From an uncultured Candidatus Binatia bacterium (lineage in GTDB: Bacteria > Desulfobacterota > Binatia > UBA9968 > CAXXLF01): 64,000 nucleotides of DNA. Location of the stretch: assembly GCA_965218425.1 (NCBI GenBank), contig OZ244621.1, positions 2,624,001 to 2,688,000 of the forward strand, given 5' to 3'. Both the position numbers and the translations under genes were made by a program. Below are positions 1-64,000 of the stretch, one piece after another (position 1 is the stretch's first letter; every line of letters begins with the position of its first letter). The notes under the pieces are model-generated. The model saw only the letters and a program-made list of their open reading frames with translations, was not told the origin of the DNA and did no database searches.

Positions 1-431
1 AAGGGATGAACGCTCTTCCTCAGCTGGTTGCCGCAGGTGAGTTCTATGCGGCCATTCCGTCCAATTACAAACGTCCTTACCAGATGGTGCAGAAAGGAGC
101 CCCCGTTGGCTTCGTTTGTCCTGAGCCCGTGCCCGGCTCCACTGAGGAGGCCATCATTCTCAAGGGTGCTCCTAACTTGTATGCTGCCAAGATCTTGATG
201 AACTGGCTCTTGAGCAAGGAAGGGCAGATCGCTCAATACGCCCATGAGTTTGCAGCTCCGCTAGACGAGGGTCTGAGGCCGAAACTGCTACCCTTCGCGG
301 ATCAGATCGTAGGTAAGCCGGAAGTTTTTCGGGATCCACGCACCGTGGAAACAAGCATGTCGAAGTTGTTTGAGTTCTGGAATGAACTCTGGCTGAAAGG
401 GGGCGGAACGCCGCGCCGGCGTCGAAGGTGA
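1..431 (+). CDS. Extracellular solute-binding protein (Fe3+/thiamine-type ABC SBP family), C-terminal part; 5'-truncated by window edge
   Basis: GMNALPQLVAAGEF...CPEPVP...AAKILMNWLLSKEGQ closely parallels the C-terminal half of the complete SBP at 7531-8676. Confidence 0.8.
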   Translation, partial: GMNALPQLVAAGEFYAAIPSNYKRPYQMVQKGAPVGFVCPEPVPGSTEEAIILKGAPNLYAAKILMNWLLSKEGQIAQYAHEFAAPLDEGLRPKLLPFADQIVGKPEVFRDPRTVETSMSKLFEFWNELWLKGGGTPRRRRR

Positions 432-489
432 GTCAGGATCCAGCCAGTTTGAAACACCTTAGGACTGAAAAAGCCAGGAGAAGAATGAA

Positions 490-1908
490 ATGCCTTACAG
501 AGATCTCAGGGAATTTTTAACCACGCTGGAAAAACATCAGGAGCTTCGCACCGTTCAGGGCGCCGACTGGAACCTGGAGATCGGCGCCATTACCGAATTG
601 AATTACGAGCGGCAAGGACCGGCTTTTCTTTTCGATTCCATTAAAGATTATCCCAAGGGTTACCGGATTTTAAGCAACGCCATGGATAATCTTCCTCGTT
701 CTCTGCTGGCCATCGATTTCCCTCCCGACCTCGACATGAACGGGGCGTTGGATGCCTATACAAAAAAGATCGCTTCCTACTCACCCGTACCTCCTGTAGA
801 AGTGGAAACGGGCCCGGTCTTTGAAAATGTTTTTACCGGCGATGACATCGATTTGTGGAAATTTCCCACCCCGCTATGGCATGAGGACGACGGCGGACGC
901 TTCATCGGTACCGGATGCGTGGTGTACATGAGAGATCCCGATACCGGCAAGGTCAACTTCGGCTGTTATCGAGTCATGATGCAGGACAAGAATACGGTGG
1001 GTCTCTACATTACTCCCTCCAAGACGGGAGCGGTCATTCGAAAAAAATATTGGGAGCGAGGTCAGGCCTGTCCCGTGGCGGTTTCCATGGGCCAGGAACC
1101 GGTGATGTTTCTAGCAGCGGCCCCCATGCTGGGTCAAAAGCGCGGGCTCTTTAAGTACGAGCTCGTCGGTCATGTTCGCGGGGCGCCGGTTGAAGTGGTC
1201 CGCGAACAGGTGACGGGGCTGCCCATCCCTGCCACCGCAGAGATTGTGGTCGCCGGAGAGGTGCCTCCCCCCGAGGTCGAATCCAGAGATGAGGGACCAT
1301 TTGGCGAGTGGACCGGGTACTACGCCTCGGGCACCAGGCCCGAGCCGGTGATCAGGGTGAAAGCTCTTTATCATCGTAATGACCCCATCATCCTCGGTAT
1401 GCCCCCGGTAAGGCATCGTCATACGGGGAGTCACTTTCAACTCCCCACCCATGCGCCCAACGATAAGGAAATGCTTCAAAAAGCCGGAATAACCGACGTT
1501 CTGGACGTGTGGCGCCTGGGGGTGCCCGGTGTCACGGTGGTCCAGATTCGTCAGCGCTACCCCGGCCACGCCATGAAGGCCGCGTTGGCGGCTTCCGGTG
1601 ACTACATGGGGCGGTTCGTGGTGGTAGTGGACGAGGATATAAACCCAAGGGACCGCGAGGATGTGCTGTGGGCCATTGGGACTCGGTGTGATCCGGAAAC
1701 GAGCATTACCATTCTCAAGGACTGCCCCTCCAGCCCCCTGGACCCCCGTGTCCCGCCCGAACAGAAAAAGAGAGGGGATTTGACCAGCTCCCGCGCCATC
1801 ATCAATGCCTGCAAGCCATACGAGTGGATGAAGGACTTCCCCCGCACCAACATCGCAAGCCCCGAGCTTCGGAGCCGAGTTCTAGCGAAGTGGAAAGATC
1901 TGATCTGA
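490..1908 (+). CDS. UbiD-family (prFMN-dependent) decarboxylase
   Basis: MPYRDLREFL start, KFPTPLWHEDDGGRF, GCYRVM, EGPFGEWTGYY, VVVVDEDINP motifs; AGGAG RBS. Confidence 0.93.
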   Translation: MPYRDLREFLTTLEKHQELRTVQGADWNLEIGAITELNYERQGPAFLFDSIKDYPKGYRILSNAMDNLPRSLLAIDFPPDLDMNGALDAYTKKIASYSPVPPVEVETGPVFENVFTGDDIDLWKFPTPLWHEDDGGRFIGTGCVVYMRDPDTGKVNFGCYRVMMQDKNTVGLYITPSKTGAVIRKKYWERGQACPVAVSMGQEPVMFLAAAPMLGQKRGLFKYELVGHVRGAPVEVVREQVTGLPIPATAEIVVAGEVPPPEVESRDEGPFGEWTGYYASGTRPEPVIRVKALYHRNDPIILGMPPVRHRHTGSHFQLPTHAPNDKEMLQKAGITDVLDVWRLGVPGVTVVQIRQRYPGHAMKAALAASGDYMGRFVVVVDEDINPRDREDVLWAIGTRCDPETSITILKDCPSSPLDPRVPPEQKKRGDLTSSRAIINACKPYEWMKDFPRTNIASPELRSRVLAKWKDLI

Positions 1909-1990
1909 AACTCAGCACCGGGTTTTATCGTAAGTTCTGATTGCCTTTGGTTGATTGAGTTGCCACCAAAGAACTCAGAAAGGAATATTG

Positions 1991-2950
1991 ATGGATTTTA
2001 AGACACCTCATTTTCCTCCTTCCATTACTCGGTCGCGTATGGTGTTGGAAGTGGCTTCAGAAATGGTTGGAAAGAAGGAATTCCCCTATCGTCAGGCCAA
2101 GCTTAGCCTTCGAGAACAAGGTCCGGGGAGTTGGAATTACAATTTCTTTGGCAGTGACACTCCAGACGCCATCCATGAAGTAGCGCGCCGGGAGGCGGAT
2201 GTAGCGATCATCAATCCTGCTGGACCCCTTACCTTGGCTTATAAAGGGACGGGACCATTTAATGAGCCTGTTCCTGTGAGGATCATCACGGTAATCCCTT
2301 CCCTGGACCAGTTTGCCTTTGCCGTCCTGGGGAGCACCGGATTGACCTCATTGTCAGACCTGCGTGATCGTCGCTATCCACTCAAAGTTTCGCTACGGGA
2401 CCAACGAAACCATTCGGACCATTTTGTTATCAATCAGGTGCTATCGGAAGCCGGGTTTTCCCTGGACGATATCACCTCCTGGGGTGGGACGGTAAGATAC
2501 GACCCTGGAATACCGGGGGCCAGTAGGATTGGTCTTATCGAGCGTGGGGAAGCGGATGCGATTTTCGATGAGGCCGTGGATTCCTGGGCGGCGAAGGGTC
2601 TGGATCTGGGCATGCGTTTCTTGTCCCTCGACGAGTCCCTGATCAAGCGGCTGGAGACCAAGGGCCTTCGTCGTGCGGTGATCAAGAAGTCCGATTACCC
2701 GAAGATCGAGGCCGATGTCTTGACGGTGGATTTCAGTGGGTGGCCTGTGTTTGCCCATGCCAGTGTCCCGGACGAAGTCATCGCCACCTTTTGCGCGGCA
2801 CTGGAGGCACGGAGGGGAGCCGTTCCGTGGCAAGGAGAGGGGCCTCTTCCGTTAGAACGCATGTGCCGCGACGCGGAAGATACGCCCCTGGACGTTCCCC
2901 TGCACCCCGCGGCGGAGCGTTATTGGCGCCAGCGTGGTTACCTCACCTGA
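1991..2950 (+). CDS. TAXI-family solute-binding-fold protein lacking a signal peptide (paralog 1)
   Basis: C-terminal PLDVPLHPAAERYWRQRGYL (TAXI PLHPGA.RY motif), GLTSLSDL, GEADAIFD; ATG 1991 after AAGGA; no hydrophobic N-terminus. Confidence 0.75.
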   Translation: MDFKTPHFPPSITRSRMVLEVASEMVGKKEFPYRQAKLSLREQGPGSWNYNFFGSDTPDAIHEVARREADVAIINPAGPLTLAYKGTGPFNEPVPVRIITVIPSLDQFAFAVLGSTGLTSLSDLRDRRYPLKVSLRDQRNHSDHFVINQVLSEAGFSLDDITSWGGTVRYDPGIPGASRIGLIERGEADAIFDEAVDSWAAKGLDLGMRFLSLDESLIKRLETKGLRRAVIKKSDYPKIEADVLTVDFSGWPVFAHASVPDEVIATFCAALEARRGAVPWQGEGPLPLERMCRDAEDTPLDVPLHPAAERYWRQRGYLT

Positions 2951-2988
2951 TTAACCATCCCCTTGTGCGCTGACGAAGAGATTGACCC

Positions 2989-3948
2989 GTGGACAAGAAA
3001 AGTAATCGTGTCTCACCTTCAGCGATCCGGTCTCGATTGGTTTTGGAAGTGGCGTCGGAACTCGTCGGTCGAAGATCGTTTGCAACCAATCAGGCTAAAG
3101 TCAGCCTTCGTGAACAGGGTCCAGGCGCCTGGCGACTAAATTTCTTTGGCAGTGACGCTCCCGATGCCATTGAGGACCTTCGGCGCCGAGACGTGGATGT
3201 GGCGATAATCAATCCTTCGGCCCCCCTGACCTTGGCCTACAGGGGCACTGGACCTTTTAAGGAACCCATCCCTGTGAGGGCCATTGCAGTCATTCCATCC
3301 TCCGACGTGTTCGTGCTTGCCGTATGCGAAGCCACCGGTTTGACCTCCCTCTCAGACATTCGGGAGCGTCGTTTCCCCCTCCGGGTTTCGCTTAGGAGTC
3401 AGAAGAACCATTCTCTTCATTTGTTTGTGGATCAAATACTCTCGGAAGCGGGGTTTTCCCTTTCTGATATCGTTGCCTGGGGCGGACAGGTTAGGTATGA
3501 TCCCGGGATGCCCGGACGGGACCGAATCAATTTCGTGCAGCGCGGCGAAGTGGACGCGATTTTCGATGAAAGCTTGGGCTCCTGGGGGAATAGGGCCTTG
3601 GACTTGGGCATGCGTTTCTTGTCCTTTGGGGAACCTATCCTCCAGCGGTTGGAAGCTACGGGCTTCCGGCGGGCGACCATAACCAAGGGGAGTTATCCCA
3701 AGCTGCCGGCGGACATTGAAACCCTCGATTTCAGTGGGTGGCCGATTTTTACTCATGCACAAGCGTCGGAATCAGTGGTGATCTCTTTTTGCGAGGCCCT
3801 GCAGGCCCGCAAGGAGTCAATCCCATGGCAGGGGGAAGGGGCTCTTCCCCTGGAGCACATGTGTGGAGATACTGTTGACGGTCCCCTCGATGTTCCGCTG
3901 CATCCTGCCGCGCAGCGGTATTGGCGTGTCCGCGGATACCTGACTTGA
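2989..3948 (+). CDS. TAXI-family solute-binding-fold protein lacking a signal peptide (paralog 2)
   Basis: Colinear paralog of 1991-2950 (RSRLVLEVASE, FFGSDAPDAI, DFSGWP, PWQGEG, PLHPAAQRYW); GTG start. Confidence 0.75.
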   Translation: MDKKSNRVSPSAIRSRLVLEVASELVGRRSFATNQAKVSLREQGPGAWRLNFFGSDAPDAIEDLRRRDVDVAIINPSAPLTLAYRGTGPFKEPIPVRAIAVIPSSDVFVLAVCEATGLTSLSDIRERRFPLRVSLRSQKNHSLHLFVDQILSEAGFSLSDIVAWGGQVRYDPGMPGRDRINFVQRGEVDAIFDESLGSWGNRALDLGMRFLSFGEPILQRLEATGFRRATITKGSYPKLPADIETLDFSGWPIFTHAQASESVVISFCEALQARKESIPWQGEGALPLEHMCGDTVDGPLDVPLHPAAQRYWRVRGYLT

Positions 3949-4051
3949 GCGGACATTAAAATGTTCAACTTTTCCCCGGATTCCGTAATTCAAAATTCAA
4001 CAGAAAATCTAAACGGACTGATTAGAATTATAAAATAGGAAAGGGTCTTAG

Positions 4052-6307
4052 ATGAGCAGCAGCGTCATTGGCCGGGGTATTCCCCGCATTGAAGGAGAAA
4101 GCAAAGTAACAGGGACCTCCGTCTATTCAGCAGACGTCAAGCGTCCCGATGCCCTATGGGGTAGTTTCCTACGCAGTCCATATCCCCACGCCCGGATTGT
4201 CAATATTGATACCAGTCGGGCCGCCAAACTTGTGGGGGTCAAGGCCATTGTGACGGGAAGGGATGTTTCACCCCGCTTGGAAGGCTGTGCTTTGCTGGAC
4301 AAGCCGGTGCTGGCACAAGAGCGTGTTCGATACATCGGGGAAAAAGTAGCGGCCGTGGCAGCCGCCGGCAGGGATGATTTGGAGGAAGCACTGGAGCTGA
4401 TTGATGTGGAGTATGAGGAGTTGCCGGCGGTCTTCGATCCGTTGGAAGCCATGAAACCCGAGGCACCCGTCCTTCATCCCGATTACGCCGGTTACAAAGG
4501 GATTAATAAGGACGAATCTTGGAGGAACGTCCGTTCAGCAGAACGGTCCCATAAGGGAGATATCGATCAGGGTTTTGCGGAATCGGATCGAATCTTCGAA
4601 CATACCTTTCGAACCCAGGCCGTTCATCATGCCTTCGTGGAACCTCGCGCCGGGCTGTTAGCTATTGATTCTCAAGGCCGCGTGGATATCTGGCAATGTC
4701 ACCAGGCTCCCTTCTTGATCCGCACCTGGTTGGCCGCCCACGCGGATCTGCCCGAAGAGATGATCGCCGTTCACCCGGTCTCCACCGGGGGTTCCTTTGG
4801 CGGCAAGCAGGGATCTGAAGACATTATCTGCACCTATTATCTTGCTCGGGCTTCAGGGTGCCCCGTAAGGTATGTGGAGAGTTACGCGGAGGAGTTGCAA
4901 GACGGTCAGCCCCGTCATGCGGCAGTGATCACTCTCAGGACAGGAGTAAAACGGGACGGGCGGTTGTGGGCTTGGGATGGAAAGATTTTTTATAACGGCG
5001 GAGCCTATGGGGCGAGAACTCCAAGAAACGGAATGAACGGCACTTTCCTCATGGCGGGTTCTTACCGGACCCCCCATGTGCGCATGGAAGGCTATATTGT
5101 TTACACCAATCGTGTTCCCTCCGGTTATTTCCGTGCCCCCGGCGAGCTCCAGACTCTGTTCGCGGCTGAGAACCATATGGACATGATAGCCCAGGAGCTC
5201 GAGGTAGATCCTCTGGAATTTCGTAGGGTCAATGCCTTGAGGGAGGGAGACACAAAACCCAACGGGAAACCCCTAAGAGACCCATGTGCCTTGCAGGTGC
5301 TGGATCGGGTGGCTGAGGTCTCCAAATGGAAAAGAAACAGGACTCAGCTTCCCAAGGGCCGGCCCAACGTCTTGGTGGGGCGCGGGATCAGTTTGGGTGA
5401 CCGGCATATCGGATCGGGGGAGTCCAGTGCCCAGCTATTTCTTGAATCTGATGGTTTCCTGCGGTTGGCCACGGCCGTACGCGACGTTGGGGTGGGTGCC
5501 TACACCATGCACCGGCAGGTGGTGGCGGAGGTTCTCGGCATCGAGCCTGAGTTGGTACGAGTGGAAGTGGGGGGGACCGATACAGGGCCCTACGATGAAG
5601 GTGTCAGGGGACAGAGGGGGACCCACGTAGAGGGCCAAGCCGTCTGGCGGGCTGCCAACGATCTAATCGAGATCTTACGCAATCGAGCGGCATCCCACTG
5701 GAAAGTAAATCCAGACCAGATCCGTTGGGAGCGGGGGCGGATACTCCTCAGCGGATCGAAAAAGCAGACCTTGAACCTCAAGGACCTTGCCGGAATTCCA
5801 GCGGACAGTACCCCTTGCGGGTTTGGTCACTGGAAGGCGGGTGAGGTTCATACCTACGCCTTCCAGGCCATGGTAGCCGAAGTGGAGGTGGATCGAGAGA
5901 CGGGACAGGTAACGGTGCGCCGGCTGAACCTGGCCCACGATGTGACCAAGATCATCAATCCGATCATCTATCAGGGGCAGATCGAGGGTGCGGTGACCCA
6001 GGGGCTAGGATTTACGCTTTCAGAACATCTTGCCGTGGAAGACGGCCGGGTGACGACCCTCAGCCTGGGGGACTACAAGATTCCCACCATCCGCGATATC
6101 CCCATCTTGACCACATCACGGGTGCCTGCCAATGAAGGTCCGGGGCCCTTTGGAGCCAAGGCGGTGGCGGAATCCGGCATCGGTCTGGTGGCTCCGGCCA
6201 TTGCCAATGCCGTTTATGACGCCACCGGAGTGAGGATTACAGAGTTACCCATCTCACCCGACAAAATCTTACAGGGATTGGCGGAAAGAGAAAGACTTTC
6301 GGCATAG
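4052..6307 (+). CDS. Xanthine dehydrogenase-family molybdopterin-binding (large) subunit
   Basis: KVTG, LRSPYPHARI, GGSFGGK, FRAPGE, EVEVDRETG, GQIEGA, GPFGAKAVAE. Confidence 0.92.
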   Translation: MSSSVIGRGIPRIEGESKVTGTSVYSADVKRPDALWGSFLRSPYPHARIVNIDTSRAAKLVGVKAIVTGRDVSPRLEGCALLDKPVLAQERVRYIGEKVAAVAAAGRDDLEEALELIDVEYEELPAVFDPLEAMKPEAPVLHPDYAGYKGINKDESWRNVRSAERSHKGDIDQGFAESDRIFEHTFRTQAVHHAFVEPRAGLLAIDSQGRVDIWQCHQAPFLIRTWLAAHADLPEEMIAVHPVSTGGSFGGKQGSEDIICTYYLARASGCPVRYVESYAEELQDGQPRHAAVITLRTGVKRDGRLWAWDGKIFYNGGAYGARTPRNGMNGTFLMAGSYRTPHVRMEGYIVYTNRVPSGYFRAPGELQTLFAAENHMDMIAQELEVDPLEFRRVNALREGDTKPNGKPLRDPCALQVLDRVAEVSKWKRNRTQLPKGRPNVLVGRGISLGDRHIGSGESSAQLFLESDGFLRLATAVRDVGVGAYTMHRQVVAEVLGIEPELVRVEVGGTDTGPYDEGVRGQRGTHVEGQAVWRAANDLIEILRNRAASHWKVNPDQIRWERGRILLSGSKKQTLNLKDLAGIPADSTPCGFGHWKAGEVHTYAFQAMVAEVEVDRETGQVTVRRLNLAHDVTKIINPIIYQGQIEGAVTQGLGFTLSEHLAVEDGRVTTLSLGDYKIPTIRDIPILTTSRVPANEGPGPFGAKAVAESGIGLVAPAIANAVYDATGVRITELPISPDKILQGLAERERLSA

Positions 6308-6365
6308 AGTATAGTCAGAGTAGGGTAAGAACCTAGGTAATGGAAAAAGAAGAAGACCAAATCGG

Positions 6366-6383
6366 TTCTCGTGAGCACGAGAA
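6366..6383. promoter_or_regulatory. Perfect 8-2-8 palindrome, candidate operator upstream of the bicupin
   Basis: TTCTCGTG-AG-CACGAGAA in the intergenic region. Confidence 0.35.
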
Positions 6384-6439
6384 AATGGAATTTGGGACGG
6401 CAGGAAAAATTGAATTACCGGTGAATCATGGAGGAATCA

Positions 6440-7471
6440 ATGGCCGAGAATAAGCCTGAGCGTGAATACGTCTTTTTCGCCAAGGACGAACTCGAAAGGA
6501 GAAAAAAAGCGCCAGTTCAGACCAAAGCTGAGGATGTCCTGACCCGATTTACGGAGCAATGGCGAGCCACCCTCATCGTTGATCCCAAGCAGGGGTTCAA
6601 CAACCGTATCATTCGGATGTGGATCAACAAGATCAAGCCGGGAGATCAAGAAGGGATGGGCTGGAAGACCCTTGGCCACCGGCACACCGTGGAAGCGGTC
6701 ATCTATATCAAGCAGGGTAAAGGCTACAGCATCGTGGACGGAATACGTTTCGATTGGGAACCCGGAGATTTTATCTGTGTGCCCTACTTTGCCTGGCACC
6801 GCCACGTCAACGAGAGCGATGTGGAGATGCAATATATGGCCTGCACGACGCAACACCTGTCTCGGGCATTGGGAGTGGCCGTCTATGAGGACGAAAAGTA
6901 TCCGGAGTACTGGGTTTTCGCCCAGAAGAGTGAGGAGGCCATGAAGGGGCTGGTGCCCGGAGGATCGGAGGTTCCCCCTCCGGTGACACCGCCACCGAGC
7001 AAGCAGGCCAGTGAAGCCCTCGACTCTCGGCTCTATGAGGAGCAACTCTACTATTCAGCCAACGAAGAGATGAGACGGCGTGCGGGAAAGGTCATGGTCA
7101 AAGGAAAAGATATTAAATTCAATGAAACGCGAATGGGGTTTATGGCCCACATCGTGGATCCCCGGATTGGATTCCACGTGAAGCAGATGTCCACCCTCAT
7201 GGCAGAGATCCCACCGGGTGGAAAATCGGGGGCCCATCGCCATCTGTACGAGGAGATCGAATTCGTTCTTTCCGGGAGGGGTTACAGCATCATCGAGGAC
7301 AAGCGCTACGATTGGAAACCAGGCGATGCCTTCTCCATCCCCATGTTCGGCTGGCACCAGCACTTTAACACAGGGGATGAACCTGCGAGGTTTCTAGTTC
7401 ACACCTCTCGGCCGGCCATGGAAAATCTCGGTCATGTCATCACCCAGCAGGGGGAAGCCTATTGCGATTGA
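6440..7471 (+). CDS. Bicupin metalloprotein (gentisate 1,2-dioxygenase-like fold)
   Basis: Two cupin motif sets, GHRHTVEA...WHRH and AHRHLYEE...WHQHFN; ATG 6440 follows GGAGG (alternative start 6428). Confidence 0.8.
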   Translation: MAENKPEREYVFFAKDELERRKKAPVQTKAEDVLTRFTEQWRATLIVDPKQGFNNRIIRMWINKIKPGDQEGMGWKTLGHRHTVEAVIYIKQGKGYSIVDGIRFDWEPGDFICVPYFAWHRHVNESDVEMQYMACTTQHLSRALGVAVYEDEKYPEYWVFAQKSEEAMKGLVPGGSEVPPPVTPPPSKQASEALDSRLYEEQLYYSANEEMRRRAGKVMVKGKDIKFNETRMGFMAHIVDPRIGFHVKQMSTLMAEIPPGGKSGAHRHLYEEIEFVLSGRGYSIIEDKRYDWKPGDAFSIPMFGWHQHFNTGDEPARFLVHTSRPAMENLGHVITQQGEAYCD

Positions 7472-7530
7472 TGGCGATCGTAAGGAAATTCCTGTTCTAG
7501 GTAAACAGCCGTGCGCAAAGGAGGGAAGCA

Positions 7531-8676
7531 ATGGTAAATAAGGTCATCGCGATTATTTCTCTGGTGTTTTTGACTTTCTTATTCAATTCCCCTCAAAGCG
7601 TCATATCCGCTTCACTGCCTGAATCCACCCAGAAAGCGTTGAAAAAGCTCAAGCTCTCTCCATCCATCCTGGGAGACGTCGAAAATGAATTTCAGGTTCC
7701 CCGAGATTGGATCGAGGGAGCCAAGAAGGAAGGAAAGCTGAAAATCAGGTCCAGCCCATGGACCTCCCAAGAGCAGAGGGAGCTTTTTGCTCCGTTCAAG
7801 GAGCGTTATCCATTCATCAAGATTGATTTCTCAGGGACGAATCAGGCCGATCGAACCGTTAAAACCCTGGTTGCTTTTAAGCAGGGAAGGGTCCTCAGTG
7901 ATGTCCTCACCAGTATTGGAGGTTTCTACTCCGAGTACAGGAAGGTGGACGCTTTGGAAGATCTTAGGAACATCCCTAACTGGAAGAAGATTCCCCAGGG
8001 GGCAAAAGGCCCGGACGGCTACTGGGTGGGTTGGAATATCAGGCATTGGTGCATGTCTTATAACACCAGGCTGGTAAAGAAAGACCAATTGCCCCAGAAA
8101 TGGGAGGATATTCTAAACAATCCGTTGTGGGGTCAGGGCAACCTGGCCCTGGGCAACCGTCCGCAGCTTTGGGCGCTTATGGTTTGGAAGGCCAAGGGTG
8201 AAAAGTGGACCAAAGAATTTCTGACGAGGCTATTTACCGAGGTCAAACCACAGTTGCGCAAAGAAGGGATGAACGCGCTCGTGCAATTGGCGGCGGCCAG
8301 TGAATTTCACGCTGCTCTTCCGTCGAACAAGGCTCGTACCTACCAGATGGTCCTACGGGGTGCCCCTTTGAGTTTTACCTGCCCTGAACCCGTCCCCGTT
8401 TCCTCGGAGGATACAACGATCCTACGAGGCTCCCAGAACATCAATGCCGCTAGACTCTTTCTCAATTGGTTGTTGAGCAAGGAAGGTCAACTGGTAGCGG
8501 CATCTGCCCGGCATATTACGCCGGTTCGTAAAGACCTGCAGATAAAGGAGATCATTCCTTTCTCAGAGCAAATTGTTGGCAAGCAGGTGAGTTTTAGGAG
8601 TCCAGAGGTGGAACGCGCCATTATGCCTACACTATCTAAGTTCTGGGATAAAATGTGGTTAGGGGCTAAGAGGTAG
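7531..8676 (+). CDS. Extracellular solute-binding protein (ABC, Fe3+/thiamine-like SBP)
   Basis: N-terminal signal peptide, EGAKKEGKL, YNTRLVK..LPQKWEDIL, AARLFLNWLLSKEGQ; GGAGG RBS. Confidence 0.85.
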   Translation: MVNKVIAIISLVFLTFLFNSPQSVISASLPESTQKALKKLKLSPSILGDVENEFQVPRDWIEGAKKEGKLKIRSSPWTSQEQRELFAPFKERYPFIKIDFSGTNQADRTVKTLVAFKQGRVLSDVLTSIGGFYSEYRKVDALEDLRNIPNWKKIPQGAKGPDGYWVGWNIRHWCMSYNTRLVKKDQLPQKWEDILNNPLWGQGNLALGNRPQLWALMVWKAKGEKWTKEFLTRLFTEVKPQLRKEGMNALVQLAAASEFHAALPSNKARTYQMVLRGAPLSFTCPEPVPVSSEDTTILRGSQNINAARLFLNWLLSKEGQLVAASARHITPVRKDLQIKEIIPFSEQIVGKQVSFRSPEVERAIMPTLSKFWDKMWLGAKR

Positions 8677-8718
8677 TGGCCTTACCAAAGAATAGTTAGA
8701 TCGAACAGACCGTTCACT

Positions 8719-8753
8719 GAAGGGCGCGGAGAAAAATGTCTCCGCGTCCTTCT
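8719..8753 (+). terminator. GC-rich hairpin downstream of the SBP gene (probable terminator or RNA-stability hairpin)
   Basis: GAAGGGCGCGGAGA-aaaatg-TCTCCGCGTCCTTC; weak U tract. Confidence 0.5.
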
Positions 8754-9094
8754 CCGTCACTGCCGCTACCTCTGCCGGTTTTACCGTGTCTTTTAGTCTC
8801 CCTTCGCTAAAGAGGTTCCCACAGAGAAATCAAGATTCGGCTCAAAGACCTTCGACGAAGGCCCCCTTTTTCAGTGCCATGATACTCATGGGGTGCCAAG
8901 ATATTGGGGTGGCGATGTATGACCCGGTGAAGGCAATTGCGGAAAAGATGGGTGAGTCTCGGCCTGAAATGTGGTTCCCGTGGTTTTTGACGGGGGGGGC
9001 CGCCGACCCCAAGTAGCAATACATGGAAACGCTAGTTAAATATGGTATGGTGTTCCCGGCCCGAAAAGGCAGAACTTCAGCAGAGGAGAGTGAC

Positions 9095-10237
9095 ATGCTC
9101 AACGGGTTTTTTATCTACGATGCGGATGCCCATGTGATGGTGAGCCAGCGCATGTGGGAGGACATGCCCAAACCCATCCGGCAACGACGGCCGCGTCCTG
9201 TACGCATTGAAGATCACGAGGATTTTGGGGGCCTGGAAAGCTCTTGGTTTGTGGACGGGCGACTAACCCCACGTCACTGGGGGCCAGGGAGCCAGCCGGC
9301 CAATAATCCCGCAACCACCGATCCTGAATTTTCGGGTGCGGATTTGAGCCTACCAGTTGAAATAGGGAGCCGGGACCTTTCCCAACCGGATCTGCGGTTA
9401 AAAGATCTGGACCGGATGGGTATTGATTGCTCGGTGATGTATCCTTCCACTCTCTACGCCACCATGGCTACCGATCCCGAACTGGAGGCTGCCCTCTACC
9501 GTTCTTTCAATCGTTATATGGGAAAGGCATGTCAAAGGGATCCCAAACGTCTCAAGTGGGCAGGACTGATCCCTTTAAGAAATCCTAAAGAGGCGTGCCA
9601 AGCCATCGCCGAGATGAAAGAGCTGGGTGCCAAAGCCGCCGTGGTTTTTGGCACAGCCGGTGAGCGGCCGCTCTCGGATTCCTCTCTCAATCCGGTTTAT
9701 GATGAGTTGATTCGTGCTGGACTTCCCCTGAGCATTCACTTCGGTATGAGCTTTCCTCCCCTCTGGGACTTGAGCCGGACCATGTTCTCAGGCCAATTTA
9801 TCGGTATGACCTTGCCCGTGTTTCTTGGCTTTTATGCCGTCACCGGCGGGGGGCTGATGGATCGCTACCCCGGTCTGAAGGTCGCGTTTCTTGAATTCGG
9901 TTCGGAATGGCTCCTTTACGTGGTGCCCCGCATGGAGCGTTTCCGCAAAATGGCCTTGCGGCGCGGAGCGCCAATGCCCACGGATATGCCAGAGAGGGAG
10001 ATCCTCCAGTACCTTCGTTCGGGGAATTTCTTCGTTACCTGTGAAGGTGATGACGAGGTGCTGACCGACGAGATTGAGCTGATGGGCGAAGACAACATCA
10101 TGTTCGCCTCTGACATGCCCCATCCGGAGATGAGAGATAACGCCGCGGAAGAGATCTTCGAAAACAAAGAACTCTCTGATTCTCAAAAACGAAAGATCCT
10201 CTCTGACAACGTAATCCGGTATTACGGGGAGCCTTGA
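9095..10237 (+). CDS. Amidohydrolase-2 family protein (ACMSD/LigJ-like decarboxylase or hydratase fold)
   Basis: IYDADAHV, RLKDLDRMGID...YPS, LPLSIH, KVAFLEFGSEW, IMFASDMPHPE, KILSDN; GAGGAG RBS before ATG 9095. Confidence 0.88.
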   Translation: MLNGFFIYDADAHVMVSQRMWEDMPKPIRQRRPRPVRIEDHEDFGGLESSWFVDGRLTPRHWGPGSQPANNPATTDPEFSGADLSLPVEIGSRDLSQPDLRLKDLDRMGIDCSVMYPSTLYATMATDPELEAALYRSFNRYMGKACQRDPKRLKWAGLIPLRNPKEACQAIAEMKELGAKAAVVFGTAGERPLSDSSLNPVYDELIRAGLPLSIHFGMSFPPLWDLSRTMFSGQFIGMTLPVFLGFYAVTGGGLMDRYPGLKVAFLEFGSEWLLYVVPRMERFRKMALRRGAPMPTDMPEREILQYLRSGNFFVTCEGDDEVLTDEIELMGEDNIMFASDMPHPEMRDNAAEEIFENKELSDSQKRKILSDNVIRYYGEP

Positions 10238-10404
10238 TAAGGAGCCATTTCACATGAAGTAGGTCGGGTCTTCATAAAGGGGATGTTTTTTATAAGGTGT
10301 TTGGCAAAGGGATGAAGCGATTCGGATCTTCAGCGAAGGTCATGGCAGTTCCCCAAAGATTGCTGGTAATTTACGACGGAATGGACTAAGGAGGCCCCCT
10401 CAAG

Positions 10405-11820
10405 ATGCCATACAATGACCTGCAAGAGTATCTGGCAAAATTAGAGGAAGCGGGGAAACTACACCATATCACAAAGCCAGTGGATCCAGCCTGGGAGGTG
10501 TCGGCGGTCACAAGAAATATGTTTGAAAACTATTCATGGGACCATCGCAAGGCCCTCTACTTCGACAAGATAGGCCAGAGCCAGTTTCCCTTGGTGGTGG
10601 GTGCCGTGGGGGGCTCCCCCTCCATTTACGCCCTGGCCCTTTCCACCACTGTGGATCAGATTCCGGCACTCTGGGAGAAGGCCCAGCGTGAGCCCATTGA
10701 ACCTGATCTTGTAAAGACAGGTCTATGCAAAGAGGTTGTCACTCAGGATGCCGATCTAGATATACGGATACTCCCTCATGCCATCTGGACCCCGAGTCGC
10801 GATCCGGGCCCCTTTATTACAGCGCCCCTGGTGGTTACCAAGGAGCCAGAGACCGGTAGCCGTAACATCGGAACCTACCGCTTACAAGTAAAAGGCCCGA
10901 AACGTTTGGGAATCTACATGGGCCATGAAAAACACGGCGCCAGGCATCTGCGCAAGTATGAAGAATTGGGAAAGGACATGCCGGTGGCCATTGTTATCGG
11001 GGCGGACCCTGCGATTACGCTCGGCTCGGTTACCAAGTTTGCCTATGGAACCGACGAGTACCGAGTGGCGGGTGGGCTGCGGGGGGAACCATTTCCGCTG
11101 GTAAAATGTGAGACCTCGGACCTGGAGGTGCCTGCCAACGCGGAAATCGTGTTGGAAGGAGTCATGCGAAATGGAGTCCGGGAAGAGGAAGGTCCCTTTG
11201 GGGAATATACGGGTTATATGGGGGTCCATGGGTTAGCCCCGGTGATTGAGCTTCATTGCATGACCCGGCGGCGCAATCCCGTTTATCAAGCATTCCTGAG
11301 CCAAATGCCTCCCAGTGAGTCCAGCTGTATTCGTAGTGTAGGTCGCTCCGCCGCGCTGCGTCGCCACCTGGGCGGGGTGCTGGGCCTGCCGGTCACGGAT
11401 GTTCATTTTACCGAGAGTGGGGGCGCTACCGGCAGGGTAATTATTTCTATGCGTAAGGAGCATCCGCAACAGGTGAAGGAGGTTACCTGGGCCACTTGGG
11501 CCATGATGAACAAGGAGCCGAAGTATCTCATCATCGTGGACGAGGACATCGATATACGAAATCCCTTTGAGGTGGAGTGGGCCATGAGCTTTCGATCCCA
11601 ACCCGGAAAAGATATGTTGGTGGCGAATGACGTCATTGCCATCGGGCTGGATCCTTCAACCGCGCCAGCGGATATCCCTGAACATGACCCCCAGCGCAGA
11701 ATTGGCAGCAGGGTGTCCATCGACGCGACGCGTAAACATACCTATCCGGCCGACTCGCGCGTGCCTAGGGAATATCTTAATAGAGTACGTGAGCGCTGGA
11801 GTGATTATGGTTTCAAATAG
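10405..11820 (+). CDS. UbiD-family decarboxylase (more divergent from the other two)
   Basis: MPYNDLQEYL, DPGPFIT, NIGTYRLQ, EGPFGEYTGY, IIVDEDIDI, IDATRK. Confidence 0.93.
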   Translation: MPYNDLQEYLAKLEEAGKLHHITKPVDPAWEVSAVTRNMFENYSWDHRKALYFDKIGQSQFPLVVGAVGGSPSIYALALSTTVDQIPALWEKAQREPIEPDLVKTGLCKEVVTQDADLDIRILPHAIWTPSRDPGPFITAPLVVTKEPETGSRNIGTYRLQVKGPKRLGIYMGHEKHGARHLRKYEELGKDMPVAIVIGADPAITLGSVTKFAYGTDEYRVAGGLRGEPFPLVKCETSDLEVPANAEIVLEGVMRNGVREEEGPFGEYTGYMGVHGLAPVIELHCMTRRRNPVYQAFLSQMPPSESSCIRSVGRSAALRRHLGGVLGLPVTDVHFTESGGATGRVIISMRKEHPQQVKEVTWATWAMMNKEPKYLIIVDEDIDIRNPFEVEWAMSFRSQPGKDMLVANDVIAIGLDPSTAPADIPEHDPQRRIGSRVSIDATRKHTYPADSRVPREYLNRVRERWSDYGFK

Positions 11821-11879
11821 GACTGAGGGGAGCGTCAGACCTGTCATTATGGCGGAGTTTCAAGAACGGAGGGTGTCCC

Positions 11880-12938
11880 ATGGCGAATATCGTTCAAGAC
11901 GGTGGTTATGTCTTATCCGATCGGACGGAGGCGTTGAAGGGTTTCGAGCAAGAGCTGGAAGCGGCCCATCTGGTGGGGGAATGGCAGATCCCGCGTCAAC
12001 CCGAGCCGAGTCCAGGAGGGGTGCCCCATATTTGGAAGTGGCCCATGATGTTAAACATGATGCGGCAGGCCTGTGAGGTGCTGGGTTTAGAGGAAGGCGG
12101 CCGCCGTAGCATCCTGTTCACCAATCCGGCGATTCCCACCAAAGGGACCATCCTTGGTGTTAGAGTCGGTCTTCAGATGCTGAAACCCCAGGAAGCCGCC
12201 TGGGCCCATCGCCATACCATGTCGGCCCTGAGATTCGTGGTGAAGGGAAATCCCAACGTCTACACGGTGGTGAACGGCGAGAAATTCTACATGGAGGATA
12301 ACGACCTCATTCTAACGCCACAGGGAACCTGGCACCATCATGAGAACCCCACCGATGAATTTCCCATCTGGCTGGATGCCATCGATACGCCGTTTGTGAG
12401 AAATACCAACGCCGTATTTTATGAGCAATCCCCTACCGAAAAGCAGGAAATTGTACAGGACGCGGACAGTACATGGCTCAGGGTGGGTTGGGCTCGACCT
12501 CAATGGAGCAATGTGGAGGAGGCAAGGGTTGGCGTGCCGGTTGCCTACAAGTGGAAGGAAACTTACGAGAGGCTCAAACGTCTAGCCGGCAAAGAGGGAA
12601 GTCCCCACGATGGAATCATCTTGGAATACATCAATCCCATTACCGGCGCCGCCGCCTTCCCAACCATCGGTTGTCACATCCAGATGCTCCGCCCGAGAGA
12701 GCAGACGAAAGAACACCGTCATACCTCGGGGGCCGTCTACTTCGTGGTGCAAGGTGAAGGGGAAAGCAGGGCCGGGGATCAAACCATTCGCTGGTCCAAG
12801 GGAGACGGGTTTGCCGTTCCCAACTGGTCCTGGCACGGCCATAAAAATCTTACGCGGGACGAAGCCATCCTGTTCAGCGTGACGGACGCGCCCATGCTCA
12901 AGGCCGTGGAGCTCTATCGGGAGGAGGGGAAAGCCTAG
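11880..12938 (+). CDS. Gentisate 1,2-dioxygenase / 1-hydroxy-2-naphthoate dioxygenase-like bicupin
   Basis: PHIWKW, RRSILFTNP, AHRHTMSALRF, DLILTPQGTWHHH, WLDAIDTP, LEYINPITG, HRHT, VPNWSWHGH. Confidence 0.88.
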   Translation: MANIVQDGGYVLSDRTEALKGFEQELEAAHLVGEWQIPRQPEPSPGGVPHIWKWPMMLNMMRQACEVLGLEEGGRRSILFTNPAIPTKGTILGVRVGLQMLKPQEAAWAHRHTMSALRFVVKGNPNVYTVVNGEKFYMEDNDLILTPQGTWHHHENPTDEFPIWLDAIDTPFVRNTNAVFYEQSPTEKQEIVQDADSTWLRVGWARPQWSNVEEARVGVPVAYKWKETYERLKRLAGKEGSPHDGIILEYINPITGAAAFPTIGCHIQMLRPREQTKEHRHTSGAVYFVVQGEGESRAGDQTIRWSKGDGFAVPNWSWHGHKNLTRDEAILFSVTDAPMLKAVELYREEGKA

Positions 12939-12963
12939 CGCTTGCGCGCTGCGAGTACTTGAC

Positions 12964-13836
12964 ATGTTGCGCGCTGACCGGTATCAAGATTCGCTGATCT
13001 TTGAGCGCAAGCCGTTTACCTGGCCAGAAAACCGTACCCTCGCCATTTGGGTCGTCCCCAACGTCGAAGTTTATTATTTTGACCAGCTCAGTGGGGTGGT
13101 TATCACTCCCAATGTGCGAGGAACCCTTCCCGATGTGGTCAATTACACCTGGAAGGAGTACGGGATACGGGTAGGTCTCTGGAGGATTGCAGATCTTCTC
13201 GACGAACTGGGGATCAGGGCCACGGTGGCATTAAACTCGGATGTTTGTGAGGTTTTTCCCAAGGTCGTGGACGAGATGAATCAGCGCAAATGGGAATTTA
13301 TGGGTCACGGGGTGACCAACAACCAAAGCCTCATTGGTCTTCCCTTGGAAAAGGAGAGGGAAGTCATTCAAAAAACAGTGGAGACCATCGAACGCTCGGT
13401 GGGTAAGAAGCCCAAAGGTTGGCTTGGGCCAGGGCTGGGGGAGACTGAGAACACGCTGGACCTGTTGGCAGAGACGGGCCTCAACTATGTCGGCGACTGG
13501 TGCCATGACGATCAACCCTATCCCATGAGGGTAAAAAAGGGTGAGATGACCTCTCTCCCGTACTGCATGGAGATCAACGATATCCCCCTCATGCTCAGAA
13601 AAGGATATACAGGCTCGCAGTACTATGAGTCCGTTCGTGATCAGTTCGAGACCCTTTATGCCGACAGTGAAAAGTGCCCGAGGGTTCTGGGGATCCCGCT
13701 TCATCCTTTTATCACCGGCCAGCCGTTGCGGATCCGGTATCTGAAGAATGCTCTTGTGCAAATAAAACAATACGAGCGCGTTTGGTTTGCCACCGGAAGC
13801 GAAATTATTCAATGGTACCGCCAGCACGGCATGTAG
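12964..13836 (+). CDS. Polysaccharide deacetylase family (PuuE/CE4-like) amide hydrolase
   Basis: TWPENRTLAIWVVPNVE, WKEYGIRVG, WEFMGHG, PKGWLGPG, DDQPY, LHPFITGQP, VWFATGSEI. Confidence 0.88.
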   Translation: MLRADRYQDSLIFERKPFTWPENRTLAIWVVPNVEVYYFDQLSGVVITPNVRGTLPDVVNYTWKEYGIRVGLWRIADLLDELGIRATVALNSDVCEVFPKVVDEMNQRKWEFMGHGVTNNQSLIGLPLEKEREVIQKTVETIERSVGKKPKGWLGPGLGETENTLDLLAETGLNYVGDWCHDDQPYPMRVKKGEMTSLPYCMEINDIPLMLRKGYTGSQYYESVRDQFETLYADSEKCPRVLGIPLHPFITGQPLRIRYLKNALVQIKQYERVWFATGSEIIQWYRQHGM

Positions 13837-13870
13837 CAGCTTTATTTTTCACTGGGAGGATGGAGAACCT

Positions 13871-15301
13871 ATGCCTTATCGTGATTTGAGAACGTGGCTC
13901 ATCCAGGTAGAGGAATTGGGCGAGCTGAAAACCATCAAGGGCGCCAACTGGGACCTGGAGATTGGGGTGCTGGCTGAGCATGTCATGCGGGCGAATCAGC
14001 AGCCGGCAGTGATCTTTGATCAGATCGTCGATTATCCCGCGGGTTATCGAATCCTGATCAACGAATCAGGTTCCAGGAAAAGGGCCGCCTTGACCCTGGG
14101 ACTTTCCACTGATCTGGACGAACCGGGGCTTATCCGTGCCTGGCGTGAAAAGCGCAAGTCCATTCGTCCCATTCCGCCTGAGTACGTTCAAGACGGGTCT
14201 ATTCTGGAAAACGTTTTAAAGGATGGCGACATCGACATGTGGAAGTTCCCCACCCCTCGATGGCACGAGCACGACGGTGGACGTTACCTTGGCACCGGGG
14301 ATGCCATTATAACCAGGGACCGAGAAAACAACTCCCTGAATATGGGTACCTATCGAGTCATGGTGCACGATCGAGGTCACATCTTCGTCTACATCTCGCC
14401 CAGTCATGACGGTCGTATCCATCGCGACAAGTGGTTTGCCAAGAATGAACCGATGCCCGTGGTGGCCATATTCGGCGCAGATCCACTTCTTCACATGGTT
14501 GCCAGTTGGTCAATGCCCCACGGGCAATTTGAAGTTGAATTTGCAGGTGGAATCAAAGGCGAGGCCATCCGGGTCATAAAAGGCCCGGTTACGGGGCTCC
14601 CCATACCGGCCGACGCAGAAATCGCCGTGGAAGGCTTTGTGATGCCTGACGATCGTAGACCCGAAGGGCCTTTCGGAGAATGGACGGGTTACTATGGGAG
14701 CGGTGCCAGAGAAGAACCCGTGGTCCGGGTAAAGGCCCTCTATCACCGTAACGATCCCATCATATTAGGTTCCCCGCCCGTTAAGCCGCCATCGGGTAAG
14801 GTATATATGCAATCGATTCTGCGATCGGCGGCCATTTACGAGCAGCTGGAGGCCGCGGGTGTCCCGGGGGTGAAGGGGATCTGGTTTCATGAGGTGGGCG
14901 GAGGGCATATGTTGAATGTGGTTTCCATCCAACAGCTCTATCCGGGGCATGCCAGGCAGGCGGCTGCCATTGTCTGTCAGTCCCGCGGGGGCGCCTATAT
15001 GGGACGCTATGTGATCGTGGTGGACGAGGACGTCAATCCAAGGGATTTGCCGGAGGTAATGTGGGCCGTCTGCACAAGGAGTGACCCGGTTCAGGATATC
15101 GATATCATCCGCCGTTGCCTGAGCGGTCCCCTGGATCCCATGATTTCACCTGAGAAAAGAAAACGCCGTGATTTTGGGACCTCACGAGCCATTATCGACG
15201 CCACGCGTCCCTTTGAATGGCGAAGTGATTTCCCCCGTGTCTCCGAATCAAGCCCGGAGCTCAAGGAAAAAGTGCTGGCCAAGTGGCAGTCGCAGCTTTA
15301 A
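13871..15301 (+). CDS. UbiD-family decarboxylase (close relative of 490-1908)
   Basis: MPYRDLR after GGAG RBS; KFPTPRWHEHDGGRY, MGTYRVM, EGPFGEWTGYY, VVDEDVNP. Confidence 0.93.
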   Translation: MPYRDLRTWLIQVEELGELKTIKGANWDLEIGVLAEHVMRANQQPAVIFDQIVDYPAGYRILINESGSRKRAALTLGLSTDLDEPGLIRAWREKRKSIRPIPPEYVQDGSILENVLKDGDIDMWKFPTPRWHEHDGGRYLGTGDAIITRDRENNSLNMGTYRVMVHDRGHIFVYISPSHDGRIHRDKWFAKNEPMPVVAIFGADPLLHMVASWSMPHGQFEVEFAGGIKGEAIRVIKGPVTGLPIPADAEIAVEGFVMPDDRRPEGPFGEWTGYYGSGAREEPVVRVKALYHRNDPIILGSPPVKPPSGKVYMQSILRSAAIYEQLEAAGVPGVKGIWFHEVGGGHMLNVVSIQQLYPGHARQAAAIVCQSRGGAYMGRYVIVVDEDVNPRDLPEVMWAVCTRSDPVQDIDIIRRCLSGPLDPMISPEKRKRRDFGTSRAIIDATRPFEWRSDFPRVSESSPELKEKVLAKWQSQL

Positions 15302-15349
15302 ATAGCTGATAGCCGCAGGTCAAGACAGACGAATCACTCTCTACTAACA

Positions 15350-15479
15350 TAACCGTAGATTTCCGCCGATTGTTGACAGCGTAGAGCATAGCGCATGGTG
15401 TCCGGATCTCTCTTTCAGCCCTTTTTCGATCTTCAATTCTCTATTCTCATCCCTCCCCACTCAGTCCTCAGCACTCGTT
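15350..15479 (+). repeat. Dispersed intergenic repeat family A, copy 1 (inverted copy at 55329-55475)
   Basis: Shares exact 22-mer GTCCGGATCTCTCTTTCAGCCC, 15-mer CACTCAGTCCTCAGC and a TAACCGYAGATTTYCGCCGATT head with the reverse complement of 55329-55475. Confidence 0.8.
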
Positions 15480-15629
15480 ACTCAGTACTGAGTCCGCTTT
15501 GGGCTCTGCGCTTAGCGCTTAGCTGTCAACGATTGGTACCCCCCATGGCGTCTAGTTCTGGTATCTAGTATATTTCTTAACTTTGCGCCTTTTACCAAAC
15601 CATTCAGGGTACGTGCAGTAAAACCGAAC

Positions 15630-18062
15630 ATGTTAAAGTTTGGCAGGTTCAGACAGGATTGGCTTCTGGGGATAGCCTTTGTCTGTTTTTTCATATCGGG
15701 CATGTCGGGTCTGATCTACGAGGTGGTTTGGACCCGGATGCTGACCCAAATCTTTGGCAACACCACCTATGCGGTTGCCACTGTGCTAACCGCTTTCATG
15801 GGAGGGTTGGCGCTAGGTAGTTACCTCTTTGGCCTTTTGGCCGATCAGGGCAAGAATAATTTTTTTCTCTATGGTGCTCTTGAAGCCGGCGTGGGACTCT
15901 ATGGATTTCTCATTCCCTGGCTTTTTAAATGGGTACAGTGGGTTTATGTCCCCCTTTTCTCGCTGAGTCAGTCTCATCCTTTTACTTTTAATCTCTTCCT
16001 CTTTTTACTCTCCTTCATATTTTTAATGATTCCTACCCTGATAATGGGGGCGACCCTTCCGGTGCTCAGCCGCTTCTTTATCGTCAGCTTCAGTCACGTT
16101 GGACGTAGGGTGGGAGACCTCTACGCCACCAACACCATGGGAGCGGTCCTGGGATGTGCATTGGCAGGCTACTGGTTGATTCCTGCCGTGGGGATGCGAG
16201 TCACCGTTTATGTCGCTGCTACCCTCAATGTTCTGATTGCTTTGGTGATTTTTGCAGTGGACCGGGCGCGGGACAAGGAGTTCGAGTTTAACATGGGAAG
16301 TGATGACCCTGTTTCGTTGGGAAAAAAACCTGCCGAGGCGGTTTCCTCTCTGGGTTGGGTACTTCTCGTTTCCATCGGCCTTTCCGGATTTGCAGCCTTG
16401 GTTTATGAAAACAGTTGGACTCGCGCCTTGACCATGGTCATCGGAAGCTCTGTGTATTCTTTTACCACCATGCTGGTGACCTTTCTTGTTGGCCTTTCAC
16501 TTGGAGGGTTCCTCTATGCACGACTGTTCGGAAGGCGCGAAGTGGGACTAAGCACCTTTGGGATCATTCAACTGTTGGCTGGTTTTGCGGCTTTGACCAC
16601 CATTCCGCTGTTCGAAAGATTACCGCTGCTTTTTCTCCGGCTGCTCCATGCCCTTGGGGACTCTTTCTCCCTCTTCCTGTCCATCCAACTGCTTCTCTGC
16701 GCGCTGGTCATGTTGCTCCCGACGGTGCTCCTGGGGATGACCTTTCCGCTGGTAGCCCAACTCTTTACCCAGAAACTCTACCGTGTAGGAAGTAGTGTGG
16801 GAACCTCCTATGCCGCAAATACCCTGGGGGCGATCCTCGGTGCTTTTGCCGGTGGATTTATCTTTATTCCATGGATCGGCATACAGAGTAGCATTGTTCT
16901 GGGCGTAGCACTGAACCTGACAGTGGGGTGGTTTCTACTGGTTCTGGACCCCCGCTCCGCCCTACTGCGTCGATTTGCCGTTGGTCTACTGGTTCTGGTG
17001 GCAGTTATCCTCATTCCATCAGCAATCCCACGTTGGGATCCTCGCATCATTACCAGCGGGGTTTCCATCTATGACGATGTATTTGAAGAGTTTGAAACTG
17101 ACGCTTTGCGACGAGAAGAAATGCGTAGGGACGAAATTGTTTACTACAAGGAAGGGTTAACCGCTACCATCAGTGTCCATCGAGGCGCATCAGACTACCT
17201 CTACTTTAAGACCAACGGAAAGGTGGACGGCTCCCATGGAGATGCTTTGACCCAGTTGATGATCGGTTACATCCCGCTGTTGCTAAATCCCACTGCCAAG
17301 AGCGTTGCAGTAATTGGTCTCGGCACCGGTATGACCGCCAAGGCGGTGGGCGCCTTTCCTATACAAGAGATGGAGATTCTTGAGATCGAGCCTGCCATGG
17401 CCGAGGCTGCCCGTTATTTTGATGACTATAACGAAAATATACTGGACGATCCAAGGGTGCGATTGGTTTTTGCGGACGGTCGGAACTATATTCTTGCCAC
17501 TCCAAAACTATACGACGTGATTACCTCAGAACCTTCCAACCCGTGGATTGCTGGCATTGCCAATCTCTATACCCGGGAATTTTACGAAGTTGTGAGGTCC
17601 AAGCTCAGAGGCAATGGAACATTTGCTCAATGGTTTCATAACTATTCCATGTCCTTGAATGATTTTCGAATGGTGTTTCGTACCTTCGGGGAGGTGTTCC
17701 CCCAGGTTTCGGTTTGGGAGTTAGGGGGAGAGGATTACCTGTTGGTTGGAAGCAACAAGGAACAGGTTTTTGACTACACTGCCCTGGCACCGATTTATTC
17801 CAATAGCCGAACATTGAGTGAAGATTTCAAAGAATTAGGATTAACCGATATCCATGAAGTCCTCTCATTTTACCGAATGGGAAGAAGAGAGCTCATGGCC
17901 TTTAGCAAAGGTGCGGAAGTCAACACAGATGACGGTGCTCAGTTGGAGTATTCTGCGCCGAAAAATGTTGGTTATGACAGTGTGGACGACATCCGCGAGC
18001 AGATGGAGCCCTATATTGTCAAAGCCCCATGGCTTGGGTCCAAATCGGATCTGTGGGATTAA
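15630..18062 (+). CDS. Fused MFS-like membrane domain / spermidine synthase-like SAM-fold protein
   Basis: SGMSGLIYEVVWTR, LYATNTMGA repeats, many TM helices; C-terminal VIGLGTGMT, LEIEP, ADGRNY, YDVITSEPSNPW. Confidence 0.88.
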   Translation: MLKFGRFRQDWLLGIAFVCFFISGMSGLIYEVVWTRMLTQIFGNTTYAVATVLTAFMGGLALGSYLFGLLADQGKNNFFLYGALEAGVGLYGFLIPWLFKWVQWVYVPLFSLSQSHPFTFNLFLFLLSFIFLMIPTLIMGATLPVLSRFFIVSFSHVGRRVGDLYATNTMGAVLGCALAGYWLIPAVGMRVTVYVAATLNVLIALVIFAVDRARDKEFEFNMGSDDPVSLGKKPAEAVSSLGWVLLVSIGLSGFAALVYENSWTRALTMVIGSSVYSFTTMLVTFLVGLSLGGFLYARLFGRREVGLSTFGIIQLLAGFAALTTIPLFERLPLLFLRLLHALGDSFSLFLSIQLLLCALVMLLPTVLLGMTFPLVAQLFTQKLYRVGSSVGTSYAANTLGAILGAFAGGFIFIPWIGIQSSIVLGVALNLTVGWFLLVLDPRSALLRRFAVGLLVLVAVILIPSAIPRWDPRIITSGVSIYDDVFEEFETDALRREEMRRDEIVYYKEGLTATISVHRGASDYLYFKTNGKVDGSHGDALTQLMIGYIPLLLNPTAKSVAVIGLGTGMTAKAVGAFPIQEMEILEIEPAMAEAARYFDDYNENILDDPRVRLVFADGRNYILATPKLYDVITSEPSNPWIAGIANLYTREFYEVVRSKLRGNGTFAQWFHNYSMSLNDFRMVFRTFGEVFPQVSVWELGGEDYLLVGSNKEQVFDYTALAPIYSNSRTLSEDFKELGLTDIHEVLSFYRMGRRELMAFSKGAEVNTDDGAQLEYSAPKNVGYDSVDDIREQMEPYIVKAPWLGSKSDLWD

Positions 18063-18090
18063 AAGGTGTCAAAACTCACCATGGAGGTTG

Positions 18091-18210
18091 ACCCCGATCC
18101 GACATTAATTGTTCCAAGAAATCGGCCCCTGCGAGTCCCTTGCGATGAGCTATGGTTTAAGCTCATTCCTTCTCGATCATGATGAGATCCTATTTGGGTC
18201 GGATCGGGGT
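18091..18210. repeat. 13-bp perfect inverted repeat pair enclosing ~94 bp (MITE-like remnant)
   Basis: ACCCCGATCCGAC (18091-18103) / GTCGGATCGGGGT (18198-18210). Confidence 0.5.
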
Positions 18211-18238
18211 TGACGGTTCAGATTGCTCCTTGTATAAG
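18210..18238 (+). promoter_or_regulatory. Sigma70-like promoter
   Basis: TTGACG-N17-TATAAG, ending 9 nt before ATG 18248 (near-leaderless). Confidence 0.45.
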
Positions 18239-18247
18239 CCGCTAACA

Positions 18248-20524
18248 ATGACCACATCGAAGTCCAAACGAGTAAAAATAAGCATCATCGGTAATGCCCT
18301 TCCACGGGTGGAAGGGAGCAGCAAGGTCACAGGCTCCTGCATGTACGCGGGGGATGTGAGTCGCCCCGGCGAGCTGTGGGGAGGTTTTCTTCGTAGCCCC
18401 TACCCCCATGCTCAAATTTTGCACATCGACGTAAGCCGTGCGGTCAATCTTCCCGGGGTCAAGGCAGTGGTTACGGGAAAGGACGTTTCACCGCAGCTGG
18501 AAGGCCTTGGACTGCAAGACATGCCAGTCATGGCTCAGGATCGTGTGCGCTACATTGGAGAGAAGGTTGCAGGAGTGGCCGGGATTGACCAGGAGGTGGT
18601 TGAAGAAGCTCTGGGATTAATAAGAGTCGATTATGAAGAGCTGCCGGCTGTTTTTGATCCGCTGGAGGCGGTGAAACCTGAAGCCCCAGTACTTCACCCG
18701 GACTACGATCAATACGTTGGCCCACACAAGGAGGCCGAACTCAAAAACGTTCAATCCGTGGAAAGGGCGGGACAAGGGGATATCCAGCAGGGCTTCTCCG
18801 AGTCTGACCATATCTTTGAGAATACATTTTACACTCAAATGGTGCACCAGGCTTTTATCGAACCACGCAACGGCCTGGTGGAGATTGATGAACAGGGTCG
18901 AGTGCAGGTTTGGCATTGTCACCAGGCCCCCTTTATGGTGCGGGGTAAACTGTCCGCGCACCTGGACCTTCCGGAGGAGAGGGTTTTGGTACACCCGCTT
19001 TCCACGGGAGGCTCCTTCGGCGGTAAACTCGGATTTGAGGATATCCTCTGTAACTACTATCTGGCACGTGCCGCCGGCAGGCCCGTAAGGGTCAAGGAGA
19101 GCTACACGGAGGAGTTGATTGACGGTCAACCCCGTCATCCGGCCGTGATTGTGCTGCGTACCGGGGTAAAAAAAGACGGAAGACTCTGGGCCTGGGACGG
19201 AAAGGTCTATTACAACGGCGGAGCTTATGCGGCCCGCACGCCACGGAACGGTTTGAACGGCACCTTTTTGTTGGCAGGTTCCTATGGAACTCCCCATGTG
19301 CGAATGGCTGGCTACAGTGTGTACACCAACCAGGTTCCCACCGGATTTTTTCGTGCGCCGGGTGAAGTCCAGACGCTGTTTGCCGTGGAAAGTCACATGG
19401 ACATGATGGCAGAGGCCCTTAAGGTGGATCCCCTTGAATTTCGTCTTTGCAATTCCTTGAAGGAGGGTAATACCAAACCCACGGGTGAACCGCTTCGTTC
19501 TCCCAAAGGCATCGAGGTCCTGGAGCGGGTGGCAGAGATTTCGCGATGGAAAAAAGGGTCCAGTCCGGCTTCCACTAAGAATAGGCCTCATGTCTTCACG
19601 GGACGTGGTGTCGCCTTTGGGTATCGCCACATCGGTACGGGTGAGTCCAGCGCGGAGCTTTTCTTGGAGCCGGACGGCTCCCTCCGACTGGCAACCGCAG
19701 TGCGCGATGTGGGAGTAGGCGCTTATACGATGCATCGACAGGTGGCTGCGGAAACCATTGGGGTGCAGCCCGAGAGGGTCCATATCGACGTGCAAGGGAC
19801 GGATACCGGGACTTACGACGAGGGTGTGAGAGGACAGCGGGGCACCTATGTGGAGGGGCAGGCGGTGGTTAGCGCGACCAACTCACTCATTGAACTTCTG
19901 AAGAAACAAGCGGCTCTCCAATGGAAGGTTGGCCAGGATAGGGTGTGGTGGGAAAAGGGGCGTGTCTGGCTAGCGGATAACAAAAAGGTGTCTTTTGGAC
20001 TGCGGGATTTGACAAAACTCTTTCACGCTCAACCCGTCCGCGGGTACGGTCATTGCAAAGGTGGTCGGCCCGAGGTTTACGTCTTTCAAGCCCTGGTTGC
20101 AGACGTGGAGGTGGACAGGGAAACCGGCCAGATTCTCGTGCAGAAGCTATACTTTGCCCTGGACTCTTCCAAAGTGGTAAACCCCTTGATGCATCAGGGC
20201 CAGATCGATGGCGCTGTGATTCAAGGAATCGGGCAGTCCCTTATGGAGGACCTGGCAGTCGAGGATGGTCGTGTCTTGCCCTTGAGTCTTGGAGACTACA
20301 AAATCCCCAATATCAATGACGTCTCTCCTTTACTCACCTCACTGGTGGACGGTGGAGGTGGACCGGGGCCTTTCGCGACCAAGGCGGTTGCTGAAGCCGG
20401 CATCGGTATTGTGGCGCCAGCCATCGCTAATGCGGTGTACAATGCAACCGGTGTGAGAATCATGGGACTTCCCATCACGGCCCCAAAAGTCTTCGAAGTT
20501 CTAGGAAAAATCAGCAGTCATTAG
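18248..20524 (+). CDS. Xanthine dehydrogenase-family molybdopterin-binding subunit (close paralog of 4052-6307)
   Basis: Colinear with 4052-6307: CHQAPF, DGQPRH, GRLWAWDGK, YDEGVRGQRGT, GPFATKAVAE; start uncertain (18179 or 18248). Confidence 0.92.
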   Translation: MTTSKSKRVKISIIGNALPRVEGSSKVTGSCMYAGDVSRPGELWGGFLRSPYPHAQILHIDVSRAVNLPGVKAVVTGKDVSPQLEGLGLQDMPVMAQDRVRYIGEKVAGVAGIDQEVVEEALGLIRVDYEELPAVFDPLEAVKPEAPVLHPDYDQYVGPHKEAELKNVQSVERAGQGDIQQGFSESDHIFENTFYTQMVHQAFIEPRNGLVEIDEQGRVQVWHCHQAPFMVRGKLSAHLDLPEERVLVHPLSTGGSFGGKLGFEDILCNYYLARAAGRPVRVKESYTEELIDGQPRHPAVIVLRTGVKKDGRLWAWDGKVYYNGGAYAARTPRNGLNGTFLLAGSYGTPHVRMAGYSVYTNQVPTGFFRAPGEVQTLFAVESHMDMMAEALKVDPLEFRLCNSLKEGNTKPTGEPLRSPKGIEVLERVAEISRWKKGSSPASTKNRPHVFTGRGVAFGYRHIGTGESSAELFLEPDGSLRLATAVRDVGVGAYTMHRQVAAETIGVQPERVHIDVQGTDTGTYDEGVRGQRGTYVEGQAVVSATNSLIELLKKQAALQWKVGQDRVWWEKGRVWLADNKKVSFGLRDLTKLFHAQPVRGYGHCKGGRPEVYVFQALVADVEVDRETGQILVQKLYFALDSSKVVNPLMHQGQIDGAVIQGIGQSLMEDLAVEDGRVLPLSLGDYKIPNINDVSPLLTSLVDGGGGPGPFATKAVAEAGIGIVAPAIANAVYNATGVRIMGLPITAPKVFEVLGKISSH

Positions 20525-20539
20525 GTTCAAACTGACAGT

Positions 20540-20817
20540 CTGGCCTTCTTAAAACGCCTGCCCAGCGCAAATCTTCTGATGGTGGTGTCGGCAGTGCTGC
20601 TCCCGGTGATGGAGGTGGAGGCGCTACATGATACGGGTCCGGGTTATGCCGAGCGCTGGTGCCCGTGCTGGCGAACTGGCTCGCTAACGCGGCATGGGTG
20701 GGAGTGCTGGTGGCATTCGGCTTTACCACTGCCTTCCTGCACTATGCCCTCGACCGCGCGGTGTTCCGCCTGAGCGACACCGAGGTTCGCAAGGCCGCCG
20801 ACGGATTGTTTCGCTAG
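20540..20817 (+). pseudogene. Frameshifted C-terminal remnant of a membrane protein
   Basis: Frame 1 LAFLKRLPSANLLMVVSAVLLPVMEVEAL..., shifting near 20650 to ALVPVLANWLANAAWVGVLVAFGFTTAFLHYALDRAVFRLSDTEVRKAADGLFR* (HYxxD..FR-type tail); no N-terminus. Confidence 0.45.
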
Positions 20818-20832
20818 ACGTTAACCACGCCA

Positions 20833-21669
20833 CTACCGAGGATTGTTGGCCTTGATCCAGTTGCCGATGGCGTGCACCACCTCGTCTTCGATTCCCAGAA
20901 AGCCGTGAGGACCCATCGGCCCACAATGCCTGCCCTGAGCCGGTAGACCCCCTTCAAACGCCATCTGCTCAACCTTCGGGGCGTTTCTCAGAATTTTCAT
21001 GTGTGGCGCTACCCCACCATAGGGTGTCACAATGCACAGGTCCTTCTTATGATGCACAAAAAGGGTGGGAACGGTGATGCCCCCCAGGTCAACGTCCGTT
21101 AGGGTCCCGCCCCCGCCACCTGGGTGAAATACTGTTGCGGTCAGCACGAGGCCATCGGCTCCACCCTCTTTCAAGCGGCTGGCAGCGTTGGCAGCCGAAA
21201 TAGTTCCCCGGCTGGTACCGATCAACCAGACTGGGACATTGCTAGCCTCCATGAGGTACGCAATGACACCCTTGATGTCCAAGGCATGGAAGAAGGTGTC
21301 TCTAGCCCCACGGAGGTTTCTATAATCCGACGGTGAGTCGACGACAGCCACGTTAAATCCCTCATGGGCAAACCTAAATCTTGATCGAACCAGGAAATTG
21401 GAGTCCCGACCAATGACGCCATTTTCTATGTTCAGTGTTCCACCCCCGCCGGCAAACAAAATCACACTCGCCACCGGCCGTTTAACCTTCATAAAGAGAA
21501 AGACCTGCTCCGCGCCTTCACGCTTCGAAACTACGACGTGGCATAGCTCGATGTCGTCTTTGTTGGCGACTTTGTTAACTCTGGCAGGTTCCGTAACCTC
21601 TTTGACATGGGCCGAGCAGCCTACGGAAACGGCCGTGGATAACATTAGAACTGGTATAAGCCGGTTCAT
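20833..21669 (-). CDS. Exported (lipo)protein of alpha/beta-hydrolase fold
   Basis: SVGC lipobox-like signal; ILFAGGGG, SNFLVRSR, VWLIGTSRG nucleophile elbow, VHHKKDLC, GPHGFLGIE. Confidence 0.8.
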   Translation of the reverse strand: MNRLIPVLMLSTAVSVGCSAHVKEVTEPARVNKVANKDDIELCHVVVSKREGAEQVFLFMKVKRPVASVILFAGGGGTLNIENGVIGRDSNFLVRSRFRFAHEGFNVAVVDSPSDYRNLRGARDTFFHALDIKGVIAYLMEASNVPVWLIGTSRGTISAANAASRLKEGGADGLVLTATVFHPGGGGGTLTDVDLGGITVPTLFVHHKKDLCIVTPYGGVAPHMKILRNAPKVEQMAFEGGLPAQGRHCGPMGPHGFLGIEDEVVHAIGNWIKANNPR

Positions 21670-21676
21670 CTTCAGG

Positions 21677-21705
21677 TTGACTCGTGCTTTCCTTTCGGCT
21701 AGTCT
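21677..21705 (+). promoter_or_regulatory. Sigma70-like promoter for the tctC-like gene
   Basis: TTGACT-N17-TAGTCT in the divergent intergenic region. Confidence 0.45.
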
Positions 21706-21740
21706 CTGCCCTATAAATATTGCAACTACATGGAGGATTT

Positions 21741-22802
21741 ATGAAGCACAGCAAGATTCACAAGAGTGCTATGACTTTCATGGCCTTAGCCAGTTTTATG
21801 CTTGCAGGAGTTATACTCCCAAGTCAACGGGCGGCAGCCGCAGATTCGTTCTTCAAGGGAAAAACAATTACCATCGTGGTCGGATATGGGCCAGGAGGGG
21901 GGTTCGATATCATGGCTCGCCTTATGGCACGCCACATGCGGCGTCACATTGAGGGGAACCCTAGGTTTATCGTTCAAAACAAGCCCGGCGCGGGGGGACT
22001 CATCACCGCCAACTGGGTCTATGGAAAGCAACCGGGCGATGGCCTCACCGTGGCTATGTTCCATTATTCCTTTGTCACTCAGGCGTTCATGAAAGACCCC
22101 ACAGTCAAGTTTGACCCCTTGAAGTACATCTGGTTTGACGAGCCCACAATTGGAACCCTTCCTAGGGTGGTTTTTCTCCGCACCGATTTGGGCATTCACA
22201 CCTTCGAGGACTTCAAGAGCTATAAACGTCCTCTGGGTATGGCGGAGAGCGGTCGCGGTACGGGTGCGTCCGTAGCGACCCAGTTTCTCAAGAGTCTCGG
22301 ACTCCCCATCAAGAATATCTATGGTTACAGAGGCTCGGCGGATGGCTTCGCAGCCATCGAGCGTGGGGAGGTGGACGGCCGGTTGACTTCCCAGGAGAGC
22401 GCCCAGACCAGGTACAAGCGCTTTCTTGATGACGACATCATTCGGCCCGTCTTGACCATGGGAAGCGACCCTAGAATCAAGACCTTTCCGGGTGTGGCAA
22501 CCTTCAAGGACCTGAACCTCAATGCGAAGCAGAAAAAGGTAGCCAAGTTTTTGACCCGAACCTGGAGTCGTCTCCGCATGTTCGCGCTCCCGCCGGGTAC
22601 ACCACCCGATCGGGTAAAAATCCTCCGTACCGCCTTCACAAAGACACTTGCGGACAAGAAATTTCTCAAAGAGGCCAAGCGGCAGCGGTTAATTATTTCC
22701 CCGGCACCCTGGCAGGACGTGGTGGCGGATATTAAGGGTCTAGCGGAGGCCCCTCCCGATATCGTTAGGGAGTATAGGAAGCTGCTCGGTCTGAAAAACT
22801 AA
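21741..22802 (+). CDS. tctC: Tripartite tricarboxylate transporter substrate-binding protein (Bug/TctC)
   Basis: Signal peptide; FFKGKTITIVVGYGPGGGFD, VQNKPGAGG, GYRGS...ERGEVDG, PPGTPPDRV; GGAGG RBS. Confidence 0.88.
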   Translation: MKHSKIHKSAMTFMALASFMLAGVILPSQRAAAADSFFKGKTITIVVGYGPGGGFDIMARLMARHMRRHIEGNPRFIVQNKPGAGGLITANWVYGKQPGDGLTVAMFHYSFVTQAFMKDPTVKFDPLKYIWFDEPTIGTLPRVVFLRTDLGIHTFEDFKSYKRPLGMAESGRGTGASVATQFLKSLGLPIKNIYGYRGSADGFAAIERGEVDGRLTSQESAQTRYKRFLDDDIIRPVLTMGSDPRIKTFPGVATFKDLNLNAKQKKVAKFLTRTWSRLRMFALPPGTPPDRVKILRTAFTKTLADKKFLKEAKRQRLIISPAPWQDVVADIKGLAEAPPDIVREYRKLLGLKN

Positions 22803-22821
22803 AAAGCCGAGGCAAAGATAT

Positions 22822-22862
22822 AAAGTCCGGCAGAACGAGTCGACTCCGTTTGCCGGACTTTT
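22822..22862 (+). terminator. Intrinsic terminator-like hairpin after tctC
   Basis: AAAGTCCGGCA...TGCCGGACTTTT (11-bp perfect outer stem plus U tract). Confidence 0.65.
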
Positions 22863-23010
22863 CCAACTGTAAGTTTCCATGGGATCACCTGAGTTCTTCA
22901 ACTTCGCTTCACATGTCGAAGATCGTTCCATCGGTGCGAATTAGCAGGTTATCTCTAAGGAGCCAAATTTTCCATTTGATCCGATCTCCTTATTCTTCAA
23001 GGCCCCCCAC

Positions 23011-25014
23011 ATGATTGACTCAGCCGTTTTCGCTCTTCAAGAACTCTTGGTTCCCATGCGCCTCCTCTTTCTATTCCTGGGTGTTCTTATGGGGCTGGTG
23101 CTGGGGGCTATTCCAGGCCTCGGCGGATTGGTGGGGTTGGCCGTACTTCTCCCCTTTACCTTCGATATGGATCCCGCCATGGCATTTGCCATCATGCTCG
23201 GGCTCCTCTCGATCACGAGCACCTCAGACACGATTCCTTCGGTGCTGTTTGGTGTGCCCGGTACCGCGGCGTCCCAGGCCACCATTCTGGACGGCCACCC
23301 GATGGCGAAAAAGGGAGAGGCCGGTAGGGCCCTGGGGGCGGCTTACATGGCTTCGTTGATCGGTGGTCTCTTTGGCGCCGTCGTCCTGGCCTTGATGATC
23401 CCAATTATCAGACCGATCGTTATGGCCTTCGGCGCGCCGGAATTCTTCATGATGGGCATGCTCGGGATCTCGATGGTGGCGGTTCTGAGCGGCGGTGCAC
23501 CCATCAAGGGTCTGGTGGCCGGGGCCCTGGGGCTCATGTTGGGGATGGTGGGGATGGATCCCTTGAGTGGGGTTCACCGCTGGGTCTTCGGCCAACTCTA
23601 TTTGTTGGATGGCGTACCTCTGGTCCCCGTATCCCTCGGCATATTTGCTATTCCGGAAATTGTGGACCTTGTCATACGGGGTACCCGGATTGCCGATGTG
23701 CCCAGTGATGCCTTGAAAGGGGTCATGACGGGTGTCCGTGACGCGTTTCGGAACTGGACTCTGGTCATCCGCTGCAGCGCTTTGGGGGTTTGGATCGGCG
23801 CTATTCCGGGCCTCGGTTCCGCGGTGGTGGACTGGTTCGCCTATGGTCACGCCATGCAAAGTGAGAAGGGCGCGTCGGAGACGTTCGGGAAAGGCGATAT
23901 TCGCGGGGTGATAGCCCCTGAGTCGGCCAATAACGCCAAAGAGGGCGGGGCGTTGGTCCCCACCATCGCCTTCGGTGTTCCGGGGAGTGCTTCCATGGCA
24001 TTGCTTCTCGGTGCCATGATGATCCAGGGCCTCAATCCTGGTCCGGCAATGCTTACCACCCATCTCGATGTCACCTTCACCTTGGTATGGAGTATCGCTA
24101 TCGCAAATATCTTCGGGACGAGCCTGTGCTTGCTCTCCACCAATCTCCTGGCAAAGATCTCTCTGATTCGGATCCATTTGCTGGTACCGCTTATCACTGC
24201 AATGGTTTTCCTGGCTGCCTATCAGTCCAGCCGCCACTATGGAGATCTCTGGTCATTGCTTTTCATCGCCCTTCTCGGCTGGTTCATGAAACGATTTGGC
24301 TGGCCCAGGCCGCCCATCATTCTCGGTTTGGTCCTGAGTACTATCCTGGAAAACAACCTGAATATCTCAGTTGAGATTTATGGATTCGGGATGCTCTCCA
24401 GACCCATCTTCATCGGGATCATATTGATTATCTTTGTGAGCTTGTTTTACGGTTTTCGAATGCAGCGCGGCCAGGCAACCGGCGTCGCAGAAGCCTCACC
24501 CCAGGGCCCAGTGAAATTTCGCTTTCAGGCAAGCGCGCTGTTCACCCTGGTTATGATGGGGATCTTTGGGGGTGCCGTCTACACGGCATGGCAATGGGAT
24601 TTCCCCATTGCCCGAATTTTTCCTTGGTCCATGGGTATCCCTGCCCTCATCCTCTGCATGGCCCAACTCTATTTGGACCTCTTTAGACCTACGGAAGTGG
24701 GAAAAAGCGGCTTCATGGACCTACCGGTGGATCGAAGCGTTCCTGTCTCGGTTGTGATCCGTAGGGCTTCGAATATCTTCGGTTGGATCCTGGGGCTTTT
24801 CTTCGGTACTTGGCTTTTCGGAATGATTGTCATCGTGCCGTTGTTTGTCGTTCTTTATCTTACCATTCAGGGGCAGGAGAAGTGGCGGGTCAGCCTAGTG
24901 TACATGGTGGCTATGATGGCCTTCATGATCGGAGTATTCCATATGGTCTTGAACGTTCCCTGGCCCGAGGCGCTATTCCCGCAACTGCAGCGGGCGATCC
25001 TCGCCTGGTTCTGA
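23011..25014 (+). CDS. tctA: TctA-family permease fused to a C-terminal TctB-like domain
   Basis: GAIPGLGG, GVPGTAAS..T.LDGHPMAKKGEAGRAL, GVIAPESANNAKEGGALVPT.AFGVPGS; extra ~170 aa with ARIFP...VFHMVLNVPWP (TctB-like). Confidence 0.88.
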   Translation: MIDSAVFALQELLVPMRLLFLFLGVLMGLVLGAIPGLGGLVGLAVLLPFTFDMDPAMAFAIMLGLLSITSTSDTIPSVLFGVPGTAASQATILDGHPMAKKGEAGRALGAAYMASLIGGLFGAVVLALMIPIIRPIVMAFGAPEFFMMGMLGISMVAVLSGGAPIKGLVAGALGLMLGMVGMDPLSGVHRWVFGQLYLLDGVPLVPVSLGIFAIPEIVDLVIRGTRIADVPSDALKGVMTGVRDAFRNWTLVIRCSALGVWIGAIPGLGSAVVDWFAYGHAMQSEKGASETFGKGDIRGVIAPESANNAKEGGALVPTIAFGVPGSASMALLLGAMMIQGLNPGPAMLTTHLDVTFTLVWSIAIANIFGTSLCLLSTNLLAKISLIRIHLLVPLITAMVFLAAYQSSRHYGDLWSLLFIALLGWFMKRFGWPRPPIILGLVLSTILENNLNISVEIYGFGMLSRPIFIGIILIIFVSLFYGFRMQRGQATGVAEASPQGPVKFRFQASALFTLVMMGIFGGAVYTAWQWDFPIARIFPWSMGIPALILCMAQLYLDLFRPTEVGKSGFMDLPVDRSVPVSVVIRRASNIFGWILGLFFGTWLFGMIVIVPLFVVLYLTIQGQEKWRVSLVYMVAMMAFMIGVFHMVLNVPWPEALFPQLQRAILAWF

Positions 25015-25419
25015 ATTCTGCTACCGTTAAGTGTTACTGACACCTTTTCCGTTCGCAGATCAAAACGCAATAAGCCTGATCCATTGCCCCTTCCCGAGGA
25101 AGATCGAGGGACAGCCGTTATTTAAAAACTTTCACCTTTTCTTCTTCTGGGGCCCTTCTCCAACTCTGCGTGAAAACCGACCTCGGGTTGACATCATAGG
25201 TTGTCATCCGATATTTCCACACAAAGCGAAGGAGGGCTTGTCCGTTTGCCTGTCCCGCGCCCGCTTTGAGCTGTCGACGGCGGGCTGACCGTGGCTGATT
25301 CGGGAAATCTTCGATCCTTGGTGGCCAATCCTCGAAAGCAGAATCCTATCATTGGTTGAAATAGAAGTTGTTCGATGAGTAGTGCGGCGGACGCATCGTA
25401 GGGCAGGGTCGGAACCAAG

Positions 25420-26610
25420 GTGCTCAAGATGGGCATTCTCGGCATCGGCGTCAGTGGTGCTCGGATAGCACGCGCCATGGCGGTCATGCCTGAAATCGAA
25501 CTCGTCGCGGGCGCCGCCCGTCGTCCCGAACTGCACGTCGACTTCGCTGAACGGTACGGCGCCAAGACCTATGGGAGCGCAGAGGAGATCTGTCGCGACC
25601 CCGAGGTGCAAGCGCTGTGGATCTCAACCCCAAATCAATTCCACGCTGAGCACGTGCTCCTCGCGGCTTCTCATGGCAAGCACGTCATCATCGAGAAGCC
25701 TATCGCGATCACCATGCGGGAAGCGGAGCAGATGATGGAAGCGGCGGAGCGCGGCGGCGTCACGGTGGTTTGCGGCCACGTGCTGAGCAACACGCCGCGG
25801 GCCCAGATGGTCCGCCGAATCATACGCTCAGGCGAGCTGGGCCCATTGGGCGCTCTGAACGTCTGGGCCTACACAGACTGGATGCTCCGTCCCAGGACGG
25901 CTGCCGAGATGGACTTTGCTAAAGGAGGAGGCGTGCCCTACCGGCAGGCGCCCCACCAGGTCGACACGCTACGGTTGTTGGGGGGTGGACTCGTCAGAAG
26001 CGTCCGGGGAATGATCGCCCAATGGATGCCAGAGCGAACGATGCCCGGTTACTACTCAGCCTACATAGAATTCGAGGATGGGACACCGGCCACCCTCGTG
26101 CATAACGGATACGGCTACTTCATGACCAACGAGCTGTTGCCGTGGGTGAAAACGGGCCCACGGGCTTCTATCGAGAGGCGAACCCAGATTCGCAAGGCCA
26201 TTCGCGCCGGCGAATGGGACGAAGGGCAAGCGAAAACGGAGCAGTCCCGGGGGGTTAGCCGCGAGATCGAGAAGACCCAGCGGGGCGAGGTGGGAGACAT
26301 CTGGGTAGGCGACGACCTTGGGATCCTCGTGGTGAGCTGTGAGCGCGGAGACATCCGCTATTGCGCGCCCGGTGTTTACGTGTACGACGACGATGGAATG
26401 AGAGAAGTCCCGGTTGAGAGGCGTTCGAGGGCGGGAGCCCCAGAGATCCGGGAGCTGTACGATGCGGTCGTGCTGGGCAAACCCGTCATGCACGGCCTAT
26501 CGTGGGGAGCCGCTACGCTCGAGGTCTGCCTCGGCATCATACAGTCTGCGAAAGAACGGCGTGAGATCATCCTTCAGCGCCAGGTGCCGGCTCCTGACTT
26601 CCACGAGTAA
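25420..26610 (+). CDS. Gfo/Idh/MocA oxidoreductase, phthalate cis-4,5-dihydrodiol dehydrogenase (OphB/Pht4)-like
   Basis: MGILGIG, ISTPNQFH, KHVIIEKP, YTDWMLRPR...GGGVPYRQAPHQVDTLRLLGGG, WGAATLEVC. Confidence 0.85.
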   Translation: MLKMGILGIGVSGARIARAMAVMPEIELVAGAARRPELHVDFAERYGAKTYGSAEEICRDPEVQALWISTPNQFHAEHVLLAASHGKHVIIEKPIAITMREAEQMMEAAERGGVTVVCGHVLSNTPRAQMVRRIIRSGELGPLGALNVWAYTDWMLRPRTAAEMDFAKGGGVPYRQAPHQVDTLRLLGGGLVRSVRGMIAQWMPERTMPGYYSAYIEFEDGTPATLVHNGYGYFMTNELLPWVKTGPRASIERRTQIRKAIRAGEWDEGQAKTEQSRGVSREIEKTQRGEVGDIWVGDDLGILVVSCERGDIRYCAPGVYVYDDDGMREVPVERRSRAGAPEIRELYDAVVLGKPVMHGLSWGAATLEVCLGIIQSAKERREIILQRQVPAPDFHE

Positions 26611-26971
26611 GGCACCTGGCGCATGTTCCCCGCTCTGAGACTCGCCGTTAGGCCCCCTTTTTGCGTGGACTGCTTGCTTACAACGCCACAAGCCCTGCCG
26701 CGTTTCCGCCCAATACCTTCCGATTCGTCTCCTCCGAAGGCTTCTCGCAGTTCAGGACCGACTTGGTAGGTGGTCGGGCATTTGAAATACCGGGATGGGG
26801 TAGTCAAACTGCGCTCAACTGGTTGTGAAGGGCTTGACGATGGGGACGTAATCTTGGTATCTCACGTTGGTAAGGTTTTCCATCAGAAAATCCTCAGCAC
26901 GAAAAGCTATTGTAACTAGCGGTGTCTTGGAAACGAATCTGCGGCTGGGTAGAACGAATGGAGTAAAGTAT

Positions 26972-28123
26972 ATGTCTCTTGAGCTTCTTATTAAGGATCT
27001 AAAGGCATCCTTTGAGCTGACTACCTATTCCAAGTGGATGAAGGCAGAGGGGCTTGCGGTTGTCGAAGGATACGGATTAGAGGATGTACGGGATTTACGA
27101 CTTTCCCCCTGGTCTCGCTTGGGAGGAAAGGGAACCTTCCTTCAACTCTATGGCATGATGGATGGTTCCAGGGGGATGTATGTTGCGGAGATCCCGCCTG
27201 GCGGGGCACTGGAGCCAGAGCGGCATCTCTACGAGGAGTTGATCTGTATCTTTGAGGGGAACGGGGCCACAGAAATATGGCAGGAGGGGAGCCGAAAGCA
27301 ATTGTTTGAATGGGGCCCCTGGAGCCTGTTTGCCCCGCCGTTGAACGCATGGCATCGCCTGGTCAACGGTGGTAGGGACCCTGTGCGATTTTTAGGAGTC
27401 ACCAACGCGCCCTTAACGATGAATGCCTTTCGCGAGCCCGATTTTATTTTTAACTGTCCCTATGCGTTTTCAAAACGCTATGCGGGACAGGATGGTTATT
27501 TTCAGGCGGGCAACAAGCGCTATCAGGATCAGTTTTCCAACGTGTGGGAAACGAATTTTATTCCCAGCGTCAAAGAAGCCGCCCTGGAGGCCAAGGAGCG
27601 CAAAGGCTCAGGGGTCAAAATTACGCAGTTCGAGATGTCTGGCAATGCCTTGATTGGCCATCTATCGGAATGGCCGGCCGGTCGCTATCATAAGGCCCAT
27701 TACCATGGGCCGGGTGCTTTGCTCCTCGGTCTCGAGTCCCAAGGTTATGTATTGATCTGGTCAAAGGAACTGGGACATCAACCTTACGCCAACGGGAATG
27801 GTGGGGATGTGGTCCAAATGGATTGGAAAGTGGGGAGTGTCTACAGCCCGTTGGATGGCTGGTATCACCAGCACTTTAATACCGGGTCCCAACCGGCCCG
27901 TCACCTGGCAGTGCGGTATGGGGGCGCTCAGCATGGACATATCGATATGGGGACCTCTGCTCGCCTTAAGAAGGGTATGAACATGACATCCGTGAAAGAG
28001 GGGGGGACCCTCATTGAATACGAGGACGAGGATCCCCAGATCCGGCGCGATTATGAGAGTAGGTTAAAGAAGGTGGATGTTCCCTGCCAGATGCCGGATT
28101 TTGCGAGCTCCGCGAGGGCATGA
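26972..28123 (+). CDS. Bicupin-domain protein
   Basis: EIPPGGALEPERHLYEE...PLNAWH and GRYHKAHYHGPG...WYHQHFNTG; ATG 26972 after GGAG. Confidence 0.8.
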   Translation: MSLELLIKDLKASFELTTYSKWMKAEGLAVVEGYGLEDVRDLRLSPWSRLGGKGTFLQLYGMMDGSRGMYVAEIPPGGALEPERHLYEELICIFEGNGATEIWQEGSRKQLFEWGPWSLFAPPLNAWHRLVNGGRDPVRFLGVTNAPLTMNAFREPDFIFNCPYAFSKRYAGQDGYFQAGNKRYQDQFSNVWETNFIPSVKEAALEAKERKGSGVKITQFEMSGNALIGHLSEWPAGRYHKAHYHGPGALLLGLESQGYVLIWSKELGHQPYANGNGGDVVQMDWKVGSVYSPLDGWYHQHFNTGSQPARHLAVRYGGAQHGHIDMGTSARLKKGMNMTSVKEGGTLIEYEDEDPQIRRDYESRLKKVDVPCQMPDFASSARA

Positions 28124-28167
28124 GCGAAGACCGATTATTTTATTTGTAAGGTAGGTTATCAAGGGAT

Positions 28168-29301
28168 ATGAGTGAACCATTTCTAAAGGCGGTGGGTCTG
28201 GAAAAGCGGTTTGGCAATGTGGCTGCCGTGAACAATATAAGTTTCGATATAGACAAGGGCGAGGTGCTTACCCTATTGGGTCCAAGCGGCTGCGGTAAGA
28301 CCACTACTTTGCGCATGATTGCGGGCTTTGAGAAGCCTGATACAGGGGAGATTGAGGTGGAGAACAATTTTGTGGTTTCGGTTCAAAGACGCATCTTCCT
28401 CCCTCCGGAGAAGAGGGAGTTGGGTATGGTCTTTCAATCCTACGCCATTTGGCCTCACCTGAACGTCTTCGAGAACGTTGCCTATCCTCTAAGGGTACGC
28501 CGTGTTAAAGGCGGTTTGGTCCGAGAGAAAGTGGAATCCGTCCTGGATCTGGTGGGTCTGGGTGGCCTCGAGGACCGGCCTGCAATGCTATTGAGTGGAG
28601 GGCAGCAACAGCGGGTGGCATTGGCCAGGGCCCTTGTCTATTCTCCCAAACTCCTGCTACTGGACGAGCCTCTATCCAATCTCGATGCTAAGCTCCGCGA
28701 GCAGATGCGGGTTGAGCTCAAAGAGCTGCAACGGCGTCTGTCCATTACCGTGGTCTTTGTCACCCACGATCAAATAGAAGCCATGACACTGTCTGACCGA
28801 CTCGCGGTGATGAGCCAAGGCAGGATCGAACACCTGGGGAGTCCGCAGGAGATCTATACGAAACCCGCAACCTCCTTTGTGCAGGAGTTTCTCGGTCGAG
28901 TCATTTGGCTGGAGGGGAATGTGGTTGAAGACAACCTGAAAAAAGTTTGTGTTGGGCTTTCGGGCGATGAGCCGGTGCAAATCCAATGCGACTCCACTGA
29001 TGGCGGAATGAAGACGGGGGAGCCGGTGGTGGTGGCAGTGCGACCGGAAGAGGTTAAACTGAGCAAGAGCAAAGAAGGCGATGGGTTGAATCAAGTGCCC
29101 TGCATTGTGGAAACGGCGGTTTTCCTGGGGGATCGATACGAATGCCATCTCCGTTTCGGTACCAATACGTTTACGCTTTACACCGCTGTCAACGAGCCCT
29201 ATACGGCGGGTCAAAAGCTCTATTTGGGAGTTTCAGACAAGACAGTCCGTATCTGGCGCAAGGCAAATGCAAGCCCGTTGGCCGTCGAGGGATCCGCATA
29301 G
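28168..29301 (+). CDS. ABC transporter ATP-binding protein (PotA/FbpC-type, TOBE domain)
   Basis: GPSGCGKT, VFQSYAIWPH, LSGGQQQR, LLLDEPLSNLDAKLR, VTHDQ. Confidence 0.93.
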   Translation: MSEPFLKAVGLEKRFGNVAAVNNISFDIDKGEVLTLLGPSGCGKTTTLRMIAGFEKPDTGEIEVENNFVVSVQRRIFLPPEKRELGMVFQSYAIWPHLNVFENVAYPLRVRRVKGGLVREKVESVLDLVGLGGLEDRPAMLLSGGQQQRVALARALVYSPKLLLLDEPLSNLDAKLREQMRVELKELQRRLSITVVFVTHDQIEAMTLSDRLAVMSQGRIEHLGSPQEIYTKPATSFVQEFLGRVIWLEGNVVEDNLKKVCVGLSGDEPVQIQCDSTDGGMKTGEPVVVAVRPEEVKLSKSKEGDGLNQVPCIVETAVFLGDRYECHLRFGTNTFTLYTAVNEPYTAGQKLYLGVSDKTVRIWRKANASPLAVEGSA

Positions 29302-29453
29302 CGAATACTAAGCCGCACCTACCGTTTAAGAGTGTCCGTGCGTGTGCGAGCCTAGATAAAAAAGGCTCCTAAAACAGCGACTTATACCGGTGCTGAACAG
29401 AGGGAAGATCAGCGGGTTGCATCTTCAGTCGCTCCCACCGGGCTTATGGTCCA

Positions 29454-29482
29454 TTGACAATCCGCTATCTACGCATTATCTT
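29454..29482 (+). promoter_or_regulatory. Sigma70-like promoter
   Basis: TTGACA-N17-TATCTT, 30 nt upstream of the FmdB-family ATG. Confidence 0.55.
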
Positions 29483-29512
29483 AAGGGAAAATCCACGGTT
29501 TGAAGGATTGTA

Positions 29513-29842
29513 ATGCCCATATACGAATATCAGTGTGAGAAATGCGGCGAGTTTGAGGTTACTCAGAAGATTACGGATCAGCCTCTCAATGTTTGCCCCA
29601 CCTGTGGGCAAAGTGTCAAAAAGCTCATTTCCAATAGCACATTCAAGCTCATGGGAACCGGCTGGTACCTTACCGACTATGCCCGCAAGGGGCAGTCTTC
29701 GGATGGTGCACAATCCGCCAATACACAACCCAAGACAGACGGTACGGCGGATACCAGCTCGGATAACAAAAAAGAGTCGTCTTCCACCGACCAGAAATCT
29801 TCCAGCCAAAAGGGTTCGGCCTCCACGGCTTCTAATACGTAA
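29513..29842 (+). CDS. FmdB-family zinc-ribbon protein with a Ser/Thr/Lys-rich tail
   Basis: [12 protein letters not shown]...CPTCG...KKLIS..F...GTGWYLTDY. Confidence 0.92.
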
Positions 29843-29863
29843 ATAGTTTTCCTAAACAAAGAG

Positions 29864-29887
29864 TTAACCGCAGATTCACGCCGATTA
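29864..29887 (+). repeat. Partial copy (head motif) of repeat family A
   Basis: TTAACCGCAGATTCACGCCGATTA. Confidence 0.5.
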
Positions 29888-29929
29888 GCGCAGAGAAGCG
29901 GTTATCTTCCGCCTCAAAATGAAGAGGGA

Positions 29930-30606
29930 TATATCCTAAATCTCCATTCATGGGATGTTGGAGTCTAGAGGGCCAGGGAGATTCAAGCAGAACTCCGCTC
30001 GAGCGTATCTCTTGTGGACTCGGTGCAAATCAACCAACTCCGCTGGGTTGGCGGTGCGGACGTGTCTTACTCTGCAAAGGAGGGGATTCTTTATGGTGCG
30101 GCGGTGGTCTTGAGTTTTCCGGAGCTATCGGTTGTAGAGGCGAAATGGGTCAGGGATCGAGTTCGCTTCCCTGTATTCCCGGCCTGTTAAGCTTTCGTGA
30201 GGCACCTGTCCTGGTAAAGGCCTTCAGTTTATTGCGGCAGCGACCTGACGCGATGATCTTCGATGGTCAAGGGATCGCTCATGGTCGGGGCGTGGGGTTG
30301 GCTTCTCATGTCGCTTTGTTTCTTAATGTTCCGTCTGTAGGATGCGCGAAATCGAGACTGATCGGTGATCATTTGCCGGTGAGGATGGAAAGCGGCTCCA
30401 TCAGTTGCCTTGAGTTTGAGGGGCAACATGCGGGGAATGTGATCCGGACGCGGGACGACGTGAAGCTCGTTTTCGTATCCCCCGGTCATCTTATGAGTAT
30501 TCAAGGGGCAACAGAGGTAGTCTTGGCCACCTGCCGACTTTACCGATTGCCGGAGCCCATTCGAATGGCTGACCAATTAGTGAATCGGCTCAGAAGGGAA
30601 GGATAG
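29930..30606 (+). pseudogene. nfi: Endonuclease V pseudogene
   Basis: Frame A: LHSWDVGV*RAREIQAELR...VGGADVSY...AAVVLSFPEL...VRFP (TAG at 29966-29968). A 1-nt loss near 30170 shifts into frame B: PCIPGLLSFREAP...DGQGIAH...VGCAKSRL...VSPGH...YRLPEP. No in-frame ATG. Confidence 0.85.
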
Positions 30607-30657
30607 CTTTCGTTCTTTCCTGTCAAGTGCGCGACAGAATGACTTCAACAAACTTTT

Positions 30658-30859
30658 TCGCGCCAAAGCGCTCCCACGTTGATATCCTAAATCTCAAGCA
30701 CGAAATCTCAAACAAACTGAAACACTCAAATCCAAAGATCAGAATCTAAAACGAGATTGTTTGGAATTATATGTTTTTCGATCATTTGGAGTTGTTTCGA
30801 GTTTCGAGTTTAGAATTATAATTATACTTGGCGCGCTTTGCGTCATAGCGCGAGTTATC
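30658..30859. repeat. Dispersed intergenic repeat family B (heptamer-periodic, quasi-palindromic)
   Basis: A-rich arm (AAATCTC/AAGCACG/AAATCTC/AAAC) and T-rich arm (TTGTTTCGAGTTTCGAG); core ATTGTTTGGAAT..TATG..TCATTTGGA.TTGTTT shared with 50953-51013; bounded by TCGCGCCAAAGCGC / CTTGGCGCGCTTTGCG. Confidence 0.7.
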
Positions 30860-30877
30860 TTTGTCGGGTGGGAATAG

Positions 30878-32863
30878 ATGAGCTTAATTCTTGGAATCGA
30901 TACGGGCGGCACCTTTACTGATTTCATTTCCCTCTCCAATGGGGAAGTGATTGTCCACAAGGTACTTTCTACACCGGACAATCCGGCGCGCGCCATTCTT
31001 GCGGGTCTAGGCGCATTGGTTAAAGAGTCGGAAGCGGTGAGCGTTACCTATGGAACCACGGTAGCGACCAATGCGCTTTTAGAGAGGAAGGGTGCGACGG
31101 TGGCCTTTGTAACCACCAAGGGATTTGAGGACCTAATTGAGATCGGTCGTCAAAACAGACCTGAACTCTATGACCTTGAACCGCAAAAACCGATTCCTTT
31201 GGTGCCCCGGTCCCTTCGAATCGGCGTCGCCGAGCGGGTGCTCGCCACTGGTCATGTACTCAACCCTTTATCCAAGAGGGAAATTTTGCGGGTTAAGAGT
31301 TGGGTTCGAAAGAGGGCCGTGGACTCCCTTGCCGTCGGATTCCTTCACTCGTACCGCAACCCATCCCATGAAAAAATAGCGGCCAGGGAGTTCGAATCCC
31401 TGGGTCTTCCCGTCTCTCTCTCTCACCGCATCCTTCCCGAATATCGTGAGTACGAGCGATTTTCCACCACGGCCGTCAATGCCTACGTCGCTCCTGTGAT
31501 TGCCGGGCACATGATGGAGCTTCACCGGGCCCTCAAAAGAAGCGTTGCCGGGTTGAACGGTTCCTTACGGGTAATGCAGTCCAATGGGGGAGCCATGACC
31601 CTAGGTGGAGCCAGTGAGCATCCCGTGCGGACCTTACTTTCGGGACCTGCCGGAGGGGTGGTGGCGGCCCATGAGTTGGCGACACGGGCTGGAGTGAAGA
31701 AAATGATTAGCCTTGATATGGGAGGCACTTCTACCGACGTGTGTCTGGTGAACGGGGAAATCCCATTGACTTCTGGAAAGTTGCTGGCTGGGGTCCCTGT
31801 GCAAGTTCCAATGGTGGATATTCATACCGTGGGAGCAGGGGGAGGCTCCATTGCCCGTCTGGATGAAGGAGGGGCCCTAAAAGTGGGACCCGAAAGCGCT
31901 GGCGCCGACCCAGGTCCCGTTTGCTACGGTCGGGGTAGCAAGGTGACGGTGACCGATGCCAACCTTTTTTTGGGGCGTTTAAACCAGGATCGATTTTTGG
32001 GTGGAAGGATGAGCCTGGATATGGCGCGGACCACCAAAATCATGGGGGCGTTCGCCCGTACAGTGAAACTGAGTCCATCGGCCATTGCCTGGGGTATCAT
32101 CCAGGTGGTCAACAGCAATATGGAGCGAGCCATACGGGTTGTATCTCTGGAGCGGGGGCTGGATCCTGGGGAGTTCACTTTGGTTGCCTTTGGAGGTGCG
32201 GGTGGCCTTCATGCGGCGGACTTGGCGGAGGGACTCGGAATGTCTCACGTGGTAATTCCACTTCGGCCTGGCCTCCTGTCTGCTTGGGGCATGGCGGTTT
32301 CCCCACTGGTGAAAGATTATTCGCTCTCCGTGCTGGAATCCAATGCCAACTTCGGGGAAATTGAAAAACAAATTTCCGCTTTAACTGCGCGTGGGCTCAG
32401 GGAGATGGGTCGCGAAGGGTTGAAAAAGAAAGAAAGCAGAGTCTTTCTTTCAGTGGATATGCGCTATGCGGGTCAAGCCTATGAGATCAACCTTCCATGG
32501 GATAGAGGTTTTGCTCGTCGGTTCCACCAGTTGCACGAAGCTCGCTTCGGTCATTGTGACCCCTCCAAGGAGGTGGAAGTAGTTACCTTAAGAGTGCGTA
32601 TCCAGGGAAAAAAGGGAGTCAAAAAACCGCGCCCATTATCATTGAAACCGGGCAGCGGCAAACAGGCGTCTATCGGTCAGAGGAACGTTTATTTTGAAAA
32701 GCGCTTGCTCCGTTGTTCCACCTATGAGAGAGAGCGGCTGAATCCCGCCGACTGCATTCGGGGTCCAGCCGTTATCCATGAGTTCAGTTCTACCGTGGTG
32801 GTTCCGCCGGACTGGCAGGTGCGAGTGGACAAGTATTCTAACTTGGATCTCTTAAGAAACTGA
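30878..32863 (+). CDS. Hydantoinase A / 5-oxoprolinase family ATP-dependent subunit
   Basis: GIDTGGTFTD, KVLSTP, GTTVATNALLER, LLSGPAGG, DMGGTSTD, SAGADPGP, FGGAGGLH, MRYAGQAYE. Confidence 0.93.
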   Translation: MSLILGIDTGGTFTDFISLSNGEVIVHKVLSTPDNPARAILAGLGALVKESEAVSVTYGTTVATNALLERKGATVAFVTTKGFEDLIEIGRQNRPELYDLEPQKPIPLVPRSLRIGVAERVLATGHVLNPLSKREILRVKSWVRKRAVDSLAVGFLHSYRNPSHEKIAAREFESLGLPVSLSHRILPEYREYERFSTTAVNAYVAPVIAGHMMELHRALKRSVAGLNGSLRVMQSNGGAMTLGGASEHPVRTLLSGPAGGVVAAHELATRAGVKKMISLDMGGTSTDVCLVNGEIPLTSGKLLAGVPVQVPMVDIHTVGAGGGSIARLDEGGALKVGPESAGADPGPVCYGRGSKVTVTDANLFLGRLNQDRFLGGRMSLDMARTTKIMGAFARTVKLSPSAIAWGIIQVVNSNMERAIRVVSLERGLDPGEFTLVAFGGAGGLHAADLAEGLGMSHVVIPLRPGLLSAWGMAVSPLVKDYSLSVLESNANFGEIEKQISALTARGLREMGREGLKKKESRVFLSVDMRYAGQAYEINLPWDRGFARRFHQLHEARFGHCDPSKEVEVVTLRVRIQGKKGVKKPRPLSLKPGSGKQASIGQRNVYFEKRLLRCSTYERERLNPADCIRGPAVIHEFSSTVVVPPDWQVRVDKYSNLDLLRN

Positions 32864-33263
32864 ACCTGTCTTGTGAAACACGGGGTCCTTTTACACACAG
32901 ACCCCATGTTGAAACGAAAGTCTCCATTCGAATCCGTCCATCTACCCCAAGAGAGTCCGGAGTGTCTGGATCCACTTTTCCCGTGACCGTTAAACCCTTG
33001 GCGGATTGGTACCGTTTCGGGGCGGAAACGGTCTTTGGGCCCATGATGCCGCCGGGACGTCCCGATTGATACCCTTCAGCTCTCAATAGCTGTTGGGCTT
33101 TGCGAACCTGTTGCCGACTTGGGGTAAATTCATTTTCCTTGGAGAAGATACCTTTCACCTTGGAGGCGGCAATTTTGGCGTCCTCTTTCAGACCACGAAA
33201 GGTGGAGCATCCTCCCAAGGCAAATACGAAAACAACCACGAAAAGAGCAACGAACCTGTTCAT
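32838..33263 (-). CDS. Small lipoprotein: entericidin-like N-terminus plus peptidoglycan-binding (PG_binding_1) domain, possibly decaying
   Basis: LGGC lipobox; VRKAQQLLRAEGY..G..GIMGPKT..A.KRYQ..KGLTVTG; GGAGG RBS; 26-nt convergent overlap with the hydantoinase A gene. Confidence 0.7.
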   Translation of the reverse strand: MNRFVALFVVVFVFALGGCSTFRGLKEDAKIAASKVKGIFSKENEFTPSRQQVRKAQQLLRAEGYQSGRPGGIMGPKTVSAPKRYQSAKGLTVTGKVDPDTPDSLGVDGRIRMETFVSTWGLCVKGPRVSQDRFSFLRDPS

Positions 33264-33377
33264 TTTGTGCCTCCCCGATATCGATCCGGCCTTTGATCGG
33301 TTTTAGTTGCCAAAGTGGGGGCCGCCCCTTTACTGATGCCGTGGTTTTAACATTGGCGGACCTGCTTAGGATTCGAG

Positions 33378-33392
33378 GCAAGAAAAGTGCCT
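33378..33392 (-). promoter_or_regulatory. Sigma54-like -24/-12 promoter upstream of the lipoprotein gene
   Basis: Minus strand AGGCACTTTTCTTGC (GG-N10-GC). Confidence 0.55.
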
Positions 33393-33639
33393 TTAAAATA
33401 GCGTGAACCTATAAGCAAAAAATAGTCGCTGTTGTACCACCTTTGTCAGAACCCGCCCGGGCTCGGGTCACTCAAGATTGCGGGATTGTCTATCTCTGCC
33501 TTCGGATGATTCCCAAGCGTGCAGAATGGTTCACGAATGATACTCGCGGCTCAAATGTTAAGCTGTTGCGGTGAGTTGGGTTTGCGGTTCGTTCTGACGA
33601 GAAGAGTTTGATTTAAAAGCGGTTTTAATCTAGGGCCTG

Positions 33640-33870
33640 GCTCAGATTCTTTCCCTTGAAGTGTTCAGCAAAACAGCTTCACTCAGTTTATCGCGCCAAG
33701 TCATTGACGTCGCAAAGAAAAATATTTTTATGCTCTCCGAACTTGGCATGCTTTGCGGTTCGACCGATTCGACAGGCTCACGGCCCTGAGGCTCTCGAAG
33801 GACGCGAGTCATTTTTTCCCGGAATGCGCTATCCAAGATTCTGCTGAAAATTTCAAATACGTCGGGTTAG
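33640..33870. repeat. MITE-like element related to family B, with a nested REP-like hairpin (33768-33801)
   Basis: Imperfect subterminal IR TTGAAGTGTTCAGCAAAA / ATTCTGCTGAAAATTTCAA; internal TCGCGCCAAG...CTTGGCATGCTTTGCG...GCGAG as at 30658-30859; TTCGACAGGCTCACGGCCCTGAGGCTCTCGAA. Confidence 0.55.
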
Positions 33871-34823
33871 CTTTTGGACAGCTCGAGGAGAAGTCTCCTC
33901 CAGGATTCAGACTCGCCCTTGGGATCCACCAGGGGGGATAGACGGGTGCAGTGGTCTTTCAGTTGGCGGTAAAAGTATGGTTCATTTTCAGCTTTTTGCA
34001 GGAGGCGGGTCAGGGCACGAGTATCGCCAACCGGGAAGTATCCTGGGTAGTTCTCGCCAAGTGTCCCCATTAGGCCGGTAATTTTTGAAGCCAACACCGG
34101 TATCGATGAAGCAAGGGCCTCGGACAGGACATTGGAACTTCCTTCAATCTTGGAACTGAGTGACATCAGGTGACTGTGGGCCAATACTTGGCGTGTCTTC
34201 CAATGGGGCAGCTCTCCTACCCAGTGATAGCGAGGGTTGCGCTCAACTTCCTTCCGCGCCCGCTCTCCCATCTCATTGCTCAGTGCGCGTCCTACATGGG
34301 TGATCCGTACACGAGACGATACAGGAAGCTGGCGGGCGGCCATGGCCGTGCGAAAGGGGTCCTTCTCGGGGCGCAGGTGTCCAACCACACAGACTTTGAA
34401 GACCTTACTTGCATTGGAGGCCTTCCCATTGACTTTAGGGGCTGACTGATAAATCGCCCGGGTCTTGCTGTGAAGGCGCCGTGGGAGTTCCTCCATGGCC
34501 TTCCTTTGCAGAACGATGAGATGCGTGGCAAGTTCGAGGGATTCCTGGGCACGGGAGTCCTTGCGGATATCCCGGTAAAGATCGGTGCCCGTGAGTACTA
34601 CAATGAGTGGAAGATTGGGAAACTTTTCGCGATAATGGCAGATGGACTCATAACTGCGCAGGGCGTGCAGGGCAATTAGCAGGTCGCATGATCGGCCGTT
34701 ATAGTTTCGTTCGACACTAACACGGTGACCCAGCCGCTTTAAGATCCCTGCCCATCGAAGGGCTGTAATCTGGTTGCCGTTTCGGGCATGGGGTGGCGCC
34801 GGCGTAATGAGCTTGATTCTCAC
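33867..34823 (-). CDS. senB: Selenosugar synthase SenB-type glycosyltransferase (TIGR04348 family, GT-B fold)
   Basis: ITPA..ARNGNQITALRW, LIALHALRSYESI, VVLTGTDLYRDI, SLELATHLIVLQ, VGHLRPEKDP, WVGELPH.KTR, SKIEGSSNVLSEA, LGENYPGYFPVGDT: the motif series I recall for SenB; GTG start with GAGG RBS. Confidence 0.88.
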   Translation of the reverse strand: MRIKLITPAPPHARNGNQITALRWAGILKRLGHRVSVERNYNGRSCDLLIALHALRSYESICHYREKFPNLPLIVVLTGTDLYRDIRKDSRAQESLELATHLIVLQRKAMEELPRRLHSKTRAIYQSAPKVNGKASNASKVFKVCVVGHLRPEKDPFRTAMAARQLPVSSRVRITHVGRALSNEMGERARKEVERNPRYHWVGELPHWKTRQVLAHSHLMSLSSKIEGSSNVLSEALASSIPVLASKITGLMGTLGENYPGYFPVGDTRALTRLLQKAENEPYFYRQLKDHCTRLSPLVDPKGESESWRRLLLELSKS

Positions 34824-34957
34824 ACTGGACCTCTGCTCTATGCAATTACGCGATCAGGCGCTCGGTTGGGGCTGGATACGGTCAATTGGTAAAACTCAAT
34901 GTTGCCCATCTGGCTCTTCCCGAAGGTTCAATTTTTGCGAATGTACGACACTTGCCC

Positions 34958-36142
34958 TCAAGTATCAAGTTCAAGATTGATTTTCATCATCTCCAACCAT
35001 GGGTGAAATTCTTCAAACCAAGGTTCCCGTTGATTTTCCAAGAGAAATCGATAGGCCCCTCCAAGGTCGGCTCGTTTTTTTTGCGTAAGGGCCAGGGGTT
35101 TTTCCTTGTCCTTTGAACCGTTGACCTGCTCACAAAATCTGCGAATAACCCGCCAGTGAGGTAATGCCGTTGAACCGAGTCGCTCCGTAACCGCAACTTC
35201 CCAACTCGATTCGGGATCATATCGGACCGGGTTGGAGGCATAGTCGAAACAGGTGGCAAGGGGAATGAAGCTAAGATTTTCCTGCAATAAAGGGTTATTC
35301 AGATAACCATATACCAGTTCCGGCAACCGGGGGTCTCGGCTTTTTAGGGGACCCAAATGCATTTCCATGCTCATGGTGAGGTCGTTCACGGGATAGTTGT
35401 CCCAAAGAATGAGGCGGCGGTGGAGGGCTTTCTTTACTTTTCTCGCATGGGCCAAGGTGATGGACTTTGAGACCACCGCCGGGCCAGTCCAGAAGCAGCA
35501 TACCGATTCGGGCAGATGCTCATCCAGGGTCTCAAGGAATGAGGGCTCAAAGGCCCCAAAGGTTCGAGCAAGAAAGGGATCTTCCGTGTAGTAGGAAGGG
35601 CAGATCCACCATTCCACTTCGTTCCAGAACTTCGATTGTCGGTTCAATATTGTTTTTAGCCACAGACCTTCGGCCTTTGCCAAGCTCCCGTCGAATAGTT
35701 TTTTGTCTTGGGGAAATTCCAACTGGGAGGGGATATCATCGAACAGGACAGCGAAGGTCCGTACACCGGCCTCGTACAGGCCCTTGGCTTTGGCAAGCAG
35801 CCAGTCCACGGGTTCGGCTGCGCCAAAGTGGAGTCCCTTTCCTGGATGAAACCCGTAGACGAAATCCACATCATGCTTGGTGGCTTCACCAATGAGTTGT
35901 AACAAATCCTGCCATTGCTGCTCTGGGTAGGGTTTTTCCCAGTGTTCCCTGTGATAGGGGTCATCTTTTGGGGCGTACAGGTAGGTATTCATTCTCCTTC
36001 TCTGTCCGAACTCGAAAATCGCGGCCCGATGGGACATACTCCAGGGGGGACCGAAAAATCCCTCAACAATGCCACGACGCTGAAAAGTCTGATCCGCAGG
36101 CATAGGATGAGTCAAAAGATATTTTGATTGTTTGTCAAGCAT
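34958..36142 (-). CDS. GH84 beta-N-acetylglucosaminidase (O-GlcNAcase-like), catalytic domain only, no signal peptide
   Basis: RGIVEGFFGPPWS, MNTYLYAPKDDPYHR, FAVLFDDI (catalytic Asp-Asp), CPSYY, WTGPAVV, LWDNYPVND; start could be 36142, 36160 or 36166. Confidence 0.9.
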   Translation of the reverse strand: MLDKQSKYLLTHPMPADQTFQRRGIVEGFFGPPWSMSHRAAIFEFGQRRRMNTYLYAPKDDPYHREHWEKPYPEQQWQDLLQLIGEATKHDVDFVYGFHPGKGLHFGAAEPVDWLLAKAKGLYEAGVRTFAVLFDDIPSQLEFPQDKKLFDGSLAKAEGLWLKTILNRQSKFWNEVEWWICPSYYTEDPFLARTFGAFEPSFLETLDEHLPESVCCFWTGPAVVSKSITLAHARKVKKALHRRLILWDNYPVNDLTMSMEMHLGPLKSRDPRLPELVYGYLNNPLLQENLSFIPLATCFDYASNPVRYDPESSWEVAVTERLGSTALPHWRVIRRFCEQVNGSKDKEKPLALTQKKRADLGGAYRFLLENQREPWFEEFHPWLEMMKINLELDT

Positions 36143-36243
36143 GGGGCCCCGTTGACCCATGGTCAAATTTGGGGTTTGGTTAGTTCGGGTCGTTTTTTCT
36201 GACGGTGAAAATATTGTTTTTGCATGGGAGCGCTGCGAAATAT

Positions 36244-37059
36244 ATGGATACGCCTAAAGCAATCTTTAAAAGCCCAAAATTCCTCCAGGCCATTGCTGTT
36301 ATATTCGTAAGCTATGCCGTGGTCTATGCTCAAGGGCCTAGCACGGCCATGATCACCATTCCCGCGGGGCCGTTTATAATGGGAAGCGATAGAGGTCCTG
36401 AGGACGAAAGGCCCGCGCACGCTGTAGAGCTCCCGAGTTTTGCCATTGACCGCACTCCGGTGACCAACGCTCGGTTTGCCGTGTTTTTGGACGTGGCGGG
36501 TCCGGAGAGTCCCGAGGGAAGACGCTTCTATGATGTTGACGATAATGACGCGCGCATCCACCGGATGGATGGAAGGTGGCAAGCCGATGATGGTTTTGCA
36601 GATCATCCGGTGATGGAAGTTTCCTGGTTCGGTGCAACAAGCTACTGCGGTTGGGCAGGTAAGCGCCTGCCCACGGAAGCGGAATGGGAGAAGGCAGCCA
36701 GGGGAACCGATGGTCGCAGGTTCCCTTGGGGAAACATCCCTCCAGATTCCAGCAGGGCTCAGTTCGATGCGGGATGGAATGAATCCGCTCCTGTGGATGG
36801 TTTTCCAGCTGGGGCGAGTCCCTACGGAGTTTTGGATCTTTCAGGGAATGCCTGGGAGTGGGTTAGCAGCGCCTATCTTCCCTATCCTTATAACCCGTCA
36901 GATGGCCGCGAAGATTTACGGGCGGGTCCAGTTCGTGGCACACGAGGGGGAGGCCACGATTCGCCGGCTGAGGAGTTGACCACAACCCATCGGGGTGAGA
37001 ACCTTTCGCGTAACTATCGAGGGGGACACCATAACATTGGGTTTCGTTGTGCAAGGTAG
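36244..37059 (+). CDS. FGE-sulfatase (SUMF1/EgtB/PvdO) domain protein, probably exported
   Basis: Signal-like N-terminus; IPAGPFIMGS, ERPAHAV, TPVTNARF, RLPTEAEWEKAARG, DLSGNAWEW, NIGFRCA; no DinB domain and no FGE catalytic Cys pair. Confidence 0.85.
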   Translation: MDTPKAIFKSPKFLQAIAVIFVSYAVVYAQGPSTAMITIPAGPFIMGSDRGPEDERPAHAVELPSFAIDRTPVTNARFAVFLDVAGPESPEGRRFYDVDDNDARIHRMDGRWQADDGFADHPVMEVSWFGATSYCGWAGKRLPTEAEWEKAARGTDGRRFPWGNIPPDSSRAQFDAGWNESAPVDGFPAGASPYGVLDLSGNAWEWVSSAYLPYPYNPSDGREDLRAGPVRGTRGGGHDSPAEELTTTHRGENLSRNYRGGHHNIGFRCAR

Positions 37060-37122
37060 TTTCCCCCTTCCTGCAGGTTTGTATGGTGCATTCGTGAAGG
37101 TGGACGAAACCCACGGCGAGCT

Positions 37123-38442
37123 ATGATAAAATTTTCAATGGTGCGCATAATACTACCAATGATTGAGCATCGAAGCATAACCCGGGTGCTAAATTACCAG
37201 TGGACCGTGGGCCTATTTTGCTTGCCGCTGGTCATTCTCTCAGCGATTCGCATACCAGCACAGCCATTTCCAACTCCCGTGGAGGTTGCCCCTGTGGTGA
37301 CCCAAACGGTGGAGGAAGAGGTCTCCTTCATCGCAACCCTCGAGCCCAATATTACCACCACGGCGGGTGCTGTGGTTTCAGGACGAGTTATCAGAGCTGA
37401 GGTGCGGGAGGGGGATCGAGTGGAGAGGGGAAAAACCCTCCTCATGCAAATCGACCGTACCTCCAGAGAGATCGCGCTCAGGGAAGCGGAGGCGTCAGTG
37501 ACCAAGAATCGTGAAAAATGGCAGCGCTTGCGACGTGGCTATCGCCTGGAAGAAGTGGCACAGCGACGGGCCGAATCGGAGGAGCAAAAAGCCATCCTTT
37601 CTCGCACGGAGCAGGACTTCAAAAGGGGGGAGCGCCTTTACCGCGACGAGCTTGTTAGCCTCGCTGAACTTGAGCGTCTTCAAAGCGAGTACCTTGCAGC
37701 CAAGGAGAAGCATGGACGAACCCTGGCGGCCCTTCGGATGGCTGAAGCCGGCCCGAGGCGTGAAGAGATCGCGGAAGCAGAGGCCGAACTCAGGGAGGCT
37801 CAAGCCAGATACGACCTGATCGCCTATGAGCTCGACCGTACGACTCTACGTGCCCCACTCACAGGTTTTCTGGTTAGAAAATATGTAGAGGTGGGCACCT
37901 GGGTAAGCACGGGTGATCCCATTGCCGACCTGGTGGACTTGAATCCCGTTTATGCCAGCGGGCCGGTGGGAGAGCGCAAGATTAGCCTTCTCCAAAAGGG
38001 CCTTACTGCAACAGTGGCGGTGGATGCCCTTGCGGGACAGAGCTTTGAAGGAATGGTGACCCAGATCGTTCCCCGTGCGGATCCACGAAGCCGAACCTTT
38101 CCTGTGAAGGTCCGCATTTCCAATGAGAATGGACGGTTGAAGAGCGGCATGCTGGCACGAGTTACGGTGAAAGTGGGCAATGGACGTTCCGGCCTGCTGG
38201 TACCAAAAGATGCCCTAGTTCGTAGAGGGGTGGATGAAGTTGTATTTGTGGTGGAAGACGGGGTGGCGAGACAGGTAAAAGTGAAAACGGGGCGCGCCGT
38301 TCAACAATTGATGGAGATACACGACAGCGATCTTAAACCCGACCAGGAAGTGGTGGTCATCGGCAATGAATCACTTACCGGCGGGGCTAAGATTCGAAAG
38401 ATAGACCGAAAAGAACCAGGTCGAGCACCAAGGACTCAATGA
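37123..38442 (+). CDS. RND efflux periplasmic adaptor (membrane fusion protein)
   Basis: VSGRV...VREGDRV, long coiled-coil hairpin, LRAPLTG, ADPRSRTFPVKV, LKSGM, VPKDAL; true start may be further downstream. Confidence 0.9.
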   Translation: MIKFSMVRIILPMIEHRSITRVLNYQWTVGLFCLPLVILSAIRIPAQPFPTPVEVAPVVTQTVEEEVSFIATLEPNITTTAGAVVSGRVIRAEVREGDRVERGKTLLMQIDRTSREIALREAEASVTKNREKWQRLRRGYRLEEVAQRRAESEEQKAILSRTEQDFKRGERLYRDELVSLAELERLQSEYLAAKEKHGRTLAALRMAEAGPRREEIAEAEAELREAQARYDLIAYELDRTTLRAPLTGFLVRKYVEVGTWVSTGDPIADLVDLNPVYASGPVGERKISLLQKGLTATVAVDALAGQSFEGMVTQIVPRADPRSRTFPVKVRISNENGRLKSGMLARVTVKVGNGRSGLLVPKDALVRRGVDEVVFVVEDGVARQVKVKTGRAVQQLMEIHDSDLKPDQEVVVIGNESLTGGAKIRKIDRKEPGRAPRTQ

Positions 38443-41400
38443 AGCTCATCGATTTCTGCATTCGCTACCCCGTGACGGTGATGGTTGGGGTCTTGCTGTG
38501 TCTCCTTTTCGGAGTCATAGGGCTATCACGCCTGCCTGTTCAGCTAATTCCTGCGGTGGATCGTCCTGAGATCACAGTTGAGACAGAGTATCGCGGGGCC
38601 GCACCCCTGGAGGTGGAACGAGAGATCACCGATCGCATGGAGGAGAAGCTCAACGCCGTTGAGGGTCTCAAGGAGATGTCCTCCGTTTCCATCGAGGGCA
38701 AGTCCACTGTGATCCTGAAATTTGATTGGGGGACCAACAAGGACATTGCCCGGCTGGGGGTCTCCGAAAAACTTGACCTGGTTACAGAATTGCCTCCAGA
38801 TGCAGAGGAATCGCAGGTCCGCGCGGTCAACACCGATGAAGAAAGTCCCATCGCCTGGATTATTGTCGAAACCACTCGTGACCTCAACGAGGTGTGGGAG
38901 GAAGTGAAAGACATTATCGTCCCACGGATTGAGCGGGTCAGCGGTGTGGGTGCGGTTTGGCGATTTGGAGGGCAGGATCGCGAGGTCCATGTGACCCTGG
39001 ACCCCCGGGCAATGGCTGCAAGGGAGGTCACCATCGGTGAGGTACGCCAGGCGATCCTGAGGGAGAACAGGAATATTAAGGGTGGTGATCTGAGTGAAGG
39101 GAAGAGCCGCCATATGGTTCGCACCCTGGGTCAGTTCACTGATATCTCCCAGATCGGCGGTGTCATCGTGCGTCAAGACCGGAACCGGCCGGTCTATATC
39201 CGGGATATCGCCACTGTGACCTTTGGCAATGAGGACCGGGATTTCGCAGTGCGCATCAACGGCCGGCCGGCCATCGGCATGGGAGTACTTCGCCGCTCAG
39301 GGGCCAACACCGTGGAGGTCATGAAGGGGCTCAAAGCAGAGCTCAACTATCTTGCTGAAGGTATATATAAGGGCAAAGGGATTCATCTTCGCATGGTGTA
39401 TGACGAGACGGAGTATATCAACGACTCTCTGGATCTCGTAATCAACAACATCTATTACGCTGCCCTTCTGGCGGTTGTGGTTCTCCTCCTATTCCTCCGC
39501 AGTTTCTCGAGCATCCTCGTCATTTCTGTGGCAATACCGGTTTCCGTAGTCACCACATTCGTATTTCTGAGCGGTCTCGACCGTACGCTTAACATCATCA
39601 CCCTTGCCGGCTTGGCGTTTGCCACGGGCATGGTGGTGGACAACGCCGTCGTGGTATTGGAGAACATCTTCCGCCATCGTGAAATGGGCAAGGACCGATT
39701 CCAGGCGGCCTTTGACGGTGCAAAGGAAGTCTGGGGGGCCGTGTTGGCCTCCACGTTGACCACAGTGGCGGTCTTCGTCCCCGTCCTGTTCGTGCGCCAG
39801 GAGGCCGGTCAGCTTTTCCGTGATATTGCCATTGCCGTCTCCGTTGCCGTGGCGCTGTCGTTGGTAGCCGCCCTCACCGTGGTCCCCATGCTCTGCGCAC
39901 GGGTCCTCTCGGCGCGCGCGCGTTTTCCCATAGCACCGATCCAGCGCATGTTTGATCTGTTGGACCGGGTAGGCGGAGTTTTCAGTGCTGGCATTGTGGG
40001 TCTCCTTGCCTGGCTCCATCATAGCTTTTTACGACGCGTGACAGTGATCTGGGTCATCGTCCTCGGATCTCTCACCGTGGCCTACCTGTTCGCGCCGCCC
40101 CTGGACTACCTGCCGAAGGGGAATCGCAATCTGATCTTTGTCGTGGTGAACACGCCCCCTGGCTTCAGCGTGGGACAAAAAGAAGAGATTATTACGACTT
40201 TGGAATCGCGCTTTCTCGGCATACCAGAGGTTGCCCGGCTCTTTGCAGTGGTGCGGATCGAGGACCCCATCATGGGGGCCATCGTCAAGCGGGAGGATGC
40301 CGACCTGAAGGGGATGCGTCGTGTTGTCGATGAAATGCGGCGCCGTGCCCAGGGAATCCCTGGCACCCAGGGCGTCTTCATTACCCAGTCTTCACTATTT
40401 AGGCAGCGCAGGGCGTTCTTTGGTGGTACCAACATAGATCTGGATGTGCGTGGAGATGAACTGGGGGTCATCCGAAACATTGCCGAAAGGCTACGTGAGC
40501 AAGTCGCAGGCGTCCGGGCGGTGAACTTTGTCAGCTCGACCTTCGAATGGGGAAATCCAGAGATTCAAGTGGTGGTGGACCGTGAACGGGTGGCTGCCCT
40601 TGGGCTCGGTGTCACCGAAATTGGTGAAGTGGTTGAGACCATGGTGGAGGGGACGTTGGCAGGGGATTATCGTGAAGGGGGTAAGGAGATCGACATCGTT
40701 CTCAAAGGGCCGGACCTCGAGCTAACCCGGACCCAAGACCTGGGTCAAGTGGTTTTATCGGACCGCTCGGGACGGTTAGTTCAACTTTCAGACATCGCAG
40801 CCATCAAACCGGGAACCGGACCCACAAAGGTCGATCATGTGGACATGGACCGAGCCATTAAGCTTACGGTCAATATAAGTGAGGGTATTCCACTGGAGCG
40901 AGCGGTAGGCCTCATCGAAGGGGCCGCGGTGGGCCGGGCACGGCAGGCGCTTCCCCTGGGCTATTCCATCGACGTCAGCGGTCAGGCCCGCAGCCTCGCT
41001 GAAGCTTGGAATTCCCTAAGGTGGTCCTTTCTCTTGGCCATCATCGTTATCTACCTTCTCATGTGTTCGCTCTTTGAGTCCTGGAGCCTACCCTTCATTA
41101 TTATGTTCAGTGTACCCCTGGCCATGACCGGCGGTATTGTTGCGGTGAGCCTCGCCCATGCCACCGAGCCGAGCATCAAGATGGACACAGTGACAATGCT
41201 GGGGTTCATCATCCTGGCTGGCATCGTGGTCAACAATGCCATTCTGATCGTGCACCAGACCCTGAATTTCATGGGAGAGGGTGCCCCTAGGCAGGAGGCT
41301 TTACTGAAAAGCGTAAGGAGCCGGATCCGACCCATCTTCATGACTAGCACAACGACGATATTTGCCATGCTACCCTTGGTGGTTTCCCGGGGAGCAGGTT

Positions 41401-41597
41401 CGGAGCTCTACCGGGGTTTGGGCTCGGCGGTGCTGGGAGGGTTGGCCTTCTCCACGCTGTTCACCCTGATCCTGATCCCGACCCTTTACTCCTTGTGGCT
41501 TGACATTCGGTTTCCCGCACGACAAAAGGTTCCTCAAACGGTTCCTGAACAGGAAGGCAAGTCCGCCGTGGCCCCAGGGGTCGCAGGAGGAGAATAG
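38439..41597 (+). CDS. RND efflux permease (AcrB/AcrD/AcrF family)
   Basis: 1052 aa; GMVVDNAVVVLENI, STLTT, GIVVNNAIL, RIRPIFMT; 4-nt ATGA overlap with the adaptor gene. Confidence 0.93.
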   Translation: MKLIDFCIRYPVTVMVGVLLCLLFGVIGLSRLPVQLIPAVDRPEITVETEYRGAAPLEVEREITDRMEEKLNAVEGLKEMSSVSIEGKSTVILKFDWGTNKDIARLGVSEKLDLVTELPPDAEESQVRAVNTDEESPIAWIIVETTRDLNEVWEEVKDIIVPRIERVSGVGAVWRFGGQDREVHVTLDPRAMAAREVTIGEVRQAILRENRNIKGGDLSEGKSRHMVRTLGQFTDISQIGGVIVRQDRNRPVYIRDIATVTFGNEDRDFAVRINGRPAIGMGVLRRSGANTVEVMKGLKAELNYLAEGIYKGKGIHLRMVYDETEYINDSLDLVINNIYYAALLAVVVLLLFLRSFSSILVISVAIPVSVVTTFVFLSGLDRTLNIITLAGLAFATGMVVDNAVVVLENIFRHREMGKDRFQAAFDGAKEVWGAVLASTLTTVAVFVPVLFVRQEAGQLFRDIAIAVSVAVALSLVAALTVVPMLCARVLSARARFPIAPIQRMFDLLDRVGGVFSAGIVGLLAWLHHSFLRRVTVIWVIVLGSLTVAYLFAPPLDYLPKGNRNLIFVVVNTPPGFSVGQKEEIITTLESRFLGIPEVARLFAVVRIEDPIMGAIVKREDADLKGMRRVVDEMRRRAQGIPGTQGVFITQSSLFRQRRAFFGGTNIDLDVRGDELGVIRNIAERLREQVAGVRAVNFVSSTFEWGNPEIQVVVDRERVAALGLGVTEIGEVVETMVEGTLAGDYREGGKEIDIVLKGPDLELTRTQDLGQVVLSDRSGRLVQLSDIAAIKPGTGPTKVDHVDMDRAIKLTVNISEGIPLERAVGLIEGAAVGRARQALPLGYSIDVSGQARSLAEAWNSLRWSFLLAIIVIYLLMCSLFESWSLPFIIMFSVPLAMTGGIVAVSLAHATEPSIKMDTVTMLGFIILAGIVVNNAILIVHQTLNFMGEGAPRQEALLKSVRSRIRPIFMTSTTTIFAMLPLVVSRGAGSELYRGLGSAVLGGLAFSTLFTLILIPTLYSLWLDIRFPARQKVPQTVPEQEGKSAVAPGVAGGE

Positions 41598-41599
41598 TT

Positions 41600-42853
41600 A
41601 TGGGACAAGTGAACGCAGAGATTGTGGCCATCGGCTCCGAGCTATTGTTGGGTCAAATTGTCGATACCAATTCGGCTTGGATGGCCCAGCGCCTGAGCGC
41701 CCTGGGCATCAACCTGTTTTACAAGACCATCGTGGGCGATAATCCTGGACGAATGAAGGAAGTGATTGGCCGGGCGTTGGAACGGTCCCATGTGGTGATC
41801 ACCAGCGGAGGACTTGGTCCTACTCAGGACGACCTCACTCGAGAGATTGTTGCGGAGGTGGCAGGTAGAAAACTGGTGCTCAGCCGTGAATTACAAGATC
41901 AGGTGGAAAACCGGTTCCGCCGTCGCGGCCTCACCATGACCCCTAACAATGAGCGGCAGGCCTACATGCCCGAGGGGGCAATTGCAGTGGAGAACCCCAA
42001 TGGCACAGCTCCCTCATTTATCGTTGAAGATCCTCGCGGGGTAATCTTTTCACTCCCGGGAGTTCCCTGGGAGCTCAAGTGGCTGTTCGACAACGAAGTG
42101 GTTCCTTATCTGCGCAAGAAATTTGATCTGTCTGAAGTGATCACCTACAAAGTACTGAAGGTAGCCGATATGGGAGAGAGCAGCGTCGATGACCGTATCG
42201 GCCATCTCATTGCGAACTCCAGCAACCCGACGGTGGGTGTCCTGGCGCATCCAGGCCAGGTGGACGTGCGAATCACGGCCAAGGCAGCCAATAACGATGA
42301 AGCCATGAAACTGATCGTTCCATTGGAAGGGGAGGTTCGTAAGCTCCTGGGACGCCATGTCTTTGCCAGCGACGATGAAACCATGGAAGACGCTGTGGGT
42401 AGGCTGCTGAGGGAAAAGAACGTTACCATCGCCGTATATGAAGACCTCACCGGAGGCTTGGTGGCCGAGCGGTTGCAACAGGCCGGTGCCGAGCACTTTG
42501 TGGAAGGGGTCATTGGGGCAGGCGTAGGCTCTGTTCGACGTATTCTAGCCTCCTCGCGCCAACCGCAACGAGTGGATGAGCTATTGACACAGCCAACTCA
42601 ACTAACCGACGAGCTTGCCTGGGCCGTTCGCGCCCAGGCGCAGTGTCACCTTGGCTTGGCCCTGCACGCGGTAGCCGACCCCTCAGACAAGGCGGAGAAC
42701 ATGGCCAAAGGTCAGACATTCATTTCCGTCACCGACGGCAAGGGTTTTAAGAATCGGACCACCAACATGGCAGGCCGGGGGCGTCCGGACCGAACACGCA
42801 TGAGTCAGAACGCAATGGGACTGGTTCGGTTGGCGCTTCTGGAGGGAATGTAG
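41600..42853 (+). CDS. cinA: CinA-family protein (MoCF/ADPR-pyrophosphatase domain plus degenerate PncC domain)
   Basis: EIVAIGSELLLGQIVDTNS, VGDN, SGGLGPTQDDLT, NERQA, GTAP, LPGVP.E; C-terminal AVYEDLTGG in place of AESCTGG. Confidence 0.85.
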   Translation: MGQVNAEIVAIGSELLLGQIVDTNSAWMAQRLSALGINLFYKTIVGDNPGRMKEVIGRALERSHVVITSGGLGPTQDDLTREIVAEVAGRKLVLSRELQDQVENRFRRRGLTMTPNNERQAYMPEGAIAVENPNGTAPSFIVEDPRGVIFSLPGVPWELKWLFDNEVVPYLRKKFDLSEVITYKVLKVADMGESSVDDRIGHLIANSSNPTVGVLAHPGQVDVRITAKAANNDEAMKLIVPLEGEVRKLLGRHVFASDDETMEDAVGRLLREKNVTIAVYEDLTGGLVAERLQQAGAEHFVEGVIGAGVGSVRRILASSRQPQRVDELLTQPTQLTDELAWAVRAQAQCHLGLALHAVADPSDKAENMAKGQTFISVTDGKGFKNRTTNMAGRGRPDRTRMSQNAMGLVRLALLEGM

Positions 42854-42866
42854 TTCTATTAGCGTG

Positions 42867-43256
42867 TCACCTGCCTCGAAAGCGGGTGAGAGCCCGGCGA
42901 TCCTTTTTGGATGGGCGACCTTTTATGTGGGGAGATTTCCACTCGTGAGCCCTTATTTCGGAGGCGGCCTCCTTACGATGGAGCTTGCTTTCTTGCGTTT
43001 CCTCGTACAGCAGTATGGCCACGCTTGCGGGTCCCCGTTTTGCGGAAACAGCTCGTACCACCACGGTCCATTCATAGGAGCCCCTCCGAATGGTGAGTTG
43101 GTCGCCGCTGTTAATCTCCCTGGCAGGTTTCGTGCGTGCGCCGTTCAGGTGCACCTTGCCTCCTGAAACCGCTTCGATGGCCAAGGATCGTGTCTTGAAA
43201 AAGCGCGCCGCCCAGAGCCACTTGTCGAGTCTTACTTTCTCCCCGTTTTCTTGCAT
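42867..43256 (-). CDS. hslR: Ribosome-associated heat shock protein Hsp15 (S4 domain)
   Basis: VRLDKWLWAARFFKTRSLA, KRGPA..A..LYEET, GRPSKKDRR. Confidence 0.95.
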   Translation of the reverse strand: MQENGEKVRLDKWLWAARFFKTRSLAIEAVSGGKVHLNGARTKPAREINSGDQLTIRRGSYEWTVVVRAVSAKRGPASVAILLYEETQESKLHRKEAASEIRAHEWKSPHIKGRPSKKDRRALTRFRGR

Positions 43257-43366
43257 GGTGATTGATTCACGATACCAGAATTTGTCGGAGCCTTAAATAT
43301 AAAGTGCTTTATTGAGAACCGCATAATATAGTAACATTGGATAAGAACTTAATGTATAGTGGTGGT

Positions 43367-43870
43367 ATGGGAAACCCACTTGGAGTGCGACGGGACTTTG
43401 AAGCATTGGAGCGACGGCGGATGGAGGCGGGGAGGCTGTTGAAGCGAGGGCTGTCGGAGGCGGAGGTGGCGCGTTGGGTGGGAGTGCACCGCCAGTCGGT
43501 GAATCGATGGGCGCGGCAGTTGGCCGAGAGCGGCAGAGCCGGGCTCAAGCAGGCGGGGCGTGCCGGACGCAAGCCGCGACTGAGCCCGGCGGATCTGAAG
43601 AAGATCGAGGGCGGTTTGAAACGGGGACCCGAAGCGCTGGGGTACGACACGAGCCTGTGGACCGCAAGGCGAGTGGCCCACTTGATTGGGGAAGCCTGCG
43701 GAGTCACATACCATCCGGGCCATGTTTGGCGGATATTGCGGCAGTTGGGGTGGAGTTGCCAGCGGCCGACGGGACGTGCCTTGGAACGAGATGAAGAGGC
43801 GATCCGGCAGTGGAAGAAGAAGCGCTGGCCGGAGATTAAAAAAAAGCCCGAAACGAGGGGCGAACCATAG
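43367..43870 (+). CDS. IS630 transposase, N-terminal HTH part (orfA)
   Basis: AEVARWVGVHRQSVNRW, GRKPRL, LWTARRV, YHPGHVWRILRQLGWS.QRP..RA.ERDE. Confidence 0.88.
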   Translation: MGNPLGVRRDFEALERRRMEAGRLLKRGLSEAEVARWVGVHRQSVNRWARQLAESGRAGLKQAGRAGRKPRLSPADLKKIEGGLKRGPEALGYDTSLWTARRVAHLIGEACGVTYHPGHVWRILRQLGWSCQRPTGRALERDEEAIRQWKKKRWPEIKKKPETRGEP

Positions 43871-44376
43871 TGTTCGTGGACGAAAGCGGGCTGAGCGAGC
43901 GGCCGAATCGGTATCGTACGTGGTCGCCCCGAGGACAGACGCCAGTGCTGCAATATCACTTCAACTGGAAGAGTCTGTCGGCCATCGCCGGAGTCACCTG
44001 GTGGCGCTTGTACTTTCGAGTGTATCCGGGAGCCATCAAGAGCCCCCAGATCATCGAATTCCTGAAGCACTTGATGCGTCATGTTTCCGGGCCGCTGCTG
44101 GTAGTGTGGGACGGACTGCCCAGCCACCGGAGCCGGTTGGTTCGGGACTTTGTTGCCGCTACCGAAGGCGCGTTGGTGCTGGAACGGTTGCCGGCCTATG
44201 CACCGGAACTGAATCCCGTCGAATACCTCTGGGGATACTGGAAGCATCATGAACTGCCCAACTTCTGTGCCAAGGACTTCGCTCAACTCAGCCACCATGC
44301 TCGTCGCGCCCTTTGCCGAATGCGCCGCAGGCCTCGTCTCGTTACCGCCTTCTGGAAACAGTCCAGCCTTTTCTGA
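43840..44376 (+). CDS. IS630 transposase, DDE part (orfB), reached by -1 frameshift
   Basis: -1 frame KKARNEGRTIVFVDES...VVWDG..SH...LPAYAPELNPVEYLW; A8 run at 43838-43845. Confidence 0.88.
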   Translation, partial: KKARNEGRTIVFVDESGLSERPNRYRTWSPRGQTPVLQYHFNWKSLSAIAGVTWWRLYFRVYPGAIKSPQIIEFLKHLMRHVSGPLLVVWDGLPSHRSRLVRDFVAATEGALVLERLPAYAPELNPVEYLWGYWKHHELPNFCAKDFAQLSHHARRALCRMRRRPRLVTAFWKQSSLF

Positions 44377-44691
44377 TGTCATTATATTATACGAGGATCA
44401 ATAATAGACCATTTACAGCTCCGACTCACGCGGACAATGTTTGTACATTCTCAATTCCTGTTGCTTTTGGCTTCGGTGACTTTCTTCGCTCCACGGGACT
44501 CCCGCACCCCGAACCGCAATTCGACGCAGGGGAGGGAGACGTAAGGCCACGGGCATCGAACGTTCAGCTTCAGATATTCACTGGCCTGTTGCCCGCGGCT
44601 GCAGGCTCGCTCCCCGAGGAGAATTGCGCAAACACAGAGCAGGTCCCTGAGCCTCTTCTTGTCCGCAAATCGCCCTACAAACAGATAGAAG

Positions 44692-44719
44692 TTGACATAA
44701 AGTTGCAAGATCACATACT
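44692..44719 (+). promoter_or_regulatory. Sigma70-like promoter for tcuAB
   Basis: TTGACA-N16-CATACT. Confidence 0.45.
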
Positions 44720-44737
44720 CTCTGGTTTTGGTTGCTC

Positions 44738-46159
44738 ATGAGTTCACCGGTAAAACAGAATTCTGCCATTCCATCCGGAGAATTTGACGTGCTGGTTGCG
44801 GGAGGAGGAAACGCCGCACTCTGCGCCGCCATCACAGCGCGGCTGGCGGGTGCGAGGGTCCTCCTCCTGGAAAGTGCTCCCGAACATCTTCGCGGCGGCA
44901 ATAGCCGGCACACACGAAACCTTCGCTATATGCACAATCGTGGAAACGACGTCCTCACCGGCGCCTATGCAGAGGAGGAGTTCTGGAACGATCTACTGCG
45001 GGTGACGGGGGGCGAGACAAACGAGGAGCTCGCGCGTCTCACCATTCGAGAGTCGGAGGATCTGGGTGAGTGGATGGTCGAGCACGGCGTTCGGTTTCAA
45101 CCATCCCTCAGGGGGACACTTCAATTATCACGCACCAATGCCTTTTTTCTTGGCGGTGGAAAAGCTCTGGTCAATGCCTATTACAAAACCGCTCAGAGCC
45201 TGGGGGTGGAAATATTTTACGAGTCCGAGGTATGTGATCTAAAAATCCAGGACGGGCTTTTCCAGTCGGCAGTGGTGAAATCCAATGGAAATTCCACGGA
45301 AGTGAGCGCGAAGGCACTGGTGGCGGCGTCCGGAGGATTCGAGGCAAACATCCCTTGGTTGAAGGAATACTGGGGCGAGGCGGCGGAAAATTTTGTGATT
45401 CGCGGCACACCGTACAATCGAGGCGGGTTACTGCGCGAGTTGCTCAACCATGGCGCATGCCCGGTGGGTAAGCCACGGGAGTTTCATGCCATCGCATTGG
45501 ACGCCAGGGCGCCCAAATTCGACGGGGGTATTGTGACCCGGTTGGATTGCATTCCTTTCGGCATCGTCGTTAATAAATTCGCTCAGCGTTTTTACGATGA
45601 GGGGGAAGACTTCTGGCCCAAGCGCTACGCCATCTGGGGAGGACTCATTGCACATCAACCGGACCAGATCGCCTATTGCATCGTCGATGCCAGGTGCATG
45701 GAGCTGTTTTTACCCTCGGTCTTTCCGCCGATTGAGGCGGCTTCCATTCTAGAGCTGGCCGTGAAGCTGGAGTTGGACGCTTCCGCGTTAGAAAAAACCG
45801 TAGTTGCCTTCAACGGGGCCGTTGAGTCTGGGAGCTTCAACCCCTCAAGCCTGGATGACTGCCGGACCAATCGGCTGGACCCTCCTAAATCCCACTGGGC
45901 TCGTACTATCGTAGAACCGCCGTTCTATGCCTATCCCCTTCGTCCCGGGATCACCTTCACTTATCTTGGGGTCTCCGTGGGTGAGCGGGCGCAGGTGTTA
46001 TTAAAAGATGGACAACCCACCAGAAATATTTTTGCCGCCGGCGAGATCATGGCGGGTAACATACTAGGGCGAGGATACCTCGCCGGATTTGGTATGACCA
46101 TCGGCAGCGTGTTCGGGCGAATCGCCGGAAGGGAGGCCGCACGACATGCCCTCGCCTGA
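44738..46159 (+). CDS. tcuA: FAD-dependent tricarballylate dehydrogenase
   Basis: DVLVAGGGNAALCAA, RGGNSRHTRN, RTNAFFLGGGKAL, DARAPKFDGGIVTRLD, FWPKRYAIWG, PGITFTYLG, GEIMAGNILG. Confidence 0.93.
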   Translation: MSSPVKQNSAIPSGEFDVLVAGGGNAALCAAITARLAGARVLLLESAPEHLRGGNSRHTRNLRYMHNRGNDVLTGAYAEEEFWNDLLRVTGGETNEELARLTIRESEDLGEWMVEHGVRFQPSLRGTLQLSRTNAFFLGGGKALVNAYYKTAQSLGVEIFYESEVCDLKIQDGLFQSAVVKSNGNSTEVSAKALVAASGGFEANIPWLKEYWGEAAENFVIRGTPYNRGGLLRELLNHGACPVGKPREFHAIALDARAPKFDGGIVTRLDCIPFGIVVNKFAQRFYDEGEDFWPKRYAIWGGLIAHQPDQIAYCIVDARCMELFLPSVFPPIEAASILELAVKLELDASALEKTVVAFNGAVESGSFNPSSLDDCRTNRLDPPKSHWARTIVEPPFYAYPLRPGITFTYLGVSVGERAQVLLKDGQPTRNIFAAGEIMAGNILGRGYLAGFGMTIGSVFGRIAGREAARHALA

Positions 46160-47267
46160 GAGACTCAAAGAGGCCGAGCGGCTCATGGTGATCTGCAATG
46201 CCTGCCGCTACTGTTCGGGTTACTGTGGGGTGTTCCCGGCCATGGAACGGAAGAGGACTTTCACTAAGCAAGATCTCGTTTATCTCTCCAACCTCTGCTT
46301 CGAATGCCGGGCCTGTCTCTACGCGTGCCAGTACGCTCCACCCCACGAGTTTGGGGTGAATGTTCCCAAGGCCTTCGCTGAACTCCGGGTGGATACTTAT
46401 AGTGACTACACCTGGCCGCGAATTTTTTCGGGTCTTTTTCGCCGCAGCGGGTTGACGGTTGCGGTGACCACCACCCTGTGCGTGGCCTTGGCGCTGCTGT
46501 TGACGTTGACCTTACGGGGACCTTCGGTCCTGTTCGCCACACATGTGGGAAGTGGGGCCTTCTACGCGGTGGTACCGTTCGCGGCGATGGTGCTACCAGC
46601 CTCGGCAATGATGCTGTACGTTTTCCTGGTCTTTTTGGCGGGTTTCGTTAAATTTTTGCGCGACACTGGAGGGCAACTGAAAGAGGTGATCAATGCCGCT
46701 GCCTTTTTTCGGGCTATGCAGGATGCCTTCGGGCTTGTTTACATGAAGGGTGGCGGTGCCGGATGCAACTATCCGGACGACGAATTCTCACATAAAAGGC
46801 TCTGGTACCATCACCTGGTCTTTTACGGTTTCCTGCTCGACCTGGCTGCAACAACGGTGGCCGCCGTCTATCACCATTTCCTGCACTGGGAAGCGCCTTA
46901 CCCCATCTGGAGTGCTCCGGTGGCGCTCGGCACCGTCGGTGGTGTTATGCTACTGATCGGCACTGGGGGTTTGCTGCTCCTCAAGGCGCGCAGCGATAAG
47001 GAAGCTTCAGATCCGCAAATGCTTCGTATGGACGTTGCCTTCCTCGTGCTACTTTTCATGACCAGCCTCACGGGGTTGCTTCTTCTGGCCTTCCGAGAGA
47101 CGCCGGCCATGGGAACGCTCCTGGCAGTGCACCTGGGTGTGGTCGCCGGTCTATTTTTGACCCTGCCCTATGGCAAGTTCGCCCATGCCGTATACCGCTA
47201 TGCGGCGCTGGTGCGGAATGCCATCGAGGAGCGCCAGGAAGCGGAACAAGACACCGTCTCTGGTTAA
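46146..47267 (+). CDS. tcuB: Tricarballylate utilization 4Fe-4S membrane protein
   Basis: ICNACRYCSGYC.VFPAME, LCFECRACLYACQYAPPHEF, HHLVFYGF, PYGKFAH; overlaps tcuA. Confidence 0.92.
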   Translation: MPSPERLKEAERLMVICNACRYCSGYCGVFPAMERKRTFTKQDLVYLSNLCFECRACLYACQYAPPHEFGVNVPKAFAELRVDTYSDYTWPRIFSGLFRRSGLTVAVTTTLCVALALLLTLTLRGPSVLFATHVGSGAFYAVVPFAAMVLPASAMMLYVFLVFLAGFVKFLRDTGGQLKEVINAAAFFRAMQDAFGLVYMKGGGAGCNYPDDEFSHKRLWYHHLVFYGFLLDLAATTVAAVYHHFLHWEAPYPIWSAPVALGTVGGVMLLIGTGGLLLLKARSDKEASDPQMLRMDVAFLVLLFMTSLTGLLLLAFRETPAMGTLLAVHLGVVAGLFLTLPYGKFAHAVYRYAALVRNAIEERQEAEQDTVSG

Positions 47268-47353
47268 GCTCAGTAACGAATCATTGGTATCTATAAGGTC
47301 CTGGGGCTGCACTTTTCAGGACTCAACCGGCGGTTGCGTTATGGCAAACGGAA

Positions 47354-48349
47354 TTAATTTACCCGTGAAAGGACGTTCTCAGCGAAGCGCTGCAGGAAGT
47401 CTTTGCGATCCTGGAGTGTCTTGGGCAGGTTTAAGATGGTCATGTTGACGTAGCTGACACCTTTATCTGCGAGCCGAAGGAAACCCCCCACGCAGTCGTC
47501 GGGACCACCCGCCACGGCCCAGTCGGCCACCTGCGAGTCGGAGTCGATGTTGATCTTTACCATGGCGTTCTCCTGCATGTTCCAGGTCTTGTAAGTGCGG
47601 TAGGATGACTCGGCGGCTTCCTGCGCCTGTTCTGTGGCCGATTTTCGATTCGATGCAAAGCTTACGCCCCGGGAAATCGTTATTCGACCTGCGTCTTGCC
47701 CCGTCTTTGCCCGTTCGTCCCGGTAAATGGAGATCAAACCGCTGAGATCGTCAAAGCCCACCTGAGGTGCAAGGTAACAAGCATCGGCGATCCTCGCCGC
47801 CCGGCGTACGGCTCCCTCACTCTGGCAGGCCATCCAGATGGGCGGGTGCGGCTGTTGAAGCGGCACAAACCCCATCCTGGCCTTGTGCACGGTCCAGTAC
47901 TTTCCTTCAAAATCAATCTCTTCCCCCGTCCATAGCCGCTTCATGAGTTGGATGGACTCGGTGAGTCTTGGTACCCGGTCCTTGCGGGTGGCGCCCACGG
48001 CCTCCAGTTCCGTGTCTCGGTAGCCGAGGCCGGCGCCCAATACGAAACGGCCTTTGCTGACATGATCCAAGGTGGCTGCATCCTCGGCCACCTGAAGGGG
48101 ATTGTGTAACGGCAACAAGAGGATGCCGGTGAGCAAGCGCATATTACCCGTCTCCGGGGCAAGCCTTGCCAGCATCTGAAAAGGTTGCGGCCAGATGGTG
48201 GGGTGAGAGACCCAATGCTGGGGCATGGCTACTCCTGCGAAGCCACAATCCCGTGCCACGTGACAGATCTCCACCACATCGTCGATCTGCTCATGAAGTG
48301 GCCTTGACCGGTCGGTTAGAAAAGAGCGAAGGTAAAGTCCGAATTCCAC
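47354..48349 (-). CDS. LLM-class flavin/F420-dependent oxidoreductase
   Basis: LLPLHNPLQVAEDAATLDHVSKGRFVLGAGLGYR, PLQQPHPPIW, AVRRAAR. Confidence 0.9.
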   Translation of the reverse strand: MEFGLYLRSFLTDRSRPLHEQIDDVVEICHVARDCGFAGVAMPQHWVSHPTIWPQPFQMLARLAPETGNMRLLTGILLLPLHNPLQVAEDAATLDHVSKGRFVLGAGLGYRDTELEAVGATRKDRVPRLTESIQLMKRLWTGEEIDFEGKYWTVHKARMGFVPLQQPHPPIWMACQSEGAVRRAARIADACYLAPQVGFDDLSGLISIYRDERAKTGQDAGRITISRGVSFASNRKSATEQAQEAAESSYRTYKTWNMQENAMVKINIDSDSQVADWAVAGGPDDCVGGFLRLADKGVSYVNMTILNLPKTLQDRKDFLQRFAENVLSRVN

Positions 48350-48434
48350 TAAAGCATCCCCAACGAAAAAGGAGAGTCTTCACACCCACATTCACGGGCC
48401 AGATATAACATGCAATCCAAAAATTTCCTATTGG

Positions 48435-48453
48435 TGGAGAAATGTTTTCTCCA
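48435..48453. promoter_or_regulatory. Perfect 8-3-8 palindrome between the divergent LLM and panE genes (candidate operator)
   Basis: TGGAGAAA-TGT-TTTCTCCA. Confidence 0.4.
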
Positions 48454-48506
48454 GGTTGATATGATGCACACCGGCGCAACTTCCATGGGTGTTTGAGGAG
48501 GTTCCC

Positions 48507-49442
48507 ATGCGTATTGCAGTGTTCGGCACGGGTGGAGCGGGGGGGTACTACGGCGCACGACTGGCGCAGGCCGGAGAGGACGTCACGTTTATCGCGCGGG
48601 GTGAGCATTTACGGTCCATCCAGGAGCATGGCCTGCGTGTGGATAGCCCTAACGGCGACTTTGTGCTCCCCTCTGCGCGTGCCATCAGTGACCCGGGGCA
48701 AATAGGAAAGGTGGATGTCGTCATACTGGGGGTAAAGGCATGGCAGGTGCAAGAGGCCGCCAAAGCCGTGAGTTCTTTGCTTGGGCCGGAATCTGTCGTG
48801 GTGCCGTTGCAAAATGGGGTCGAGACCCCTGACCGACTGGCAGCGGTTTTAGGTCGTGAGCATGTTTTCGGTGGCTTGGCCAAGATCTTCAGCTCGGTCA
48901 TCGCGCCGGGGCACATTCAACACGTTGGTGGACCCACCTCCGTCACTTTTGGCGAGTTGGACAACCGTCCCAGCGAACGTGCGGAAAAACTGCGCGGGGT
49001 CTTCGCCCAGGCAGGAATCGGTGCCGATATACCTCCAGATATTCAGGTGGCCATGTGGGAGAAGCTGTTGTTTGTAGCTTCCTTTGGGGGAGTGGGTGCT
49101 GTGACACACGCTCCCATCGGTATCATTCGCACTCTGCCGGAGACCCGACGGATGTTGGAAGAGGGAATGCGCGAAATCTTCCAGGTCGGCAGGGCCCGAA
49201 GGATTCAACTGGATGACGATGTCGTGGACAGGACAATGGCTTTTGCCGATAGCCAGCCACCCGCCGGAACCGCCTCAATGCAGCGGGACATCATTGCCGG
49301 ACGGCCCTCCGAACTGGAGGCGTGGAATGGTGCGGTGGTGCGCTTGGGACGGCAGGTGAATGTCGCCACACCCGTGCACGGCTTTCTTTATCACTCCTTA
49401 CTGCCCTTGGAGCTGCGTGCGCGTGGGCAAATTCACTTCTAG
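48507..49442 (+). CDS. panE: 2-dehydropantoate 2-reductase (ketopantoate reductase family)
   Basis: MRIAVFGTGGAGGYYG, ARGEH, GVKAWQ, PLQNG, MWEKL, SMQRD...RPSELE; GAGGAGG RBS. Confidence 0.9.
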   Translation: MRIAVFGTGGAGGYYGARLAQAGEDVTFIARGEHLRSIQEHGLRVDSPNGDFVLPSARAISDPGQIGKVDVVILGVKAWQVQEAAKAVSSLLGPESVVVPLQNGVETPDRLAAVLGREHVFGGLAKIFSSVIAPGHIQHVGGPTSVTFGELDNRPSERAEKLRGVFAQAGIGADIPPDIQVAMWEKLLFVASFGGVGAVTHAPIGIIRTLPETRRMLEEGMREIFQVGRARRIQLDDDVVDRTMAFADSQPPAGTASMQRDIIAGRPSELEAWNGAVVRLGRQVNVATPVHGFLYHSLLPLELRARGQIHF

Positions 49443-49842
49443 CTTTGGGGACGGCACTTCCTCAGAGCAATGAAAACACTAGAGTTGACCATATTCGGTG
49501 TAGTTTTACCGGGCTTCAGGCTAAGTTTCCCGAACTCGTTTGGGAGCACGTTAAGGCCGGCTATTATCACTTCACCAACGGCAACGTGATCTTTCGAGGT
49601 CCCGCGCCTGCCTCGGGCCTCTACGAAGACAGCCTGCTTACCTTCCCGGCCTTCAAGGCCTAGTGGTCGCGGTTCTTGACAGAATTTATTACTTAAATTT
49701 GGTTATGGTGCAGGCAATCCGGTTGCTTCGCACCAGTAGGAAGCATCGTAGAATCGCTCAGGGGGATGATATGGGGGGCGGGGGTTGGGAAATACAGACG
49801 GTCCATGTATCATGTGTGATTCGGGTTAACGCCCCTTGAGCT

Positions 49843-50721
49843 ATGATCGAGTTATTATCGCTTGCCACCGCCCTCATGTACGCGCTGAGTCACATCGCCG
49901 TGAGAAAGGGCTTAGCTTTTGGCTCCAATGCTATCACCGCGGCGAATCTATCCCTATTTATAACTTTTTTCGTGTTTTTGGTTTTGCTTTCTGTTTTTGT
50001 GCCCTTCGACCGGTGGAGTGTTTGGGCGCTGCCATATTTTTTATCCGCTGGAATACTTGCTCCCGGTCTATTTCGCTTTTTACTTTATTCCGCTATTTCA
50101 CGGGTTGGCATTGCGGTGGCGACCGTGGCTACGAATGTGTACCCGTTGGTTGCCGTTGTTGTCTCAATGATATTTCTTGGCGAGCGGCTCACTCCTCTGA
50201 AGGCCCTGGGGGTCGCGTTTATTCTGGGTGCTGTTTTCCTTGCCGCACCCAAGGGGAAAAACCGAAGGTTCGACCTTGATACCCTGTCCAACCGGGGATT
50301 TATGCTGGCAGTCACAGCGGCACTAGTCCGGGGGGCATCCGAGACCCTGCGGAAGTCCGGCCTCTTTGTATTGGATTCGCCGATTTTCGGTGCCGCCACT
50401 GCCAATGGGGGGGGGTTTTTAGTCTCGGTGTTTCTCCTGGCGGGATCGAGTTCCACCCGGAGCGCCCTGACCTATGAGAAAAGGAGCATGATATATTTCC
50501 TCTTCTCCAGCCTGTTTCAGGTGGCGGCATGGATATTGGGCTTTTATGCTCTCTCCTACGGAGAAGTGGTGCGGGTTGCGCCCATTGTTGGATCGGTTCC
50601 GCTTTTCACCGTGCTGCTCAGTGCGGTTTTGTTGCGGGGAGTGGAGCAAATTACCCCGAGGATCATCGTGGCCAGCTTGCTCGTTGGAGTAGGCGTGGTC
50701 TCGATCCATCTCGGCTCATGA
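49843..50721 (+). CDS. EamA/DMT-family transporter
   Basis: Two 5-TM repeats; IFLGERLT, GEVVRVAPI...PLFTVLLS...EQIT. Confidence 0.88.
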   Translation: MIELLSLATALMYALSHIAVRKGLAFGSNAITAANLSLFITFFVFLVLLSVFVPFDRWSVWALPYFLSAGILAPGLFRFLLYSAISRVGIAVATVATNVYPLVAVVVSMIFLGERLTPLKALGVAFILGAVFLAAPKGKNRRFDLDTLSNRGFMLAVTAALVRGASETLRKSGLFVLDSPIFGAATANGGGFLVSVFLLAGSSSTRSALTYEKRSMIYFLFSSLFQVAAWILGFYALSYGEVVRVAPIVGSVPLFTVLLSAVLLRGVEQITPRIIVASLLVGVGVVSIHLGS

Positions 50722-50766
50722 ACAATCGACTCTTATCCATAGAACGGTTAATAAAACGAATCCAAC

Positions 50767-50838
50767 GAGGTTTTTTGTGACAATTCGCTATCGCGTTAAA
50801 AACCGAGTTCCGAAGCTCGAAATGTCACAAAAAACCGC
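50767..50838. repeat. 21-bp inverted repeat (19/21) with 30-nt spacer
   Basis: GAGGTTTTTTGTGACAATTCG / CGAAATGTCACAAAAAACCGC. Confidence 0.6.
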
Positions 50839-50840
50839 AT

Positions 50841-51047
50841 TCAAATCCGAAGTCTCAATTTCGAAATTCGAAGCAGTGCCGAAATTCAAATCACCGAAAT
50901 CCTGAACTTTTCAACCCTTGGGTTTCGGACGTTTGCCGTATTGTCGGCTGAAATTGTTTGGAATCTTATGTTCCCGGTCATTTGGATTTGTTTGGTATTT
51001 CGGATTTCGAGTTTGTCATTTTTTTACTTTGCGTCTTTGTGCGGGTC
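50841..51047. repeat. Dispersed intergenic repeat family B, copy 2
   Basis: AAATCCG/AAATTCG heptamer arm and TTTCGGA/TTTCGAG arm; shared core with 30756-30817; CTTTGCGTCTTTGTGCG tail. Confidence 0.7.
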
Positions 51048-51125
51048 TTTTCTTTTCCGACTTGGATTGATATAGGGTGTAACCTTCAACCTTCACTATG
51101 ATTCAAGACTGCGGGGTGTATTAAA

Positions 51126-51896
51126 GTGATTGAGGCTGTGGGATATGCGGCCCCCATTTGGGTATCTGGGGCGGCCGCTCTCGTTACCTTCACGGCGGGT
51201 ATGCTTGCGTTAGTGGGGGGGATGCCTGCAGGACGGCGTCTTCATTTCCTCCTTGGGTTAACCTCCGGAGTGTTGCTGACAACGGCCTTTGTGGATTTGA
51301 TTCCGGAGGCCATGAGCGGGGGAAGGTTAACGGGGTTGACCATGACCCTTGGTTTTTTAGCGCTCTATGCTGTGGAATGGGCGGTGGGGGTGCACGGCCA
51401 CGGCGAAGGCCTTACGGCTACACAAGGGGAAGTGGACACCCACTTCCACCGTCATGCGCCCAATCTTCCAATGGTGGCCTTCACGGCCCTTGCGTTACAT
51501 CGCCTGGTGGACGGCATTGCGTTGCCGGCGGCGTTCCATGCTAGCAATGCCATCGGATTGACCGCCGGAGGTGCGATTCTGGTCCATCAGTTCCCCGACG
51601 GGTTTGTGGCTGCCGTACTGTTTATGGCCGGTGGCTGGTCGCGGGGTCGCCTTATTGGAGCTGTGGGCGTCCTTGCACTGCTCACTCCTGTGGGGAGTCT
51701 CATCGGCATCGCCCTGGTTGGTGTGCCGGAGTGGTATCCCCATATCGTTGGGTTCGCGGCTGTGACGTTCATTTTCATCGCCGTCGCGGAACTCATGCCT
51801 GAGCTTCACCACGGTCCCCACAAGCCGACCGTTGGAGTTAGCCTTGTGATCGGGGTATTGGTCGCCTATGGGATACATTGGTTCGTTGGGGAATGA
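51126..51896 (+). CDS. ZIP-family (ZupT-like) metal transporter
   Basis: SGVLL..AFVDLIPEA, His-rich loop HGHG...HFHRH, LHRLVDG, HQFPDG, LTPVG, AELMPELHH. Confidence 0.88.
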   Translation: MIEAVGYAAPIWVSGAAALVTFTAGMLALVGGMPAGRRLHFLLGLTSGVLLTTAFVDLIPEAMSGGRLTGLTMTLGFLALYAVEWAVGVHGHGEGLTATQGEVDTHFHRHAPNLPMVAFTALALHRLVDGIALPAAFHASNAIGLTAGGAILVHQFPDGFVAAVLFMAGGWSRGRLIGAVGVLALLTPVGSLIGIALVGVPEWYPHIVGFAAVTFIFIAVAELMPELHHGPHKPTVGVSLVIGVLVAYGIHWFVGE

Positions 51897-51977
51897 TCGA
51901 CAACCCGGGAATACGATGGTGTTATATGCTTCTCAACATCATAGTTTTCTCTGAGATTTTCTTCGGGGATTAGTGAA

Positions 51978-52919
51978 ATAGAATACACCATTTTGGGCAG
52001 GACTGGTTTGAGGGTGAGCGTCGCCGGTCTTGGCGCCGGCGGGAGCAGTCGGCTGGACCGGGCCACGGGGAGAAGCGAGAAAGAATCCGTTGCCTTGGTG
52101 CGCCAGGCACTGGATTTGGGAATCAATTTGATCGATACGGCTGAGGCCTATGGAACCGAGTCCATCGTGGGCAAGGCCATGGAGAGTTTCCCGCGGGATC
52201 GGGTCATTCTCTCCACGAAGAAACAACTTCCACCTCCTGATCACCCGAATCCCGTCGGCGAAGTGAGAAAATCTTTAGAACAAAGCCTTCAAAAGCTCAA
52301 AACCGACTATATCGATATTTACCACGCCCACGGGGTCAAACCCCATCAGTACTCGTATGCCCGTGATGTCCTTGCACCCATCTTTTTGAAGATGCGTGAG
52401 GAGGGCAAGATCCGATTCCTTGGGGTCACGGAGTATTTCGGTCCTGACGCGGGTCATCGTATGCTCACGCAAGCCCTGGAGGGGGATTGCTGGGACGTTG
52501 TCATGCCCGGCTTCAACATTTTGAATCCATCGGCCCGGGACAGAGTTTTTACAAAAACAACAGTGAAGAATATAGGAGTGCTGGTTATGTATGCGGTTCG
52601 AAGCGCCCTCAGTCAACCAGATCGACTCCGGACGGTGGTCTCGCAGTTGAAACAGGAGGGGAAGATTCCAAAAGATTCCTGTGACTCCAAAGATCCCCTT
52701 TCGTTCTTGATGGGGAAAGGCAAGGCCTCAACCCTGCCCGAGGTCGCCTACCGCTTTTGCCGGCATGAGCCTGGCGTCCATGTGATCCTGACCGGTACGG
52801 GTGACCCCGATCATTTGAAGGCCAATGTGGAGACCCTCTCCAAACCTCCCTTGCCCGAAGGCGATTTGCAACGTCTTCAAGAAATCTTCGGATCACTGGA
52901 CTCCGTTACGGGTGGGTAA
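51978..52919 (+). CDS. Aldo/keto reductase
   Basis: EYTILGRTGLRVS, GINLIDTAEAYG, STK, LEQSLQKLKTDYIDIY, EGKIRFLG; expected start position is ATA (51978), otherwise TTG 51993. Confidence 0.88.
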   Translation: MEYTILGRTGLRVSVAGLGAGGSSRLDRATGRSEKESVALVRQALDLGINLIDTAEAYGTESIVGKAMESFPRDRVILSTKKQLPPPDHPNPVGEVRKSLEQSLQKLKTDYIDIYHAHGVKPHQYSYARDVLAPIFLKMREEGKIRFLGVTEYFGPDAGHRMLTQALEGDCWDVVMPGFNILNPSARDRVFTKTTVKNIGVLVMYAVRSALSQPDRLRTVVSQLKQEGKIPKDSCDSKDPLSFLMGKGKASTLPEVAYRFCRHEPGVHVILTGTGDPDHLKANVETLSKPPLPEGDLQRLQEIFGSLDSVTGG

Positions 52920-55144
52920 GTTGCGGATACTCCCTTCGCTTGCAAGGCTTGAAACACCTTTTCCGAAGTAACCGGCAGGTCCCGAATACGTACCCCCGCG
53001 GCATCCTCCACAGCGTTTGCTATGGCAGCCGCCACGGGCGTGTTGGGGTTCTCCCCGATTCCCTTGACATTGTACGGACCCACGCCGCTTTGTCCCTCGA
53101 GAACCACGGTTGTGAGCGGTGGAATATCTTTTACTGTGGGAATCTTATAATCGCCGAAGTGAAGGGTGGTCACATGCCCCTCATCCACCAGCAGTTGTTC
53201 CATTAATCCGAAGCCTATTCCTTGAATGACACCACCGTCGATCTGCCCTTGATGACCAATGGGATTCATGACGGTTCCTGCGTCGTGGGCCGTGGTAAAA
53301 CGGAGCACCTTGATCTCGCCCGTTTGGGGATCCACGAAGACTTCTGCAACCTGGGCGGTAAAGGAGGTTACGTGAGCCTGGCCCGAGTCTTTGTTGATCA
53401 CCTGTTTGAAAATGGTTTTTCCCGCGCGGGATAATAATTGGTCCCAACGCTGCCGTTGTCGAGTTTTCTTGCGCACGACTTCTCTTCCTACGAGAGCGAG
53501 TTCCTCCCGGGGCCATCCCAGCTCCTCCTCCACCAAGCGAAAGAGTTCTTGCTTGGTTTGCTTCGCTGCTTCAAAGGCAGTCTTGGTCGCGGTGCGGGTT
53601 CCCCGGCTGCCCCCGATGCCTGAATCGAAAGGAGAGGAATCTGTGTCCAAGGTCTTGATTTGGATTTCATCCGGGCGGATGGAAAGCTCTTCTGCCACGA
53701 TTTGCCTGTGGGTGGTATAAGTCCCGGTCCCTTGCTCCACCACCCCCGTATGCAGCACCACGGATCCGTCAGGGTTAAGCTCTACAGCCAGTGAGGTTTC
53801 TCCTCCTCCGGGTTTTCGCTCTCCCATGGCGACCCCTCGCCCGACGTTGGGTAACTTGCGGGACCTGTAGCGCGCGGCTTTCTCAGCGGCATCGAGGGTC
53901 TCCTTCGCCCTGAGTTCCTGGTAGGCGCCTCCCGTCAGCATGCTGTCCCCTGCTTGGATTAGGTTCTTTTGCCGGAAGTCAACCGGGTCCATGCCGAGTT
54001 TGCGGGCCACGCAATCCATATGGGATTCAGCGGCGAAAAACGATTGCGGTTCCCCGGGAGCCCTCATCTGACCTCCGGGGATGTTATTGGTGTAGATTCG
54101 CTTTACCGAGATGCGTGCGTGGGGGCACTTGTACCAGGCTCCCCCCTGGGCGGCGCCGTTGATGACGGCCCCCGGCCTGAGGCCACCGTAAGCTCCGCTG
54201 TCGAAATAGGCGTCCATTCCATAGGCAACCAGGGCGCCGTCCTTCATGACTCCCGTCTTCATATGAAAAACAGCCCTGTGCCGTGGGTCACCGGCCATGA
54301 ACTCTTCCTGATAATCCATGACCATCTTCACGGGACGCCCACTCTTTAACGCTAGAAAATAACAAACGGGCTCGTCCAGGGCGCCTCCCTTTCCGCCGAA
54401 ATCACCTCCGATGGTGACGGGGTTCACCAGGATGCGCTCCGCGGGTATGTTAAGTGCTTCTGACATGCTCTCCTTGACTCCATGGGGGGCCTTGCTGGAA
54501 GACCAGATCTGCACCCGTTCCTGGCGGTCAATCCAGACGAGGCAGCAGTGGGGTTCAATAAACGCCTGGTGCACTCGGGGAACGGTAAAGGTGTTTTCGA
54601 TGACAATGTCAGACTGGCGGAATCCGGCTTCAATGTCACCCTTTTCGTGGAGATCGTGAACATAGGCGTTGGATGGCCTTTCCAGTTTTTCGGGAAGGCC
54701 CGAGTAGCTGTTCACGTCGGGATGAATGATAGGAGCGCTTTCTTCAAGTGCCGCTAGAGGATCGAAGACAGCCGGCAACTCTTCGTAATCCACGTGGATG
54801 AGTTCAAGGGCCGCCTCGGCCGCCTGGCGGCCTTGCGCCGCCACCGCCGCCACGCGTTCTCCTGCGAATCGGACCCGATCCTGGGCCAAGACCGACAGAT
54901 CCCGGTAACGGCGTCCATAGAGGATGCCGCGCACGTCGTCCCTTGTGATGACGGCGTGTACGCCGGGCGCCGACTCGGCCCGTGAGGTGTCGATGCCGAC
55001 GATGCGTGCATGGGGGTAGGGACTCCGCAGGGTCTTTGCCCAGAGGGTCCCAGGCAGCATGGCGTCGACGGAGTACTTTTCTTCACCGGTGACTTTTGCG
55101 AATTCCGCCCGAGGGGTGGAATGTCCAACGATGCGATACGACAC
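52877..55144 (-). CDS. Xanthine dehydrogenase-family molybdopterin-binding subunit (third, more divergent copy)
   Basis: KVTG, LRSPYPHARI, GGDFGGK, MRAPGEPQ, GIGGSRGT, GQIDGG, KGIGE; 43-nt convergent overlap with the AKR gene. Confidence 0.92.
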   Translation of the reverse strand: MSYRIVGHSTPRAEFAKVTGEEKYSVDAMLPGTLWAKTLRSPYPHARIVGIDTSRAESAPGVHAVITRDDVRGILYGRRYRDLSVLAQDRVRFAGERVAAVAAQGRQAAEAALELIHVDYEELPAVFDPLAALEESAPIIHPDVNSYSGLPEKLERPSNAYVHDLHEKGDIEAGFRQSDIVIENTFTVPRVHQAFIEPHCCLVWIDRQERVQIWSSSKAPHGVKESMSEALNIPAERILVNPVTIGGDFGGKGGALDEPVCYFLALKSGRPVKMVMDYQEEFMAGDPRHRAVFHMKTGVMKDGALVAYGMDAYFDSGAYGGLRPGAVINGAAQGGAWYKCPHARISVKRIYTNNIPGGQMRAPGEPQSFFAAESHMDCVARKLGMDPVDFRQKNLIQAGDSMLTGGAYQELRAKETLDAAEKAARYRSRKLPNVGRGVAMGERKPGGGETSLAVELNPDGSVVLHTGVVEQGTGTYTTHRQIVAEELSIRPDEIQIKTLDTDSSPFDSGIGGSRGTRTATKTAFEAAKQTKQELFRLVEEELGWPREELALVGREVVRKKTRQRQRWDQLLSRAGKTIFKQVINKDSGQAHVTSFTAQVAEVFVDPQTGEIKVLRFTTAHDAGTVMNPIGHQGQIDGGVIQGIGFGLMEQLLVDEGHVTTLHFGDYKIPTVKDIPPLTTVVLEGQSGVGPYNVKGIGENPNTPVAAAIANAVEDAAGVRIRDLPVTSEKVFQALQAKGVSATYPPVTESSDPKIS

Positions 55145-55328
55145 TTTTGTACCTCCACGAATCCAGTGAAGGTAGAACCTATTTCATCTCCCGGAAAAAT
55201 ACAACGAGTTTTGTGCCCTGCGGGCAAAAGCGCAAAACTTTCAGAAATTAACCGCCGATTTATGCAGATAGACGTCGAGGGGCGTGCGCTGAGCGTATGG
55301 CGCAAAGCGACTGAAATTAGTGACGGGC

Positions 55329-55475
55329 AATGAGCGCTGAGGACTGAGTGAGGTGGGATGAGAATCGAGAATAGAGGGTTGAAGATGGAAAAGGGGCTGA
55401 AAGAGAGATCCGGACGCTATGCGCTCTATCCTTTGCCGTTTTGCGTCTCCGTTAATCGGCGAAAATCTGCGGTTA
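55329..55475 (-). repeat. Dispersed intergenic repeat family A, copy 2 (inverted relative to 15350-15479)
   Basis: Reverse complement aligns with 15350-15479, including a 22-nt exact match. Confidence 0.8.
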
Positions 55476-55509
55476 AAGCCCTACTTGGCGGCTTGACGGG
55501 AAAAATTTG

Positions 55510-55538
55510 TTGAAATCGTTCCCTGGTGGGCATAGGAT
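55510..55538 (+). promoter_or_regulatory. Sigma70-like promoter for the MFS gene
   Basis: TTGAAA-N17-TAGGAT. Confidence 0.4.
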
Positions 55539-55599
55539 CTAGATTCTTTTTAGTGGATTGCCGCGCAATCCGGTCTGCGAATTAGTGTACGAGATTAGT

Positions 55600-56847
55600 A
55601 TGAGCACGGAATCAAAAACGGATACTTTGGAGCGAAAGACCCTATTCAGCATCGTCTGCGCTTCCCATCTGGTCAATCATTTCCAGACCTCCATGATGTC
55701 CGTTCTCTTCCCGCTGCTGATGCGGGACCTGGGGTTCAGCTACCTGGATATTGGGGTGATCAGTACGCTCAGAGGCATGGCCGGCCAGTTCCTACAGGCC
55801 CTATACGGATTCATCGTCCCTTATGTGAAAAGGGCCATCATCTTGGGTACGGGAAATTTCGTGGTGGGACTTTCCGTCATAGCCACTGGTTTTGCCTCGA
55901 GTTATTCATTCGTCCTTGGCACCCGTATTTTCTCCGGTCTTGGATCAAGCCCGCAGCATCCGGTGGGCTCCACCATGCTCGCCACCCACTACCCTGAGGC
56001 TCGCGGCCGAACCCTCGCGCTCCATACCACCTCGGGAAACATCGGTTCACTGTTGGCCCCAATTTCCGCCGGCCTTCTGCTTCTGCATGTGGACTGGAGA
56101 ACCGTTTTCTGGCTTGTGGGGGGTATCAGTTTTTTAACGGGAGTTCCCTACTTCCTCTTCCGTGACGCGGTTCGTCCAGCCGCGCCGCGGGAAACGTTAG
56201 TAGGAGGAGGCAAAAGGGGCAAGGCTATTGAAGGGTGGGAGGCCTACAAGGAGTGTCTCAAGAACAGAAACTTCCTAGTGATATCCCTGGTCCTGATGGT
56301 GGGGGCCGCAGGCAGGGGCGGCGGGGTGAATACAACCTTTCTGGTCCCCCACTTCGTCAACGATTTAAAAGTCGATATCACCTATGCATCGTTTCTATTC
56401 ACTCTACTTCAGGTGGCCGGGCTGGTTGCGCCTTTACTTTGGGGTTGGGCCTCGGATCGAGTCAGCCGGGTCGGCACGATGCAGTTGTCGCTTTTCGTAT
56501 CATGCATCTCCACAGTCTGGCTGGGGTGGGTGTCGAGCATGTCGATTTGGTTACTGTTCAGTCTCGCCTTTTACGGCCTGGCGGTTCATTCCCGCCAATC
56601 ACTGACCCAGGCATTGCTGAGCGATATCGTGGAGGAGCGGTCCATGGACGCGGCCTTTAGTCTCTACTACGCCATTGGATTTATTTCCGGGCCGTTCTGG
56701 ACTCTCCTCACGGGTTGGATGATGCATAGGTATGGCTTCAGTCATGCCTTCTCGGTTATTGCCGTTTCCTATTTGCTGGGGATGGTATTGTTGACCTTTC
56801 TCCACGACCCGGTATCCAAGAGGGCCCAAGGGGGAGGGCCGGCCTAG
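55600..56847 (+). CDS. MFS transporter (Fsr-like)
   Basis: HLVNH, GLGSSPQHP, RGRTLALH..SGNIG, GWASDRVSR; about 12 TM segments. Confidence 0.88.
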   Translation: MSTESKTDTLERKTLFSIVCASHLVNHFQTSMMSVLFPLLMRDLGFSYLDIGVISTLRGMAGQFLQALYGFIVPYVKRAIILGTGNFVVGLSVIATGFASSYSFVLGTRIFSGLGSSPQHPVGSTMLATHYPEARGRTLALHTTSGNIGSLLAPISAGLLLLHVDWRTVFWLVGGISFLTGVPYFLFRDAVRPAAPRETLVGGGKRGKAIEGWEAYKECLKNRNFLVISLVLMVGAAGRGGGVNTTFLVPHFVNDLKVDITYASFLFTLLQVAGLVAPLLWGWASDRVSRVGTMQLSLFVSCISTVWLGWVSSMSIWLLFSLAFYGLAVHSRQSLTQALLSDIVEERSMDAAFSLYYAIGFISGPFWTLLTGWMMHRYGFSHAFSVIAVSYLLGMVLLTFLHDPVSKRAQGGGPA

Positions 56848-56881
56848 TTCGTGGGCTCGTGGCCGGCGAATTCGCCGAGAT

Positions 56882-57049
56882 TCATTCTTCCGCGACACTG
56901 GCGGTATTGTAGCATTCCGGACGGGTTCCCAGTTTCCAGATATCATGTTGGACTTGTTTCCACTGATCTTCAGTGGAGATGTCATGCTCGACATCGAAGT
57001 CCTTGCCGCAGGCGGAGCATCGTTGCGGGTAACCGATATGTCGAGACAT
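56882..57049 (-). CDS. Small 55-aa Cys-containing protein (zinc-ribbon-like), absent from the ORF track
   Basis: MSRHIGYPQRCSACGKDFDVEHDISTEDQWKQVQHDIWKLGTRPECYNTASVAEE*; AGGAGAGG RBS immediately upstream; sigma54-like promoter. Confidence 0.6.
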   Translation of the reverse strand: MSRHIGYPQRCSACGKDFDVEHDISTEDQWKQVQHDIWKLGTRPECYNTASVAEE

Positions 57050-57095
57050 GTGCCTCTCCTTTCAGACCGAGCAGATCCGCAGGCTAGGATATTTA

Positions 57096-57111
57096 AGCGA
57101 GTGGCATGCCA
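57096..57111 (-). promoter_or_regulatory. Sigma54-like -24/-12 promoter
   Basis: Minus strand TGGCATGCCACTCGCT (GG-N10-GC), 46 nt upstream of ATG 57049. Confidence 0.5.
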
Positions 57112-57314
57112 TGCTTGATAAATGTTATCCCTAAATTTGAGAATGGGTATTTTGTAAGGTTTTTACCCCTTCGTTGTGTAAACGATTTGCACGTCAATTA
57201 CATGGGTTGACATCCTTTACGGCACAATATAGAAGAAGTGTCTGCCTCTCGCTGGGGTCGCGTAGAATTGGGGCATCATAAAAATTGTCCGGATCAAAAG
57301 AGGAGGATTGTTTT

Positions 57315-58382
57315 ATGCATGTAACAAGTAGAAGGCGGAATTTGATGATAGCCACAATTTCGTTGACGGCGTTTGTGGCGTTATCGTTTGCTCAGGCTTA
57401 CAAGGCTCACGCCCAGAACAAGGCCTTTTTCGATGGCAAAACCATCCGGGTGATCGTCTCTGCCGCCGCAGGTGGCGGTACCGATTCCGCGGGAAGAGTG
57501 ATGGCCCGGTTCATACCCAAGCATCTGCCCGGAAGTCCCAAAATCTTTGTGCAGAATATACCGGGAGGGGGTGGAATCCTTGGCAACAACTTCTTCTACA
57601 ATAAGGCAAAGCCAAACGGTCTGGATCTCTTTCAAGCCTCATCCTCAACGGTGACCCAGTATAATAGGGGTGGTAAGAGGATCAAGTACGATCCGCGAAA
57701 GTTTATCGGTGTGGCTTCCATCAACCGAGGCGGGAGCCTAATTATGATACGTAAAGATGCGCGTAGCCGGCTTAACGATCCCAAGGCCGAGCCGGTGGTG
57801 GTGGGAGATGCCGATGGCAGCCGTAACTGGCTCGCAGCCATCGTGTGGGGAAACGACTACCTGGGTTGGAATACGCGTTATATCTACGGCTATTCCGGAA
57901 CCTCAGACATGGCACTGGCATTTCGACAGGGCGAGATCGAGATGATGGCGACGGCAAACGTCCCCATCGTCGAAGACTTGATCAAGGACGGATCCATCGA
58001 AATATTGGGCACCCATGGCAGCATGCGAAGAAGAGACTATCCTAAGATCAAAACCTTTGAGGAGCTTCTGGGTGACAAGCGCCCCGGTGGGGTTTCATGG
58101 GAGGCCTATCGATTCTGGTCCTTGCCTTCCGAACTCGACAAGATGGTCATGCTTCCCCCCAACACTCCTGCTAATATTGTAAAAATTTACCGTGATGCCT
58201 ATGTAAAAATGAGCAAGGATCCCGAGTTTAAGGATGCAACCACAAAATTCTTCGGCGAGGGATGGGTTGTCCGTGGTGGAAAAGAAACCGAGGAGTTGAT
58301 GAAGGAGACCACATCCGCATCTAAAGAAGTTCACGACTTTTTGAGAAAAATGCGGAAGAAGCGTGGTTTGCCTGCCGGATAA
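57315..58382 (+). CDS. Bug/TctC-family substrate-binding protein (orphan)
   Basis: Signal peptide ending AHA; FFDGKTIRVIV..AAGGGTD, VQNIPGGGG, GYSGT...RQGEI, PPNTP; AGGAGG RBS. Confidence 0.87.
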   Translation: MHVTSRRRNLMIATISLTAFVALSFAQAYKAHAQNKAFFDGKTIRVIVSAAAGGGTDSAGRVMARFIPKHLPGSPKIFVQNIPGGGGILGNNFFYNKAKPNGLDLFQASSSTVTQYNRGGKRIKYDPRKFIGVASINRGGSLIMIRKDARSRLNDPKAEPVVVGDADGSRNWLAAIVWGNDYLGWNTRYIYGYSGTSDMALAFRQGEIEMMATANVPIVEDLIKDGSIEILGTHGSMRRRDYPKIKTFEELLGDKRPGGVSWEAYRFWSLPSELDKMVMLPPNTPANIVKIYRDAYVKMSKDPEFKDATTKFFGEGWVVRGGKETEELMKETTSASKEVHDFLRKMRKKRGLPAG

Positions 58383-58820
58383 GGCACCATTGGGAAAGAG
58401 ATCTTTTGGTCCAGCTTAAGTTGCTGGAGGGATTTAGCTTCCTTGCCTCTCAAATAGGCGGCTTTTTTTCCTTGAGAGTTAGTGATTGGTAACGCGCGTT
58501 CCGAAGGTAGCTATAGGCATTTAAAGAGGGTGCCTTCCTGCGGGCTTCTTGCTCGTAGGGTGGGGCGAAGACGCTGAATGCCTCCGCTCACCTGTCACGG
58601 TCCAGGGAGTTTAAAGCTGAAAAGGCTTGGTGGCCTTTCCCGTGGTCGGTGAATTCATAAGGATTACTCGAAACCTTGGAGCGCTCGATCATGATCCTTC
58701 TGACTTCCTCCGTTGGACGAGTATAACGTGTGATCTGTGGTCGGGCCTGCCGCGACCTCCTTGCGTGCCGTTATATTTGGAAACTTGCATCGGCAGGCGT
58801 CCCGCGGCTACGGGTTGTCC

Positions 58821-59693
58821 TCAGGAAGTCCGTTGTTGGGATAGAAAGTGGTTCACGATCTCCTCACCTGTGGCGCGCCACACGCCTTGGTGTGAGCAGA
58901 TGTATTCCAGGCCCTTGTCGAGGGCGTCGATCCGGTGGGGGAGGCCTATGAGAAAGGGGTGTAGGGAAATCGCAACCACCCGGCCTGATTCCTCGGACTC
59001 CCGATACAACACGTCGAAGGCGCGGTTGATCATGCGCTCAAAGTCCTCCGGCGTGTAGTAGTACCGGTTGAACGCCTGCAGGTCGCTGACCCCCGCGCCA
59101 TAGGGCATGGAGACCAGCGGTTTTCCGCCGATATCCATTAACACGGGCTGATCGTCGTTATCCCAATCCACGGTGTAACTGCAGCCTTCCTCCACCAGGA
59201 GATTTACCGTGTTCCATGTCTCCTGGCGCCCGGCGCCAAGCCAGCCTTTGGGTTTTTTGCCGGTGGCCTTTTGGATACGGGCAAGGGTATCGTGTACAAT
59301 CCGGGTGGCTTCTTCCTCCGAGTCCACGTCAATCAACCGGCGGCTGTTGGTTTCACAGTGCCCCATCATTTCCCAACCATGCTTCAAGCACTCGTCCACT
59401 ACTTCCGGGCACATGTCGCACACGCTGCTGTTTAAGGCCACGGTTCCCCTAACACCGTAGCGTGCCATGACATCGATTATGCGAAAGACGGCCACACGGT
59501 TGCCGTAATCCCGCCGTCCCCAGGCCGATACATCTGGAATATGGTCCACGCCTCCCGGTATCTTCTCATCCAGGGGGAAATACTCGATATTGGGAACCAC
59601 GTAAAACGCTACACGCGCACCGCCGGGCCAACTCACCTTAGGACGGTTTTTGATGGGTTTATAGGGGAAAGGGCCGTAGGGTCTCGGTTGCAT
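58821..59693 (-). CDS. Polysaccharide deacetylase family (PuuE/CE4-like), paralog of 12964-13836
   Basis: WPGGARVAFYVVPNIE, RDYGNRV, WEMMGH, PKGWLG, DDQP, LHPFLIGLPHRI, VWRATGEEI. Confidence 0.88.
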   Translation of the reverse strand: MQPRPYGPFPYKPIKNRPKVSWPGGARVAFYVVPNIEYFPLDEKIPGGVDHIPDVSAWGRRDYGNRVAVFRIIDVMARYGVRGTVALNSSVCDMCPEVVDECLKHGWEMMGHCETNSRRLIDVDSEEEATRIVHDTLARIQKATGKKPKGWLGAGRQETWNTVNLLVEEGCSYTVDWDNDDQPVLMDIGGKPLVSMPYGAGVSDLQAFNRYYYTPEDFERMINRAFDVLYRESEESGRVVAISLHPFLIGLPHRIDALDKGLEYICSHQGVWRATGEEIVNHFLSQQRTS

Positions 59694-59755
59694 ATTATGT
59701 GACCTGTGTGGGAGCTTCCATCTAGGATGGTCCGGCGTTTCGTGAAATACCCGAG

Positions 59756-62272
59756 CTAGAATTCGTACGAAGCTTTCAGGTAATAGAATCCGCCGTCGAA
59801 CCCATAGGGGGAAGACTCGGGGTACTTCGCGCCCGTCTTCCCTTTGTGTGGATTTTCGGTGGGAAACGTGTCGAACAGGTTTTCCGCCCCCGCCGCGAGT
59901 GTAAGCCCGGGCTTGAAGGTGTACGAGGCTTCCGCGTCCGCCAACAACCGTTCAGAGGCGTCTATGCGAAAATCATCAGTATTCGCATGGAACTCAACGA
60001 AATCGTCGTAGTAGCGAAGCCGGGTCAGAAACCTCCAGGGTCCGCGCAGGTGATCAGCCGACAGCGAGGACCGGAAATTCGGCAGATTCTCTTCCAATTG
60101 AGTCACTCGCTTAGAATTGATGATGTCCGGATTGAACTTGTCAACCTGGGTTTGATTCCAGTTGGCCGCGAGAGTGAAGGTGGTGTCTCCGCCGAACATC
60201 TTCATCGGGTAAGTCGCCACGACGTCGATTCCCTGCGTGGTGGTGTCGAAATCGTTGGTGAAAAACCGCACGCTCGTGAAGCTGGAGGCGTCAGGAACGT
60301 TAGCAGCGATCAATGTCTGACGATCATTGTCGTCCAAAGGCAAGTTACTGGTCAGCGCGATACGGTCCTTCACCTTGATGTGGTAGTAGTCGGCGGTGAC
60401 CGCAAGGTCCCCGAGGTTGAACACTATGCCCGCGCTGACGTTGACGGACTTCTCCGGCTTCAGTTCCTTGCCCCCCTTGAGAATCGCGCCCGGATGAGTC
60501 GGCGGCAGGGTGACCCGGTCGGCGAGTGTACCCCCGATGAACTCTGTGGTGACGTTTTGAACGTTCGCTTGCCCCGCGGTGGGCGCGCGAAAGCCAGTGC
60601 TGAACGAACTGCGAAACGCAACGCTGTCGGTCGCTTGCCAACGGGCGGCCACCTTGCCGTTCAGGGTGTCTCCGAAGGTTTCATAGTTCTCATACCGGCC
60701 GGCCACGCCGACCAGAACGTCCTTGATCACGTCGGCTTCCAGGTCCAGGTAACCGGCGTAGCTGCCCTGGTTGAACTTTCCAGCAATCCTAGCCGGGAAG
60801 CCAGCAAAGCCGTTGGAGCCTACCCCGAAGCCCTCCGGTAGGGTGGTGTCAATAAACCATGAATTCTCATCGCCGGCTTCGATTTGGAACTCTTCCTCGC
60901 GATACTCCATGCCGAGGGAAAGGTTCAAGGGGGAGGCAAAGACGTTTGTGACGAACGGTTTGGACAGATCGAAATTGAATACGCGATCGGTCTCCGTGTA
61001 GGCGCCGGGTTCGTAGTCCGTCGGAATGTCAAATCCCAGTCTGATGAGCTGTGGATTGATGGTGTTATGCAAGAAAAAGTCCGTGCCGTGCTGACCGAAA
61101 ACGGCGCTTAAGTCATAGCGCCAGCCGTTGAGCCATGCGTTGTCGTGGGACAGTTTCCCCCGCAGACCGAAGGCGGCGCTCCAGTCGCGCACGGTGGCTC
61201 CGAACGTCGGGGTGAATCCGCCGGGGAAGAGATCTCTGAACGAAAACCCATCCACTCTTGGGAGGAGGTCGCCGTTAGCATCAACGAAAACGCCCTTGCG
61301 GGGGTTAGTGGCTCCCACTCCCATGACACACTGGACGTCGCTGGCTCGCACGGTACAGGGGTTACGGAAAAAGAACCCTCCTTCCACCTTGCGTTGGGCA
61401 AAGTTGCCGAATGCGTAGGCTTCCATGCCGCCGGCCAGATCGAGGCCGAGGTTGCCGAATAATTTATAGTCGTTGTGAAGCTCCGGCGAGCCCCAGATCT
61501 GCGCTGCGGGCTGCCGCACGTCGGTATTGCCGGCGTCGATCAGCCCTTGCGCATTATCCAGCTGGACGCTACGGCTGGTCGGGTCGGCTTGATTGTACTC
61601 GAAGCTGAAGTTGGCAAAGCCCGCCTTGGTCAGGGGCAGGCCGAGGTTGCCTGCAATATTGTACGTGTCGCCGTCCCCCTGGTAGTACCGGCCCCAGCGG
61701 GTTTCTACCGTGCCCCCGTCGGGCGCGTCTTTCAACACGAAATTCATCACGCCGGCCACGGCGTCGGAACCGTACTGAGCCGACGCGCCGTCGCGCAGCA
61801 CTTCCACGCGCTTGAGCGCAATGGCCGGTATCGCGGCGAGATCGGGAGGATGCGACCCGTCCGAAATACCGCCGCCCAGGAAGGTGATCACCGACGAGCG
61901 ATGGCGTCGTTTGCCGTTGACCAGAACCAGGGCGGAGTCCGGGGGCAGCCCGCGCAGGTTCGCCGGGCGCACCAGAGTTGCGGCGTCGCTGATGGGTTGC
62001 TTGTTGACGTTGTAGGACGGAACGGTGGCGGACAGGAGAGAGTCCATGTCCCTGGCGCCGTAATTCTCTAACGCGTCACCGGGAATCACATCCACCGGCA
62101 CCGGAGAATCAAGGGCCGAGCGTCCCGGGAGACGGGACCCCACGATTACCACTTCTTCGAGCTCCACGACCTTCTCTTTCTGATCCGGAGCTTCCTGTGC
62201 GGCGCCCGGTGAAACCGGCAGTACCACGAGGCTCAGCAGGAGGATGCACTTCAACGATTTCCATTTGTTCAT
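59756..62272 (-). CDS. TonB-dependent outer-membrane receptor
   Basis: Signal peptide, EEVVIVGSR TonB box, LVLVNGKRRH, RVEVLRDGASAQYGSDAVAGVMN, ENLFD, C-terminal YEF; GAGGAGG RBS before ATG 62272. Confidence 0.93.
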   Translation of the reverse strand: MNKWKSLKCILLLSLVVLPVSPGAAQEAPDQKEKVVELEEVVIVGSRLPGRSALDSPVPVDVIPGDALENYGARDMDSLLSATVPSYNVNKQPISDAATLVRPANLRGLPPDSALVLVNGKRRHRSSVITFLGGGISDGSHPPDLAAIPAIALKRVEVLRDGASAQYGSDAVAGVMNFVLKDAPDGGTVETRWGRYYQGDGDTYNIAGNLGLPLTKAGFANFSFEYNQADPTSRSVQLDNAQGLIDAGNTDVRQPAAQIWGSPELHNDYKLFGNLGLDLAGGMEAYAFGNFAQRKVEGGFFFRNPCTVRASDVQCVMGVGATNPRKGVFVDANGDLLPRVDGFSFRDLFPGGFTPTFGATVRDWSAAFGLRGKLSHDNAWLNGWRYDLSAVFGQHGTDFFLHNTINPQLIRLGFDIPTDYEPGAYTETDRVFNFDLSKPFVTNVFASPLNLSLGMEYREEEFQIEAGDENSWFIDTTLPEGFGVGSNGFAGFPARIAGKFNQGSYAGYLDLEADVIKDVLVGVAGRYENYETFGDTLNGKVAARWQATDSVAFRSSFSTGFRAPTAGQANVQNVTTEFIGGTLADRVTLPPTHPGAILKGGKELKPEKSVNVSAGIVFNLGDLAVTADYYHIKVKDRIALTSNLPLDDNDRQTLIAANVPDASSFTSVRFFTNDFDTTTQGIDVVATYPMKMFGGDTTFTLAANWNQTQVDKFNPDIINSKRVTQLEENLPNFRSSLSADHLRGPWRFLTRLRYYDDFVEFHANTDDFRIDASERLLADAEASYTFKPGLTLAAGAENLFDTFPTENPHKGKTGAKYPESSPYGFDGGFYYLKASYEF

Positions 62273-62505
62273 GATTTTTACCTCCTCAAAGCGTATTCCG
62301 TAGCACAACATTATACGGCAAAGCAACTGCCCCTTCGGTAATTTTTATTCGAAATGATGTCAACCTGGGCGGGTAGGAAGGATGTCCACTTGTTTGCTTC
62401 CTTTTTTGCCCGCTAGTATCAAGTAAAGGAACGAGAGAATCGTTTCCACCTAGATCCACTGGAATAAACCTCATTGCAACTGTCGGAAGGAGAAGGAAAG
62501 ACCCC

Positions 62506-62706
62506 GTGAGCGCTCCTCAGCAGCCGGACCTCAAGCGTCCCTGCAAATTCTGCTCGCGTTTGGTGGAACAAGAGGTTTGCCGTAACTGCCAACGCCATCG
62601 TGATGTCTTGGGGCATTTTCCGGTTCCGGTGCGATGGCAGCAGGCGCCGGGGCAGCCGAGGGTTCTCGACCGGGTCTGCGGAACCTGTGGTCGGGAACTA
62701 TCCTAG
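62506..62706 (+). CDS. Small 66-aa protein with three CxxC motifs (putative metal-binding)
   Basis: CKFC, CRNC, CGTC; purine-rich GGAAGGAGAAGGA upstream of GTG; fills an intergenic gap and ends 7 nt from the surE stop. Confidence 0.55.
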   Translation: MSAPQQPDLKRPCKFCSRLVEQEVCRNCQRHRDVLGHFPVPVRWQQAPGQPRVLDRVCGTCGRELS

Positions 62707-62713
62707 TGCCGAC

Positions 62714-63463
62714 CTATGGCCATGGAAACATGAGGGACTTTACCTGATCAAAGGAGGCGTGGTTGGTCATGTCCACATGGAGCGGGGTCACGGAAATGAA
62801 TCCTTCGTGGACCGCCACGCAGTCCGTTCCGTCTTCGGGGGCAAACCCCAGATCGTCGCCGCCGATCCAGTAGTATTTCTTCCCTCTGGGATCCACCCGT
62901 TCCACGACGTTTTCAGCGTAGTGTCTCTTGCCCTGACGGGTGAGGCGCCAACCCTTGATTTCACGGGCGGGTACGGGGGGTACGTTAACGTTGATGAGGG
63001 TTCCCCGGGGTAGCCCCTTGTCCAAAATGCGCTTGGCCATGGCGGCGGCAAAGTCGGCTGCCACGCCGAAGGAAAACTCCTTTTGCGCCACCAATGACAC
63101 GGCGAGGGAGGGAATTCCCAGAATGGTTCCCTCGATGGCGGCCGAAACTGTGCCGGAGTAGATGATGTCGTCTCCAAGGTTGGGACCCTGATTGATGCCG
63201 GATACCACCAGGTCGGGTTTTTCCGGTAGCAGCCCGGTGAGTGCCAGCTTTACGCAATCGGTGGGGGTGCCGTCCACGGCATAGCGCCTGGGCCCCAGTT
63301 CCTCGACTCGAAGCGGGCGGTGCAAGGTCAGGGCGTGGCTCATGGAGGTCTGTTCGCGGTCGGGGGCCACAGTGTATAACTCGCCCAGTTCCTGAAGCTT
63401 TTCTTCCAATGCCGAAATGCCTTCGGAACGGATGCCGTCGTCGTTTGATATGAGAATTTTCAT
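62714..63463 (-). CDS. surE: 5'/3'-nucleotidase SurE
   Basis: MKILISNDDG, VAPDREQ, GTPTDCV, VVSGINQGPNLG, YSGTVSAA, SVTPL. Confidence 0.96.
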   Translation of the reverse strand: MKILISNDDGIRSEGISALEEKLQELGELYTVAPDREQTSMSHALTLHRPLRVEELGPRRYAVDGTPTDCVKLALTGLLPEKPDLVVSGINQGPNLGDDIIYSGTVSAAIEGTILGIPSLAVSLVAQKEFSFGVAADFAAAMAKRILDKGLPRGTLINVNVPPVPAREIKGWRLTRQGKRHYAENVVERVDPRGKKYYWIGGDDLGFAPEDGTDCVAVHEGFISVTPLHVDMTNHASFDQVKSLMFPWP

Positions 63464-63538
63464 TGGTTTATTTCATCAGAATACGGGCCAAGGAACAAGC
63501 CGCGGCAACTCCGGTTGTATTTAGACAGCGTCCCGACC

Positions 63539-64000
63539 TCATTCAGCTAGCACCCCGGGCAAGAGAGTCTCCATCTGGTTGAGCGGCTCCTCGAGGCTCC
63601 TAATCGCCTCGATCCAAAATTCGCTGGTTTCAAGGTCGCGATTGATCGCCTGCCGGGCGATGTTTTCAGGGGTGTCACTCCCCGTCAGGCGCAGGAACTC
63701 TTCATATTTGGGCAGGAACCCTGCTCCCTGCTCCTTGAACATCGCAAACAGCCCGCGGCTCAGAAGAAAGCCGAAGGTATAGGGAAAATTATAAAAAGTC
63801 ATCCCCGATATGTAGAAGTGGAGTTTCGATGCCCAGAAATAAGGGTCCTCGCGTCCCGCTTCCAGGACGTCGCCTAAAACGCGACGCTGGGCCGCCACCA
63901 TCAGTTCCTTGAGACGGCTCACGCTCACTTCACCCTTGGCCCTTTCCTGGTAGAGGGTCTTTTCAAATTCATAGCGTACCGGGATGTCCAAAAGATAAAT
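63539..64000 (-). CDS. pepF: M3-family oligoendopeptidase F, C-terminal part (5'-truncated)
   Basis: RYEFE, FWASKLHFY, FYNFPYTFGFL, Y..FLRLTG. Confidence 0.88.
   Translation of the reverse strand: MYLLDIPVRYEFEKTLYQERAKGEVSVSRLKELMVAAQRRVLGDVLEAGREDPYFWASKLHFYISGMTFYNFPYTFGFLLSRGLFAMFKEQGAGFLPKYEEFLRLTGSDTPENIARQAINRDLETSEFWIEAIRSLEEPLNQMETLLPGVLAE

Follow-up and report, generated by a model that had tools for sequence, protein, structure and literature searches.

A GH84 beta-N-acetylglucosaminidase gene was found to accompany the selenoneine biosynthesis (sen) genes in nearly all of its carriers within one order of the Binatia. In the window (the whole 64-kb stretch of DNA that was analysed) this gene lies directly before senB, and the pair appears to be what is left of an ancestral GH84-senA-senB cluster: a selenoneine cluster that has been split and that carries an additional, fourth gene. 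The gene order of the relatives, GH84-(x)-senA-senB, together with the position of senA elsewhere in the source genome, argues for a split cluster and against a stand-alone module. Tentatively, the GH84 enzyme may release selenoneine and GlcNAc by hydrolysing the hercynyl-Se-GlcNAc selenoether, which has been reported as a reduced side product of SenA; a sen-linked role of any kind is considered probable.

Both genes are encoded on the minus strand. The GH84 gene (34958..36166; 402 aa; PF07555), whose product is a TIM barrel with a short helical tail, is located upstream of and co-directional with the gene of the selenosugar synthase SenB (33867..34823; 318 aa; TIGR04348; GT-B), from which it is separated by a 134-bp gap. 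The open reading frames and the TIGR04348 and PF07555 searches agree with the earlier note, which had described this arrangement and the intact LFDDI pair of GH84. Profile searches of the 64-kb window identified no selD and no gene combining DinB and FGE parts (senA/egtB), as had also been stated previously, but a divergent gene was overlooked at that time (36205..37059, plus strand). It encodes a protein with an FGE-sulfatase domain only (PF03781, 183 bits) and a hydrophobic N-terminus. This neighbour was considered as the missing SenA and ruled out, since its score with the SenA model is 107 bits (cut-off 420) and the DinB part is missing. It is found near GH84 in family f1 and in part of f2, but not in f3, and is kept in genomes G003 and G004, in which GH84 and senB were not found.

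The 134-bp gap contains no senA remnant detectable by tblastn (E<=1). Upstream of senB, and overlapping the GH84 stop codon, is a sigma70-like site (TTGATA-17-TACATT; 34940..34968, minus strand), a candidate internal senB promoter. Its 9/12 consensus matches are, taken alone, at chance level (3 sites found, 2.6 expected in the promoter/terminator scan). DNA identity with G001, a genome of the same genus, begins exactly at TTGATA, and in G001 this stretch is non-coding; because the site is conserved there, senB probably has its own promoter in the source genome.

By profile score (403 bits with TIGR04348 against a cut-off of 300), the SenB protein is a member of its family, and V. paradoxus SenB can be aligned to it over the full length (E 2e-61). 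Of the residues named for catalysis or substrate binding in the available parts of PMC10891094 and PMC11237966, it keeps equivalents of V. paradoxus N20, T23, H58, R61, T83, T85, D86, Q131, R155, K158, E231 and E239. The catalytic K158 corresponds to K154 here, the selenophosphate pocket (N17, H53, R56, T78, T80, R151) is present, and the position of Arg22 is occupied by Ile. The sugar-donor motif EGGAHV reads EGSSNV, with the glutamate kept; donor preference is not readable from this motif, which has the form EGS(S/A)N(V/A) in all members of the order with a regex match.

Further genes of the pathway are located elsewhere in the source genome (4.46 Mb, single contig, 97% complete). The senA gene (C1:4060211-4061545) scores 483 bits with NF041186 (cut-off 420), and its product carries the composite motif xNEH--HRHxHYYN(F/Y)(F/Y)R, as given in the accessible text of PMC11030361. 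A selD gene outside the window, on which the earlier proposal depended, is present at C1:1307623. It is the sole selD above the cut-off, has an in-frame TGA in an ASG*AAK motif (Sec-type), and adjoins selA-like and selB-like genes (labels by sequence inspection). The score of an EgtD-like gene at C1:2962609 is 3.8 bits under the cut-off (287 vs 290.9). With senB at C1:2657888 and senA 1.4 Mb away, senA, senB and senC are not at one locus. The presence of SenA, a Sec-type SelD and an EgtD-like protein elsewhere in the genome argues for a dispersed selenoneine pathway, the predicted components of which (SenA, SenB, SelD, EgtD-like) are encoded in one genome.

The distribution of these genes was analysed in 40 relatives belonging to the same order. 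GH84 is present in 37 of them, senB in 36 above the cut-off (plus two pieces at contig ends), senA in 39 and selD in 38. Conservation of the adjacency among relatives had been set beforehand as one of three points that could refute the proposal. In 36 of the 37 carriers GH84 shares contig and strand with senA/senB and lies upstream of them; in the remaining carrier, G009, the locus is cut by contig ends. Neither this outcome nor that for selD refutes the proposal. In 34 of these 36 genomes senA is the next sen gene in line: GH84 directly precedes it in all 18 f3 genomes and in seven f2 genomes, and an alpha/beta-hydrolase and/or VOC gene is inserted between the two in nine f2 genomes. One f3 contig ends after senA. 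GH84 directly precedes senB in two carriers from the source organism's own family. The SenA cut-off was passed by all 34 scanned of 37 long SenA-like ORFs, and all linked genomes tested also have senA.

The two sister families thus hold senA between GH84 and senB, and the source genome itself encodes SenA, at a score above the cut-off, and an EgtD-like protein. The earlier description of a separate make-and-cleave module outside the canonical selenoneine cluster is thus not supported, and the findings describe instead a selenoneine pathway whose genes are dispersed and to which one gene has been added. Synteny of the FGE-only and RND genes extends in part across the families, and the other flanks change from family to family (in f2, egtD, desaturase and LysE genes upstream and an AmpG-like MFS gene downstream; in f3, an amidohydrolase gene upstream and an argD-like gene downstream), but the GH84-sen association does not. 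The linkage in the order is one inherited, retained arrangement and not the result of 36 independent events. A background synteny control on the loci analysed left too few ortholog pairs after filtering for a comparison. In the two fragmented assemblies of genus g3 (95% and 81% complete), the flanking FGE-MFP genes have been kept, while the searches gave neither GH84 nor senB, and no GH84 start is present within 445-667 bp upstream of the FGE-only gene; one deletion may explain the absence of both genes.

Among the matches listed, senA/senB accompany 14/18 genome loci of this GH84 clade (several repeat the relatives' genomes) and 22/43 of its metagenome loci, or 11/14 of those with at least 3 kb of downstream sequence. 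Non-clade GH84 loci among the matches listed were linked to senA/senB in 0/62 genome and 0/37 metagenome cases. In the wider class outside the order, some GH84 was found in 29/132 genomes and senB in six, four of which gave no GH84 match.

The GH84 protein of the window scores 275.6 bits with PF07555 (cut-off 25). The LFDDI sequence occupies residues 141-145, with the catalytic pair D143/D144 intact, and the complete sugar-binding and catalytic set is retained (G36, K67, D143, D144, Y193, W255, N257, D262, N291). In agreement with the claim that a signal peptide is absent, the N-terminus has no hydrophobic stretch by hydropathy (best 12-residue Kyte-Doolittle mean 0.58 within the first 70 aa, compared to 2.66 for the neighbouring FGE protein by the same measure). 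In the structure model (pLDDT 91.9), residues 1-20 of the called protein are mostly below a pLDDT of 50, and the true start, as read from the alignment, is probably the ATG at ~36103. The nearest solved structure, both by sequence (E 3e-67) and by fold (Foldseek TMq 0.82, E 1e-33), is the T. terrenum OGA 5DIY.

An alignment of 268 distinct near-full-length GH84 domains was prepared (273/288 matches passed the coverage filter, and duplicates were then removed). The sen-associated clade comprises 54 of the 268 rows, with at least 59% identity to the query, the remaining 214 having at most 42%. Its support is 98 in a 122-row tree (quick method, SH-aLRT only), where it separates from GH84s sampled in other orders of the Binatia. 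The tyrosine corresponding to human OGA Tyr69 is not present in the source GH84: Phe38 is found at this position, aligned with CpOGA Tyr189 (chain offset checked on D298), as is a Phe in 54/54 clade rows, compared to 3/214 of the others. Further marks of the clade are FHPG and an insert after CPSYY. In human OGA, the Y69F substitution removes the general-acid hydrogen bond but leaves activity on O-glycopeptides, according to the available text of PMC3476531. Because that variant remains active, GH84 membership stands despite Phe38, and the residue can be regarded as suggestive only, not as diagnostic of the substrate. A Phe in place of the Tyr that bonds the general acid would suit, again only suggestively, a leaving group needing little acid help.

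In the scheme that we favour, SelD would provide selenophosphate, SenB would form 1-seleno-beta-GlcNAc, and SenA, with hercynine supplied by the EgtD-like enzyme, would produce the hercynyl-SeGlcNAc selenoxide. Selenoneine would then be made by the known route, with GH84 as an accessory fourth enzyme. Spontaneous (internal Cope) elimination of the selenoxide was proposed as the main route, and SenA reactions with DTT yielded the reduced hercynyl-SeGlcNAc selenoether (accessible text of bioRxiv 10.1101/2022.04.13.486033; the available part of a review, PMC10903977, concurs on the latter). We infer that in vivo thiols would reduce part of the selenoxide to this selenoether, and that GH84 (D143/D144, substrate-assisted catalysis) would cleave its C1-Se bond to give selenoneine and GlcNAc. 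An AmgK-like kinase could feed the GlcNAc back towards UDP-GlcNAc.

GH84 enzymes act through participation of the substrate acetamido group, and an alkyl S-GlcNAc peptide is not hydrolysable by human OGA (PMC10636738, available text). In the selenoether, a heteroaryl selenolate is the leaving group on a beta-GlcNAc. OGA reportedly cleaves thioglycosides without general acid catalysis, and this applies to activated aryl thioglycosides. Because of the aryl-type selenium leaving group, the acetamido participation and the thioglycoside cleavage by OGA, salvage of the selenoether is ranked first, followed by a housekeeping function, action on the free selenosugar pool, glycal hydration, and a protein or nutritional GlcNAcase. 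The earlier note had listed three options for C-Se hydrolysis by GH84 (release or transfer of selenium, recycling of a selenosugar store, and deglycosylation of an intermediate); the last of these would fit best.

The second of these readings, which we consider unlikely, is that GH84 is an unrelated housekeeping beta-GlcNAcase (e.g. a NagZ substitute in peptidoglycan recycling) kept beside sen by inherited synteny. The source genome encodes AmpG (504 bits vs 350) and AnmK above the cut-off, as well as AmgK-like and MurU-like proteins below the cut-offs, and no GH3 NagZ was found in it by profile search, which makes a NagZ-substitute role plausible in this genome. The AmpG-like MFS gene of f2 (250 bits, below the cut-off of 350) is located convergently downstream of senB, the partial synteny of the FGE-only and RND genes across families shows the same kind of persistence, and most transferred GH84 copies are unlinked. 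However, a GH3 NagZ-like gene is also present in 16/17 GH84-carrying f2 genomes and in 5/5 betaproteobacterial carriers searched, while f3 is without NagZ and AnmK, yet GH84 is kept in 18/18 genomes. The constancy of the GH84-sen pair among otherwise variable neighbours also argues against this explanation, and G003 (a fragmented assembly) keeps AnmK, with GH84 not detected. When examined for a NagZ-type role, the GH84 distribution was neither complementary to that of GH3 NagZ (f1 0/4, f2 17/18, f3 0/18) nor matching that of AnmK (3/4, 0/18 and 0/18, respectively).

Copies of the clade GH84 in Burkholderiales MAGs and their relatives nest within the clade at two places in the tree. In G066, a GH84 nested in the Binatia clade has, at a distance of 2.35 kb, a senB that falls within the betaproteobacterial SenB clade (support 100/100). 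The genes separating the two are ArsR-rhodanese, fatty-acid-hydroxylase, rhodanese-like and SemiSWEET-like (the last two labels come from outside the family scan), and senA is on another contig. Metagenome locus L251 carries the same cassette. By its phylogeny, G066 appears to represent re-association after transfer, and would be the one sign of independent re-association. Among the intact betaproteobacterial copies, 1/7 is near senB and 6/7 are unlinked; in the unpublished genome G044, GH84 and senA-senB are on different contigs. All seven intact copies occur in genomes with senB (6/6 in the Burkholderiales sample). This sample comprised 121 genomes around a Burkholderiales MAG (G141, G082 and G055 are unpublished), with senB in 86 and GH84 in only seven. 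Since the senB baseline is already 71%, genome co-occurrence among the betaproteobacterial relatives is uninformative and was not used as support. In G075, the clade GH84 has a one-base shift in a T run and no senB was found at E<=1e-40; the shift is possibly a sequencing error, and a pseudogene lost together with senB is not claimed.

GH84 is dispensable for sen producers, most of which lack it, because V. paradoxus produces selenoneine with a set of three genes that includes no hydrolase (bioRxiv 10.1101/2022.04.13.486033, accessible text) and senB is so much more frequent than GH84 in the above sample. When the cluster is split, GH84 remains with senB and not with senA (3/3 f1 carriers and G066), an arrangement that agrees no less well with a SenB-product substrate than with the selenoether. 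GH84 might thus act on the SenB product pool (free Se-GlcNAc, diselenide, mixed selenosulfides, alkylated forms, mis-made thio-GlcNAc), releasing selenide from a store or clearing excess. The beta configuration of the SenB product matches GH84, and the ArsR-rhodanese, rhodanese-like and SemiSWEET-like genes of G066 point in the same direction, but we consider this reading quite unlikely. Unless regulated, such an activity would create a futile ATP-consuming cycle against SenA, which accompanies GH84 in all linked genomes tested. Moreover, an anionic selenolate would be cleaved less readily than a neutral aryl selenoglycoside.

Selenoxide elimination would leave 2-acetamido-D-glucal, and GH84 might recycle this by-product by hydrating it to GlcNAc, or remove it as a hexosaminidase inhibitor. 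The glycal would follow from the chemistry of the internal Cope elimination proposed as the main route, and 2-N-acetyl glycals are listed among hexosaminidase inhibitors (PMC6017319). A sugar by-product is not named in the literature searched. Hexosaminidases hydrate 2-N-acetyl glycals slowly, and we regard this function as improbable. A role as a protein O-GlcNAcase or nutritional GlcNAc scavenger, suggested by the cytoplasmic bacterial OGA 5DIY as the nearest solved relative, is highly improbable: GT41 OGT and NagA were found in none of the five genomes searched, the protein has only a short helical tail and a clade-specific insert, and it carries no hydrophobic signal stretch.

The component families and the selenoneine pathway are already known; the attached GH84 clade is new relative to the literature searched. 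This literature (thin on subscription journals, supplements outside scope) contains no GH84 or other glycosidase linked to sen genes and no natural selenoglycoside hydrolase, and the statement that no senB-GH84 system has been described holds within it. The clade is also not in the NHISS neighbour table (families above 1% and three rarer ones) in the available part of PMC13674229. Selenoneine synthesis has been described as three enzymes and a spontaneous elimination, with the reduced selenoether as a side product. The retention of GH84 with the sen genes throughout the order points to a possible undescribed step removing or recycling the selenium-carrying sugar. If selenoether salvage is correct, a dedicated glycosidase would provide an enzymatic exit from the selenoether branch, a natural selenoglycoside hydrolase and a small-molecule role for a cytoplasmic bacterial GH84, and it might improve the yield when selenoneine is made in engineered hosts. 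The clade would then be a dedicated C-Se glycoside hydrolase freeing selenoneine, with the selenoether as a usable intermediate or redox-stable store and GlcNAc as a reusable selenium carrier, a possibility that we put forward with some reserve.

Among the known systems closest to the one described here is the senA-senB-senC cluster of V. paradoxus (available texts of bioRxiv 10.1101/2022.04.13.486033, PMC10891094 and PMC11237966). The SenA and SenB proteins of the source genome pass the cut-offs and keep the catalytic and substrate residues, and SelD and an EgtD-like protein are likewise encoded. In contrast to V. paradoxus, no dedicated senC is present beside senB, the single above-cut-off selD being Sec-containing and close to selA/selB-like genes; a distance of 1.4 Mb separates senA from senB, and GH84 is attached. 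In SenB itself, EGGAHV is replaced by EGS(S/A)N(V/A), and Arg22 by Ile or Met. The ovs ovoselenol cluster (OvsA; accessible text of PMC11030361) resembles the present case in combining senB/C with an added enzyme, its genes being sometimes chromosomally separated. The source NHISS has a higher phmmer score against OvsA chains than against V. paradoxus SenA, but it carries the hercynine-type Y..Y/NF(F/Y) SenA motif where OvsA has MQA, and the added gene encodes a glycosidase here and a methyltransferase in ovs. With the known GH84 O-GlcNAcases (T. terrenum 5DIY, C. perfringens NagJ, human OGA) the enzyme shares the fold (TMq 0.82) and the residues for sugar binding and catalysis. The identity is ~33%, and the enzyme is set apart by Phe38 in place of the conserved Tyr (CpOGA Y189, hOGA Y69), FHPG in place of (I/L)SPG, the insert after CPSYY, a short tail and its selenium-gene neighbours.

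The source genome (G000) carries an amgK-like, a murU-like and an anmK gene, grouped in locus L248 (G000:C1:1408559-1411641, C1 being its single contig), and encodes AmpG at a separate site. No GH3 NagZ was found in the G000 genome, and the enzyme splitting GlcNAc-anhydro-MurNAc in family f1, to which G000 belongs, is unaccounted for. Among the 18 loci of the sister family f2 with a flanked or partial senB, all except one (contig end) encode an AmpG-like MFS protein downstream of senB, in convergent orientation (L075:5920-7176 and other f2 loci; score under the family cut-off). This protein is a candidate transporter for a GlcNAc conjugate.

In the window, GH84 is divergent to a gene (36205-37059, +) encoding a protein with an FGE-sulfatase domain, no DinB part and a hydrophobic N-terminus. 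A paralog of this FGE-only protein, 49% identical, is encoded in G000 at C1:1992210-1993259. Downstream of the FGE-only gene lies an RND pair (37123-41597, +), composed of a periplasmic adaptor gene and an AcrB-like gene (1052 aa); an RND periplasmic adaptor is also encoded upstream of GH84 in most genomes of the second sister family, f3. In loci L081-L088 and L123, egtD is found upstream of GH84 with desaturase-like, LysE and FGE-only genes. L123 (unpublished genome G044) additionally carries a betaine-type ABC transporter in this position, the cargo of which could be hercynine or selenoneine.

Two small genomes of another Binatia family, G228 (L235) and G181 (L236), each encode a short, divergent GH84 that branches, with weak support, close to the sen-associated GH84 clade; their senA-senB genes are located on contigs other than that of GH84.

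A two-ORF element, IS630-like as judged from its ORFs, is present in two near-identical copies, at window positions 43337-44376 (+) and at G000:C1:4059125-4060164, with the displaced senA following 47 bp after the end of the latter. The window also contains genes for endonuclease V (29950-30606, +; model match starting only at ORF residue 70), a hydantoinase A-like protein (30878-32863, +; B subunit not adjacent) and a peptidoglycan-binding lipoprotein-like protein (32838-33263, -). A whole-genome tblastn search revealed ~90 amidohydrolase_2 paralogs in G000.

The C-terminal domain of SenB in this order (L071-L108) carries the motif EGS(S/A)N(V/A), which may alter sugar-donor preference; the other SenB proteins matched have EGGA(N/H)V.
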